A DNA stretch of 64,000 nucleotides from Octopus vulgaris (taxonomy: Eukaryota), in assembly GCA_951406725.2 (NCBI GenBank), contig OX597822.1, positions 85,932,001 to 85,996,000 on the forward strand, written 5' to 3'. The notes under the pieces are model-generated. The model was given only the letters and a program-made list of their open reading frames with translations. It ran no database searches and was not told the DNA's origin. Shown piece by piece: positions 1-64,000 of this stretch (positions within the stretch are counted from its first letter, which is position 1; the number at the start of each line of letters is the position of its first letter). The translations under genes were made by a program, and so were the position numbers.

Positions 1-82
1 GGTCAAATAGAGGAAGTAGTTCTCTGATATTTAGTAAATATTTTGATGAAGTGTATTATTATTATTATTATTATTATTTATT

Positions 83-475
83 ACCATGCAAAATGTTTTG
101 CAGCATTTCATCTGTCATTAGATTCTGAGTTCAAATTCTGCCAAGGTCGGCTTTGCTTTTCATCCTTTCAGGATCGATAAATTAAGTACCAGTGAAATAC
201 TGGGGTTGATGTATTCGACTAGTCCCCTTCCTCAAAATTTCAGGCCTTGTGCCTTTAGTAAAAAGGATTATTGTTGTTCATAAGGTGGCAAACTGGCAGA
301 CTGGTTAACATGCCGGGCAAAATGCTCAGAGGCATTTCATTTGCCTTTACATTCTGAGTTCAAATTCGACCCAGGTCAACTGTGTCTTTTGTCTGTTCAG
401 GGTTGATAAAATAAGAACCAGCTAAGTACTGAGGTTGATATACTTGACAATGTGCTCCCCCAAAATTTCAGGTCC
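83..475 (+). mobile_element. Two tandem tRNA-derived SINEs with a Meta-like central domain and (TTA)n tail
   Basis: B box GAGTTCAAATTC followed by GCTTTTCATCCTTTC...GATAAA...AAGTACCAG; resembles the MetaSINE domain (from memory). Confidence 0.7.
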
Positions 476-1070
476 GAGTGAAATCATAGTCATGGCTGAT
501 GCCAGCGCCATCTGACTGGTACCCATGCCAGTAGCATGTAAAAAGCACTGTTCATGCGTTGGGCCTCATGGAGGCAAAGGCATCAAGCCAAGTGGGACCA
601 TAGTCATGGCTGATACCAGTGTCATGTAACTGGCCCGTTAAAAGGACCCTTCAATTCTTGGGTGATATGCTGTGTTTGTGAAGACCTGTAGAACTGAGTG
701 AAATCACAGTTGTGGCCCAATGTCAGTGCCATCTGACTGCCACCTGTGCCAGTGGCTTGTAAAAAGCACCATTCGAGCACTGGGCCTCATGGAGGCACTG
801 ACGGGTGACCAAGACTCTAGGCAATATACTGTGCTTGTGTTGACCTGTCAAGCCAAGTGGGACCGTAGTTATGGCCGATGCCAGTGTCAGGTCAATGGTG
901 CCCATTACGTTCTTGGAGTGGTTGGCTTTAAGAAGAGCATCCAGCCGTAGAAACCTTGCCGAATCAGACTGGAACCTGGTGCAGACCCCCCACCCCCCCG
1001 CCTTACCACTTTTCAGTCAAACTGTCCAACCCATACCAGGTATGGAAAGCAGACGTAAAATTATGATGAT
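476..1070 (+). mobile_element. RTE-LINE 3'UTR copy with (TGA)n tail
   Basis: GAGTGGTTGG...GCATCCAGC...TGATGATG family signature; further plus copies at ~1880-2040, 11720-11991, 28210-28643, 29065-29234, 30752-30955, 32860-33021, 45875-46060. Confidence 0.75.
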
Positions 1071-1670
1071 GTACATCTAGTAGAAAGGATTAATATTATT
1101 ATTCATCTCCCTTAAGAGTTAACAATGTTGGTAACAATTTAAATCTTGACAGGTTAGTAACAGTAATATACTTGGGTCTGTTCAATCAATTATTATACCT
1201 TTCCCCAACAATCATTGTCAGTTGCCACAGCAGCAACTACCATAATATTTTGGTAAATTCTTCAGGAGCTGATTCTCCGTTCCAGGATCAAATCCCAGTT
1301 GCAATTGGATTTACTTCCCCCACTAAGGCCATGGAAAAAGGATGAAAGCCATTACTTCCCTTTAGATACTATCACTACCCACATAATTTCTTAGGCATAA
1401 GGCTAATTGATGAGGAGGGATTAATCAATTAAATTGATCCCAGTTCTTGATTAATGCACTTTGACCCCAGAAGGATAAAAGGTAAAGCTGACCTCAGCAT
1501 GATTTGAAACTAGAACATAGGCACAGGCAAGGCTGTGTGTTAAGAAGTTTGCTTCCCAGCCACATGGTTTTGTTGTTCAGTTGGTCAAGTGTCTTTTACT
1601 ATAAGCCTTGGGCTGACCAAAGCTTTGTGAGTGGATTTGGTAGACGGAAACTGAAAGAAGCCTGTCATAC

Positions 1671-1712
<42 letters not shown>

Positions 1713-2285
1713 AAACAAGTCAAAATAAGAAAATGCTGAAAACAATTTTATCCGTGAACATTTCAGTACCTCGTCTGGCACCTTTCGGTTATTTTGCCAG
1801 CCTTTCTGGCAACTTGTAACGGCGGCACATAAAAAATCCGAATTTAGAAAGCCTCGTCTAGCACCTGTGTCGAAAAAATTTTTCTCGGAGTGGTTGGCGT
1901 TAAGGGCATCCATTTCTGTAGAAACACTGCCACATCTGACTGGCCTGGTGCAGCCTTCGGGCTTCCCAGACCCCAGTTGAACCGTCCAACCCATGCTAGC
2001 ATGGAAAGTGGACGTTAAACGATGATGATGATGATGATGATATATATATATTTCCAAAATAACTTCTGATATTGAACTCTGCTATTTCCTTCTATTTAAC
2101 TCTCTCTCATATTGTCATATTCCATGACATATTCTCTCATATTCCATAGCTTGCAAGTTCTGTGGATATGCAGACACACACACATTCATACAGACATGCG
2201 ACAATACAAAAGAGTGTCAGAGCTAAAGTGAAGAAAAGTAAGCAAGACGTATTTCATCTCTATTAGTATTATTATTATTATATAT

Positions 2286-2291
2286 TTTATT
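2286..2291 (-). promoter_or_regulatory. Candidate polyadenylation signal AATAAA for UBR3 (~1.2 kb microsatellite-rich 3'UTR)
   Basis: AATAAA on the minus strand ~1.2 kb after the stop codon, before the SINE/LINE-rich flank. Confidence 0.45.
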
Positions 2292-3497
2292 GTGAAGAAG
2301 AAACAATATTTTTTGTTCTTTTAATAGATTTAATATACAGTTTGGCTAGAATACAAGTTCAAAGAAATTCAGTGGTATATTTGTTGTTGTTGTTGTGGTG
2401 GAGGTGGAGGTGGTGGTGGCTGCTACTGCTGCTGTTGCGCTTGTCTTTTGGTGCTGTTTAAAAAAATTTATACATTTTTAACACATTTGCTACATAAGAA
2501 CAAGAAAGTATGAATGCTCTTAGGAAGCTGAAGAGGAGGAGGAATAAATGAAAGAAAAACAAATTGAAGACTGGGAAAGGAAAGAGAGTGTGTGTGTAGG
2601 GAAAGAGAGAAATATGGGAGATGGAATTAGGAAAGGAAAAAAGAATGTGAGGAATGGGGTGAAGTGGGAAAATAACAAGGGTAGGAGGAATCATTTTTTT
2701 AAAAATCGAAAGACTTAAGAAAGAAAGAGAGAGAGAGAGAGAGTGTAAATGGAGAGATAAAAATATACACACCCTGCCGCCACCAGATACACAAACATAT
2801 ACAGCACTGTACATACATGCACACATACACAAACACTCATTTACGTATACAACAGACATTTCATTTTCTCCTATATACATAAATACACACACACACACCC
2901 ACTGTCTCCTTCTCTCTCCCTCTCTCGGAAATTCGCACAGTCCTCATCTTTCTACGTTCATATGTCCAACAGGCAGAGTTTTTGTTCCTTGAGAGTAAAG
3001 CATAGCAGGCCTCCCCTTGCCATGCAGTTCCCAACATCACAGTAAACAGGTAACAACAACAAGATTCTTTAGTAACAATGAAAAAGGCAAGGAGCAGGAA
3101 TGATAGGCAAGACAACAATAACAACAGCAGCAGCAGTCGTAGTTCAATGACGTGAGGTAAAGTGTGAGGGGAGAGAATTTACAGGGGAGGGGGAATTATT
3201 AGAGGTGGAGGGTCATGACTGGAGAGGACAGCAACGATAATAACAAGAACAGCACCAGTGATAATTAAAAATAGTCTTTGTTAGAAGGGTTCCAAAGATG
3301 GGAGAAGAGAGAATAAAATTGGGGAGGTGCAACAGAGAGAGAGAGTAACAATAACAAAAAAATAACTGAAGAAAACAAAATATTATCAACAACAAAAACC
3401 GCAACAACAACAGCAGCAACACTAACATCATCATCATTGTTATTATTATTATAATGGTGAGCAAAGGCAGCAACTGCTAGAGCAGTTTAAGTCCAGG

Positions 3498-3615
3498 TCA
3501 TAAGTTATTCTTGTGCCAGATCCACTGTTTGCAGGCATGGTCAAAATTGTGTGTACGCCATTGCTGCTCCAATAGCTGATAACGTTCTTCACTTAGGTAG
3601 AGAGGCTTTCCACGT
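3498..3615 (-). CDS. UBR3: UBR3 terminal coding exon 37 ([12 protein letters not shown]...WHKNNL*)
   Basis: cctgcag|A; stop TGA at 3500-3498. Confidence 0.95.
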
Positions 3616-6600
3616 CTGCAGGAAGGAAAACAAAAACATCATGGTTAGTTGTTTTAGTTTCAGGACAAGAAAAATAAAGTGACAGGGCAAGAGTTACGGC
3701 TCAGGCGAAAATGAGCAGATCAATGATCCAAGCTATTCCAGCAGAGACTGTCTTGCCTTTTTGTTTTGCAATCAAATACTAATAAGAACCTCATAATCCA
3801 ATGTGTCCTTCCTTTTTGTAAAATGGTGAAGGGGAAGACATTATATTCTTTATTTAACAATTATTAAGTTAGCATTAACATAGTTAACATAATCAGCATA
3901 AAAGAAAAAGAAACTAATTAGAAATAATTATGCGAAGAGGAAAAGACAACAACATTAGCTCAGTAATTAATATAGTTTAAGTGGCTCAACAAGTAAGGGA
4001 GACAACATTGGATATGTTTCAGTCATATGAGACTTCTTCAGTGAAGCTTAGACCTGACTGTACTTGTAGAAATAAAGATGAAATAATCACTACAGAGATC
4101 AATATTAGATCTCTGTAGATCTGTACAACATTGTACATGGAGAGGTGGCATAGAATATTTGCATATTTAGATAAATCATTGATGGAAAGTACTCAAAGAT
4201 TTTATTGCTTCATGTGGTGTGTGTGAGAGAGAGAGAGAGGACAGAGAGGAGATGTTCAATAAATAATGCTGACATAACAATCGAATTCTTATTTCTTTCA
4301 TATTATTCACATCTGGTCAGTTCTACCAGTTTCAAATAAACCAGCAATATTTCTAATTGTTGTTTTACTTCCAGGCTAACTCTGATTGAAAAACTCAGAA
4401 ATCAAAGACATTCCAATCATGACAACCCCATCTTTAAGAACATCTATGATTACTAAGATCACACTATCCAAGAATCTTTCCTTTCTTAAGTTGGTAGGGC
4501 TTGATTTGAGGGAGATTTGGCTACTATTTCCAGCAGGTCATACAGGCTCTATCATTGGCTCATATATTTTAGTTCTCTCTGCAAAAATTGGTTTATTTTT
4601 TTATGATTTAAGGCAAAAGATGAGGTTAGATCTTGATGCTGGAGTTGATCTGCTTTTTGATATTTTCATTAAATGATAAAAAATATTAACCCAATAAAAG
4701 GTGTTTGTTTTTTTAAATCTACCAAAATTCATCCAATTCAAGATATCAGCATTAAGATCAACAATGATCTGACAAGAGTTGAAATTATTTCTTTAGTTTA
4801 AGAGAGAAATGAGGATGCTAATACAGAACGATCATGCCACCCCACCCATTCTCTTATCAAACATCAGCTAAAATACAAAATCATTTCCTTATCTGACCAC
4901 CACCTTCCATATAACTTAATAAATACAACTCAAATAACTCAAAATCAACTTCTTATTCCCCCACCACCACCACCACAACCCCATCTCCATGAGACTTCCA
5001 TATTTGGACAAGGTGGAGAGATTTCTTAAAGTCAGACACGATCTTTTTTCAAGCAATTACATTGAAATGACCGATGATCTTTCTGTATTAACATCCTCGT
5101 TTCTTTCTTAAACTGAACAAATAATTTCAACTCTTGTCAGACCATTGTTGATCTTAATGGATGAATTTTGGTAGATTTAAAAAAACAAACAACTTTTATT
5201 TGGGTTAATTTTTCTTATCATTTAATGAAAATATCAAAAAGCACATCAACTCCAGCATCAAGATCTAACCTCATCTTTTGCCTTAAATCAAAAAAGTAAA
5301 ACAGTGTCAGCCAACCTAGTTACTCGAAGATTAATACAGTCCCAGGCTGTACTATATCCTGGACAGGCATAGTCCAATTCTACAAATCAAATGGAAATTG
5401 TAGTTGTGATACTCGTGCCAGTAGCATGTTAAAAGCACCATCCGAACATGACCGATGCCAGCGCCGCCTTGACTGGTGCCCATGCCGGTGGCATGTAAAA
5501 AGCACCAACCGATCGTGGCTATTGCCAGGATCCTCTGGCCCCTGTGCCGGTGGCACGAAAAAGCACCCACTACACTCACGGAGTGGTAGGTGTTAGGAAG
5601 GACATCCAGCTGTAGAAACACTGCCAGATCAGTTTGGAGCCTGGTGCAGCTTCCTGGCTTCCCAGACCCCAGTCAAACCATCCAACCCATGCTAGCATGG
5701 AAAATGGATGTTAAAAGATGATGATGATGACTGCAAGACAATATGGTCACAGGTCGATCTTTTGACAGTTTGCACTGTTGAACTCCTTATGAGAGAGAGA
5801 GAAAGAGATGTCTGTCGTCAGCTGTTTTTGTCTTTTAAAATCTGGAACAAGCCCTAAAAAGTTACAGTACCTACCAGAAACAACTATTTTAAAAAAAAAA
5901 AAATATTAAAATAAATAAAAGAAAAACAGACATCAATTGCGAATGCAAAAAGCCTGAAAGAGAGAATGGAATTGGTAATAAAGTTGACTCACCTCAGTTC
6001 TTCATCTTCCTCACCATGTTTGTCAAGATAGACTGATCCCCAAAGTGCTGCTCTCTGGCCACGGATCACAACTACTATGCTTGAGTTTACCAACAGAAAC
6101 ACACCCGTTCCAGCCCCACAAGTTATTGAATGCTAGACAGGAAAAAGAAATTGAAATAACAAATCCCACTTTACACAACAACAGGCATCACATTTGGCAA
6201 ATATTATTAAATTTTGTTTTTATTCTATGGTTGGATTCTCAAAAGGTACACTCGTTTAACAGCAGGGAAAATGCTAGAATTTGGACATAGCTCTTTCACT
6301 ACTTTGAGGTCATAAAATTCGAGCAAGTCTCCAGGTTCAATCACTGGTTAAGCCATCCTATTTTATTTATTTCTAATAGTAACACTATTAGAAATAAGAA
6401 AAGTATTTTTGGCTGTGATTTACTAATCTAGACAAGACTAGGTTCCACTCAGCTGATTTTGTCAATTATATACAACAAGTGAACAACTCGAGTGGCTGAC
6501 TCAATTAGACTCAAGGGAAATTTTCATTTGAGTCAAAGCAGTTGACTCAACTTGGTTTACAGACAATTGCTTTCTAGCAGAAACTGGCATCCAACCAGAA

Positions 6601-9600
6601 GAAAACATTGGATCTTCTGCTTGAAGATGAAGCAGAATCAAAAAAAGATCTACATGAAAATATCTTTAATCTTCTTCAACTTATCAATTACAAAGCTAGG
6701 GTTGAACAGTTTTACAAATTTCTATATTTGAACATGAATTCATGAAATAAATATTCTCATATTTATTTGTTACATTAAAACCATGATGGTATGATTTCAT
6801 CCCATGGTTGAGTTGACAACAGTAGCAGCTGCAACTTTTATGCAACACTGGTAAAATTTCAGTTTTTGAATTTGTTTTTTATTTTGTTGAAGATGTGGGA
6901 AACCACTCGGTATATTTGATACAACAGTCACGACTAAAGCCTTTTCTACCATCCCTCACAGCACCAAAGACAAGTCACTCTATTACAGAAGAGAGCAATG
7001 TTAAGTTTTAGCAGTCAGTATGCAGATATTGTTATGCACACAGAACGTATGATTATTAATTACAATAATGATTAAACTTTTGTGCAGTAATTGCAATCTA
7101 TATGTGCATTCAGAGAGCTTAGAGTTAGCATATGAAATAGTTTCCCAAGAATTCACCATCATCATCATCCATTTTCCAAGCTTGCATGGTTTGGATGATT
7201 TGACAGGAGCTGTACCAAGTTCCACAGTTTGGCTTAGTTTCTATGGCTGGATGCCCTTCCTAACGCCAACCACTTTACAGGGTGTGGACTGGGTGCTTTT
7301 TATGTGGCACCAGCAGAATTGACTGTCCATATTTACAGATTGACACTATAGACAAGTGTATATTATACAAGAATAAATGCACCATATTATATTTTACAGC
7401 TGAATATCTTTACACATAAGACAACAATCTGGGACAAATTACACTACAGAAAACTAACATCTTCTCCAACATAAGATTCCTCTTTTAACTACTTTATGCT
7501 ACAAACTATGTCCACAAGTTTCATAAAAAATTTAACAGAACTTCACAAATAAAACAAGTGCAATAAACTTCAAGTAGACAGTGCTTACCTGTACACATTC
7601 TCGAACTGATTCATGTTCACAGCAAGCTTCTCGGAAGCAGAGAAACTCTGCACATATTAAACATATCGTTGGATCTCGAGGAATTTTGTTACAAATCATA
7701 CAGGTTTTGTTGCGGTACTCCTGGAATATTTTGTAGTATTGATCAGGAAGTTCCACAAGCCTTGGTGGATGGAAAAAAAAACTTGAAGGAAGTAAATACT
7801 GAAAAAGAAAATCAAATAAAATAACCGCATTAGTAAGAAAACACACAGACATACACATGGCTTGTGATTTAATATACAAAAGGCAATGATTACATTCTGT
7901 AAAAGTTCCTGATCTCAAGTATAGAAGGTTGGTGCTTTTCTTTGATCTTTCAGGCAAATATTTGACATTATCATACAGGGTAGCCATGTTTGGAACCTGA
8001 ACAACTGGCAAATCATGCACTGCCTAAGCTTTCAATTTACTGCAAAATCTGAGCATGAAACTTGAAGTAACTCATATAATTCACATATTCATTAAATCAC
8101 ACACACACACACACACATATCCAGATTTTACAGTTTTATATTTGAGAGATGAAGAATTATGTACATCATTTACATTTGACAGATATTTGTCTTCATCTTG
8201 TTAAAACAACGTTTTGGCTGATATACTTTCCCACAGGCATATGGTGTAGAGGTTAAGAGTGCAGGCTACTAACCCCAAGATTCTGAGTTCAATTCCAGGC
8301 AGTGACCTGAATAATAATAATAATAACATCCAAAAATACCTTAGGAATGAGAACCCAGGTTCGAAATTTCCCCAGGACACCTGAAGAAGGCTGGAGAGTA
8401 TATAAGCTGAAACGCTGTGTTAACAACAAACAAGATGAGGGCAAATATCCGTCAAATGTAAATAATGTATCCAGATTTTAAATTCCATTTATATCAATAA
8501 TTGGTGCCCTTAGTATTATGAGTAAATGCCAAAGTGCCAATCTGGATAAGCTAGGGTTTTCAGAACAAAGAACTCAACCAACTGACTCTCACATTACAAA
8601 TACAATCTGTAAATGGAACAGTAAAAATGAGCAAGACTTTTCTTGAGTTTAAAATGAGACTTTGCTTTAGTTATCAACATTCCAATGATGGAGTTTTGTA
8701 TCTTTGTAAGAAACCAGCTACTTCTTCGGAGAAAGAACTTAGATAATTAAAAACAGAACACACACACACCTCGTATGACTTAATGCATCTATGTATGAGT
8801 TGAAGACATGAGTGTGATTTGAGGTGACATACTTGATTCTTGAGAGAAGGAGGTCCATCAATTGCTGTAGCTAATTCATGTAGCCAGAACCGGGTGATTG
8901 GTAAAATCTCAGGTACACAGAATTGAACAAAATGTTCAGTTCGTTGAGTTTCTTCTATTTTGCGAGGAATAGATAATCCTGATTGAGTATCAACAGATGC
9001 GCTTGGCTGGCTATCACAAGACTTTCCACCTAACATGAGGTAGTGGCAGAGGTAGGTAAATTCAGATGGATACTGAAACAGAAAAAAATATTTAAACATA
9101 ACAGCTTTTAGTACATATCATAAGATCCAAAGATTTTAGTTCCAATCACCATAAATTTTATAATTTTGGCTAATCTCAATTTCGAGTCCCTCGTCATCAG
9201 TAAATGTTCCATTCATATTCTTAAACTTGTATTTAACTCATTAACTGCCAAATTTTTGTTATTGATATTTTTTGGCTTTGCCAAGTGTCTTAGGAGTTAA
9301 AATAATATATAGTATTTAAATTTTCTTCACATGTGAATTATTTTGGAAATTATGATAAACTTTTCAAAAAGTTCCAAATAGGGATCACTGTAAAAAAACA
9401 TATTTCTCCTTTTCTATTCAATTAAAATAATAAACATTTTAATTTTTTTCAAACTATAGTATCAAGTGCGAATATGTATGAAATATCACGGAATGATATA
9501 AATGAGAAATGCCAAAAAAAAAAAAAGTTTTCAAAACAGTCAATATTTTTGTAGTTCAAAAATTGCAATTTATGACATAAAATGTCCTTTAGAATTAGCC

Positions 9601-12600
9601 AGAGATAATAATGACAAACTTTAAACTACTAAATATTGTTAAACACACTTCTGCAAACGCTATGTACATAAGCAATTCACTTTAAATAAAAACGACCAAC
9701 TGGCAGTGAGACGGTTTTTAGCAGATCCTCAAATGGGGCTCATGGATACATACAAATATATAAGTGTATACATAATCACCACTCTCAGTTAACATCCACT
9801 TTCCATGCTGGCATGGATTGGACAGTTCAACAGGAGCTCTGCTACACAGAACAATGTGCCAAGCTCTAATGTCCGCTTTGGCATAGTTTCTATGGTTGGA
9901 TGACCTTCCTAATGCCAACCACTTTACAGAGTGAACTGGGTGGTTCTCTGTAGAACCAGCAGCATCCAACAAATAATTTGTAAGACCACTCAAATGAGGA
10001 GGGAGCAGTTGTGAAGGAGGTGGTTTAGTGCCAGGAGATGAGTTAGAGTATGAATAGAGGGATTAAAATAGGGGTCTTGTATTAAAAGAGATACATGGCT
10101 CCCTCAATAGGAGCGAGAGATGTGAGTGGGAGGTGTGTATAATTGGAAGCAAGGATGGGAGAGGGTCAATGGGTGGAGAAAGTTCACAAGAATGCAAAAG
10201 AAGGGAAAGAAATGGGTATTAGGAGGATAAGTGTTGTGGGGAAGAGGTTCAACAGGGACATATTGTGTGAAGGTCAAGTGAGTGAGGAAGAGTTGGGGAA
10301 CCGAGTTGTCGGGGACAGATTGCGAGCATTCCTAAAAACTATACTAAAAGAAATGAAGAACTAAATGTGATGTAGACTCCCCAGGCCACACCTAAAAAAA
10401 GCAATGTCTCTGAATAAATAACCAACTGATAGAGAGAGAAAATAAAGGAAATTCTTTACATGTGGTGCCATTGGAACATCAATATGTACCCAGTCCATGC
10501 TGTAAAGTGATTAATGATAAGAAGAACATCTAATTGTGACAGAAGAAGCAACAAACATTGGTGCCTTCTTTGTTGTTATGTGTATTGGACTGTGATAAAT
10601 AGAGAGAGAAGTTAGCATCCAACTCATGGAAACAAAGCAATGATGATGATGATACACCCGAGAAGAAATTAAGCAGATTTTGCTTACAACTGAATAAAAA
10701 AAAGAGTAAAATATTTACCAAAATCTCTATCAAATACTTACCTTTTTCTGTGGGAATTCTTCATCAAATAAATGTCGCTGTAAGAGTGCAGCAATTCTTA
10801 AATAAGGAAGCAAATATGACTGTAAAACATTTTCTATACTGTCTGGACTCCAGATCCACTGCGATATCTACAAGAAAGATTGACTGACTGAACTTTACTC
10901 AAACCACAATGATAATTCAATAGGATTCAATTTATTTTCACCCATATTTCTGCTTTTAACAAGAAAACAAATTAGATCTCTTCTCTTCCTCACATTTCCA
11001 CTTCATGCATTATGCTTACCTCCCACTCCCCAATCCTTTGGCCCTGTGCCACTGTATCATTGCTTTCTGCTAGCATCTGACCTGTGTGTCCCACCCACGC
11101 CCTGCCTCATAGTATCATTGCTGTCCTCAACCCACATGGAACAAGAAAAATTTTCACTCACCCTACCCCAACAAACCCACCTACATCTCTTCTTCACATT
11201 TCCTCCTTCATACATTATGCCTACATCTTACTCCCCAAACCTGTTCTTCTGTATCATTGCTATCCGGTAGCCACCCCGGAAAGGTTTTTGCCAATCACTG
11301 CCCACCTCCGCACTCTTTAATCATGCTTCCTTTGCAATATCCTGCCATTTATATTATGGCGTTCAAACCCCAAGGGTATGCCCTGGCACTTGCAACCATC
11401 TATATCTCTCTCTTTCTTTACTCAACCATCCCATTTATATTCTGATCCCTGTCCCTTGTGAGTATGCCTGGCATTTAGCCACCATTTCTATCCTGCTGTC
11501 TCCTACCCTCTCTCTCTTTCCTTCTCCTGCACTTCCTTCAGGTTGGGTAACCATGTATTTCCTTTGTGGTGGCACATCTGTTTTTGTCTTCATTCTCTCT
11601 TCTCTCTCTCTCCAGCTGGGTACCTTGTACCTCCTCTACAGCAAGACACCTGTTTCTGTCTCTCTGCCTCACTCTAACTTTTCTTCATCTGACACAAGAT
11701 CACCTCTCCTCTCAAAAGAGTTTTTGGTTTTGCAAGATACTTGGTGACCCTGTCAGTGCAGGTGCCACTTAAAAAGCATCCAGTCCACACAGGTTGGCAT
11801 TTGGAAGGGCATCCAGCTGTAAAAACCTAACCTGTGCTTGTGCCACATAAAAAGCACTGAGTCTGCATCCAGCTGTAAAAATCCTGCCAAAACAATCACA
11901 GGAGTCGGGTGCAGGCTTCTGCCTGACTGGCTCCTGCCAAACCGTCCCACCCATGCCAGCATGGAAGGCAGATGTGAAACGATGATGATGATTCTTTTCT
12001 GCTTTCTTTTAACATCTCACAACAACACTTAACCAGATCACTCCCTCAACACCACATCGCAATTATACCACAAACAAACTTTTCTCTTGATATATATTTC
12101 AATACTTCATTTTCTCAAAAAACAGTTTCACTGAAGACTGCTCAGATATGTTAAAAACAAACAAGTTGTCAAACAGATACTTACACACCCAAGTTGCTGA
12201 TCTTTCTCATCGTACAGTTGACTGAGTTGCAGTCGTGTAATGACATGACTCATCATTCCACTGACTTCTTGCAAAGAATCCTGAAAACATTTAAATCAAC
12301 AATGAAGACAAAGAAGGATAATGTGCAGACAAGAATGAGCCAGCAAATGAGAGAGCCAGCCAATGGGGGAGCCAACCATCGGGGGAGCCAGCAAATGAGG
12401 AAACCAGCCAATGAAAGAACCAGCCAATGGGGGAGCCAGCAAATGAGGGAAAACCCAATGAAGGAGCCAGCCAATGAGGGAGAAGCAAATGAGAGAGCCA
12501 GCCAATGGGGAAGCCAGCAAATAAGAGAACCAGCTAGTGGGGGAGCCAGCAAATGAGGGAAAACCCAATGAAGGAGCCAGCCAATGAGGGAGAAGCAAAT

Positions 12601-15600
12601 GAGAGAGCCAGCCAATGGGGAAGCCAGCAAATGAAGGAACCAGTCTGTGGGGGAGCCAGCAAATGAGGGAAAACCCAATGAAGAAGCCAACAAATGGGGG
12701 AGCCAGCAAACGAGGGAGAACCCAATGAGGGAGCCAGTCTTTTTATGTCTGCTAAAAACAGCAACCAAATCTCCAAGTTACAGTTTTGAAAGGGGAAGGA
12801 TACATAGGATAAAGTAGCCCTAGATACACAGTGACCAAGAAAAAGATGGGATGGTCATGGTTGGAGGTCTCTGGTCATAAGTGTATTCAGTCAGGAATCT
12901 GGTATTAAACAACAACAAACTGAGATAGTGTTTATAAAAATGTCAAAACACTAGCAAGACTCAACAAAGTCGTTCAGATTTTCTATTTTTTGTTGTGTCC
13001 AAAGAACAGAAGAGTCATATTTACAAAAGCATTCATTTTCCTGGCATTGGTCACTGTAGTGTTCTTATCCTCCTCCTCCTCATTATCATCATTTTATGTC
13101 CACCTTTGATGTGGACAATGGTTCACTGTGGGTCCTCTTGGTCTGAGTTTATAGGGAGTTACTGATCTCCTAGAATGGTCAGAGGATGACATTTCATGGT
13201 TTCTATAGCTGGATACCCTTTCTAATAAAGAATGTATGAGCTTCCATTCATTGTGTCCCCAGGATCAGACAGGGTTGCTAAGTCTTCTACAAGACTAGAG
13301 ACTCTTCTCAATTCTATGTCTGTCACTCTCTATTTAAGGCAAACAGGACCAAAGGGGGTGGGGATAGAAAGAGAGAAACTCCATCAAAATTTCTCCAAGT
13401 ATTTTTGTAAATAAACATTATTTCTAAATTCCTCACAAACAACAGAATAACATAATGTTTATCCTGTCCACAAGTCTTAACTTTTGCAAGAGGCCTGCCT
13501 TAGCGTCATAATACTCATCCTTTTCTCAAAGATATTCAGAGATGCAGGAGAGAAGTTCAAAGCAAATTTCAATCCCCAAAAACTACTTTAACTCTTTAGC
13601 ATTTAAATTGGTCATATCTGGACCAAATATACCATTTGTTTTATGTTCAAACTGGCTAGATCCAGCCTCTCACACCTAACCTACAATGTCATTCTAAAAA
13701 TTGACAATCACATCATTGAATCTCCTCCAACCAGAAGCTTGTCCCAAATGTCTGCAACAGAATGAATTCTGTTAAAGGCAGCCCAGTGGGTGGGGGTTTA
13801 AACACAGGCAACAGGTTCAGTCTACTTTGTGGCCATGGTGGGATTTAGACTCAGAACAGAGTTGGAACAAATACCATGAGGTAGTAAGTCCCATGTTTTT
13901 ACAGTTTCACTAATCCACCATCTTGGATTGGTACCTTTTTTTTTTTTTATTGACCTCTGAAAGGATGAAAGACAAAATGGACCTCGGCAGGAATTGAACA
14001 CTAAGTGGAGAAATTTGGAATGAAAACTGTGAAGCATTCAATTGCTCGAACAATTTTGCCAAATTCACCAATTAACTCTTTGACATTCAGGTTATTCTGT
14101 CAAATGGAATAATTATTTATTCAAATTTTTTAAAAATCCATCTTGTATTATCATGTAGCTTTGAGATTTCAAAGACATCATCATCATTTAATGTCCGTTG
14201 TCCATGCTGGCATGGGTTGGACGGTTTGACCAGGGTTGGTAAGCTGAGGGGCTGCACCAGACTCCAGTTTGATTTGGCATGGTTTCTACAGTTGGATGCC
14301 CTTCCTAATGCTAACCACTCCAAGAGTGTAATGGGTGCTTTTACATGCCACCAACACAGGTGCCATTTGCATGTCACCAGTATCTGCCACGACTGTGACT
14401 TCACTTGGCTTGATGGGTCTTCTTCTCAAGCAAGACATAATGCCAAAGGTCTCAATCATTGCCTCTGTGAGGCCCAATACTTGAAAGGAGCTCAACCACT
14501 TTGTCTCCAAGAGGCTCAACCCTCAAAAGGTGCTTTTTACATGCCACTGGCACAGGTGCCAGTTACGTGACACCAGCATCAGCCACAACTGCAATTTCAC
14601 TTAGCCTGACGAGTCTTCTCAAGTACAACACATCACCAAAGGTCTCGGTTACTAATCATTGCCTCTGTGAGGCCCAAACTTCAGAGATCATGCTTCACCA
14701 CCTTGTCCCATGTTTGCCTGAGTCTACTTCTAACACAAGTTCCCTCCACAGTTAGGGAGGATCAGCACTTTTTTACTCAGCTGTCCTCATCCATATGCAT
14801 CACATGGCCATACTAGTGCATTTGTGTCTCTTGCACACCACATCTGATGCCTCTTATGCCTAACTTTTCTCTGAAGATGCTTACACCCTGTTAAACATGC
14901 ACACCAACATTGCATATGCAGTGATGCATACACTGCACATCCAGCGATGCTTCATTTCTTTCAAGCCTGCACATGTCCTTGGTCGTCACAGCCCATGTTT
15001 CACTACCATGTAACATACCTGTTCGCACACAGGCATCATACAATCTGCCTTTTACTCTGAGAGAGAGGCCCTTTGTTGCCAGCAGAGGCAGGAGCTTTCT
15101 AAACTTTGTCCAGCCTATTCTTATTCTGACAACTATGCTCTTGCAGCGTCCACCTCTGCTACTAACTTGATCACCTAGGTAACAGAAGCTATCTACTACC
15201 TCTAGCTTACCCCCCATGGCAGTTGATGGAGTCTATTTTCTGTACATTTTAACAACATTGCAGGGTAGGTGTGAGGGGCTGGATCTGGTCAGTTTGAACG
15301 TCAAATAGAATATTTGGGCTGCATCTGGTCAATTTAAATGCCAAGGGTTTACCAGGACAATGTGAGTAAACAAACCAAAAGAGAGAACTGAGTTGAGAAT
15401 GGTGTGAGTGAATACTTACACTCATGCGTTTTTTACACCAAGCTACTCTTTCATTAGAAGTCAACTTCAGGCTGGTCACCACCATCGCTTGGATATAGGC
15501 CATGTTATACAGAGAGTTCACCACATAACTGAAATGCTCTGCAAATGAAACAAAAGATTCTGCATTAACAAGGAAATTCTAGAAAAAGCTTAAAAATCAA

Positions 15601-18600
15601 AAAAGTATGACTGGTCACATTTTGACAAAAAATTGAGTTGAGAAAAAATTCATTATAGGAATAACAATAATAATGATAATAGTCGATAGATATGACAGGT
15701 TAGCTTGGGAGGTTAAGCAGTTGTGGTCGCTGAAAAAGGTGGTAGTAGTACCAATAATTGTCAGAGCTCTGGGAACAGTGAGTATAAATCTGCAATAAGG
15801 GTAGAGCACTTGCAGTAAATGACACTGCTTGGAACCACTCAAATACTCCGGATGGGGCTCAAATAATAAGGGATGTTACCTTAGTTCATGGGTAGTAAAC
15901 AGCAGACACCGTAGTACATCTCCAGCGTTAGAAGCTGTGCAAAGGCAATAAATAACAATAATAATCCTTTCTAATAAAGGCACAAGGCCTCAAATTTGAG
16001 AGAAGGAATTAAGTCGATTACATCAACCCCAGTGCACAACTGGTACTTAATTAACCTTGACAGGATGAAAGGCAAGGCCAACATTGGCAGAATTTGAACT
16101 CAGAATGTAAAAACAGACAAAATGAACACAAAGTGTCTTATCTGCTATGCTACCGTTTCTGCCAGCTCGCTGCCTTAGGAATAATATGTTTTCACACATA
16201 CAACACATAAAGGAGAAAGAGTTGGTGTTTAACTTACGTTTACTGACTTCTGGTAACTGAAGTAAGAAATTCAAAAGCAGAGCCACAGGGTCTCTCAGCA
16301 AAATAGGCACTTGACCAGGAACACTTGAAAATCTGAAATAAACGATCAGAAGAGATTTTAAAGACTTTTCTGTGTAGCATTATATACTGTGGTGTCTTGG
16401 ATGGATCATTATGCCAACAATAAACACACTGGTTCAATTTCACTTCATTATTATTAGTCTCAAAGTCTTTTTATCACCATTCACGACATCAGCTGCATGC
16501 TCTCTCTCCTCCATATCCATTTCAAATCTATCTGTCGTCTAGTTAATATGTTTATGCACTTACTTTTACTAACCTCAGTCAATGGACAGCAGACATACTG
16601 AGCACCAAATTCAAAGACTTTAGTTGAATATTCCAAGCCCAATGCTTACCCTGGGACTAGTTTTATTGAACAACTTATCAAATGGCTAGGTCCATCTTTA
16701 GTGCAAAGGGATGTAAACAAGACTGAAATATCACAAGGCATTTTTGTTTGATGCACCAGTTACATACACATGATGTATTTCCTGGTTTCTAGAACAGATC
16801 TACCAAACAAGAGCTTGTTATAAGAGCCAACTAAAATGGTTGGTGGCAGGAAGAGTAACTGACCATAAAATACTGCCTTAAAATCTAGGAAAACTAAAAT
16901 CTAGCATGGAAAAACAAACGTATGGTAAGAAGCTTGCTTCCTAGCCATAAGGTTCCAGGTTCAGTCCCACTGTGTGGTACCTTGGATAAGTGTTTGCTAC
17001 TATGGCTTCAGGTGTTGTGAGTGGATTTGGTAGACGGAAAATGAAAGAAACCTATTGTGTGTGTGTGTGTGAGTAGTCTTGTTGCTGTTATCATCATAGT
17101 CAGCAATCGAAACAACTGTTGTCATCAACTGGAGTTATTTCTTCCAAGTGGAAGATAGAGGGAAGCCATTACATCCAAACACTGTGATTTTACTAAGACC
17201 TTGCAGAATGGTTTTTACAGCAGAGAGGAAACACTAAATCATAGATTTTCTCAGATTCCTCAACAAATGTTGGAAAAGAATTGTTCACTTTGGTTTAACT
17301 ATTGTTTTACCTGAGTGAAAAGAAAGAGATTTCAAATATAATGTTTCTTAACTTCATCTCATTATTATTTAACATCCGTTTCCCATGGTGGCTTGGGTCA
17401 GACAGTTTGGCTGGAGCTAGTCAACTGGAAACCAGTACCGGGCTCCGGTCATCTGTTTTGGCTTGGTTACTATAGCTGGATGCCCTTCCCTATTTTACAG
17501 AGTGTACTGGGTGCCTTCTATGTATCAATGGCACAGGTGCCTTCTATGTGTCACTGGCATGGATGCCATTTACGTGTCACCGGCATGGGTGCCATTTACA
17601 TGCCGCTGGCAGAGGCCACGACCACAATTCTCTTAGCTCGACATGTCTTCTCAAGCACTCCATGAAGTTCCACATCCAAAGATCATATTTCACCCCATCA
17701 TTCCTGAGTCCACCTCTTCCACAGACTGGTACTTCTTTACGCAGCTGTCATTGTCTATATGCAGCACATGACTATACTAGTACAGTCTTCTCTCTTGCAC
17801 AATACATCTGATGCCTCTTACACCCAACTCTTCTCTTAAAACACATTTCTTTTAATTAGTAAAACTGGGAAACAGAAAGCAAACTTACGAAGAGCTACTA
17901 TCTCCTATCACAGCTACACCTGTAATTAATTTCCAAAGATCAGTCTGGGGCACTGGAGGTAAGGTTTTGCAGGAATAACTCAACATACGGAAAAGTGGCA
18001 CTGAAAAAAAAAACAAAAACAAATAATAATAATAATCCTTTTTACTAAAGGCACAAGGGCTGAAATTTTGGAGAAGGGAGCTAGCTAATTACATTGACTT
18101 CATTACTGAACTGGTACTTATTTCATCGAACCTGGAAGAGATGAAGAGCAAAGTCAACCTTGGTGGAATTTGAACTCAGAACATCAAGACGGAAGAAATG
18201 TTGCTAAGCCTTTTGCCTGGTCAACTAACAATTCTGCCAGCTTGCTGCTTTGCCTTGATGATGATGATGATGGTGGTGGTGGTTTCAAATTTTGCCACAA
18301 GGGTAGCAGTTTTGGGTGAGGGGACAAGTCAATTACATCCACCCCCAGTGTTTCACTGGTACTTAATCTATCAATCCCGAAGGATTAAAGACAAAGTCAA
18401 CTTTGGTGGAATTTGAACTCAGAACATCAAGACAGACAAAATGCTGCTAAGCAGAATTTGAACTCAGAATGTAGCAGCAGATGAGATACCGCTAACCATT
18501 TCGCCCAGCGTGCTACAATTCTACCTTAATAATAATAATAATCCTTTCTACTCAAAGCACAAGGCCTGAAATTTTGGGGGAGGGGATAAGTCGATTATAT

Positions 18601-21600
18601 CAACCCCAGTACTCAACTGGTACTTATTTCATCAACCCCCCAAGAGGATGAAAGGCAAAGTCAACCTTGGTGGAATTTGAACTCAGAACGTAGCAATGGG
18701 CAAAATACCGCTAAGCATTTTGTCCAGCGTGCTAACGATTCTGCCAGCTTGCCACCTTAATAATAACTGTGTTGAACAACAATCTTCATAAGTCAAAGAT
18801 GAAGTTTAGAGTGTGTTAATATTGTTAGTGACTGTTTGCATCCCTGAGATAACCAGGCCAATTAATTATAGACATCATATACTTACTGAAAACTTTAAGT
18901 TTACTTGAAGGTGACTCCCTGGTAAATAACTGACCACCATAGCCTAGAAGCTCCAATTCCAAATTAGCTCTGTAATGAAAAGAAATAACATATCCTTTTT
19001 CAAAACCTAGAAGAATGGTCTGGAATAAAATGGCTAAAGAATCTTCATACCAAAGAACAAAACATTGTTTATTAAAAGAGAGCACAAATCCCAGTGTCAC
19101 CCAAAATATTGTGTATATAAACACCAGTAGAAATGTGTTGGCAGTTCAAATATGTTTGAGGTATATTTGAACCAATAAGGAAGTCATTCACAGTATTCTA
19201 TCTTGGAGAAAATGTCTTGCTGTAGATAAATAGGTGTAAATACAGCAAGTCAACTCACAGCATTCCCCAACCAGGCTGTGGGAAGCATGCATTTTGGAGA
19301 GGAGGTCATCTCCACTTCAGCCAGACACCATAAAAGGAGGCTCTGCAACCTGACATCAAAGACAAATATCGGAAAGATTTTTTTACAAAGTCTCATGTAA
19401 AGGATTACACAGCAGTGAGGCCCTTGTGAAATTGTTGTGGCACAACGGTAGCAATTTCAGTGGAAGGGGTAGGTCAATCCCATTGCTTCCCCATCCCCTA
19501 CCTCTTTGCCCAACTGCTACTTATATTGTTACCCTGAAAGGATGAAGGGCAAAGTCAATCTTGGTGGAATTAGAACTCAGTATGTAAAGTATTGGAAGAA
19601 ATGCCACCAAGCATTTCATCCAATGCTCTGAGGGGTTAACCTGCCTCATGCCTTGGACTCACAAAATAAGTGTGTCGGGTACCTTGCTACAAGGTATTTA
19701 ATTAGTGAGGGAGATGGTCAAGGTGACAAAAGATGCAAGATTAGTGAGAGCAATGTCCATCTGATGTACTGAAAATACATTCACAGAATGAACAAAGACG
19801 ATAAAAAAAGCAGTCAAATCTCCATTAACTCACATTAAAAAAAAAAGGGTACATTGCATAATGTACTCTTAGATATATTGTCTAAAATAAAATAAAGAGG
19901 GGGTTGTCATTGATGAAACACTATGGGTGTTCAATTAAGAAATACAAATTTATTTTCAAAAGAAGGATGGAAATTGAAAAAAATGATATAATGTTACCTG
20001 ATAATGGAACAAGTGAAGAGCCAGATGTTGGCTGAATTGTCATCACAGTATTTCCTGTACATGGGGTGAGTGGCATTGGTTAATTCATCGATCAAAGAAC
20101 ACTTCTGGGCTAGAAACAACTAAAACACAGGACAATATTGTCAATTAGCAGTTATGTTGTTATTAGAGGGGGAGGGAGTGTATGCATATCTACATACTAT
20201 CTTTTTTGTTGTTCTTCCACAGGATCGGTGCTTAATTTTTTATAAGGAAATGAAAACAGAAAGACGCCATGATCTTCCTGATTTTTGTCAAAGCTATTAA
20301 GCAACCATGTTAAGTAAAGCAGTTCCAATTGAGAAAAATGAAATTGGAGAGTCAGCTATCTCTACATGATTGCTTAACTAGTGAGAAAGAGAAATATTGT
20401 GTAATTCTAGAAAGACTATGCTGGAGAAAAGAAAGGAAGGAAGAGATTGGTCAATGCTGTAATACATTTGGTCATAGGTCTGTTGGAGCAAGGCTGCTCT
20501 GGGGTTAAACAACAACCTAATAAAAGAACTACCACCACCAGTTACTACTACAACTACTACTACCTGTAGCAATAACCAACTACAACAGGACTATTTATTA
20601 GAAAAATGCCTTCAACCTGCACACTATATTGTTTGTAAGTAGATGCTTGAAGTACCAAATAAGACTATGTATTTAGAGTAATCAAGCAACCCTGATGGGG
20701 TAGTAGGCACACCCACATACAATGGTTTATATGTACCAAATAAATGAGGAGGGTGAAAAATAATAATTCAAATGGCCTTTATTTTATTGTTACAATGTAA
20801 GAAGCAACTTCTTCAAGCTGTTGTACAAAGGTTATTTGCAGTTCTGTTATCCATTTTGTAGGTAAAGCTAATCTTTTGTTAACTTCTAGGTGAAAGAATG
20901 GAAGAAAGAGAGAGAAAGAGTAAAAGAATTTACCTCTCTGGGTTGACAAATAGAGAAGGTGGAAGTTGTGTAATTCTACAGTGATGAGTCATTACTGAAG
21001 TGCTCCTATGGGCAAGCGCCAGGCGAAGCAGGTGAAAAAGATAGAATTGAGTTTGGGTACTGTATTTATACATGTTGGAAGTAAATGGGCTTATCTCTGT
21101 TGAATTGTATCCAACATAAGAATGTTAACTTAATAGAACTTAACTATGACAGTTGACCCTCATCAATTTCTAAGTGCTAATGTCAAGAAGGAAAGGAAAA
21201 GAACTCTTAGAAAAATCTAGATTGGGTTTCAAATCTTAGCTAAGAATCTAGAAAGCTGTTCACTATATGACACTAATTAGAGGTTAAATTCAGTTCCACA
21301 TTTGTCCATTATTACAGTATAGATACAGAACAATTCTGAGCAAACAGTTTTTCCCATAATGTAGGTTCTAGGAATAGTTTGGAACCATGAACCCTTTGGT
21401 CAATGGTTTCACATCAACTTGATAATATTCCACTCTCTATAATATTTTTCTACAATCAAAATGCACCCACAACAAAATATAAGACATACAACCTGATCTA
21501 CTGGAAGACATTAAATTAGGATGATGATGACGATGACAATGATACAGCAGACTGTCAACTTTTATTTGAATTTCTGAGATAAAGAATTATTATTATCATT

Positions 21601-24600
21601 ATTCTATATTGATATAATATCCAAACTAATTTCCTTATAGGCGTTCTCCAGGTGCCTGTTGATTCACTTGGTTTGAAATGCCAAGAACATTACTGAATGT
21701 GGGAGATATCAGAGTAAAAGTGGAGGACAGAATGGCCCAAATGTCTATAAATCACCATAACAACCAAGATGAGGGCACCAGTCTAAATAGAAACATGCGA
21801 AATAGCAAACTGTTGCAACATCTAGAATATATATAACTTCTACACACTGACATTTGCATTCTTCTTACAAACTTCTTTAGAAATGTTCATCAAGTGTGTA
21901 TGTGTGTGTATGTATATATATATATATATATCATCTTCTCTTCTCCATTTTAAACAAAATTGTTGAGTTTTATGGGATTTCTTTCCATAAATTCACAAAT
22001 TTACGCCTGTAAACTACCACCAAAATATGAAGAATCAATATTAGAAATCTTTTTGGGAAACCTTCAAATTAAAGGACAAATCTAATTCAACCTTTTTATA
22101 CACACACACAACATATATACATATATATATATATATTATACACACACAATATATATATATATATTCATATATATATAACAGTGAGCACAATGTAAGGGAT
22201 CAACAGCCGACAGACCAGAACCCATACACAAATGCGATCTATGTGACCAAGACACTGTCATTCTCGCATTGGTCTCCATAGCCACAGGAGGCACTGCTCA
22301 AGCCAAGCGATGTGATACCTATGGTCAGCCATGAACGAAGGTGGCCCTAGATATATATATATCTATCATCATCATCATCATTTAACGTCTGCTTTCCATG
22401 CTGGCATGGGTTGGACGATTCAACTGGGGTCTGGGAAGCCAGAAGGCTGCACCAGGCCCAGTCTGATCTGGCAGTGTTTCTACAGCTGGATGCCCTTCCT
22501 AATGCCAACCACTCCGTGAGTGTAGTGGGTGCTTTTTACGTGCCAGACGAGGCTGGCAAACGGCCACGATCAGATGGTGCTTTTTATGTGCCACCGGCAC
22601 GGGGACCAGACGAAGCTGGCAACGGCTACGGTCGGATGGTGCTTTTTACGTGCCACCGGCGCGGAAAAATATATATAGTATATATATATATATATATAGC
22701 AAGAGAGAGAGAGAGATGGGATGCAGTGACTTACACTGGCTTGTGCCTGTTGTTGCAGTAACTGTTCAATGTCTTGTGCCATTTTCTGCAGATTGTTAGC
22801 ATCCGTTGGTGGAGGAATTGGTGTTGGTTTCCTGTCGTTAGGAATTATAGGAATGACAGCATTTGCAAGCTGACGGCACACAGGACACCAGTACTCTCCA
22901 TCGTTCACAGCCAGAGTCTGTTGGAGATATGGCCCCTAAAAAAAAGAAAAAAAATCTAGATTAAGCATACAATCAAGATTTAATTGGATTTCATTCTTTC
23001 TTTTTTTTTATATATATATTTTGGGGTCATTTAGCATTCATTTTTCTATGCTACATGGACCAAATGGGTGGTTTTTATTTCTTACTTGTTTCAGCCAATT
23101 AGACTGTGGCCATGCTGGAGCACCGGCTTGAAGAATTTTTAGTTGAATATATCGACCTCAGTACTTATTTTTTTATAGTTTGGTACCTATTTTATTGGAC
23201 TCTTTTGCCAAACTGCTAAGTTACAGGGACATAAACAACACTAACACTGGTTGTCAGGAGGTTGGGCAGACGCACAATCATAAAGAGATACACACACACA
23301 TATCAATAATGACAGGCTTCTTTCAGTTTCCCTCTACCAAATCCACTCACAAAGCTTTGGTCAGCCTGAGGCTATAGTAGAAAGCACTTTGCCAAGGTGC
23401 TATGCAGTGGGACTGAAACTGGAACCATGTGGCTGGGAAGCCAGCTTCTTACCACACAGCCATGCTCCTCCTTCTTCTAGCAACAATGTCATTACAGCAA
23501 CTGCCATCAAAGCAATCATCACAATGAAACATTTTATCCAAACCATTACTTGAAGACTTACCTTTAATGATTCTAAGTACTGCTTATGGCAATCCAGGTG
23601 AAGGTAATGGCCACAAGATTGTACTAAAACGCCACCTTCCCAGCCTATATTGACAGATTTACAAACAGATGTCTGGGAAAGAAAAGAAGAACAACAACAA
23701 TACTATCATATAACTTCATTGAAAATCAAATGAGGACTTATTTCTTGGTAGACATGTACACAAATAATTAATATGAGTATCCTTAATATCATAGAAATAA
23801 TATTTAAAACAATATTAAAGTCTTAATAACAACAACAATAGCTAAATTTATTTTTGTGGAGAGTTTAAGAAATAGTATTTTGAATCTGTTGAATGTTTCA
23901 GATCTGCTTTCTTTTTATTGGAGAGCTGAAGAGGAAAGGTAGCACACTCATAGCCTTCTTTGTTTAAGACAGCAGACCAAATGATTTACAGCATCTACTG
24001 TCTGTATATTCCCTTTTATGTTCATCTCCTTTGTACCTTGAGAACTGACTCCATCACTCCCATCCACCCTTATAGAAAGTCGGATAGCCTTGTAGTTCCT
24101 CTCTACCAAGACACTAGTGTTTGTCAGATGTTAGATGATAATTCAGTTAAACCCTTCTATGTTCCAAGTTTAATTTCTAAATCCCAGTTTTTCTCTCATT
24201 AGACAAGACAGAATACAAAATAACTACAAGAGTTGATTCTATCGACTACAAAACTTTGACATACAAAAAAGGCTTTTCTTGTTTAGCTTAGAGAAATCAA
24301 TATTTCATATCCTGTCTAATAAGATAATCTGAAACAACAACTAAATGAATAACAGACAATGTCCAAGAAGTTGTTTTGATAAACTTACCTCTGAATAATA
24401 TTTCATTATAAGGTTAAGATGTTGTTTCCTAATATCTGCACAAGACAACGGTACACGTTTGAACTTCATCTTCCCAACTGGCAAATGTCGCCGTTGTTCT
24501 TGACTTGGACAATGACCAAGAACTAACAAATAACATTGGAAAAAAATAGATAAACAAAATGGCAAAGAATTCAGACATGATTTTTCTTTTTAAAAAATAC

Positions 24601-27600
24601 CAATACAACTGAATAAAAATTCATCCACTCCAGATATGAAGGTAAACCTATTGCGACGTTAAATCAACATTCAAGCAGCAGTAATAGTAGTAGCGATGAA
24701 AACCATTTTCATGAAGAGCATGATGACAATGACATTGAAGAAAGAGAAGTGAAAGATAAAAGAGCCAGAAAATGCCACTTGTGCTGAAATATGTCCAGAA
24801 CCATACATTTTGGTCCCTCCACTATTCTACCAAAGTCACTAAAGGTGAATGGTTTGCAACAGAGTAATTTATATCAAACAAAATAATTATATGTCATCCT
24901 GTGACTTACCACTAGTGGACAATAGCAGAACCACAATGCCAAAAGGACGTTCTGAAGTACTTGGCATAGTCTGACTGCATATGGCACAATGGAAACCATC
25001 TTCTAACACTGACTGCTCACCATTATCTTGGACATCTTCACTGATATCTGCAAAACAAAAAAAGAAATCTTTACACAAGAACTTTTCTCTGGAAATAAAG
25101 TACTTTCAGAAGCACTGGTGACCAAAATTACTGTCCTATCCCCATTTTCCCATCTGCTTTACCATAATCACTCATGATGATGGAAAATCAGCCAGTTTTC
25201 ACAGTTGAAACTCTTCCATTCTAATTTCGTTTATCCACATAACAAATCCAGTTCAAGATATTGAAACTAAATAGATCTGAAGGCACAAGAGACAAAATAA
25301 AGAATGAGAATGATGGAGAAGAAAAGAGTTCTTATTTACCATCCATGTCCATTGCTTGTTCCATGAAAGCTTTCTGTTTGGAAGCAAACTCTGCCATTAA
25401 TTTCTGCTGCCGTTCCCGTGCCTTCTTCCGTCTGATAAAAGCAACAAAACGAATACACTGTACATTTGCAATTTAATTAGGAATGCAGAATTAAAAATTA
25501 CTAAAACATGCATTTGCCTCTAATTGCCTTTAATTTCTTACTATTTGTCGTGAAATTGCAGGCCACGTCTGGTGGTATCTTAGTGATGAACCCTGTTGGA
25601 AGACAACTGTACTTAGGCATAACAGAGCTAGATAACAGAGTTAGATAAGGTAAAGGGAATTAACATGAAGGAACTTTTGAGAAATTTATTCCAGAAAGTT
25701 AAAAATTAATACTTAAATCTATAAAAAATGTAAAAAATATTATTCTTAACTGTTTTGTTTTTAGAGGAATCTGAAAATGGAACAAAGAGATGAAAGAAGC
25801 ACCTTTCAGACAGTGAGAAAGAGAGACAAACAGAGGTGTTGGCATTAACTAGTTGTAATGAATAAGACAGCAAGGAAAATAACATAGTTTGAAAGGAATT
25901 GTGTAGAAGTGCTAAATAAGAAAAGGTAAGGAATTGTGGAACAGGTCAAACTGAAGAATTTATAGAACTAGAAAAATTCAAGAAAAGACATTAAAAAATT
26001 CTTAGCAAGAAGAGAAAATGTACGGATATAGTTTTAGGAAGATGAATGAATGTGCAAATGAGAATAAATCTTGCTCATGGAAAAGAAAATCAAAAGTAAT
26101 GTCTCAGACTAAAGAACTAATATTTGTGAACATGTTGCAACAAATGTTTGAGAAACAAAAAAAACAATAAAGAATGTGGTAAAAACAATGAAAGTCAGGT
26201 GTTATAGAGAGAAAATGAGGCAGGTGAAAGAAAAAGAATCGACTCATCAAAATGAATACATTATGAATGTCATGTTGATGCTGCTGTTAAGAAATTAAAT
26301 TAAAATCTTTTGCACATTTTCTGCCAGTGAAAATACTTGAGTTTCAAATCCAGATGACTTACCTTTCCTCTTTTTCGAGATCTTCTGATGTTGCTGTGCC
26401 TCTTTCTTGCGTCTGTTGTTTCTCTCTCACTTTAGGTTTTGTTTCATGGTAAATTCTTTCTGTTTCTTGTAAACAGGAATAGTCCTGTGATGCAAGTCGG
26501 TCCAATAAGAGACCAATATAGTAAGGTCCATCACCGCAGTTTTCAGAAGGATTACTTTGGTCCGCTGATGACCGTTCTGAACACTTCCTCATTGAGGTGG
26601 GGATGTAAGAAGGTTGTTTCTTAGCAGACAACTTACAATGGAGTTTCATCAGTAACGAGATCAGACTTTCTTTCACAATCTCTCGTCTACAGGTATCATC
26701 TTTCTCTTCGACTTCATCCTTAGAATCACAATTAATGTGCATCTGGCCACTGGCTTCATCATCCACATTATTAGAGGAATTTGAACAGTTAGGATTCGTG
26801 GTAGTGAATAATTTTGAGGCAGCACCAAAGTCTTTAGAAAATATATTTGCTAGAGATAGAGGAGGTTGAATGAGAGATAAAATTAAATATTACACAAGTG
26901 TCAATAGAAGTGAAATAAATGTTTATTAAATCATAAAATAAAGAAAAACCAGTTTATAAGCTTTGAAAATAATGTGAAATAACTAATGATAGTGTTTTGA
27001 ATTTGAAATTCATATACAAAAAACTTTAATGAACAATGCTTATGTCTATGCAGTTGTTGTTTAGTTCTGGTTTGGCCATTATCAAACAGATCTTTGGTCA
27101 TGTGTCTTTTTCTAGAACATTTATGTGTGAATTGAGGGACATTTAGCTGTTGTTTCTAGCAGCACAAGCAACCTATAAAGGCCACTTGTTGGGTTGAATT
27201 AAATCTTAAATACACAGAAAACATACAACAGATTGAAGACTGAAACGGGGGCAATACTCGTGTTTATAAGAATGCTTTGTATACAACCTTTTACCTTTAT
27301 TTATTATCAACAAGGTGATTGAATGAGTTAAGGATTGGACAATGTTTGACCATAAAACTACAAACTTACAATCAATCAGATGTATCCAAAGGCAAATTAT
27401 TTGGCTTATTCACAGTTTAGCAGAGATTCCACCCCCAACTTCATCAGCTGTGAAAATACACAAAACATCCAAATTTTCAAAATTCCTCACTGACGAGTAC
27501 ACCTGTTACACTTCCATCTACACTTCTTCCCTGACAATATCTTAATTCTCTCTGGTTGACTGCTTAACAATCATGAGCAGCTCACACCTCTCATCTTCAT

Positions 27601-30600
27601 GTTCTGGAAACTTTCTTTCTACCTTTCCTTTCTTATATACTCTTATCTAAAGCACTATTCTACCACTTGGGATCTTGGACCAGCCCCATGTCAGGTCTGT
27701 ATTCTTCAGCAAGTTGTACAGAGAACAAGAAAACTATTCCTTTTGGCTAAGTGTGACATTGATGAGCAGCTTCTTTGAAAACAGTTTGACTTATTGTTGT
27801 AGGAAATTAGTAATAATGGTACACCCCTCCCACATGACAAATGGAATAACCTAATCACTGTAAGTAAAGAGAAGTACAGGAAGTATCAAAGTACATAGTA
27901 GGCATTCAGAGATAGTTGCATCTTTACTGCTTTCACTAAGTATACTGTATGCCAAAGTGGGCATTATATCACTTACCAACAAAAGACATAGGACTGGGAT
28001 CTTTATCTGGATTTGAGGAATCAGAAATGAGTATCTCTTGAATTCTGTGAGCTGCATTTGTCTGCAGACAGTCAGTGGGGAACCAATTTTCATAGTCACC
28101 ATCTTTGACCTGTTTCTTGCAGCGATATTCCTGTAAGAAAAATTACCACAATCATCACTGTCAGCAGTTTAATGTTTATTTCTCTTCCCTTAACGAAATT
28201 TAAAGAACATGACTGGCACCCGTGCCAGTGGAGCACTAACAGCTCCATCCGAGCGGGATCACTGCCAGAGCAGCTGTCTGGCTTCTATGCCGGTGGCACA
28301 TAAAAATCACAATTTGAGTGTGATTGTTACCAGCATCACCTTACTGGCACGTGAGCAAAACATTCAAGCGAGGTCGTTGCCAGTTCCGCTGGACTGACTC
28401 CTGACGTAAAAAACACCATTTGAGTGTAGCTGTTGCCAGTACCGCCAGACTGGCCCTCATGCTGGTGGCACGTAAAAACACCCACTACACTCTCAGAGTG
28501 GTTGGCGTTAGGAAGGGCATCCAGCTGTAGAAACTCTGCCAGATCAGATTGGAGCCTGGTGCTGCCATCTGGTTCGCCAATCCTCAGTCAAATCATCCAA
28601 CCCATGCTAGCATGGAAAGCAGATGTTAAATGATGATGATGATTTCTATTCTTTTCCGTTGTCAAATATTTCAAGATTAAAGCTAACATCATCACATCTA
28701 AAATGCAATCACATTAAACAGAATGAAATTTTTAGAACAATGTTTCTGTGCATCAGTTTGTCCATTTTACCTAATATATTGTAGATTCTTATTGTTGTAA
28801 ATATTATTTCCAATATTCTACAAAGAAATATTGTAGCTTTCTGACAAATCCTGATATTTTCATATCATATGAAGAAAAATTATATTTTATCAACATTTTT
28901 TAAAAGTTAGTAATAATATAGCTCACATTAATTATAAAGAATTAGAGGTTAATTTGGTTTTTGTGCCTCACCTGTGGTCATGAATATTGGTTAATGACCA
29001 AAAAAGTAAAATTGTGAATACAAGTAACTGAAATGGAATTCCTCCAAAGGAATTTAGAAAAAGCATTGGTGCCATGTAAAAAGCACCCAATACATTCTGT
29101 AAAGTGGTTGGTGTTAGGACAGGCATTCAGCTGTAGAAACAATGCCAAAGCAGACAAGTGGCATCAGGTGCAGCTCCTGGTCTTGCCAGTTCCTGTCAAG
29201 CCAGCATGAAAAACTAATGCTAATGATGATGATGCATGTCTTTAAAAACTATGAGTCTTAAAATAACAAATTGAAGAAGAAGAGAAACAAATGACTAAAT
29301 TAAATGTGAGGACAAACCTGAATTTCAGTTGCAGGAAATCTGGTGCCCAGTTCCAAGAGGAAGACACAAAAGTAGAGAATAGTTTCAGAGATATGGGTTT
29401 CCTTCATAGCCTGCAAATAGACAGACATTTAGTAGAGTTTTAAATGCAACAAATAACAAAGAGAACAAACATACCTATGTTACACCCCAGTTACATAGCA
29501 TATATGAGCAACAATGGTGGAAATTCCACAGTTATTTTGAAAACTGTAAAACAGATGGAAGTTTACAAAGAACAACAAAATACATAATGTCTGTTGAATT
29601 TGTGTTTTTTTCTGATTCTTGAAATGATGCAACAGTTCATAGAAGTTGCACTGAAGGTGCATTTTTAGGAGAGAATATCTTTGAAAACTACATTCTTTGG
29701 AGTAAAGATTGTTTGCCAACATAACATGGCAGTCCTGGTTTAGGATGAATGTCTCCAGTTGGCTGTATGACACGATCTGTGTCCTTATATTTTCGAACAA
29801 GGGAATCTAGCACCTTCACTCAACTCAAAACAATATCTGTGTATCGCGATTTCCGGGTTATTTCCCTTCATCAGCACAGAATAATTGTTCGGCTAGAGGT
29901 GGCACTGCCGAATTCCCGTTTGAAATATATAGTTTTCAAAGTGACAACTAGTCACTGAACTATAAATTAGAAAATTACTATTTTTAAATCTCACAAGAGA
30001 TATTCAGCAACATAACATGGCAGTCCTGGCTTAGGACTACCATGTTATGTTGGCAAACAATCTTTACTCCAAAGTACTGTTGCTGAATATTTCTTGTTGT
30101 GAGATTTAAAAATAGCAATTTTCTAACCTTAAGACTTATCAATTTTTTTTTCTTCATTTACATTAAGAAATAAACAATTTTAAGTATGTAACAAAATCAA
30201 AGACATTATCTATCCAAAGCAATATTATTCTGCTAAGGTAAAGCTTTAATAAATATTAATACACTGAATTACATCTTTATTTTCATATCAGAGAAAAGTT
30301 GACATGGCTAAATATGAATTCATAGTGCCAGTGAACGAAGCAGAGGAGCTGCTCCAGTGAACTGAGGATTCCAACATAAAAAAAAATACCAACAGTATAG
30401 GCACAGACATAACTGTAGAGTTGAGTTTGCTTGGAAACAATGTGGTGATGGATCCAGTCCCATTGCGTAGGACATAGACTAACATTAATATCATCATTAT
30501 AAGTAATAAAGAGCAACAATAGAGAGAACCATGGAAACAATGCTGCCAAAAGCTGTGTCCATACTTGACTGAATCACCTACAACCAGAAGAGACTGACAA

Positions 30601-33600
30601 ACCACAACTTCAATGCCATCTTCAAATCACTGATTCTGCTATTCTCAGATCCAGAGAAATTTAGATGTCAGTCAAAACTTTGTGTTAAGTTTCTACACTT
30701 GTAATAAATTCTCAATATCTATAATCATTGTTTACTGATTAAATACCAGTAAGCCCGACTGGTCCTCGTGTCGATGGCACGTAAAAAGCATCCACTACAC
30801 TCTCGGAGTGGTTGGCATTAGGAAGGGCATCCAGCTGTAGAAATTCTGCCAGATCAGATTGGAGTCTGGTGCAACCTTCTGGCTTGCCAGTCCTGTCAAA
30901 CCATCAAGCCCATGCCAGCATTAAAAGCGGACGTTAAATGATGATGATGATGATGTCTCGTTTCTGAAATCTATAGACAGCCTTACATGCAATGTTCACT
31001 CTTTGACGATATAATACTTTTGATACAACCAAACAATAAGGCATAATGTATAAAGTGTAGTCCCAGGCCAGTGTAAAACATGGTCTGGGATCTAATGAGC
31101 CATTTCCTAATATTTAATACCAGTAGCTAAACATCATCATCATCATTGTGGTTACCATAGTTACTGACGATGGGATTGAAAGGATCAGATGAGTTCAAGG
31201 ACTGCACCATGCTCCAATGTCTGCTTTGGCATGGTTTCTACAGCTGGACAATGTCCTTCCTAATGCCAACCACTTTACAGAGTGGACTGGGTTCTTTTTT
31301 TGTATGCAAAGAAAATAGCTATGGCCTAAAATTAAAATGAAGCTATTAACTTAGTTTACTGAATGAGTTATTAAACTCTTCACTACACACTAGGAACTCC
31401 TTCACAGAGTAACTACGGCATTTGCTGAGAATATAAATAGTTTGGCTGCTTGTTTCTCTGGAGACTTTCAGAATGATGAGGACGCCTCTGATGAGAACCC
31501 AATAAGGTTCGAAAATCAATTAAAGTTGTTCATCTATTTCTCAATCTCTGGAGAAATGGTTAAAATCTGCTCTGTGTATAAATATACCATATATTAGAAA
31601 TATTACAACAATTCTTTATAGGCATGTTATATAACAATAATGGACATAAAGTGAATTACCTTGTACAAAACAGAGAAGATAAAACCATGCAGTGTTCTGC
31701 AATGTAACATTCTTCTGAGACCATCATAAGCTGGCAGAATCTTACCAGGAATCTTTATCGGTGGCCATGGGGTGCTTTTACCTGTGTATTTCCCAGATTG
31801 CTTAAGACTGGGGGAAAACAAAAAATGAAATTCTATTGAAAAAAGTACAACTTCAATAACTTTATCTTAAATAAAAATCCTGTTTGAATCGTAACATTTA
31901 TAGGTGTATACAGTAGAGAAGATAGAAAATAAAGTGGAATCTGTTTAATTATCACCAACAGACTGTGCAGTTACATTACTTCAAATTTCATACTGATGAG
32001 GCAATCATCAATAACAGATCAGTCAACTCTAACAGCAAAAAGAAAATGGTGTGTATGTACATATGCATGCACACACACACAAACACATGCATTTATTATA
32101 ATCAAGACTTCAGAGACTCAAGCAATTTTCGAAGTTCATCAACAAAGACAGAAATATAGAACAAAATAAACAGAGCTGTGGCTGTGTGGTAAGAAGCATG
32201 GTTCTGGGTTCATCTGGTGTGGCAGCAAGGTAGGTGTCTTCAATTATAGCCTTGTGAGTGGATTTGGCAGATAGAAACTGAAAGAAGTCCATCATATTGT
32301 GTGTGTGTGTGTTTTTGTCCCCCAACCACCACAGGGTAACCAGTGTCGTTATATTTACACCCCTGTAACTCAGAGGTTTGGCAAAAGAGATAGATAGAAT
32401 AAAATACCAAGCTTAAAGAAAAATAAGTACTGGGGTCCACTAAAACCTCTTCGGGGCAGTGACCCAGATTCGCTGAAGACTAATGACTGAGATAAAAGAT
32501 AAAACAATAAAAGTAAATTGATGGCTCTGACTAGAGCTGTAACGAAGGGGAGATAAATAAGGAAGACTTGAATTACTGGGCAGTTTAATAACTCATCATT
32601 TTATTGTCATGCGCATATTTCATCAGGAAAAATTGTGTTGGATCTTCATTTAATTCCGGTTAATGAAGCTTGTGGTTGATCTCGTACAAAGTTGGTCAAT
32701 TTGCAGAAACATGACATATCCTGATGATGATACAAATGTCTGCAGTATCTCTTCTACAGCAGACTCTTTCTGTCCCTCTATCATAGTTTAACCTCTAATA
32801 ATCACCTGGCAGAAAGTCATCAGTTTAAGGGGTTTTTTTTTTTGTCTTGGTGACTTTACCAGGGCTGATGCCACGTAAAAAGCATCCAGTATACTCTGTA
32901 ATATGGCTGGTGTTAGGAGGGCATTCAGTTGTAAAGACCATGCTGATGCAGACAATAGAGTTTGGTGCAGACCATCCAGCCATGCCATCATGGAAAACGG
33001 ATGTTAACTGATGATGATGATGCATAAATACACATATTTATACCTCAAACTGATTTTCGATTTAGTTTGCCCATAACATTCAAAGATCTATTCAGTTTAT
33101 CACAAACTCCTGCCTTAGAAAACATTTCTAGAGGCATTTTCAAAAATGAGATAACTTTAGAAATAAATAAATAAGCCTACATGCTGGTCTGGTCCATCCA
33201 TATAATACATGTGTGTGTGCATGTGTGTCTGAGACAGAGAAAGAGATAAAGAGATGTCAGTATGCAAAAAAAAAAAAACTCATATATATGAATATACACA
33301 CACACATACTGGGTGTAATGGGTAAATTGTTGCCATTTTTATATTTTTAATTTTGTGTATGCACATTGCTTGTTTTTTTGTCGACTACACAAATTAGTAG
33401 GGTCAGTTGGGCACCATCTGTGAGAAAACCAGCACTATGATGCAATTCACTCTGCCAGAAATTTGGAAATGACATACTGTACTGTTTGGCATTCATGCCA
33501 GAAGCTCCAATATGAACATTACAGTGTTGGGTGTGAATCTGAGTCCTCAAAACATGATCCAAGAGTGATAAAATTCAAACATCCAGTCAACATCATGGTG

Positions 33601-36600
33601 TTTGGAGTAATCACTAGTGATGGAAACATTATGCCCCATTCATCTTCCTACATAGCCTCAGACTCAACATGGAGGCCAACATCAAGTGCCTGGAGAAGGT
33701 AGTACTGCCCTGGGTCAAGAGGGTAGCTGCTGGAAGACTATGTCTGGCAACAGGACTCTACACCATGCCACACAAGCAGGAGAACCCAGTCATGGCTGTC
33801 AGACAATTTCTGCAACCACAACACCCCTAACATCTGGCCACCTAACTCCCCAAACTGCAACCCCCTTGATTAGTATGTGTGGGGCACATTTGAGTGAAAG
33901 ACCAACAAAACTCCTTGTAACACCAAAGATGAACTGAAGGCAAGGATTATGGCAGCATTCACCAACTTAAACAAAGAGACCATCCAGAAGAGCTGCAGGG
34001 GATTCCGAAGTCGTCTGGAAGCTATGGTTGAAGCGAATGGCCATTTTATTGAATAAATTTACTCTTTAGTATTTCAAGATATTTTCATGTAATTCTGGTA
34101 AATATATCTGTTAACATGAGAGGTCAGTGATATTTTCATTTTTGCGTAATTTAGACAATATATTCACCACACCCTGTATATATACATGCACAAACATTTA
34201 CACATCACATATGATAATTAGATGATAAATAGAAAATAAAACATTTAAAAGGAAGTGTACAGTCGACAAGAGGATCTTAGTATCCCTGAAGAAGTAACAA
34301 AGTAATCATGACAAAGACTATCATAACATTTCCTTACTAGGCATGGTACCGGTCCATGGCAGACTGAATGTCTCTTTTGTAGACAGCTCGAGTTGACACT
34401 TGGATAGGGTCAAATTCTTGATCCCAAAGAAAACCTGCAGAAAGAGAAACATCACAGTTTTATAACACATTTCAATATTCTTTTACTGGTTTCAATCACC
34501 GGACTGTGACCAAGTTGGAGCATTGCTTTTAAAGATTTTTAGTGGGCAATACAGACCCTCATATTTTGTCTCACACTTACTTTACTGTTCAAGAAAATAA
34601 GTAGCAAAATACCAGCATACTTCAGAAAGATGACCAAGGCCACTGGAATGGAACTTCATTACTTAACGTCTGCTGGCATGGGTTAGATGGCTTGACTAGA
34701 ACTAGTAAGCTGGAGGGCTGCACCAGGTTCCAGTTTGATTTGTCATGGTTTCTACAGCTGGATGCCCTTCCTAACACCTAGCATTCCAAAAGCATAATGG
34801 GTACTTTTCACATGCCACTGGCATGGGTGTCATTTACATGACACTGGCTACAGTCACAACTATGCTTTCACTTGGCTTGCTGCAATATAATTTTGTTTAA
34901 TGATTTTTTTTGCCACCCAATGGCAATATACATCTATAGTATTACTGTCACCATCCTCATCATTACTTTACATGTACTTTTCCATGGGTAGACTGGCTTT
35001 TCTTCTCTCTCACAACGTCTCATCATTTGTTATCTCATTCTGGAGATTCAGAAAGATTAACCTCCTCAGAGCAGGAACATACTTTAATTTGCCAGCAACT
35101 ATTGATTCTCTTCAAAGTTCAGGAAATAGTCATGACAATGTTGTACTAATTCTATATCTGAGAGAGAGAGACAGACAGACAGAGACCCTAGACTGAATCC
35201 AAAGAAAGGTCACATGACTGACATGAAGTCCTTTACTTTGGTCTACAGGACTCACTTGTCTTCCTTTTCCTAACCCTACCCCTACAACAATAAATTCTAC
35301 TTTTTGGACCATAGCTGGTCTTGTGCCCCCTCTCCTCACTCATTCCCCTTCCTCTTATGATCTACAGTGTCACCCCACTCTCCACCTCCACTTTCACAGA
35401 CCCCCTTCACTGACCACTTTGCCCAGTCCTTTCACTCCAACCTGTTATATTTGAAAAGAATGTAACTCCTGTTGATCCCACTAATCTTGAAAGGAATGCA
35501 CTGACCATGGACACAGCCCTCTCTTCCCCATGTAACCAATAAACAACTCAATACAGATTGGTCATACAACAACAACAACAGAACTATTGATCAAACACTT
35601 CCTTATTTCAAAATAACAGCTGTTGATTGGCTAAAATTCCCTTTACACCATATAGTAGCTGTAGTTGTGGTCAATTTAAAACCAGCCCTGATTGAGCAGA
35701 TCATTGATCAAAGGTGCCTTCGCCAAGATGATCTTGGCTATTTTCACAAGCAACATAGTGTATCTAGGACTATATTGTACAATGTGTTCTTATGAAATAC
35801 AGCAGAGTGTGATTTGAGGGAGATTCAGCTTTTACTTCTAGCAAGTTGAATACCATGTAGAGGTTCCCTCACTAACACAATTCGTTACATCCCTTCAGAC
35901 AACTATGATGAATAAAATTACATTTTCCACAGTAAGGTTTGAACTTCTGACCACCCAGTTGAACGTTACAAAAGATGAAATATACACCAGCACCCAAAAA
36001 CACCCTCCGTACCTTTTGGCATATAGGTTCCTTGCTGTAAACCTCCTCCAGATTCAAGAACTGGTGCTTTGTAGTCTGCCACCTACAACAGAATATAGAC
36101 TACAATATTACAACTGGAAACATTTTAGAGTGGATTAAGGAACAGATTTAAGAGCAAATCTTTGTAAATGGCACATGAGATACACTTTTGCCCCCTTAAA
36201 AAATGTCTTTGAAAAAAGAAAAAAAAAAAAATCACCCTGGGTCCTATATGTGAAGTTTTATTAACCCTTTAGCATTTAAAATGGTCATCTCCCTGTTTTA
36301 TGTTCAAACTGGCCAGATCTGGCCTCTCATACCTACCCTACAATGTCATTCTGAAAAATAAATAATCACATCAAGATCTTGAAGCTTTGAGATAATGTCT
36401 GATTCATTCAAATTAATGAGAATAAAAAAAGAGTTAGATTTGAGAGAATAATCTGAACAAAGGATTCGATATTATATATTTTTATACAATGGAAACTTAT
36501 TTTAGCTGGAAATGTGCTGCGGAAATTGGGATGCGTTTGATAGACTGTGCGTGTGTCTTTTTTTATGCCATCGAATATGGTAAATGGACATAGGGAAAAG

Positions 36601-39600
36601 AATGACTTACTGCTTTCAAGGTAGACTCAAAGTAACATTTCTCATGAACAGCTAATCCAGACTTCTCTGGCATTGAATCCATCAACTGGCTGTGTGTGCG
36701 GTCATTAACACAAAGCAAAGCCACCATCTCAACACGGACTAACTCCTTCTCACTGATACCTTGACAAAACCAAACATTAACATTTAGTAACAGTTTCTAT
36801 GATTAATTTAACAGAAAAAGAAATTAAAATTTATAGGATTTGTTTAGATTAATACACACACTAACACCTGTATATGCCTACTCCCATCATCATTATCATT
36901 TAACATCTGTTTTCCATGCTGGCATGGGTTGGACAATTAGACAGGAGCTGCACCAGGTTCTATAGTTTGTTTTGACAAGGTTTATCTGGCCAGATGCCCT
37001 TCCTAACACCAGCCACTTTACAGAGTGTACTGGGGGTTTCTATGTAGCACTAGCACAGGTGCTTTTTACGTGGCACCGGCATTTCATGTATGATTGTCAT
37101 CATCATCATCATCATTTAGCGTCTGCTTTCCATGCTAGCATGGGTTGGACGGTTCAACTGGGGTCTGGGAAGCCAGAAGGCTGCACCAGGCCCAGTCTGA
37201 GCTGGCAATGTTTCTACGGCTGGATGCCCTTCCTAACGCCAACCACTCCGTGAGGGTAGTGGGTGCTTTTTATATGCCACCGGCACAGGTGCCAGAGGAG
37301 GCTGGCAAACGGCCACGGTCGGATGGTGCTTTTTACGTGCCACCCGCACGGAGGCCAGTCGAGGCTGGCAACGGCCACAATCGGATGGTGCTTTTTACGT
37401 GCCACCGGCACGGAGGCAAGTCAGGGCAGCGCTGGCAATGGCCACGATCGGATGGTTCACTTACGTGCCACCGGCACTGTTATCACAGCTGCAATTTCCA
37501 TTGATGTTGATCGACTTCGATTTTAAAAATATATATTTGCAAGAACTGTTTTTGAGAATATGCAAAGCTATTTATTTTACATCACAAATCCAGGCAAGGT
37601 TATTTGTGGAAGACCAACAGTCGCCCATGCATACCTGCAGTCTCCCCTCTCCAGGCTACCAATGCTGTCCAAGGAAAAGACAAAGGATGATACAACTTGG
37701 CACCAGTGACATCACAACTCATTTCTACAGCTGAGTGAATTGGAGTAACATGAAATAAAGTGTCTTACTCAAGAATACAACATACAGCCCACTCTGGGAA
37801 TCAAACACTTCATCCAGAGCCATGCACCTTCACTACAATACACACACACATAAATATATACACAAACATACACTTGTTTCCACATAGTTTCTCCTAACCA
37901 ATTTTCTCTGACAAAATGTTGGTTGATATGAGGCTATTGGGAACAGAACCTGTATTTAAAAAGATGATGGTTTTGAGTGAATTAAGTTTAAACTTACCCA
38001 GATAGGTGCGTACGGACTGCAACATAGCTAGGAAAGATAAGGCACTCTCCACTAATGCCAGTTCTTGTTCGGATTCCAATATACAACCAATTTTGATTGG
38101 TTTAGGGCATAACAAGAGCCAGTTTGTAAGATGAAAGCTGAAAATTACAAACAGATTAAACGTGAAGCTAGATTCAAAAGTAAACATCTAAAAGCTTAAG
38201 CAATTTCTTTTTATCTTTATACAAAATGAATAGAATGATTAAAAAAATAAAGCATCTGCAACTAATCACTCATCAATTTTTGGTAATTATTTTACCTACA
38301 TTTTCCAACAAGAGCCTTAATATGCGGATTTTAAAATGTCAATATTTACATACTGAATATTGCTGGAACACATCATTTATGACTGAGTACCCATCTTAAT
38401 ATTAATCAGTCAACTCTGAAGTATCAGCCAGACAGACTGAGGTAATAAGCACTAAATAGGTATCAAATTCATCATTATCCATCCACTTCTTCCATGCTTC
38501 TATTGATTAGACAGAATTTGTTGAAACAGATTTTCTATGGCTGGATGCCCTTCGTGTTTCCAACCCTTGTCTGCTTCCAAAGTGATATTTCCCTGTGGTC
38601 AGACATGTTCTCAGGGAATACTGGAAATGAATGACAATCATTCACAACTAGGAAGACATGGGATGAGGTGGTGAAGCATGACCACCAAACATTTGGCCTC
38701 ACAGAGGCAATGACAGGAAACCAAGACCTTTGGAGATATACTGTGATTGAGAAAACCTGGCAAATAAAGTGAGATCGCAGCCATGGCCAATGCCAGTGTT
38801 GCATGTCCGGCCCATTTAAGAGAACCCTTGATATGTCAGGCAATATGATATGCTTGAGAAGACTTGTTGAGTCAAGTAAAACGAAAATCGTAGCAGTGGC
38901 CAGTGCTCCCTGACTGGCTCCTGTGCTGATGGGTCGTAAAAAACACCATCCGAACAGGACCAATGCCAGGGCTGCCTAACTGGCTCCTGTGTCAGTGGCA
39001 CGTAAAAAGTACCCACTACACTCTCGGAGTGCTTAGCATTAGGAAGGACATCAAGCTGTAGAAACATTGCCAGATCAGATTGAAGCCTGGTGCAGCTGCT
39101 GGCTTTCCAGACCCAGTCAAACCGTCTAACCCATGCCAGCATGGACGTTAAACAATGATGATGATGATGAAAGAGACAAACACACACACAACAACTTTCT
39201 TTCAATTTCCATCTACCAATTCCACTCACAAGACTTTGGTCACCTTGAGGCTATAGAAGAAGAAACCAGGCCAAAATGCCACGCAGTGGGACTGAACCTA
39301 GAACCATGTCGTTAGGAAGTAAACTTCTTACCTACAGCCACACCAGTGCCTATTAGGATATATATTTTCAAGGAAGGGCTTTGCTATTAAACGGACCCCA
39401 ATTTTTAATTGGCATTTAGTTTACTATACTTGAAAACATGGAATAATACAAAGTCAGCCCTAGCAAGATTTGATCTCAAATTATTATAAAAGAGATATAA
39501 CTAAATTCTTCTCAAGAAATGTCAAAAATATCTAAAACCTGTGCAGCAAACAAATAACAAAACAATGAGCAACAATCAAATTACTGTTTTCTAATGTTTA

Positions 39601-42600
39601 GTAAAGAGACATTGAAATGCAGTTGATGTTCAGGATTTCCCGATGAAGATAGGGGGGGGACTGAAGTGAGGCACTTCCTAATGCCTAACAGACAAGGGTA
39701 TTTGAAACAGACCTTGTATGATAATCAAACCCATCAATAGTAGGGTTTTCCTTTTGTTTACAACTCAGAGAATTTGTTTAAAGCTAAGAGGTCAGCAACC
39801 TAATAAACAATTATTTATGGTTACTAATACATTGTAATGTCAGACACAGGAGAAATGTTAACTCACCACCTGACAGCTCAACAGCCTTTTAATTGACCAA
39901 CTGTAACCTAATGAGTAATTAATTGTTAGTAAAGCAGACCAAGTGTAACACAAAAGTGAGTGAAGTAGACATAAGACCACAACTAATTAATGATTCAGTG
40001 GGTTGTATTCCGTCCTTTGTATACAAACGAAGACACTGAGGCCTTCAGTAGTTGAAAGTAGATATAAAAGAGTGAGTAGGAGCAGGACTGTGAAAGATAA
40101 CATCTCAATGATTTGGAGTTCAGGATTCAATTCCTTCATTAGAATATTACAAAATATAGTAAAGAGTTCCTCCAGTATTATGTTTATATTTAAGTAATCT
40201 TATATCTGATGCCATTGTAGCCTATGTTCAATAATGGAGATGCAAGAGACAACAACATTATTCTCATCATTTTCCATCCTTCCTTCCACACTGGCACAAA
40301 CTGAATGTTCTCTGGTATCTCACACTTGTGCTCCTTGGTCATTCAACACATGCAGCAACACAGTAAAAAGAAACAGTTACAAATATGACAGGTGGATGGG
40401 GTATCATGTTGTTTTTACATTGGATGTCTTTCATATCACCTACCACTCTACAATCATCATCATTTCAGCATGGATGGGACAATGTGACCTGGATACATTT
40501 TAGTAGGCCACCAGCACCAGAAAGGTTGTCCCAGACTAAAACTAAGCAGTTCCCTCTACTTAATGTTGGTTCCATTCATTCCTACTTTGTTCAGAAACAC
40601 AATAAAATGGTTAGATCAGCTTGTCCACAACAAAACTGTCTCAAAGTATTTAACAAGGTACAAACATTATTAATTGAATCAAAAGAGTAGAATTTGAAAA
40701 CAGATTTTTAACTGGCTTACCTCTCGATAACAATTCTCACAAACTCGTTAGGTGGGAGATGGGCTGCACACACCTAAAGTGACAAAAAAACAATAATTGA
40801 AATAACACAACCTGAGTGATTTGGCAATTAGCAGAATAGATTTTAAGTGAGCAGTGTTGGTCTGCTTTTGTGAAAGTTGGACCAAAACAGAATAATTGCT
40901 TATTAAAAAAAAAAGCTGGATGCTATTGTAATAACTTGGAGAAAGTGTTCACCTTCTTTTTTATCAAGCAGCTGAGGGAAATTGAATAACGTGCCTCGGT
41001 CAAATGCTTTGTAAAGTTTGAATACTTGTCTATATAAGTCAGTAGTTCAGTACCTCATACTACTTGTACAACCAACTATACAATAATATAGAGTTAGTTA
41101 CCATCATCATCATCATTTAATGTCCATTTTCCATGCTGGCATGAGTTGGATGCTTTGACAGGAGCTGGCAAGGCTGGAAAGCTACACCAGGCACCATTTG
41201 TCTGTTTTGGCATGGTCTCTATGGCTGGATGCCCTTCCTAACACCAACCACTTTATAGAGTGGCACTAGGTACTTTTTAATTGGCACCAGCACAGGAGCT
41301 TTTTAAATAGCACCAGCATAGATGCTTTTTTTATGTTAGAAAATTAAAAACATTACTGCAAGTATTGAATTTCTATTCTGCAAGATTATAAATTCAAACC
41401 ATGCACTTATGCTGGTAACAATACTTCTATATACATGTGAGATACAAGATATCAACTACAACTTATTTGTCTGACAAACACTGGCACCAGACCTGCTTCA
41501 GTTGGCAGGTGGATTGACATCCAGCTGTCAAAATACAGCTCAGTATTTATAGACATTTGTTAAGGTAAAATACATTTTAAAAGAGTCAGAGAAAATTAGA
41601 TTATATGATTCAAGCACAGGTAGGGAAAATTTGCAAAATTCAAGATGAAAGAAATAAAGGTAGACCACAATAATTATTGAAAGAATTCAAAAATTTAAAG
41701 TGAGAAAGACACAGTAATGTCATCAACACTCACCTGTATCAGGTAAAGATCAGCATCTAACATAGAATAGCAGAAATGGCACTGAACATAAGTCATTGCC
41801 TGTCCTTTGATCTGCAGACCATTTCTTAGCCATAAATTAGCATTGATTTCAGCAATTCCAGCCTAGAAATAAAAAATGTGAGTGTTATTCAAGAATGCAC
41901 GCACAACAGGTGTGTGTGTGTGTGTGTGTACCCTTTCAAAACATTTTTATATAATTCTAATTGTTCCAGAAGAGATTACTACACTGATAAAAGATATTGT
42001 CTGGGAATGTACTGTGAGCTGATGGTGATGAATACATTTGATAGAAGTAGCCAAAGGAAAAATTTTAAAGAAACAGATTTAACTTGACCTGTACGAGGAG
42101 GTAGTTTATTATAATATTTGGTTAAGCTCATAGCATATAAAAAGACGAGAAAAAAAAAACAGAAATGTAGTGTTGATGATAGTGTTGATGGTAATGATAG
42201 TGGCCAACCGAGTGTGATAGAAAAGTCCTGATGGGGTCAGCAATCTTTGGACAAATTTTATTAAAATGGCATTACTCCTACCTGAATTCGCAGTGGAAAC
42301 ATCAACAAGTTCTTCAGCTTTGAATAAGAAGGTAACATTTGTGTGATAGGTACTGCTTGATGTTGGACAGCATAAGCCAAGAATACAGCTAGGTAACGAT
42401 GAAGAGGCAGGTGGAAAGCCAGCTGCAGGTAACTTGTCTGAAATAAACGCAGAAGAAAATAAAAATAACATTTCTTGAACATTCTTATTAATTTCTCATC
42501 AAAATATTCAACAAATTTGTTTTAAATGTTTAATTTTCACAGTAATTTATTAAAATATACTTCAGATAATATGTCATTTCATTCCAAAGTGAAAGAAAAT

Positions 42601-43660
42601 GACATTCACAAAATTTTTGCTGTTTTAAATAATTTTCTGTGAGTAGACCATCAACAACACTTAACATCCATTTTCCAAGCTGGCATGGGTTGGATAGCTC
42701 AATAGGAACTTGTAAATCCAGTTCCAGAGTCTGTTGTGATATGGCTTCTACAGCTGGATGCCCATCCTAACACCAATCACTTTATAGAGTGTGCTGGGTG
42801 CTTTTTATGTGACACCATCACCAGTTCTAATTTACATCAAATACTTCACAAAAACAAATTGTTAGGTCATTTGTTATTTTCTGGGGTAATTGGTTCACAA
42901 TAGTTTTTAAGGTTCATTAAAGTTAGAATTCTACAAAAATCAATCTGAAATGAATTGCATTCCTATTACAGATAGAATAACTTACTTCAGTAAAGTTACA
43001 TTCACAAATATTATGGACAATACTTAACAACACAAGTTCCGGTATGACTTCAAAGACAAACTTTCCATAACTACAGCCTGTTATTAAATAAACAATACAA
43101 TTGACAATTACTTTGAGCTTTAATTAAGTCAAACATTTCTGAAAGAATCATCTTAATACTCCACTCCATTTTCATAACCAGAGGTAGATGAACATTTGCT
43201 ATTATCTGTTTGGTCCTTTTTGAAATTAGGAAAACTGAAGAAGTCTGGTTAATAATCAACTTGATCAGTTGGAGTTAATGGTTGCAAGAAAATTTGCAAG
43301 TAAAAGAATTTCCAGACAAATGCTCTTGAAGGAATGAAGAACTGAAAAACCTTGTAGTAGTAAATGTTCGAGGCGAGACATGCTGAAGGTTTAGTTAAGA
43401 TGAGAGACAGATGAGTTGAGTAAGCTTAGATGGATTGGGATTGAGTTTATGTGTTGCAAAGAACAGAAAATGACTGTTGTAAGCAGCAAATAAGACAAAG
43501 ACAAGGCATGGCCTGACAGGCGACAAGAAAGTCCAGACTAGCAATGAGTAAATGGTTGCCATTGTGTTAAATGGTCTTCTCTTCAAACACACACACAATG
43601 TGCATATATATTTTTTTTATATGTTTCAGCCCTAAGGTTATGGCCATGCTGGCGCACCAT

Positions 43661-43703
<43 letters not shown>

Positions 43704-46029
43704 AAAGAACAAGGAAGTTTAGACTATCACTGAGTAAAAGGTTGCCATTGTGTTGAATGGCTTTCTCTTCAAACACACACCCAATGTGCATATATATATT
43801 ATTTTATGTTTCAGCTCTAAAGTTATGGCCATGCTGGGGCACCATGGATATATATATATATATAAAAGAACAAGGAAGTTTAGACTATCGTTGAGTAAAA
43901 GGTTGTCATTGTGTTGAATAGCTTTCTCTTCAAGCACACATACACACATTAAGCACATATAAATATATATACACACATATATACACATACCTATAAGCAA
44001 GGAAAGAGAGAGAAAGAGAGCAACCACAAATATGTGAAAACCAGATGTGTTCAATGTGTAAGCCACAGTTGAAATAAAAAAACACAAACAGAATCAGATG
44101 AACACAAACAAATCAAAACAACACAAAATACATTTTGAAAATTAGATTTCAGAAAAGGGGATATAAACAGACAACAGAGCATCTCACAAATAATGTCAAT
44201 TCTACAGAAATACATTTAATTAACTGGGAAAAGAGAAAACGTTTATGAGCCTCACCTTGTCGCCTTTATTTGCATCAAAATTAATCGACTCAAACCAATC
44301 TTCAAGAGTTTCCAGACAAGCAGCGACTATTGCTTTTGTACAATGGGCAGTTTTCTATAAGAAAACAAAGTTTATGGTATAATTAATTGATAATTGTAAA
44401 GTATAATTAATTGGTAATTATAAAGTTTATTGCTCACCATAACAGAGCTGTAATGTATTGTTACAAATTATTGTACAAAACAAAAAAATTATTGAAACAA
44501 AACAAATAATAATATTCTTGGTGAATTCATGAGTAAAACAAGGAAGTTTACAAGACTATTTAGTATTTAGCAATTAATAGAATAAATAGGAAACCATATG
44601 TAAAAGATAAATCCATAATGTTAGAATTTTGACATTTTTTGAATTAGGTTTATATATCTCAGGAAGAGGTTGAGGGCGAAACTGTTTTTAAGAAAAAAAG
44701 CAGAAACATGACCTGCAACCAATAGGATGAAGGAAGGCATGTAGAATTTAGTGTCCAACCAAATATACCATGGATATGAATGCCCAATGCAAGAGATGCA
44801 AATTTAATATCCTTTTCTTCTCATCTATTTCCTCCCTACCCAAAACAGAATCCTTTCTTTCTATTTCACAGACATACTTGATCCATTAGGTTATCATTTG
44901 TTCCTGGTTTCTATGAATATAGCTAGAATTACAGTTCTATATTTAAGAGATGAGGAATTATGTACATTATTTACATTTTACGGATATTTGTTCTTATCTT
45001 GTTTGCTGCTAACACATTTTGGCTGATATACCCTCCAGCCCTCATCAGGTGTCTTGGGGAAATTTCAAACCTGGGTTCTCATTCCTAATAGATTATTATA
45101 TGCCCACGGGCATATGGTGTAGTGGTTAAGAGCATGGGCTACTAACCCTGAGATTCTGAGTTTGATTCTAGGCAGTGACCTAAATAATAATAATAACATC
45201 GAAAAATACCTTAGGAATGAGAACCCAGGTTCAAAATTTCCTCAAGATATATATCAGCTGAAACGTTGTGTTAACAACAAACAAGATGAGGACAAATATC
45301 CGTCAAATGTAAATAATATAGCTAGAAATATTGCATCATGCTTTGGTTGAGACAAAACTTCCTAGCCAAATTGCAGGGTGAAAACAAAACAAAAAAAAAT
45401 TAAAGTTATGATTTTAAGAAACCTGTCCATGTGACAAAGAAGTTTGCTTCCTAACAGAAATCAACAAGAAGTGTTATAAATTTCATTTAGAGAAACAAAT
45501 GTTTAACAGAAAATGCAACAAAGTGAAACCAAACTGAAATACTTACACTGTCCTTACAATGAGAGATCAAATACGACATTGGAGATGCCGAGATTTCAAG
45601 TTCAGCAGAAAAAGCAGCATAATACGTGTCTGGCTCAAATTCAACATGCTGAGTAAGTTCTCGTTCATTTAAATTACAACCTGAGAGAAAAAATTAGAAA
45701 GCAAAATAACAGTATTGGAATGGTAACTACTTATTCGCTTGTATCAAAGAAGTAAATTGATATAACTCCAAGAATGTATCTTAAAAGTTGCACTATGAAT
45801 CATTTGATATCAAAAATGCATTTTTAATACAATTGAAAAAATCATTACTTTGTATACACCACTGTAACTTTTATACTGGAGTGGTTGGCATTAGGAAGGG
45901 CATCCAGCTGTAGAAACCATGCCAAATCAGACTAGAACCTGGAGCAAGCTCATCAGCTCCAGTCAAACCATCTAACCCATGCCAGCATGCAGAGCAGATG
46001 TTAAATGATGATGATGGTGGTGGTGGTGG

Positions 46030-46062
<33 letters not shown>

Positions 46063-49000
46063 GATAGAGAATGTTCTAATTATAAGAAAGAAAAAACTTT
46101 TGCACACATCACTCACTGGATAAATATAGAAGATGTGCAATTAGCTTTAGTCTCATTTTTGTTAAGTCAATCAACAGATTAATTATAAACCATCTCTACT
46201 TTCATTAAACAAGATCTCTCCCCAACACTCTATTAGTAAAAAATACTAACACACACACACAAATCACATAGCACAAGAAAATAGTTTACCTTGGAAATAA
46301 ACAAGCAAGCAAAGCCATGTATTAACCAAGTTAACATTTTCCATAAATTGCAAGGCAATGGTATGATGAGACAACAAGTTGATCAAATCACTAACAATTG
46401 GCCAATAACAATGATCTTTCATGGCTTTAGAATCACAGTCTACGACATTATGGAAGTTCTTGAAATTGTCTGAAAGATGAAAGAAAATTTTATAATTTTA
46501 GTAAACGGGTAAAAAAGAAAAAAAGATACAAGCAGAACAATCAATTTACATTGATGGCAGTGTTTGAACGGTACTTTATTGACCATTGAAGGATGAAAGG
46601 TAAAGTGCAGTTTGATGGGATTGAACCTTTGAATGTAAAGGACCAATAACTAAATGAGGTAAAGAATTTTGTCCAAATGCAGGAATGTGCAAAAGAATAG
46701 AAATAAAATAGTTTTATGTAAAATAATAATTGTCAGACAAAAACAAGTACACTAGTATGGCTGTGTGGTGAACAAGTTGGCTTAGCAACGTGGTTTCAAG
46801 TTCAATCTAACAACACAACATCTTGAACAAGGAGTTTCTAATACAACCTTTGGTTGAACAATATCTTCTGAATGAAAAACTGTATTTGTATGTCTTCGAC
46901 TGATGCAGATCAATGAGGTTATATAAAACAGCAGGAAACTGGAAAACTGGTGACATTCTTTTCCTCTTTTTGCAAACAGTGAAGGCATGAGTCCAATTCC
47001 CAACAGTACAGTTATGTCTTTGAGTAAGACATCTCACATTGCTCCAATCCACTCTGCTGCCAAAAATGAGTTGTGTCTGTAATTCAAAAGGGGCCAGCCT
47101 TGTCACATTCTGTATCATGTTGAATCTCCCTGAGAACTATGTTAAGGGTACATGTGTCTGTGGAGTGCTCAGCCACTTGCACGTTAATTTCATGAGCAGG
47201 CTGTTTTACTGATCAGATCAACAGGAAACACTCTTCCTTGTAACTGATGCTGTGCCGGGGTTTTTACGACCAAAAAATTAGGGAATCAGGGACTGGGCAA
47301 TTAACAATCATACATAAAGGCACCAGTGTTCATAAATTACAATATGAAATAAAATAATGAAACATAACTTACTCTGTAATGTACTCTGCATGAAAACAGA
47401 TTCCACCATGTGGCGTAGACTGAAGACAAGGATGTAGAGCAGGTTGTAGTCTTTGCACATGGTCCTTGCTAACGTTTCATTGCTGAACAACTGAACACTG
47501 ATGTGGACCACACGATGTGCTACTGCATAGTGGTCTTTAGACTTGACCACAACCAATGATACTCGACTGTAGTGCTGCACAAAAGCCTTTGTAAAGGCTT
47601 GCTGTTAATGAGAGTAAAACAAGGAAAAAACATTGATAAACAGTCAGAGCACCAGAAACCCTCAGAAGAAAATACTCATAATCCTTATCATTTTGCTGTG
47701 TGATAAGAAGTGTGCTTCCCAACCACATGGTCCTGGGTTCAATCCTACTGCTGACAACTTGGGCAAGTGTCTTCTACTATAGTCCAGGGCTGATCAATAC
47801 TTTGTGAGTGGATTTGGTAGACAGAAACTGAAAGATGTCCATCATGTGTGTGCGTGTGTGTTACTGTCTCCTTATCATGACAGCTGTAAATGAGTGTCAC
47901 TGTCATACATACAGGGGAAATATTACTTTGCTAAGAAACAAGCGAGAGTTGGCAACAGAAAGGGCACCCAACTATGGAAAATCTGCCTCAAATTCCATCC
48001 ACTCCATGCTCACAGCTGAGAAGTCATAGATTGTCATAAGCAAGTGAGCAAAATATTGAAGGCCATTTTAGAACTGAAGCAGATAAATGGTAGCAAAGGG
48101 TTGTTGGGGAGGCAAAAGTGGTGGAAGGCTTTGTAATGGTGGTTGTTGTATTGAGGTGAACCAGCAGCGATGGACAAAGCACCATCCAAACATGGCCGAT
48201 GCCAGTACCCCGACTGGCCCCCATACCAGTGGCACGTAAAAAGCACTATCCGAACGTGATCTACCTTTCACTCTAAGTGAGAGACCCTTTGTCGCCAGTA
48301 GGGGTAGGAGCTTTCTAAACTTTGCCCAGGCTATTCTTATTCTAGTGGTAACACTCTCTGAGCATCCACCCCCACTACTAACTTGGTCACCTAGGTAGCA
48401 GAAACTATCAACTACTTCTAGTTTCTCCCCCAGGAGTGTAATGGAATCTGTTTTCTGAGTATCAATGGTGTCTATTGCACTTGTGCATCTGCCGCACACA
48501 AAATATATATATGTATATATGTGTGTGTGTTTGTCCTCCCACCATTGCTTGACAACCAATATTGGTGTGTTTGGAACATTTTATTGATGGGGAAGAATTT
48601 TTAAAAGCTTACCTTGTAATGATCATCTGGCAGAAGACTTAATAATAACGTAACAATCTTCTGTGGTAATTCCAACTTGACCATCCAAAAGACTAATTCA
48701 TCCAAGATTGTGGTGTGCAGTAGTTTCTGGTCTAAACAGATTTTGTCTGTATAGAATATAAAGATATGTTCATGAAGGTTATGGAATAAATAGAGAGGCA
48801 GAAAATGTCTTTAAAATGAATTCTAAATTTGGAAGAATGTTCTTTTTTGTTGTTCTCATGCCAGTAAAATAAATAATGTCATAAATGGATGGTTCCACTG
48901 ATGAGAAACTAAATCCATTGAAGAAATGAAGAATTCTTTGAAGAGTGTCAAGAAATTTCAAATCAAAAAATAAATTTAGAAAAAGAAGTAAAAAAAAAGT

Positions 49001-52000
49001 CAAATTTAAATAAATCTTTGAGTTCTGAATATGTTTTAAATTTAATCTTTTAGTGATTCCAAAGTAGAGAAGTAATGAAAAGGAAGATTACTTACTGCTA
49101 AAGACATCAAATGATGGAGGATAAGTCATCTCTTTCACAGCCTGTAAATAATTTTTCTGGCTTTCTGAGTGGTAGCAACCTTCACCTGAAATAGAAACCA
49201 TTTCAAATTATATTCATACAGAAGTCAAAGAAGAAAAGAATTTTAAAGTAAAAATACATGCACACACATCTAACAATCACCTAAGAGAATTCCAAAATGC
49301 AATTTCCAAGAAAGCAAACACTGTACCACAAGAACAGGTGTATGAGGTTGCCCTTGCTGTTTGGCTGTGTTTGAATCATTCCGACATTATAGCTGTAATC
49401 ATCTCAACTTTTTCTATGTCATGGAATACGCTATCTAATGTATTAATTTTTTACTTAATAAGGTCTGATTTAAGGAAGATTTGGTTTTTATTTCTAGCAG
49501 GTCTAGTGACTGCATGGAGGCTCCTTATATGTATTAATTTCTGAGATGAATTATTAAAACAATCCTTTTTTCTAGAAGTATTAATTGCTAAAATGATATT
49601 AATTACTATAAGCACTGATTTGGGAGAGAAAAGCGGGACTGGCTCACTGATAGGGCTCAACCCATATGCCTATTGCTTATTAAATAACCAATTCTAGTAT
49701 ACATTCTCTGGCAATCATTCAAAACTCCAACTTCGTATGTAAATCTCGTTTCTTATACTTTTTATTTCAACTCGGCTATTTTTATCTTTGGCCAGCTCCA
49801 TATCAAACCATCCAACTCATGCCAGCATAGAAAACAGATGTTAAATGAAAATGATGACGATGATGAAGAGAATTGATTTATCGGTTTCAAATTTTGGCAC
49901 AAGGCCAACAATTTCAAGGAAGCGGATAAGTCAATTAAATCAATCCCCAACACTTAACTGGTACTTATTTTATTGACCCCAAAAGTATAAAGAGCAAGGT
50001 TGACCGTGGCAGAATTTGAACTCACTATGTAGACGGACAAAATGCTGTTAAGCATTTTGCCTGGGGTGCTAATTAATGATTCTGCCAAATTGCCACCTTA
50101 ATAATAATCCTTTCTATTATAGACACAAGGCCTGAAATTTGAGGGGAGGGGACTAGTCGATTACATCAACCCCAGTGATTGACTGGTCCTCAATTTACTG
50201 ACCCTGAAAGGATGAAAGGCAAAACCAACCTCGGCGGAATTTGAACTCAGATCGTAACAACGGGCAAAATACCACCAAGCTAATAATAATAATAACAGTG
50301 GCGATTATTGTTGGGTCCTCAGGGACAGTAAGAGAAGGTACCAAGAGGAATGTAAAAGAAATTGGAATAGAGAGCCCAGGAGAACTGTTACAGAAGGTTT
50401 GCCTCCTTGGCACATCCAAAATAATCAGAAAAGTATTAGATTGTAGAGAAGAATAGATAGCATGGCACCATAGGCTGCAGGCAGCAAGCCTACTGCACAT
50501 GCAAGACTCCAGGAAGTCCAACAAAACCTGAATTAAAAAATAATAATAATAATAACAAGCAACAACTTAACAGTGGCCAAAAAGTTCAGGACCAAAAGCA
50601 GAGACTGCAGGGTTTATATTGGTGGCACAAGATCAAAGCTTGCTTACCAAAAACTACCAGGCTCACATTCTTCAAAACGGTTTTGACCCTAAATGCAGAT
50701 TCTGCAACACATTTGATGAAACAATAGACCATCTTGTCTCAGGATGTCCTGTGCTGACACCAAACAAATACTAAAGTTGCCACAATAGGGTAGGACACTA
50801 TTTACGTTGGAAAATATGTAAACACTACAAAATCAGTACTCCTGCTTACTGGTACGAACATCACTCCGAGTCAGCCACTGAAGGTAAAAATGTCGCTATC
50901 CTCTGGGATTTTCAAGTCAACGCTGACGGAACAATCCAGGCTAATTGACCAGACATAATGATTAAAGACAGGGAAGAAAATACTTGAAGACTAATAGATG
51001 TAAGTGTTCCCATTCATAAAAATATATCCATATAAGAATTTGACAAATTAAGTAAATATAAGGACTTGGAAATTGAGATACAAAAGACGTGGCATCTTAA
51101 TGCAAGAACTGTTCCTGTTATTGTAGGTGCCCTTGGTATGATAAGAAAGGGATGTCAGAAACATTTAGATAAGATCCCAGGAGACATGTTGTTGTTGTTT
51201 GGCTGTGTTTGAATCATGTCTCAAAGAAATCAAAAAAATTGTGCTGACAAATGCTGCCTACATCTTTAGAAAAACCTTATCAATTTAAATATCTGTGTTG
51301 TATTACATTAAGATATTTCATTACTGCCCCTGCCACTTCCCCTCCTCAAACTTTCGCTCATACTGTAATATTTCTTATTCTTCACTCGCCCTAAGATGCT
51401 GGGTGTGTCTCAGCAGGTGGTTGTAACAAACATACAGATTAAAAGTGAAAAAAAAATTGATGATAATGATTTGGAACAGAATGTCTGGTAGAGCTCCTAC
51501 AGAAAGTTTCTCTTAGGGACAGCAATGATTATCAGGAGGGTTCTAAGCACTTCAGAGACTGCTGAAAACTTGTGGATACCTAAGATTAGAGGTAGTAACC
51601 AGCTATCCACATAAATCCTATCAGGAATAAGACCGAACCTGAGCCAAACCAAATAATAGCAATTATGAATTGGGTAGCTAGTGGCAGAGAATGTGTCAGT
51701 AATTGTGGAAATGTTATGAATTATAATAATGTTGGTGTTGACAATGATAATGGTGGTGGTGGTGATGTTGGTGAATGTTAAAGTCATGTGACTTACTCTG
51801 AGTGAATTTCTCATAGATTACAGGATCAGTAAGAGTTTTGCCCATCTGCTTCATCATGACAGCACCCATCTCACAAAGACTGTGCAGGAAACTTAAATAA
51901 GAGTCTGCATCTTGCATTGCTATCTGACTGATATCGGCAGCCTCTGAAAAATGGAATCAAAATAAAATGAAGAAAAATAATTAGTAATATAATCAAGAGA

Positions 52001-55000
52001 GAAAAACATAAGCAGAAAACATGCACATACACAGCTCCACACTTTGGTAGAAGAAGCAGTGGTACCGGTAGATGAGGAATTAAATGTAGCCAGTAATATC
52101 ATGAAAGGTCATGGTAATAATTGGTGGAAGTAGTTGTATCATTGATTGGAAATAACAGAAACAACTTGTTCAAATGTTATACAACAAAATCTGATGTAAA
52201 GTGTTTTGATCACTTGACAAAATGATTTTGTAGTAATTAACTGAAAATAAGATGGCCAGATGATTATGAAACCCAATACAGTCTTCATTATAATGTCAAT
52301 TAATACTTTATGAATTGTCTTAAGGAGTTTACTAAATGAATTAATATCATTTAGCTGTTGATTAAGGATGATAATGAAAATAGATTTTTTTCATTTTTGT
52401 CTGAATTTTATTTTTAATTGTTATTGTGTTAATTACTGGTTTAATTAATAACTAATTAGCTGTTGTTACCATCCTAAAAAGTAGCTTCTGGTAAGATTGT
52501 TGACATAATATAGGAGAGATTAGTGGTTGTACATCATGTGTACAAAGACAGAGAGGTGCTTCTGCCATGCTTCTCACCCCAGGCAAGAAGCAAAAATACA
52601 AAGAAGAAATAACTGCAGTATGGGTGGTGTAGGTATATTCTTAGCCAATGAGTGAGTGAATGTCAAATCTAGAACAGGTGACAGAATAAGTAATCTCAGG
52701 TAAATAATAGCATCTGTGATGTGTTTTGTCCCTCTGAATTAGTGGAACAGCAAACAGACAGATTCTATAAGGCTCTTGTGCAAAGTACTTCAAGAATAGA
52801 TAACAGTGATTTTTATCACCAAAAGTTGATGTAATTTAATGATGAGGAAGAGGACAGTGATGAGTAGCAAATGTGGATCATAGTAAGGGAAATACTAAAT
52901 ACCAAAGCTGTTGCAATACCATCTTCTGAAAGCCAGCCAACTGGTTAGTTCTCATTATAAGAACTGACAGTTTTGGAAAGAAGAGAAGAAAGAAAGAAGC
53001 TCAGCAAGAAGCAAGATGTCAGGTGTATCAAATCAAGAGAGAACCTAAGAATAAAAATGTGGTTAAAATTCTGCACCGTGGAGATGAAAGGTGCAAAAAA
53101 CATTCTGAATTGCAAACCAGTTTGTGTGGATCTGACTGTCACTGGGGAAAGATATGTCCCAAAGTGTCACCTATGCACTTCAACTCAATGATAGTGAAAT
53201 GTGGCTTAGCAACAAGGTTACTGAAGAACTACTAGAGAGGGACTAACTACTCACTCAAGTGGAACCAACAGAGAGAGAGACTCCGATGTATTAAGAAAAT
53301 GGCAGCAGATCTATCAAGCCTGGCGGATTAAGATGTTTAAGCATGAGACTATGAAGCTGGTATGATAAGCTCTGTATTTTGCATAGAACAGAACAAGTTT
53401 TTATCCCTAATGACTAATGTAACCATATAATCATCAACTTCTAAAAGGCTTAAGGAAATGCACAAGAAAATAGCAATTACACCTCAAATAAATATACCAA
53501 GCCTTGGATCTAGCAGAAAGAATTTTAGTAAAGTTAATTCAGAATAGGGTAAATCTGAAAAAAGACACAGTTTGGGGGATATGACCATCACTGTGTTATC
53601 TGGTCAGTAATAAGGAAACTAGGCGTAGATGAAGGACTTGTGAAAGGGTTACAATGTGCATGAGTGCTGATAGCAAAGTCAGAGTGGACAACAAATTTAA
53701 AAGAGATGCTAGGTATCCAGCAAGGCTGTGTGATCAGCCCTTCTTTTCTTTATTATCCTTTCATTGTTACTAATTGTTATATTGCTCTAGAAAAGAAAAT
53801 GAGTTTGAATCTCATCCTCGTTGCCAAAATAACTTCATTATTGGCTGGCATTCAAGTTGATAATTCGGTATTAAAACATAACTGAGTTATATTGGCGATA
53901 AGGATAAGATTCAAACTCATTTTCTTTTCTAGAGTGTATTTATGTCACTTTGGACTACTCTCCAATGATATCCAGACTCACACAAACACATATGTATAAC
54001 TATACCAAAAATGGAAAGCACAATATACATATGTAACCACACCAAAATTTGAATCATCAAAACAGAGATGGGTTCTGCAACAACCCATTCAGGAGGGTAA
54101 TAATTCCAATAAAAAGTTGATACAGGATAAATGTGGCTCTTTAGACTTGCTACAGACCATTTCAAATACATCCAGATCATTGGAAGAGATGCACAAATTT
54201 GGCCAGATAATAAGATAGCAAGGAGTGGTGAGATCTGTCCAACTCCTCTGCCAGGATGGGAAAACTCATGGAAAATTATGAGGATGATAGTATTCCTGGT
54301 TAAGTTGCAATCAACTGAAGGCATGGAGAAAATTATCCCTCATCATTATAAGAAATATGACAAATATATTCAAACACCAAACAGTGACACTACTAATTCT
54401 TAACTAAAATATCAAATTTTGAACAGTTAATACCATGTGATACAGACCTACTTTAGCAAATTCTCTTAAGTGGTATAGCAGGCGGATAAATAGTCGTGGC
54501 ATGACTACTTCTGGTAGTGCCATCACTTCACGTGGTGGAACCAACTGGTATCGGTTAGGTCCAGGAAGGTGTCGGGAGCAAAACCTGTTTAGAGAAATAA
54601 GCAAACTCAATTATTTCAATGAGATTACAATAAAATTCAATAAATATTTACATAAAACAAAAATAAATCAACTAAAAAGAGAAAAATATTGCCTGTTTTT
54701 ATGACAAGAATGTTGAGTGAAGTTTAGTCAAGTAAGATAAAAACAGGGGGTTCTTTTATACAGGGATATCATCACAAAGCAAGGCATTTGGACAAGCAAA
54801 TTAAATTGGTATTAACTCGAAAATATTTAGTTCTCTTTAACTGAAAAGACCAGGGACATACAAGCCAGAGATAGAATTAACAAAATTGAGCTTAATTTTC
54901 AGTTGAATTGTGCTGTTAAGACTGAAAGTGAAAAAAATTAGAATTTTGTATGATAAGTTATGGGAAGAATAGCAGTAATATTTTATTAATACTACTAGAG

Positions 55001-58000
55001 TTGAGGACAATAATCAGATTGAAATGTCTCCTAAGACATCCAGGACAAGATACAGTCCTTGCTGCAGCGTGTTGGTTTGTGTATGTATGTTGGTGGGGGT
55101 GTACCTCAAGGGTACACTCCCACCAACACACACACATACTGAGGAAGTGACCCTGGCAGCCCAGAGCAGAGTGGTAAGAATGTCATCGACAGTCTGTGTT
55201 CTATAGAGGACGATGAGCCTAAGTAAGTAAATATATACTTTTCTACTCTAGGCACAAGGTCCGAAATTTTGGGGGAGGGGGCCAGTCAATTAGATTGACC
55301 CCAGTATGCAACTGGTACTTAATTTATCGACCCCGAAAGGATGAAAGACAAAGCTGACCTCAGCAGAATTTGAACTCAGAACGTAAAGACAGACGAAATA
55401 CTGCTAAGCATTTTGCCTGGCGTGCTAACGTTTCTGCCAGCTCACTACCTTCAGTAAGTAAATAAGTAGTAAGATATATCACTCAACAGCTAGACCTTAA
55501 GGTTGTGGGTTCAATGTAAAAACAAACAAAGTATAGAAACACTATCTTTGCTGGCAAAGTGAAAAGCGATAATGTCTGACTACCAGAAAGTCTCTGGCAT
55601 TGTCCTACATTTTTGAATTTAAAATCCACAAGGGAAAACTAGATGCTCCTCTCTCTCCAGGTTTGATAAAATTAATGCATTAACTGGCCAAGTGCTTATT
55701 CCTAAAAATCAAATCCAAAAACATTTGTTGAGAACAAGAGAAAAATCATGAAATATTACTCACCCAGCAGGATTCATTACACTTGCATCTCCACAATCAC
55801 AAGCTCCTCCAGCCTTGCTACGGAACATGTTGTAGTCGTGTCCTTCGTGATTTCCAGCCTGAAAACACTTGGAGCAGAGTGACATGCATGGTGTTATACC
55901 ACATGTACGACACCTATAGGCCACAAAATTTGCAGTCCACACAAGGCCACATGTTGTCGCATTGTCATAAATACGCACTGGAAGAAACAAAAATAAGGAG
56001 ACTTGAAAATAGGCAGAAAATTTGACCTTTTAAGGGGGGGGAATAAATTTATTTTTCCTATCTCAATTTGGTGTTTATACAAGGATGAGTCAAAAAGTAA
56101 TGCCATTTTGTTTAGGGCAGGTGTAATTACCAACACAGGAACATGTATCATACATCAAAATGAAGCTGGTCCTCTGTGGATCACATCCCTACTTCTCAAC
56201 AGTTACTGTTTCTCTCAATAGCAATGTTCTACCTTCGAATGAAAGCATGTATCCCATAAAATTCTGATGACTGTTCTTTGAACCACTTCTTCACTACAGT
56301 TTTCACTTCCTTGTCACCAGATTTAGCACCTTCAGACTATCATCTCTTCAGCTCCGTGAAAGGGGGTTTGAGAGGCAAACATTAATCCAGTGACAATGAA
56401 GTGAAAACTGTAGTGAAGAAGTGGCTCAAAGAACAGTCATTCGAAGGCGGAACATTGTTATTGAGAGAAACGGTGACTATGTTGAGAAGTAGGGATGTGA
56501 TCCACAGAGGAACAGCTTCATTCTCATGTATGATACATGTTCCTGTGTTGGTAATTATGCCTATCCTAAACAAAATGGCATTACTTTTTGACTCACCCTC
56601 ATAATATCACTTTTGACATAATATCACTTATGTCAAAATCTTAGCTGTTCATTCTTTCAAAATTTGAACTCAGCTGAAGTAAAACTACCACTTCACTTCA
56701 TCTCTCATTAAGTATGATATCTGGTCGTGGCTACAGCTGACATACTGTTACAGTGAAAGCATACAAAAATTGCTTTCTTTGACTGTCTCCGGGGTGCTTA
56801 GAAGCTTGATTCCTAAGTACATGGTTCTGGGTTCAGTCCCACAGCATGGTTCCTTGGGCAAGTGTCCTCTACTGAGGATTTGGGTTGACCAAAGCTTTGA
56901 GTGGATTTGGTAGACAGAAACTGAAGGAAGCCCATCATGTGTGTGTGTGTGTGTTTGTCCCTCATCACTGCTTGATAACCGGTGCTGGTGTGTTTACATC
57001 CCTATAATCTAACGGTGTGGCAAAAAAGACTGACAGAATAAGTATGAGGCTTAAAAATAAAAATAAGCACTGGGATTGATTTGTTTGACTAAAATCCTTC
57101 GAGGTGGTGCCCTAGCATGGCTACAGTCTAATGACTGAAACAAGTAAAAGATACAAGCATGAAGTCTAAGAGTTTTAAAGGGTAACGGCAGTCATACCAT
57201 TTTCATGAGCAGAGTGAGATTCAGTGAAGAGAACAACTCTAAGAAGCAACTGAATCAGGCTCACAAACTCAAAATACTGGTTGGCGTATTACATTAAATA
57301 TATAGCTTCAGGATGGAACATTCACAGCAGTCTGTTCATATAGGAACACGAAATAATACTCATGCTTAAAGCCCGAACACATCACTGGAGGACAACAAAA
57401 CTAACAAAACTCATTCTCTATACTCTATAAAAGTGAACTCCAACCAATATAGCTTGGCGGGTTGAACCTGTGGCAATGAAATGCCTTTACCAAAGATACA
57501 CGGCAGTGTTAGGGAAAAGATGCCAATTAATTTTTTAATCATTAATGGAATGGATCGTTAACAACTCTTATCTTATAGTGTAATTAATACAAAGAATTAC
57601 CAGCCAGCAAAAGAACCTCAACATACTCATTCCACAGGCTAGAAATAGCAACCAAGTTTCCTTCAAATCATACCCTTTCATCTTAAAAGGAACACACAAG
57701 ATAATGTGATCATGAATACACTACACCTGAGAATATTCTTTTAAAAAAGCCCCATCAGTATTGGGGCTGACCCAGGGCTAAATAACAATATTATTATATA
57801 ATCTGCATCCTAACATCTATTTTTTTCATGCTTGCATGGTTTAGACCAATGGTTCTCAACCATTTTTAGCTGATGGACCCCTTTGGTTCTGTTTTACTTG
57901 GGTGCCCCCCCCCCCCATAACCGTTTGATGTTTTAAAAATCCAATCATATTTTTATAATCAAATATTATTAGGAATTGTATAAAAAAAATTGTTAAAATA

Positions 58001-61000
58001 TTTTATGCATCATAGAGATATAATCAATTTATTAAACATAAATTTTAACAAAATCTTACATGGGCCCCCAAGGGTTATATGGACCCTGGTCAAGACAGAA
58101 CGGTAGTATATCACTGCTCCTTTTGATCCAGTAATCTTACATCTCTGAATCTCAGAAACCTGAATTTTCTCCTAATATCTCCTTCTATGGTTTACACAGA
58201 TGTCTTTTATTTGTAGCACAATGCTTCCAGCCTCTACCTAGTCCAGTAGTTCCCAACCCTTTTATCTGAGTTTTCCCCACAGACCCCTTTTAATATCCTT
58301 ATGTGTGCATATATATATCATCATCATCATCGTTTAACGTCTGTTCTCCATGCTAGCATGGGTTGGACGGTTCGACCGGGGATCTTGGAAGCCAGAAGGC
58401 TGCACCAGGCTCCAGTCTTATCTGGCAATGTTTCTACAGCTGGATGCCCTTCCTAACGCCAACCACTCCATGAGTGTAGTGGGTGCTTTTTACGTGCCAC
58501 CTGCACAGGTGCCAGGCAAAGCTGGCAACGGCCACGGTCGGATTGGTGTATTTTATGTGCCACCGGCACGGAAGCCAGTCGAGGCGGTGCTGGCATTGGC
58601 CACGAGTCGGATAGTGCTTTTTACGTACCACCAGACCAGGGATCCTGGCTGGTTCAATTCGATTTTGATTTCGCTTGCCCCAACATGTCTTCGCAAGCAA
58701 AGGGGGTTGGCATGGGTGCCTGTCGTACGGTCGGATTGGTGTATTTTACGTGCCACCGGCACGGAAGCCAGTGGAGGCGGCGCTGGCATCAGCCACGAGT
58801 CGGATAGTGCTTTTTACGTACCACCAGACCAGGGATCCTGGCTGGTTCAATTCGATATATATATATATATTATATATATGAAGTATTGAATTTAGTTCAT
58901 GGATCTCCAGTACTACCTTTAAGGACCACCAGGGGCCCACGGACTCCAGGCTGGGCACCACTGATCTAGTCTCATCCCATTATACATATCAGTGCAAGCA
59001 TTAGATTCGAAACTCAAATTGCATGTTTGTGACTATTTAGTATAACTATTAATGATTAAAACTATTTCACTGTATTTACAGCAACTAAATTCACAACCTG
59101 CTCACAGCCAGCTGTATTTCTAGAAAAGTGAGGAAACTGGAGTAACAAGAAATCAACATCAACTGGTTCCATTTATTCTCTACATTGGTCGACTTAGATC
59201 GCGTGTTACATCAAATCTCAAAGGTTTTGAAGACAGAATTAACCAAAATTGAACCAAAAGGAATCAAATGAAACAAAAAATTATTTTTGACACAAGGTGC
59301 TTTTATATTGCAGTTAACGCAAGGTCAACACTGATTGAACAAACCTATTATCAAAGGAGTTCTCACCATGACCATCCCATTTGTTTTTCCAATAGGGGCC
59401 GAAACTGGACGTGGTTCCTCATGATGATGTCTTGAACTGGATCCTACAAAGGAGCTGTTGTAGTAGCAGACCACGAAATATGGTTGAAATTCCTAAATCG
59501 AATTACATTATGTAATGTGTACTACCATTTTTTTATGATGATAGGATGTTATTCGAGTGATTTAGCTGCTATTTCTAGCAAGCTGAGTAAATGCGAGGAG
59601 GCCTTTATCAGTTTCCAAGAATGATGAAGATGCATCAAGTTGACCAGATTTCTTCGAATTCTACTCTTTTACAATCATATTAAGATTTATTTTCATTGGG
59701 AAACTGGCCGAGATTGAAACCGCACAACAGAGAGACAATAAATTCTATACTACATACACCAGATCTTTATCTCATTTTAGGATGGTACAGACGGCCGAAA
59801 TACTACTGTATTTAGTTTCGGGTGAAAATTCCTTTGAGGTCAACTTTGTACACGTCCGGAGTGGATAAGTTAACAACACTATATTGAAGACAATTCTTTC
59901 TCTTAATGTACAAAATGTGATTTTGTACTTTATAAAAACTACCATATTTCACCTAAAACTATAATTCCAAGAAACCGTTTTCAGCATTAACATCGGCAGA
60001 AGCAATTACTTATAACTATGTTTGGTAAAGAGAGAAGTACATGTTAACTTCATCCGAAGAAATTTGACAATATAACCCCAAGTACATGGAACAGTATTGC
60101 AACTTGTTGTCGCAGCTCGACGGCAGCTTTTCTTTTTCGGTTTTAGTAAACCAGAGTTGAGTGAATTAAACGGTGATTTTAAACAGCCACTCTCATAGTT
60201 TTTCACGATTAAAAGTCACCAAACTTATACAATTGCTTGCGCGTATACACATACACACACATCAAAGCTAGATATGAATGTCTATAACCTCGCATATTTA
60301 TAGATCCAGTTTATACAACTATACAAACACGTACACACTAAAGCTGATGGGAAAAAAATCTTTCTGTTGACTGATACTTTTTAAAAACAAAAAAAAAAAA
60401 AGACAAACAACGTATTTATAAACGATTGTATGTTCTGTCGTGTTATATTCCATACAAGCGCACACAGACAGATTATATAAATGGAAAAGGAGAAAACAGA
60501 AAAAGAGAATAAGTCAGTGACATATAATAACAATTACATGTATAAATGTTTGTATGCGTGTAGGAGTAAATGAATATTTGTCCGTGTTCATGAATGTGTC
60601 TGTACCTAAGTACGTCAGTCGAATTATTTGCGTATTACATTAAATATATAGCTTCAGGATGGAAAATTCACAGCAGTCTGTTCATATAGGAACACGAAAT
60701 TGATACACAAATCTACAATGCACAATTCAATTATAAAATACTAACAAATTATATTAAATAAACAGAATAAAACATCATTAATTGGAAACACATAAGGAGT
60801 CGTTAGGGGTGTCAGGGCAGAAGGATTTGTTTACTAACCTAGGTTTGCATAATCCTCGAACTTTTTACCACCAGCGATCAGGAAACGATACCATTCAAGA
60901 TTTTCATAGTCATCAATTGCCTTTTCTGGGTTGAACACTGTGTTCAATAACTCGTTTAACAATTTATCCTCGGCAAATGCTGTCTTAAAGTGGGCAGCTA

Positions 61001-61055
61001 TGGCAGATTTCCCTTTTTTCATCAGAGATGCCAGCTCTGGGCTAATGCCTGCCAT
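3498..61055 (-). CDS. UBR3: E3 ubiquitin-protein ligase UBR3 (N-recognin), spliced CDS of 37 exons, ~1797 aa
   Basis: Exons join in frame via GT-AG sites (sum 5394 nt). UBR box [17 protein letters not shown]...GGACDCGD; [21 protein letters not shown]; [20 protein letters not shown]; RING-H2 CAIC...[10 protein letters not shown]...CPVCRQLAN; C-terminus [29 protein letters not shown]...QW. These motifs are typical of UBR3 rather than UBR1/2. Confidence 0.96.
4591..5302. repeat. Long inverted repeat (arms ~4591-4835 and ~5074-5302)
   Basis: e.g. TGATTTAAGGCAAAAGATGAGGTTAGATCTTGATGCTGGAGTTGAT versus its reverse complement at ~5245-5290; a 16-nt insertion in the left arm. Confidence 0.9.
5395..5729 (+). 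mobile_element. RTE-LINE 3'UTR copy
   Basis: AAAAGCACCCACTACACTC...CCCATGCTAGCATGGAAA...TGATGATGA. Confidence 0.8.
5993..6132 (-). CDS. UBR3: UBR3 exon 36 ([18 protein letters not shown]...[13 protein letters not shown])
   Basis: tgtctag|CAT; AG|GTGAGT. Confidence 0.95.
7589..7798 (-). CDS. UBR3: UBR3 exon 35 ([11 protein letters not shown]...[17 protein letters not shown])
   Basis: tttttcag|TAT; CAG|GTAAGC. Confidence 0.94.
8131..8467 (+). mobile_element. tRNA-headed, hammerhead-containing short retroelement with 5' inverted tail (copy 1)
   Basis: 13-bp direct repeat TATCCAGATTTTA at 8118-8130 and 8468-8480; A box 8242-8252, B box 8285-8296; hammerhead-like core 8376-8421; 8131-8230 is an inverted copy of the element's 3' part. 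Confidence 0.75.
8833..9072 (-). CDS. UBR3: UBR3 exon 34 ([12 protein letters not shown]...)
   Basis: gtttcag|TAT; CAA|GTATGT. Confidence 0.88.
10742..10867 (-). CDS. UBR3: UBR3 exon 33 ([29 protein letters not shown])
   Basis: tcttgtag|ATA; AAG|GTAAGT. Confidence 0.92.
12185..12280 (-). CDS. UBR3: UBR3 exon 32 ([25 protein letters not shown])
   Basis: gttttcag|GAT; TGT|GTAAGT. Confidence 0.88.
12335..12738. repeat. Minisatellite: ~16-bp GAGCCAGC(C/A)AATGRG monomers in a 110-bp higher-order repeat
   Basis: The block GGGAGCCAGCAAATGAGGGAAAACCCAATGAAG recurs at 12431, 12541 and 12651. Confidence 0.9.
14177..15249 (-). mobile_element. 5'-truncated RTE-like LINE (RT C-terminus, 3'UTR, (TGA)n tail)
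   Basis: [17 protein letters not shown]...[20 protein letters not shown]; 3'UTR shared with many short copies in the window. Confidence 0.85.
15420..15538 (-). CDS. UBR3: UBR3 exon 31 ([17 protein letters not shown]...ERVAW)
   Basis: atttgcag|AG; AGT|GTAAGT. Confidence 0.9.
15680..15960 (+). mobile_element. R4/Dong-like LINE 3' fragment between (TAA)n tracts
   Basis: [31 protein letters not shown]; flanked by AAT repeats. Confidence 0.65.
16238..16332 (-). CDS. UBR3: UBR3 exon 30 ([20 protein letters not shown])
   Basis: atttcag|A; C|GTAAGT. Confidence 0.9.
17889..18000 (-). CDS. UBR3: UBR3 exon 29 ([11 protein letters not shown]...LWKLITG)
   Basis: tttttcag|TG; TC|GTAAGT. Confidence 0.87.
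18033..18759 (-). mobile_element. Three tandem copies of the Meta-like SINE
   Basis: Repeated CTGGTACTTA...GGATGAAAGGCAAAGTCAAC...GGAATTTGAACTCAGAA separated by (AAT)n; other minus copies at ~15964-16177, 19435-19635, 49880-50280, 55237-55452. Confidence 0.8.
18887..18969 (-). CDS. UBR3: UBR3 exon 28 ([12 protein letters not shown]...)
   Basis: cattacag|A; A|GTAAGT; RxNLELEL motif. Confidence 0.9.
19998..20119 (-). CDS. UBR3: UBR3 exon 27 ([24 protein letters not shown]...)
   Basis: gttttag|TTG; AG|GTAACA. Confidence 0.82.
22366..22665 (-). mobile_element. RTE-LINE 3'UTR copy (young, CpG-rich)
   Basis: (TCA)n TTTAACGTC...CAGCTGGATGCCCTTCCTAATGCCAACCACTCC; other minus copies at ~7157-7320, 9790-9950, 17365-17840, 31135-31300, 34660-34880, 41102-41335, 42650-42825, 61985-62170. 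Confidence 0.8.
22735..22935 (-). CDS. UBR3: UBR3 exon 26, RING end ([13 protein letters not shown])
   Basis: tttttag|GGG; AGT|GTAAGT. Confidence 0.93.
23562..23672 (-). CDS. UBR3: UBR3 exon 25, RING-H2 ([20 protein letters not shown])
   Basis: tttcccag|ACA; AAG|GTAAGT. Confidence 0.95.
24389..24522 (-). CDS. UBR3: UBR3 exon 24 ([15 protein letters not shown]...)
   Basis: tttgttag|TT; GAG|GTAAGT. Confidence 0.9.
24910..25047 (-). CDS. UBR3: UBR3 exon 23, first RING ligands (CAIC)
   Basis: tttgcag|AT; G|GTAAGT. Confidence 0.92.
25340..25431 (-). CDS. UBR3: UBR3 exon 22 ([23 protein letters not shown]), basic/E2-binding region
   Basis: tttatcag|A; G|GTAAAT. Confidence 0.95.
26363..26849 (-). 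CDS. UBR3: UBR3 exon 21 ([17 protein letters not shown]...[14 protein letters not shown]...DLEKEE)
   Basis: atctctag|CA; AG|GTAAGT; 487 nt open frame. Confidence 0.9.
27977..28130 (-). CDS. UBR3: UBR3 exon 20 ([25 protein letters not shown]...)
   Basis: tcttacag|GAA; G|GTAAGT; WFP motif. Confidence 0.88.
29318..29410 (-). CDS. UBR3: UBR3 exon 19 ([22 protein letters not shown])
   Basis: atttgcag|GCT; CAG|GTTTGT. Confidence 0.88.
29836..29880 (-). ncRNA. Minimal type I hammerhead ribozyme motif (Penelope/retrozyme type)
   Basis: TCTGTG-CTGATGA-A-GGG-AAATAA-CCC-G-GAAA-TCGCGA-TA-CACAGA: 6-bp stem I, intact core, palindromic stem III ATCGCGAT. Confidence 0.7.
31481..31530 (+). ncRNA. Degenerate hammerhead-like motif
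   Basis: CTGATGA-GAACC-caataa-GGTTC-GAAA-ATCAAT-TA; stem I eroded. Confidence 0.45.
31660..31807 (-). CDS. UBR3: UBR3 exon 18 (LKQSGK...PWPP...[16 protein letters not shown])
   Basis: ttcccccag|T; AAG|GTAATT. Confidence 0.92.
33309..34176 (+). mobile_element. Internally deleted Tc1/mariner DD37D (maT-type) transposon
   Basis: TA-flanked ends CTGGGTGT...ACACCCTG; transposase relic [11 protein letters not shown]...WQQD-(37 aa)-D in [16 protein letters not shown]; stops and frameshifts. Confidence 0.85.
34338..34434 (-). CDS. UBR3: UBR3 exon 17 ([28 protein letters not shown])
   Basis: ttctgcag|GT; TA|GTAAGG. Confidence 0.92.
36013..36082 (-). CDS. UBR3: UBR3 exon 16 ([23 protein letters not shown])
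   Basis: gttgtag|GTG; G|GTACGG. Confidence 0.92.
36261..36462 (+). mobile_element. TTAA-bounded piggyBac-like MITE
   Basis: TTAACCCTTTAGCATTTAAA...; homologues at ~13588-13722(+) and, split by the RTE, at ~14072-14175 plus ~15250-15351(-). Confidence 0.6.
36611..36759 (-). CDS. UBR3: UBR3 exon 15 ([25 protein letters not shown])
   Basis: ttttgtcaag|GT (AAG acceptor); GCA|GTAAGT; LCxxDRTHS motif. Confidence 0.92.
36886..37525 (-). mobile_element. Two tandem RTE-LINE 3'UTR copies
   Basis: (TCA)n tails at ~36886 and ~37098, each followed by the family body. Confidence 0.8.
37998..38137 (-). CDS. UBR3: UBR3 exon 14 (FHLTNWLL...SVRTYL)
   Basis: ttttcag|C; G|GTAAGT. Confidence 0.9.
38655..39170 (+). 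mobile_element. RTE-LINE 3' end
   Basis: GGAAGACATGGGATGAGGTGGTGAAGCATGA through the 3'UTR to (TGA)n. Confidence 0.8.
40721..40773 (-). CDS. UBR3: UBR3 exon 13 ([17 protein letters not shown])
   Basis: cactttag|GTG; AG|GTAAGC. Confidence 0.88.
41734..41862 (-). CDS. UBR3: UBR3 exon 12 ([27 protein letters not shown])
   Basis: tttctag|GCT; CAG|GTGAGT; WxRNG motif. Confidence 0.95.
42282..42437 (-). CDS. UBR3: UBR3 exon 11 ([15 protein letters not shown]...FPLRIQ)
   Basis: atttcag|ACA; CAG|GTAGGA; FHLPLHR motif. Confidence 0.93.
43525..43945. repeat. Tandem duplication, ~2.4 copies of a ~160-185-bp unit ending in (TA)n
   Basis: GAGTAAA...GGTTG(C/T)CATTGTGTT...CTCTTCAA recurs at ~43547, ~43732 and ~43893. 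Confidence 0.85.
44256..44354 (-). CDS. UBR3: UBR3 exon 10 ([26 protein letters not shown])
   Basis: tcttatag|AAA; AAG|GTGAGG. Confidence 0.9.
44929..45314 (+). mobile_element. Same tRNA-headed/hammerhead element family (copy 2)
   Basis: 13-bp direct repeat AATATAGCTAGAA at 44916-44928 and 45315-45327; tRNA-like head ~45108-45180; inverted 3' segment ~44929-45090 holding CTGATGA-GGCTG/CAGCC on the minus strand. Confidence 0.75.
45547..45680 (-). CDS. UBR3: UBR3 exon 9 ([27 protein letters not shown])
   Basis: ctctcag|GT; AGT|GTAAGT; HVEFE motif. Confidence 0.93.
46290..46469 (-). CDS. UBR3: UBR3 exon 8 (NFHNVVDC...[16 protein letters not shown]...YFQ)
   Basis: ctttcag|AC; G|GTAAAC. Confidence 0.92.
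47373..47601 (-). CDS. UBR3: UBR3 exon 7 ([13 protein letters not shown]...[13 protein letters not shown])
   Basis: attaacag|CAA; A|GTAAGT; SVQLFSN motif. Confidence 0.93.
48174..48495 (-). mobile_element. RTE-like LINE RT fragment joined to an oppositely oriented 3'UTR piece
   Basis: [26 protein letters not shown]...[10 protein letters not shown] on minus (~48260-48495); 3'UTR repeat on plus (~48174-48258). Confidence 0.75.
48613..48746 (-). CDS. UBR3: UBR3 exon 6 ([31 protein letters not shown])
   Basis: ctatacag|AC; AAG|GTAAGC; conserved UBR3 motif. Confidence 0.92.
49096..49185 (-). CDS. UBR3: UBR3 exon 5 ([19 protein letters not shown]...)
   Basis: atttcag|GT; A|GTAAGT; 90 nt, phase 1-1. 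Confidence 0.8.
50555..51455 (+). mobile_element. R4/Dong-clade non-LTR retrotransposon 3' end (CCHC knuckle plus restriction-like endonuclease), degenerate
   Basis: AQDQSL...[18 protein letters not shown]...ILWDFQV...N*PDIMIKD...LIDVSVP...[12 protein letters not shown]...VPVIVGALG; begins in (TAA)n. Confidence 0.85.
51797..51943 (-). CDS. UBR3: UBR3 exon 4 ([29 protein letters not shown]...)
   Basis: tttttcag|AG; donor A|GTAAGT. Confidence 0.85.
52540..53760 (+). mobile_element. Highly degraded LINE (endonuclease-RT) remnant
   Basis: GVGIFL endonuclease-like motif at ~52625 and RT motif [10 protein letters not shown] at ~53712; no long ORF. Confidence 0.5.
54448..54584 (-). CDS. UBR3: UBR3 exon 3 (FCSRH...LREFAKV)
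   Basis: aaacag|G completes the UBR box (GFCSRH); donor ambiguous (54448 GTCTGT or 54452 GTAGGT). Confidence 0.8.
55764..55977 (-). CDS. UBR3: UBR3 exon 2, UBR-box zinc finger
   Basis: ttccag|TG; [38 protein letters not shown]...GGACDCGD; GG|GTGAGT. Confidence 0.95.
56080..56601. mobile_element. Mariner-derived foldback element/MITE
   Basis: TA-flanked TIRs CAAGGATGAGTCAAAAAGTAATGCC / GGCATTACTTTTTGACTCACCCTC; internal [12 protein letters not shown] transposase motif at ~56314-56349. Confidence 0.9.
56790..57155 (+). mobile_element. tRNA/CORE-type SINE (octopus OR/OK-like)
   Basis: GGGTTCAGTCCCAC...CCTTGGGCAAGTG...GAGTGGATTTGGTAGAC-GAAACTGAA, (TG)n, tail ...TGAAACAAGTAAAAGATA; other copies at ~1520-1708(+), 16920-17070(+), 23075-23465(-), 32170-32505(+), 39175-39350(-), 47695-47860(+). 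Confidence 0.75.
58244..58963. mobile_element. hAT (Charlie-like) MITE with a nested RTE 3'UTR copy (58318-58856, minus)
   Basis: TIRs CAGTAGTTCCCAACC / GGCTGGGCACCACTG; 8-bp TSD ACCTAGTC/ATCTAGTC; related truncated MITE at ~57847-58092. Confidence 0.75.
60839..61055 (-). CDS. UBR3: UBR3 coding exon 1 ([16 protein letters not shown]...DYANL)
   Basis: ATG in good Kozak context (CAAGATGG), no upstream ATG back to 61213; donor G|GTTAGT, phase 1. Confidence 0.85.
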
Positions 61056-62697
61056 CTTGGCTTGTAAGGGAAATAACTCTCCAGAGGGCACTGCTAACCA
61101 CCAGTTTTAATAATCTTCCTCCTCTGTCTTCTTCAATCAAGGGACAAAACGCTTCTGGAACTGATTTGTAGTTATTACGGCACACAATTTAGTCTTCTTT
61201 GTGGGGGAGCTTACTGTTAAAATACAAAATAAATCTCTAAATTTCCTCAATAAACTGAGGGAAAGTGTAATGTGTCAAGTGCATCTGTAGATGATTCACA
61301 TTGGGAGATCGTGGTTTTCATATTTATGACAACTTCTGTGGATTTTCTTTTGCGATGTCTGAAATTAAATTCTGTAGTAAAAAGCTATTACACCGTATAT
61401 TACTTAGTATGTGGGTAATGCTTCCATCTATCCAGCTACTCTTGAATGCAGAGGGATTCTTTTTTTTTTTTTTTTTTTTTAACTCGAAACTGAGGTGTCG
61501 GCCTTTTTATTATCCCTAGTTGACTCTTAAAGTATTGGCTCGTGAATCAAGAAATGGAAAGCTACGCTAAACAAACATTCAGTGTTTTCGCACAAACGTG
61601 TGTGTGTGTGAGTCAAGTAACCTATTCCTTTGAAGTGATCATTAACATACATTTACAAAAGATTGAAAGATGTCTAGAAGTACTTTTTTTAGTATGAGAC
61701 GGAAACAATTTATTTTGAAGAAATAACGGCTTAAAAAGAACTCAATATTAGGAAGACGATATAATACAGCAATTTGAGCAAGATGAGAGGAATAAAATTT
61801 ATTGATTCAAGTTAATGATACAATATTGAAAACGATTAGGTTGTCTTCACAGAGAAGGCATATTTTCAGTTCTAGTAGAAAACATTTTCCCCCAGGGCTG
61901 TTTAGGGGTTAAAAAAAAACTCACCAGATTGTTACTGGAAATCATGTTTTATTTTTTTCGTGTGTGTATGTGCATATGTATGTGATCATAATCATCATCT
62001 GTAATGTCTATGCTCCATACGAAAATGGGCTGGATGGTTCAACAGGATCAAATATGACAGGATTGCATTGTGCTCCAATGTCTACTTTTAGCATGTTTTT
62101 TATAACTGGATGCCCTTCCTAACACCAACCACTTCACAGTGTGGACTGGGTGATTTTTTTCATGCCACCTGCACTATTGAAATTGCGGTACAGCTTACAG
62201 AACTACGAGCCCTGGTGGGGTGGGTCAATCAGCTTCATTTTTTATGGACAAGGGATTGAACTAAGAGAAAGGATGCAATGCAGGTTCTTGTAGAAGATCA
62301 CTCTTGTAGGGGGAAAGGGAGAGGAGAAAATAAACAGTAGAAGCTGTAAGAGATAGATAATGGTGAGGATATGACTCGGTGGTGCTACAAGGTACAAGGT
62401 GAGTTGAAGAATCAGTTTGCAAGGATATATGGGAAGGAGAATGAGGGGACAGTGAGATAGACTGCCCAAAGGGATAAGATCGAAGGATGGATGAACAAAG
62501 AGCCATGAGTTGTGGAAGATAGAGGGATGCAGCAGAGAATGAAGAGGGCAAGCAGTATGAGTAGTAAAGATGATACAGTTGTCAGGTTGGTGGTGGTGGG
62601 GGGACAAGACAGAGGAATGACATGGTTGGTAGTCTGCAGAAAAGGTAAGAAGAAGAGGCAGGTTTAATGCATGAGAGATGGGGACAAGTCACTGTAC

Positions 62698-63640
62698 TGT
62701 AGGTGGAGAGCACAATACAAATCTCTTCCAGAACTCAGTTTCTCTGGTGAAGGTTAATCTTTTCAAGAACCTTATTATCAGAAAGTGGTATTAGGCTCTT
62801 GAAGTAAATCAGTAGTTACTCATGGTCCATTACTTCTACTAGCATTAATCAAGTGAACAACCAAGTGAAACTGAAGTTACATGCAAGACAGGAAGGGAAA
62901 ACATATTGATACGCAAAGTGCAGCCATACTAAACAGTCTTCATCATGTGACCACCAAGATGTGTCACATGACATTGTCATGCAAAATACATTCAACACTA
63001 CATTGATAAAACAATCACGTTACATCTCTTTTGCTCGCACATTTGCTTAATCTGATCAAAAGCTTTATCATTGGTATCAACAATAGTTTCATTTGGTGAC
63101 AGGATATCATTAGTTATCAACTGTTGCAAGCTAATCTTTAAATCACCTGGACTTGGTTTGGCTTCCACCTCCACTTTAGAATCTTGCTATTTATTTTTCT
63201 CATCACTCTCAGAACATTTTCTTATTTGAACATTGTGCACTAGAACTGCTCTGTCATATTTTATCATCAATGATATAGTTGTGCTTCTCTGTATTAGATA
63301 TTGAGCTCTCACGGCTAATGTACAGGGTTTAAGAACAAACCACAGAGGAGCATCAGTGCCAAAAATCATTATTAAAGTTACTTTTATCTGATGTCCCAAA
63401 TAATGCCCCAAAAGCTTTAACTCCCATTTTCACAGATTGTACCATCCTTTCAAATTGACCATTGGATGCTGAATGGTATGGTAGTGTCTTAAAATATTTG
63501 CATCTTATCTAATGTCACTTTCACATTGTCTCATGTCAGGGAACTAATGTATGTAGAACCCTAAAAAATAATTCTCAAAACACTGATCTTTGTTTTAGCA
63601 TTAAATCTGATGAGTTCTGGTCAATCATCAGGAAAATAAC
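62698..63640 (-). mobile_element. Degenerate Ty3/Gypsy LTR retrotransposon 3' part (integrase relic, PPT, 3' LTR)
   Basis: KTLPYHSASNGQFERMVQSVK (integrase PYHPxSNGxxER-like) at ~63428-63490; purine tract AAAAGAGA abutting TGTAAC at 63024; putative LTR 63024-62698 ending in TACA. Confidence 0.65.
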
Positions 63641-63748
63641 CATGTTCTCTATGTACACAGGATCATAACTGATTTTTGGTATGGGTTTAAACAGTCAGCA
63701 TTTAAGGCTACTCAAACATAAATTTCGGCATTGTCTCAAAATCCAGGT

Positions 63749-63990
63749 CACATTCCAGAAAAGATATCAATACATCCCAGAAAAGATATCAACACATTCC
63801 AGAAAGATATCAACACATTCCAGAAAAGATATCAACACATTGCAGAAAAGATATCAACACATTCCAGAAAAGATATCAACACATTGCAGAAAAGATATCA
63901 ACACATTTCAGAAAAGATATCAATACATTCCAGAAAAGATATCGACACATTCCAGAAATGATATCAATATATTTCAGAAAAGATATTAGC
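63749..63990. repeat. 22-bp tandem repeat (ACACATTCCAGAAAAGATATCA) x ~11
   Basis: Directly visible; it explains the repetitive ORFs 63681-63989 and 63731-63961. Confidence 0.95.
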
Positions 63991-64000
63991 ACATACCTTC

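What the first reader, a model, noticed from the sequence alone, without database searches (positions are those of the whole stretch)
8118..8480. Candidate undescribed element: tRNA-headed SINE carrying a hammerhead ribozyme and inserted in Penelope style
Seen in sequence, in order: 13-bp TSD (TATCCAGATTTTA); ~100-nt inverted copy of the element's own 3' end; tRNA-like head (A box TGGTGTAGAGG, anticodon-like loop CTACTAA, B box GAGTTCAATTCC); (AAT)n; hammerhead-like motif GACAC-CTGAAGA-AGGCTG...AAGCT-GAAA-CGCT-GTGTT; 3' end; TSD. Combining both copies gives GACAC-CTGATGA-AGGCTG-gagggtatat-CAGCC-GAAA-CGTT-GTGTT, a minimal hammerhead with palindromic AACGTT in stem III. Established: minimal hammerheads and inverted 5' pseudo-LTR pieces are hallmarks of Penelope-like elements, whereas SINEs normally borrow LINE tails. 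Schistosome SM-alpha is a precedent for Pol III plus hammerhead. Inference: a Pol III-transcribed, self-cleaving non-autonomous element mobilised by a Penelope-like RT/GIY-YIG protein. This copy has substitutions that probably inactivate the ribozyme.
Basis: partly seen in the sequence, partly recalled or inferred. Interest (0 to 1): 0.82.

Follow-up and report, generated by a model that had tools for sequence, protein, structure and literature searches.

The report
Penelope retroelement with a tRNA promoter

Summary
Observation confirmed; interpretation needs one major correction. The TSD, inverted copy, tRNA-like head, (AAT)n and minimal hammerhead are all present. But head plus hammerhead is not a free-standing SINE. 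It is the pseudo-LTR (3' UTR, repeated at the 5' end) of an autonomous Penelope-like element (RT + GIY-YIG) in this genome. All 30 loci found by DNA just upstream of the head run into it, and 19 of 30 loci found by the ORF's N-terminus are preceded by the unit. Short and ORF-linked copies share the same majority bases. The unusual part: about nine in ten copies that reach the head stop within a few bases of one point, 13 nt before the A box, often with a snap-back inversion. The 2.66-kb majority sense strand has no TTTT (P about 0.01-0.04). The hammerhead lies inside the ORF's first codons, and a 55%-identical homologue has the same peptide there. Best reading: a captured tRNA(Arg)-like Pol III promoter in a PLE pseudo-LTR that spawns SINE-like copies. 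Pol III use and cleavage are untested; RNA reads were uninformative. New variant of a known kind.

The parts
8118..8130 (+). left target-site duplication (11-13 bp)
   Evidence: D6; family-wide 9-15-bp TSDs in 40 of 143 insertions, control 0 of 143
8131..8229 (-). inverted copy of the unit's 3' part (family positions about 167-270), with the ~33-nt PLE tail and the 3' half of the hammerhead
   Evidence: inverted parts in 97 of 143 insertions
8230..8235 (+). remnant of the GCCC-AC-GGGC palindrome at the common 5' boundary (inferred transcript start)
8235..8307 (+). tRNA-derived head, closest to tRNA-Arg among 6 isotypes compared; A box 8242-8252, B box 8285-8296
   Evidence: not scored by Rfam or ARAGORN
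8310..8327 (+). (AAT)n spacer, length-variable; frequent 5'-junction site in other copies
   Evidence: 28 of 90 copies start here
8347..8469 (+). start of the PLE open reading frame (ATG at 8347), open through the hammerhead; in 5' pseudo-LTR copies it continues in frame into the PLE N-terminal domain
   Evidence: homologue P0001 has the same peptide
8376..8421 (+). minimal type I hammerhead: stem I 8376-8380/8417-8421, core 8381-8387 and 8409-8412, stem II 8389-8393/8404-8408; predicted cut after 8416; damaged in this copy
   Evidence: architecture as in PMC4209133
8422..8469 (+). 3' part of the pseudo-LTR, ending at the tail-less 3' end (family position about 234-240)
   Evidence: two discrete 3' ends
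8468..8480 (+). right target-site duplication
   Evidence: D6
44916..45327 (.). second insertion of the family in the window: 13-bp direct repeats 44916-44928 and 45315-45327, inverted arm about 44929-45088, snap-back palindrome near 45098-45115, forward arm to about 45320 with the 5' half of the hammerhead deleted

Best explanation
[quoted passage not shown] Shown: the autonomous element reads [head-hammerhead-tail]-ORF(RT, GIY-YIG)-[head-hammerhead-(tail)]; short copies are its end unit, with TSDs, inverted partners and a tail at one end; most 5' ends fall at one point 13 nt before the A box. Inferred steps: (1) Pol III starts at the G of the GCCC-AC-GGGC palindrome and reads through the hammerhead. 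(2) A lone minimal hammerhead cannot form stem III, so this RNA stays uncut. (3) The element's own RT/GIY-YIG protein nicks a target (11-13-bp stagger), primes at one of two fixed sites (about 240 or 270) and runs off the RNA's 5' end. (4) The palindromic cDNA end folds back, primes itself and switches template at microhomologies, which gives the inverted arms. (5) The same promoter in a 5' pseudo-LTR may also make the full-length RNA, whose first long ORF starts 29 nt before the hammerhead, so pairing of the two hammerheads would switch it from mRNA to cut RNA.
For: Linkage: 30 of 30 loci picked by a 35-mer just upstream of the head run into the head. 30 of 30 picked by GIY-YIG DNA run into the unit, 26 with a recognisable head; 4 of the 30 are near-duplicates of the query. 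19 of 30 picked by the ORF N-terminus are preceded by a direct copy of the unit; L097 and L108 start at the head. Protein: RVT_1 E=2.4e-10; best hit P0001, 55% identical, a full-length PLE-type ORF. Sharp start: of 90 copies picked by the hammerhead, 6 run upstream and 30 start at -20..+16. Of 65 head-bearing arms 6 continue upstream (plus L140, which has a deletion), where the upstream truncation rate predicts a 9% loss over 35 nt. Exact 35-mer counts: 354 upstream, 1,038 head, 1,598 hammerhead; roughly 1,400 vs 12,000 copies after calibration. The boundary lies 13 nt before the A-box T, and many arms end in the palindrome plus a snap-back extension. No TTTT in the 2,659-nt majority sense strand vs 30 AAAA; P=0.04, 0.03 and 0.007 under three codon nulls. 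Copies carry 0.34 TTTT per kb vs 2.06 expected, a second RT family 1.27 vs 1.46. In D. virilis Penelope the internal promoter lies in the same 3'-UTR-derived pseudo-LTR (PMC2377424, passages).
Against: No direct sign of Pol III use: three RNA runs gave equal read orientations and no pile-up of starts or ends. Summed contig depth does not show the step at the head (a poor measure, and reads are cut at the AAT repeat). The TTTT result rests on one master sequence, and GGGG is also low (0.35 vs 1.08 per kb). The cloverleaf is decayed: no Rfam or ARAGORN hit, and the MFE fold is not tRNA-like. 8 of 79 ORF-linked junctions have lost the A-box region, four of them (L041, L051, L056, L058) by skipping the whole head, so the structure does disturb RT. 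The 65 arms are not all independent insertions. GIY-YIG is below the Pfam cut-off here.
Confidence: 0.6

Rival explanations
1. Ordinary PLE with a Pol II internal promoter in the pseudo-LTR; the tRNA-like piece is a fixed passenger (an old SINE or tRNA retrocopy) that happens to sit at the start site.
For: D. virilis Penelope uses a TATA-less, LINE-like internal promoter in its pseudo-LTR (PMC2377424, passages). An ORF needs a translatable RNA, which a capped Pol II transcript supplies. Unchecked notes e1-7858714 and e1-7789313 describe short PLE end modules with no tRNA mentioned.
Against: The start lies at tRNA-promoter spacing from the A box; both boxes are kept in the majority; the sense strand lacks TTTT while a control RT family does not.
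Confidence: 0.2
2. Short copies come from full-length RNA that is cut or stops RT at the head: an RNase P-type cut at tRNA position 1, or RT release and fold-back at the palindrome. No separate promoter is needed.
For: A second group of 5' ends lies at positions 0-1, the mature-tRNA start (12 alignments). Whole-head skips in ORF-linked copies show that the region folds.
Against: Many arms keep the leader palindrome upstream of position 0, which an RNase P cut would remove (31 of 65). The palindrome is a 3-4-bp stem, too weak for a 90% stop, and RT reaches it only after passing the larger tRNA-like fold.
Confidence: 0.12
3. One reading: an independent non-autonomous tRNA SINE with its own master copies, mobilised in trans by the PLE.
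For: Short copies outnumber ORF-linked ones about nine to one. A short copy keeps the promoter and both priming sites, so it could in principle re-transpose.
Against: The head is part of the autonomous element. At every column that differed at p<0.01 between 83 ORF-linked and 122 head-starting alignments, the majority base was the same. Only 2 of 30 head-picked loci lacked the rest of the unit on both strands.
Confidence: 0.08

Closest known systems
Endonuclease-positive Penelope-like elements, Penelope/Poseidon type (PMC8557442 passages; PMC2377424 passages)
   Same: Single RT + C-terminal GIY-YIG ORF; pseudo-LTR from partial tandem; inverted 5' copy; 30-40-bp tail at one end that equals the start of the ORF region (the 34-bp repeat of Penelope); internal promoter position in the 3'-UTR-derived pseudo-LTR; no Cys-rich linker.
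   Different: The pseudo-LTR begins with a tRNA-derived A/B-box module; about 90% of head-reaching copies start at it; the sense strand lacks TTTT. None of the passages read mentions a tRNA-derived pseudo-LTR.
Minimal hammerheads of metazoan PLE pseudo-LTRs (Cervera and de la Pena 2014, PMC4209133, parts 1-2 of 4 read)
   Same: Type I, 5-bp helix I, extra base before helix II, G10.1-C11.1, palindromic 15.2/16.2 with no loop 3, predicted dimer; most copies solitary and from truncated PLEs.
   Different: Here it follows a tRNA head and lies within the ORF's first codons; helix II is 5 bp rather than 7-8.
Schistosome SM-alpha / Sj-alpha SINE-like repeats (as described in PMC6765202, passages; primary papers not read)
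   Same: Pol III-type promoter followed by a hammerhead in a short high-copy retroposon.
   Different: SM-alpha has a canonical hammerhead and tandem arrays, with no coding partner named in the passages read; here the motif is minimal, copies are single or inverted, and the unit is physically part of an autonomous PLE.
TRIMp3 elements Cassandra, Helenus, Ajax (Kojima 2024, PMC10886601, passages)
   Same: Small-RNA-derived Pol III promoter captured inside a terminal repeat of a retrotransposon.
   Different: Those are non-autonomous LTR elements; the paper argues that their autonomous partners must use Pol II and not share the repeat. Here the autonomous element itself carries the tRNA module.
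Animal non-LTR retrozymes (PMC7229834, passages)
   Same: Short hammerhead-bearing units of 170-400 nt, proposed to be moved by PLEs.
   Different: Retrozymes are head-to-tail arrays with canonical hammerheads and are not described as PLE end pieces; no tRNA head in the passages read.
Octopus SINEs OK, OR1, OR2 (Ohshima and Okada 1994; paper not held; the names OK and OR1 and all details recalled)
   Same: tRNA-derived, high-copy; recalled as tRNA-Arg-related.
   Different: OR2 is a CORE-SINE (PMC4758252, PMC5804259 passages); I saw no CORE-like body here, by eye only. Identity with OK or OR1 could not be tested.

Membership tests
EN+ Penelope-like element | RT domain | tested here: met
   RVT_1 E=2.4e-10, over cut-off, on L090 fragment; 47 full-length RT-bearing relatives share the domain set
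EN+ Penelope-like element | C-terminal GIY-YIG endonuclease with CCHH | tested here: met
   Not by Pfam on the fragment or P0001 (E=0.23); met by alignment to the Pfam-positive GIY-YIG region of P0043 (E=4e-5), 53% identity to P0001 and visible CxC..H..H
EN+ Penelope-like element | Pseudo-LTR by partial tandem | tested here: met
   19 of 30 N-terminus loci preceded by a direct copy; L083 has the unit at both ends
EN+ Penelope-like element | Inverted 5'-truncated copy and 30-40-bp tail at one end | tested here: met
   97 of 143 with inverted part; 3' ends at 226-246 in 38 and 256-276 in 48 of 90
EN+ Penelope-like element | Minimal hammerhead in the pseudo-LTR | tested here: met
   Sequence and geometry; cleavage itself not tested
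EN+ Penelope-like element | Retained intron in the 5' region (some members) | not tested
   No splice joint stood out, but the stretch laid was a 3' copy
Penelope/Poseidon clade | No Zn-finger-like motif between RT and EN | tested here: met
   By inspection of the linker; no tree built
tRNA SINE (SINE2) | tRNA-derived head with A and B boxes | tested here: met
   49 of 73 identical to tRNA-Arg(TCG), z=7.4; only 6 isotypes compared
tRNA SINE (SINE2) | Pol III transcription | tested here: inconclusive
   RNA lay uninformative; indirect support from the 5' boundary and lack of TTTT
tRNA SINE (SINE2) | Separate non-autonomous family whose head is absent from the partner | tested here: not met
   Head present in the autonomous element; no diagnostic bases
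tRNA SINE (SINE2) | LINE-like 3' tail ending in poly(A) or a simple repeat | tested here: not met
   3' end is the PLE tail; the (AAT)n is internal
Non-LTR retrozyme | Head-to-tail arrays with canonical type I hammerhead | tested here: not met
   Hammerhead is minimal; 30 loci show single or inverted copies, no arrays
Non-LTR retrozyme | Abundant circular RNA | not testable with these tools
   Standard RNA-seq only

The most novel reading that the evidence does not exclude
An autonomous, protein-coding retrotransposon transcribed end to end by RNA polymerase III from a captured tRNA gene, its 2.4-kb ORF purged of TTTT terminators. A dimer-only hammerhead inside the first codons switches the uncapped RNA between mRNA and cut template, and the same promoter sheds tens of thousands of SINE-like copies: a SINE and its motor in one element.
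Probability: 0.25. Interest if true: 0.85.

Novelty: new variant of a known kind. Interest (0 to 1): 0.6.

Why it matters
PLE transcription and the role of their hammerheads are poorly understood, and autonomous retrotransposons are generally taken to use Pol II (stated in PMC10886601). A tRNA module at the promoter position of an autonomous PLE gives a clean test of Pol III-driven retrotransposition. It shows one way a SINE-like family can bud from its own motor element. The sharp 5' boundary and two fixed 3' ends also map the RNA template of a PLE: short copies span the ribozyme cut site, so uncut RNA is a template. For annotation, tens of thousands of such copies could be filed as SINEs although they are PLE ends.

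Tried and rejected
Rfam scans of the window region and of near-majority copies gave no tRNA or hammerhead hit (one search returned mostly microsatellite matches). ARAGORN found nothing in the window. The intact hammerhead pattern does not occur in the window itself. Sequencing runs: no RNA holder listed; the stretch is held by runs of five organism codes. Laying three RNA runs and one contig set showed equal read orientations and no pile-up of ends, so it says nothing on polymerase or cleavage. A metagenome scan for loci related to P0001 found none, so its DNA and pseudo-LTR could not be read. Stem covariation cannot be tested within the family, since copies decay from one master. Unconstrained monomer and dimer folds did not give the active hammerhead fold. 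No intact ORF was seen in any fetched copy of the family. Rejected: chance nesting of a tRNA SINE (linkage counts); a free head-plus-(AAT)n donor SINE (2 of 30); template 5' ends at the hammerhead cut site (no peak there among 30 N-terminus loci). Literature: ten full-text searches listed no paper describing a tRNA-headed PLE pseudo-LTR. The library lacks most subscription journals; Repbase, Dfam and SINEBase sequences could not be searched; two relevant papers were not held and one supplement was unavailable. Prior annotation of this family as a SINE or a Penelope consensus is therefore not excluded.

Full report
Observation. An exact 13-bp direct repeat flanks the insertion (expected about 2e-5 by chance). 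Inside are an inverted copy of the 3' part (8131-8229), then a forward unit from about 8230 to 8469. The forward unit is 91% identical to the family majority; the inverted arm is 85% identical and carries the ~33-nt tail that the forward arm lacks. A second insertion with its own 13-bp repeats lies at 44916-45327. G000 is a 2.8-Gb genome in 227 contigs. That its repeats look octopus-like is my recall; no call names the organism.

The family. Exact 35-mers occur 1,598 times for the hammerhead and 1,038 times for the head, reversed controls 0. Copies average about 92% identity to the majority (277 alignments). Calibrating exact-match rates gives roughly 12,000 heads (10 of 116 exact) and several tens of thousands of hammerheads (3 of 143 exact, very noisy). 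Of 143 insertions (120 pattern-picked and 30 best-hit loci, minus 7 duplicates), 97 have an inverted part and 40 have a non-simple 9-15-bp TSD, against 0 of 143 in a shifted control. 3' ends fall in two groups, 226-246 (38 of 90) and 256-276 (48 of 90); read loose ends pile up at the same two places. Positions count from the first G of GGCATATGG (window 8236 = 1).

The correction. In L009 and L029 the DNA directly upstream of the head is a decayed RT and GIY-YIG coding region on the same strand. Picking loci by that coding DNA alone, 30 of 30 run into the unit and 26 keep a recognisable head (four are near-duplicates of the query). Picking by a 35-mer just upstream, 30 of 30 run into the head. 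Picking by the ORF's N-terminus, 19 of 30 are preceded by a direct copy of the unit that runs through the tail into the ORF; L083 has the head at both ends. A natural 375-aa fragment hits RVT_1. Its best relative P0001 is an 847-aa PLE-type protein, 55% identical. GIY-YIG is below Pfam's cut-off but aligns with the Pfam-positive domain of P0043. These are the marks of EN+ PLEs in PMC8557442 (passages): pseudo-LTR by partial tandem, inverted 5' copy, 30-40-bp tail. So the unit is the pseudo-LTR of an autonomous PLE. Between 83 ORF-linked and 122 head-starting alignments no column had a different majority base; the differences were gaps and decay, and the samples are partly biased by how they were picked.

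The head. It has A and B boxes at tRNA spacing. Against 25 distinct tRNA sequences of six isotypes from G000 it is closest to tRNA-Arg(TCG): 49 of 73 identical, z=7.4. Other isotypes were not sampled. Rfam and ARAGORN do not score it. It is nearly always joined to the rest of the unit: 25 of 30 head-picked loci on the same strand, 3 more through an adjacent inverted arm.

The sharp 5' boundary. Of 90 copies picked by the hammerhead, and so unbiased for 5' extent, 6 run upstream of -20, 30 start at -20..+16, 12 at 17-69, 28 in the (AAT)n and 14 later. Of 65 head-bearing arms, 6 continue into the ORF end (L140 does too, across a deletion), 31 keep the GCCC-AC-GGGC palindrome and then leave the element, and 28 end in it or at 0-1. 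Upstream, truncation runs at 0.26% per base (28 copies), which predicts a 9% loss over 35 bases. The upstream 35-mer occurs 354 times, about 1,400 copies after calibration. The boundary is the palindrome's first G, 13 bases before the A-box T. Many junctions show the palindrome followed by a few bases of self-copy and then a jump at a microhomology (L006, L133, L135, L164, L229). I infer that the template RNA begins there and that the cDNA end folds back. Against: the arms are not all independent, and summed contig depth does not show the step.

Which polymerase. In D. virilis Penelope the internal, LINE-like promoter lies in the same 3'-UTR-derived pseudo-LTR (PMC2377424, passages). Here a tRNA module occupies that position. 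The 2,659-nt majority sense strand has no TTTT and 30 AAAA; P is 0.04, 0.03 and 0.007 under three codon nulls. Copies carry 0.34 TTTT per kb against 2.06 expected from composition; a second RT family in the same loci carries 1.27 against 1.46 (calling it Dong/R4-like is my recall). GGGG is also low, and one master sequence is a sample of one, so this is suggestive only. RNA reads from three runs cover the stretch with equal orientations and no pile-up of ends, which decides nothing.

The hammerhead. It fits the minimal type I motif of PMC4209133 (parts 1-2 read): short helix I, extra base before helix II, G10.1-C11.1, palindromic 15.2/16.2 and no loop 3. That paper found no monomer activity and low dimer activity for such motifs. 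Short copies span the predicted cut site, and 5' ends of N-terminus loci show no peak there, so uncut RNA served as template. The first ATG after a two-codon upstream frame lies at position 115 and stays in frame through the hammerhead into the PLE N-terminus. P0001 has the matching peptide, and it is the only place in 51 proteins (40,085 residues) whose codons can spell this hammerhead geometry (the descriptor was modelled on this family). Its residues would need a compensatory pair in stem II; that is inferred from protein, as its DNA was not obtained. The window copy has lost U16.1 and two stem II pairs, so it is predicted dead.

Comparison and novelty. By the features tested, it is a member of the EN+ PLEs, probably Penelope/Poseidon type (no Cys-rich linker; no tree built). 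It fails SINE membership on independence and 3' tail, yet the short copies work like SINEs if the promoter is real. Pol III plus hammerhead has a precedent in schistosome SM-alpha (PMC6765202, passages). A small-RNA promoter inside a terminal repeat has a precedent in Cassandra and Helenus, which are non-autonomous; that paper holds that autonomous partners must use Pol II (PMC10886601, passages). Ten searches listed no description of a tRNA-headed pseudo-LTR in an autonomous PLE. Papers seen as passages only: PMC6962438, PMC3531059, PMC4758252, PMC5804259, PMC8967140, PMC7229834; PMC13282606 part 1, passages and a term search of its one held supplement. Repbase, Dfam and SINEBase were out of reach, so prior cataloguing is not excluded. 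Verdict: real; new variant of a known kind; interest 0.6; architecture about 0.95 sure; Pol III start for the short copies about 0.6; Pol III transcription of the whole coding element about 0.25.

Noticed in passing
window 44916-45327: Second insertion of the family with 13-bp direct repeats, a longer inverted arm, a snap-back palindrome and a deletion of the forward hammerhead's 5' half.
   Followed up: partly
L156, L160, L170, L207, L233 and others: Many copies start in the (AAT)n and are fused to the (AAT)n tails of another RT family (recalled as Dong/R4-like), which suggests 5' joining by microhomology.
   Followed up: partly
L041, L051, L056, L058: ORF-linked copies that jump from the palindrome straight to the (AAT)n, deleting the whole tRNA-like head, as if RT skipped a folded domain.
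   Followed up: partly
143 insertions: TSDs were found in 36 of 97 insertions with an inverted arm but only 4 of 46 without; unexplained, may partly reflect poorer 5' boundary calls.
   Followed up: no
P0001 residues 17-33: A 55%-identical PLE protein from an unnamed assembly keeps the hammerhead-overlapping N-terminal peptide, so the ribozyme-in-ORF overlap is older than this family.
   Followed up: partly
L009, L010, L029, L035, L036 (G000 C17): One PLE insertion with its flanks is repeated at 97-99% identity across C17: segmental duplication or assembly redundancy.
   Followed up: no
L083:95-220: In the near-full-length copy the (AAT)n of the 5' pseudo-LTR flips to a long (ATT)n run.
   Followed up: no
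family positions 153, 165: Minor non-CpG variants (T/A at hammerhead N7 in 48 of 316; G/A in loop II in 37 of 321) hint at subfamilies.
   Followed up: no
window 83-472, 901-1071, 5414-5730, 7148-7315 and many matches: The window is dense in other short interspersed repeats, several tRNA-like by eye.
   Followed up: no

What the first reader, a model, noticed from the sequence alone, without database searches (positions are those of the whole stretch)
44916..45327. Second independent insertion confirms the tRNA-hammerhead element architecture and shows a 34-nt tail
This copy has a different 13-bp TSD (AATATAGCTAGAA) but the same order: inverted 3' piece, CCAC(A/G)GGCATATGG tRNA head, (AAT)n, body. 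The inverted piece is longer (~165 nt versus ~100 nt) but starts at the same point. In both copies it extends ~34 nt (CATAATTC(C/T)TCATCTC...ACTGTAA) beyond where the forward copy ends. A short tail on only one pseudo-LTR copy is a described Penelope feature, so the shared geometry points to a defined integration mechanism. The forward hammerhead is deleted here. The inverted one (45011-45053) lies on the UBR3 sense strand but has GAAA changed to AAAA.
Basis: partly seen in the sequence, partly recalled or inferred. Interest (0 to 1): 0.7.

Follow-up and report, generated by a model that had tools for sequence, protein, structure and literature searches.

The report
tRNA-headed Penelope parasite in octopus
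This is one copy of a very abundant short octopus repeat that joins a tRNA-like front end to the hammerhead-bearing end of a Penelope-like retroelement and carries that class's insertion marks, so it is likely a SINE-type passenger of Penelope enzymes, a pairing I did not find described.

Summary
Confirmed and extended. Window 44916-45327 is an insertion with an exact 13-bp target duplication, a 160-nt inverted 3' arm, a short palindrome, a tRNA-like head (A and B boxes 45 nt apart), (AAT)4 and a body; a second copy at 8118-8480 has unrelated flanks. The tail is 37 nt here, 34 nt there. Contigs from three species' DNA runs show depth 10^4-10^5 times the flanks, two discrete 3' ends about 35 nt apart (402-658 contigs each) and many different head-to-head junctions. 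Relatives are in Octopus bimaculoides and O. sinensis protein models. The hammerhead is the minimal Penelope type and is dead in all four arms of the window. A sister family with another tRNA-like head has one tail per insertion in 18 of 19 scorable cases. Tail, inversion and hammerhead are known Penelope features; the tRNA head on such an element was not found in my paper searches. Best reading: a Pol III-type non-coding RNA copied by a Penelope reverse transcriptase from both nicks. The autonomous partner, Pol III transcription and an empty site are not shown; repeat libraries (Repbase, Dfam, SINEBase) could not be checked.

The parts
44916..44928 (.). left target-site duplication (13 bp)
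   Evidence: exact repeat
44929..44965 (-). tail, 37 nt (34 nt at the other locus), present on the inverted arm only
   Evidence: 402-474 contigs per DNA run end at 44930 and run into unlike flank
44929..45088 (-). inverted, 5'-truncated arm (160 nt)
45011..45053 (-). minimal type I hammerhead, inactivated (G12 changed, 3 nt of helix III missing)
   Evidence: sequence; motif definition from PMC4209133
45089..45115 (.). head-to-head junction: 9-nt spacer and 18-nt palindrome that overlaps the first 8 nt of the head
   Evidence: like junctions in run X18 and protein model P0030
45108..45181 (+). tRNA-like head; A box 45115-45125, B box 45160-45168
   Evidence: box scan: only 2 hits in the window, the two heads, both at 45-nt spacing; shuffles mean 0.83 per window; not called by ARAGORN or Rfam
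45183..45194 (+). (AAT)4 linker
   Evidence: sequence
45195..45317 (+). forward body ending without the tail; hammerhead remnant with a 19-nt deletion after 45249; predicted cut position after 45267
   Evidence: 492-658 contigs per DNA run end at 45317
45315..45327 (.). right target-site duplication (first 3 nt shared with the element end)
8118..8480 (+). second copy: TSD 8118-8130 / 8468-8480, inverted arm 8128 to about 8230 with 34-nt tail, head 8235-8308, hammerhead 8376-8421 (core complete but C11.1 and U16.1 changed)

Best explanation
This is an old copy of a high-copy octopus non-coding retroelement of about 250 nt (tRNA-like head, AAT linker, minimal hammerhead, 34-37-nt tail) that was likely transcribed by RNA polymerase III and likely inserted in trans by the reverse transcriptase-endonuclease of a Penelope-like element. 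Shown: the anatomy, the target duplications, two fixed 3' ends, variable head-to-head junctions, high abundance in three species. Inferred steps: (1) the tRNA boxes drive transcription from a few master loci; (2) the Penelope enzyme nicks both strands 13 nt apart in AT-rich DNA; (3) each nick primes its own cDNA, one at the far start site (tailed arm) and one at the site about 35 nt inside (tail-less arm), on two RNA copies or two passes over one; (4) the cDNA that reaches the 5' end folds back for 0-10 nt (the palindrome) and the two cDNAs are joined by short microhomologies, giving head-to-head arms; (5) hammerhead cleavage is not needed, since both loci were copied through the cut site. By analogy with the lizard element, which needs RNA beyond the start sites, copies like these two would be dead ends.
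For: Two loci, different 13-bp TSDs, unrelated flanks. Depth over the element 0.5-8.4 million against 39-146 in flank bins in runs X1, X5, X11 (not a copy number, but four to five orders of magnitude). Long loose ends pile at the tailed end (436, 402, 474 contigs of 48760, 33070, 43637 laid) and at the tail-less end (492, 548, 658), where the next letters are GTA and then random flank. Of the 12 printed rows of table 5c (318 not shown), 7 join the inverted arm to the head at 45106-45112 from 6 different breakpoints and 4 join it to a 5'-truncated forward arm. No head-end pile is among the six printed loose-end places per DNA run, which fits heads being mostly preceded by an inverted arm (weak: 1350 rows not shown). 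Family majority at 45250 has the intact CUGAUGA core; the motif has the unpaired base after position 9, G10.1-C11.1 and palindromic 15.2-16.2 that define Penelope minimal hammerheads (PMC4209133). Predicted cut to far end is 87 nt, against 85-92 nt computed from the positions given for the Anolis element (cut +26, start +111-118), whose enzyme nicks and extends both strands and is predicted to be a dimer. Sister family (39% amino-acid identity over the 44-codon hammerhead-to-tail frame): 26 of 135 mis-called proteins span an inverted arm; of the 19 scorable at both ends 18 have exactly one tail, 1 has two, none has none; it has its own A and B boxes, about 65 nt apart; in 3 of 158 stored proteins its tail runs on into a longer reading frame.
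Against: No autonomous partner was found: three protein searches, one phmmer search and two viral-contig scans gave only mis-called repeat translations or nothing; six motifs of the family and its sister had no occurrence in the supplement that lists three known Octopus Penelope-like elements (line breaks can hide DNA motifs). That the frame behind the sister's tail is a Penelope/Poseidon N-terminus is recalled; Pfam, PDB and Atlas look-ups were blank. The head does not pass ARAGORN or Rfam. No raw RNA reads were available, so Pol III starts are untested. Contigs are too short to link the two ends of one insertion in the octopus family, so 'one tail per insertion' rests on 2 loci plus the sister family. 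One junction (44978 to 45110) has depth about 1430-1480 in X1 and 610-700 in X11, i.e. many copies share it, so some copies may have spread as a ready-made unit. No empty site was printed.
Confidence: 0.58

Rival explanations
1. The unit is not a separate parasite but the 5' leader (pseudo-LTR plus start of the reading frame) of an autonomous Penelope-like element that carries a tRNA-derived promoter; because reverse transcription starts inside the RNA, short leader transcripts are copied alone in huge numbers. The insertion chemistry is the same as in the best explanation.
For: In the sister family P0104 runs from the body through hammerhead and tail into a longer frame, and P0061 carries about 25 further codons before a tandem junction, so templates reach beyond the tail. 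Pseudo-LTR plus tail hold the first codons of the ORF in rotifer and fly Penelope. The octopus body-plus-tail frame is open for about 50 codons.
Against: No octopus contig pile or protein continues past the tail into an ORF among the printed rows. Two families have different tRNA-like heads (box spacing 45 against about 65 nt) on homologous 3' halves, which looks like repeated capture of a promoter, the SINE pattern. The described Penelope promoter is an internal, LINE-like Pol II-type one (PMC2377424).
Confidence: 0.25
2. An ordinary LINE-dependent tRNA SINE that picked up a Penelope fragment and whose inversions come from L1-type twin priming.
For: 13-bp TSDs and a tRNA-like head are usual for SINEs; SINEs make up 11.6% of the O. 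vulgaris assembly (PMC13282606).
Against: In L1 twin priming (recalled) the inverted piece is the upstream part and does not duplicate the 3' end; here both arms hold the same 3' sequence. No poly(A) or simple-repeat 3' tail; two fixed ends 34-37 nt apart match the Penelope tail.
Confidence: 0.06
3. A retrozyme or Schistosoma-alpha-like element that self-cleaves, circularises and inserts from circular or multimeric RNA.
For: Hammerhead present; animal retrozymes are proposed non-autonomous Penelope derivatives (bioRxiv 10.64898/2026.07.22.740005); Schistosoma SINE-like repeats join a Pol III promoter and a hammerhead (PMC6765202); the sister family has direct tandems of the hammerhead-to-tail unit.
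Against: Neither window copy is a head-to-tail tandem; copies start at the head, not at the cut site; arms run through the cut site; the motif is the minimal type, not the canonical type of retrozymes.
Confidence: 0.07
4. A MITE-like DNA transposon or one segmental duplication, the inverted arms being terminal inverted repeats.
For: Inverted ends with a TSD; one junction is shared by many copies.
Against: The two ends are offset by 34-37 nt, arm lengths vary (about 46-160 nt among printed junctions and the two loci), forward arms are often 5'-truncated, flanks are unrelated.
Confidence: 0.03

Closest known systems
Insertions of endonuclease-positive Penelope-like elements (Penelope/Poseidon; D. 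virilis Penelope, A. vaga Pen2a, Anolis PAc)
   Same: Inverted 5'-truncated copy at the 5' side, 30-40-nt tail at one end (34-37 bp in D. virilis), TSD, palindrome at the inverted junction, minimal hammerhead, 87-nt cut-to-end distance.
   Different: No ORF; the forward arm is a complete 210-235-nt unit that begins with tRNA-type A and B boxes.
Non-autonomous Penelope-like elements: MRC1 and other Chlamys passengers; animal non-LTR retrozymes
   Same: Non-coding, share the 3' end or pseudo-LTR of an autonomous element (PMC8557442; preprint).
   Different: Those are described as head-to-tail tandems with no tRNA head (the word tRNA does not occur in the preprint's main text; in PMC8557442 once, for selenocysteine).
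Schistosoma Sm-alpha / Sj-alpha SINE-like repeats
   Same: Pol III promoter plus type I hammerhead in a short repeat (PMC6765202 passages; PMC8490949 passages).
   Different: Tandem arrangement, canonical active hammerhead that frees the units, promoter left at the 3' end of cleaved units; no Penelope tail or inverted arm in the passages read.
tRNA SINEs of LINEs, and TRIMp3 elements (Helenus, Ajax, Cassandra) of LTR retrotransposons
   Same: Small-RNA-derived Pol III head on a non-autonomous element whose other end mimics the partner (PMC10886601 passages).
   Different: Partner here would be the third class, Penelope-like elements; that paper's main text does not mention Penelope. The three octopus tRNA retroposons of Ohshima and Okada 1994 were seen only as a reference title and could not be compared.

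Membership tests
EN+ Penelope-like element insertion | 30-40-nt tail at one end only | tested here: met
   34 and 37 nt at the two loci; two end piles family-wide; 18 of 19 in the sister family
EN+ Penelope-like element insertion | inverted 5'-truncated copy adjoining the 5' end, variable length | tested here: met
EN+ Penelope-like element insertion | minimal type I hammerhead near the 3' end | tested here: met
   motif met when the four arms and the family majority letters are read together; no single arm in the window is intact; cleavage not testable
EN+ Penelope-like element insertion | target-site duplication | tested here: met
   13 bp at 2 of 2 loci
Autonomous Penelope-like element | ORF with reverse transcriptase and GIY-YIG endonuclease | tested here: not met
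   no such ORF in either copy
Non-autonomous Penelope-like element | 3' end shared with an autonomous partner in the same genome | tested here: inconclusive
   no partner found; sister family's tail runs into a frame recalled as Penelope-like; no host genome held
tRNA-derived SINE | 5' head with A and B boxes at tRNA spacing | tested here: met
   but ARAGORN and Rfam give no tRNA call, so the parent tRNA is unassigned
tRNA-derived SINE | short, interspersed, non-coding, high copy, TSD | tested here: met
tRNA-derived SINE | transcribed by RNA polymerase III | not testable with these tools
   only contigs were available
tRNA-derived SINE | 3' end that mimics a LINE partner and ends in poly(A) or a simple repeat | tested here: not met
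   3' end is a Penelope-type hammerhead and tail with two fixed ends
Animal non-LTR retrozyme | head-to-tail tandem units each with a hammerhead | tested here: not met
   both window copies are head-to-head; tandems elsewhere in the genome not excluded
MITE | flush terminal inverted repeats of fixed length | tested here: not met
   ends offset by 34-37 nt, arms variable

The most novel reading that the evidence does not exclude
Penelope-like elements have their own SINEs: tRNA-promoter RNAs that hijack the Penelope enzyme, born at least twice (two different tRNA-like heads on homologous hammerhead-and-tail ends), one reaching tens of thousands of copies in Octopus. Every insertion records two priming events, one at each start site, so the family is a genome-wide read-out of Penelope integration; the palindromic minimal hammerhead may serve to pair the two template RNAs rather than to cut them.
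Probability: 0.4. Interest if true: 0.8.

Novelty: new variant of a known kind. Interest (0 to 1): 0.63.

Why it matters
Pol III-headed passengers are described for LINEs (SINEs) and for LTR elements (TRIMp3); a tRNA-headed passenger of the third retroelement class would fill the empty cell and change how octopus repeats, most of whose young SINE families are unclassified (893 of 900 in PMC13282606), are annotated. How Penelope-like elements make inverted ends and the one-sided tail is still open beyond first-strand synthesis (PMC11167929, PMC8557442). Tens of thousands of short, uniform insertions give direct statistics on nick spacing, start-site choice at each nick and joining, and a 250-nt RNA is a handy substrate for the in vitro system. 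This particular copy is a dead intronic relic with no sign of function.

Tried and rejected
No whole genome held. Rfam at gathering threshold: 0 in the window; by E-value only unrelated chance rows. ARAGORN: 0 at default; the heads are not among the calls printed for -ps90, -ps85 and -ps80 (printed lists were cut at lower settings). Pattern scans: JGI metagenomes 0 and 0, viral contigs 0 (52), prokaryote genomes 1 chance hit in a Flavobacteriales gene (51, 57). Protein routes to a partner: nil; 42 and 61 gave repeat translations; P0002, P0010, P0013, P0019 are unrelated repeats. Absence of a T4 terminator inside the element is uninformative (P 0.52 in shuffles). MFE folds do not give a clean cloverleaf or hammerhead for the decayed copies. 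My first reading of the 45016 A>G row as restoring GAAA was wrong; it reflects the 3-nt deletion. A function for the inverted hammerhead in host pre-mRNA rejected: two lesions. All four arms show the C11.1-G12 CpG decayed on the same genomic strand; with n=4 I give it no weight. Runs X18-X20 had small word shares (0.07-0.10); only X18 was laid. Paper searches for a prior description (open-access library only) found none; PMC5785218 was not held; bioRxiv supplements are closed and the PAc GenBank supplement could not be read, either may bear on partner comparison.

Full report
Observation. The stretch 44916-45327 is bounded by an exact 13-bp repeat. Inside, from left to right: a 160-nt reverse-strand copy of the element's 3' part (44929-45088), a 9-nt spacer, an 18-nt palindrome (45098-45115), a 74-nt head (45108-45181), (AAT)4, and a body that ends at 45314-45317. 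A second copy at 8118-8480 has the same order, a shorter inverted arm (about 100 nt) and another 13-bp repeat; its flanks are unrelated to those of this locus and the forward arms are 86% alike. Both inverted arms begin at the same base and reach 34 nt (first locus) or 37 nt (this locus) beyond the end of the forward arm. Three of the four junctions have 2-3 nt of microhomology between target and element. Both copies lie in introns of a minus-strand UBR-family gene; the name UBR3 is recalled, not tested.

The head. ARAGORN and Rfam do not call a tRNA. A scan for an A box followed 43-48 nt later by a B box (consensus patterns recalled, one mismatch each) gave 2 hits in 64 kb on both strands, the two heads, both at the canonical 45 nt; 30 dinucleotide shuffles gave a mean of 0.83 per window, so a hit inside a given 74-nt head is unlikely by chance (about 5e-4, one independent test since the copies are related). 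I call it tRNA-like with Pol III boxes; the parent tRNA is not assigned.

The hammerhead. Read across the four arms, the body holds helix I (5 bp), CUGANGA, one unpaired base, a 5-bp helix II closed by G10.1-C11.1, GAAA, a palindromic helix III without loop, and a GUU triplet. These are the traits listed for minimal hammerheads of animal Penelope-like elements (PMC4209133, parts 1-2 of 4 read). No arm in the window is intact: 19-nt deletion in this forward arm; G12 change plus 3-nt deletion in this inverted arm; C11.1 and U16.1 changes in the first forward arm; truncation in the first inverted arm. The family majority restores the deleted core (loose-end consensus at 45250).

Family-wide evidence. 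No genome was held. Of 24 listed runs I laid 4 on 44560-45780 at 80% likeness: X1 (organism A), X5 (B), X11 (D), all DNA contigs, and X18 (insect metatranscriptome). Depth is 39-146 in flank bins (one bin 0 in X5 at a skipped repeat) and 0.5-8.4 million over the element; the tool warns that this is no copy number, but the family is clearly in the tens of thousands. Contigs that leave the element into long unlike flank pile at two places: the tailed end (436, 402, 474 contigs) and the tail-less end (492, 548, 658). Of 12 printed junction rows (318 hidden), 7 join the inverted arm to the head from six different breakpoints, 4 join it to a 5'-truncated forward arm, 1 is an internal deletion. One junction has about 30 times single-copy depth in X1, so some copies share a breakpoint.

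Host and relatives. Searching with the open frame of the body (41 codons of the first locus) returned 36 proteins. The best is a 51-residue Octopus bimaculoides record that runs through the tail; gene models of O. bimaculoides and O. sinensis begin with element-derived residues, one of them reading the head palindrome joined to the hammerhead region. So the family is octopod and the palindromic junction recurs (3 bp at the first locus, 8 bp here, about 10 bp in X18 and P0030). Most other hits belong to a sister family in unnamed ENA contigs, seen only through mis-called proteins. Its hammerhead-to-tail frame aligns end to end with ours (17 of 44 identical, E 3e-7 pairwise). Of 158 stored proteins 135 hold its forward unit and 26 of these also span an inverted arm; 7 could not be scored at the inverted end; of the other 19, 18 have exactly one tail (10 on the forward-read arm, 8 on the other) and 1 was scored as two (motif calls on translations). 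Overlapping frames fix an A box and a B box about 65 nt apart at its 5' end, with the same fold-back junction (P0123). In 3 proteins the tail runs on into a longer frame that I recognise from memory as a Penelope/Poseidon N-terminus; no tool confirmed this.

Mechanism. For the Anolis Poseidon element, purified protein nicks and extends both strands at AT-rich sites, starts reverse transcription inside the RNA at two sites whose interval is the genomic tail, needs RNA beyond those sites, does not need hammerhead cleavage, and is predicted to be a dimer (PMC11167929, parts 1-2 of 4 and supplements 1 and 3 read). The octopus insertions fit this directly: each target nick carries a cDNA primed at the element's 3' part, one from the far site and one from the inner site; predicted cut to far end is 87 nt against 85-92 nt in the lizard element. 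Because both arms contain the same 3' sequence, two templates or two passes are required, unlike L1 twin priming (recalled). Fold-back of a finished cDNA explains the palindrome, as proposed for rotifer Penelope junctions (PMC3846280 passages). Steps after priming are inferred. Forward arms without a tail, and perhaps all copies lacking sequence beyond the tail, could not serve as templates, which points to few master loci.

Comparison. Non-autonomous Penelope passengers are known (MRC1; retrozymes, bioRxiv 10.64898/2026.07.22.740005 parts 1-2 of 5 and passages; PMC7229834 passages), and Schistosoma alpha repeats join Pol III boxes to a hammerhead. What I did not find, in ten searches of the open-access library and in passages of three cephalopod repeat papers, is a tRNA-headed interspersed element that inserts with Penelope geometry. 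It works like a SINE of a Penelope element; it is not a member of LINE-dependent SINEs (3' end test not met) nor an autonomous Penelope element (no ORF). The family may already sit in Repbase or Dfam under some label, or be one of the three octopus tRNA retroposons of 1994 (title seen only); I could not check. Earlier scan notes (unchecked) report headless Penelope end-pieces, a one-off SINE-Penelope join, and one other tRNA-like unit with Penelope-type ends in another animal.

Verdict. Real feature, observation confirmed with small corrections. Mobilisation by Penelope-type machinery about 0.85; as a separate SINE-like passenger 0.58, as the leader of an autonomous element with a tRNA-derived promoter 0.25. 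Interest 0.63; new variant of a known kind, with a 0.4 chance of being an undescribed category worth 0.8.

Noticed in passing
runs X18, X19, X20; X18 laid on window 44560-45780: Three insect or termite-gut metatranscriptomes from two studies share words with the element; in X18, 85 contigs cover head, body and a palindromic junction at 80-100% likeness with no flank cover. Cross-contamination or horizontal transfer; unresolved.
   Followed up: partly
proteins P0003-P0158 (ENA contigs, host unnamed): A sister family with a different tRNA-like head, homologous hammerhead and tail, head-to-head arms, direct tandems of a 43-codon unit, and in three cases a continuation into a longer reading frame.
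   Followed up: partly
P0030 and P0066: Gene models of O. bimaculoides (dystrobrevin beta isoform) and O. sinensis (uncharacterised receptor-like protein isoform) start with residues read from this element: predicted exonisation, or annotation artefact.
   Followed up: no
window 4599-4717 and 5177-5295: Inverted arms of 119 nt, 90% complementary, 459 nt apart, with further inner inverted segments; looks like a MITE-type element.
   Followed up: no
window 56071-56201 and 56480-56610: Inverted arms of 131 nt, 90% complementary, around a decayed stretch that by recall resembles a mariner transposase fragment.
   Followed up: no
window 14891-15232 and 48068-48580, minus strand: Two fragments of a LINE reverse-transcriptase C-terminal region (RTE-like by recall) in open frames.
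   Followed up: no
window 12337-12761 and 63716-64000: Minisatellites: a composite 16/110-nt array and a 22-nt array.
   Followed up: no
window 43560-44000: Short tandem duplication of about 170-190 nt with a (TA)n tract in each copy (translations repeat).
   Followed up: no
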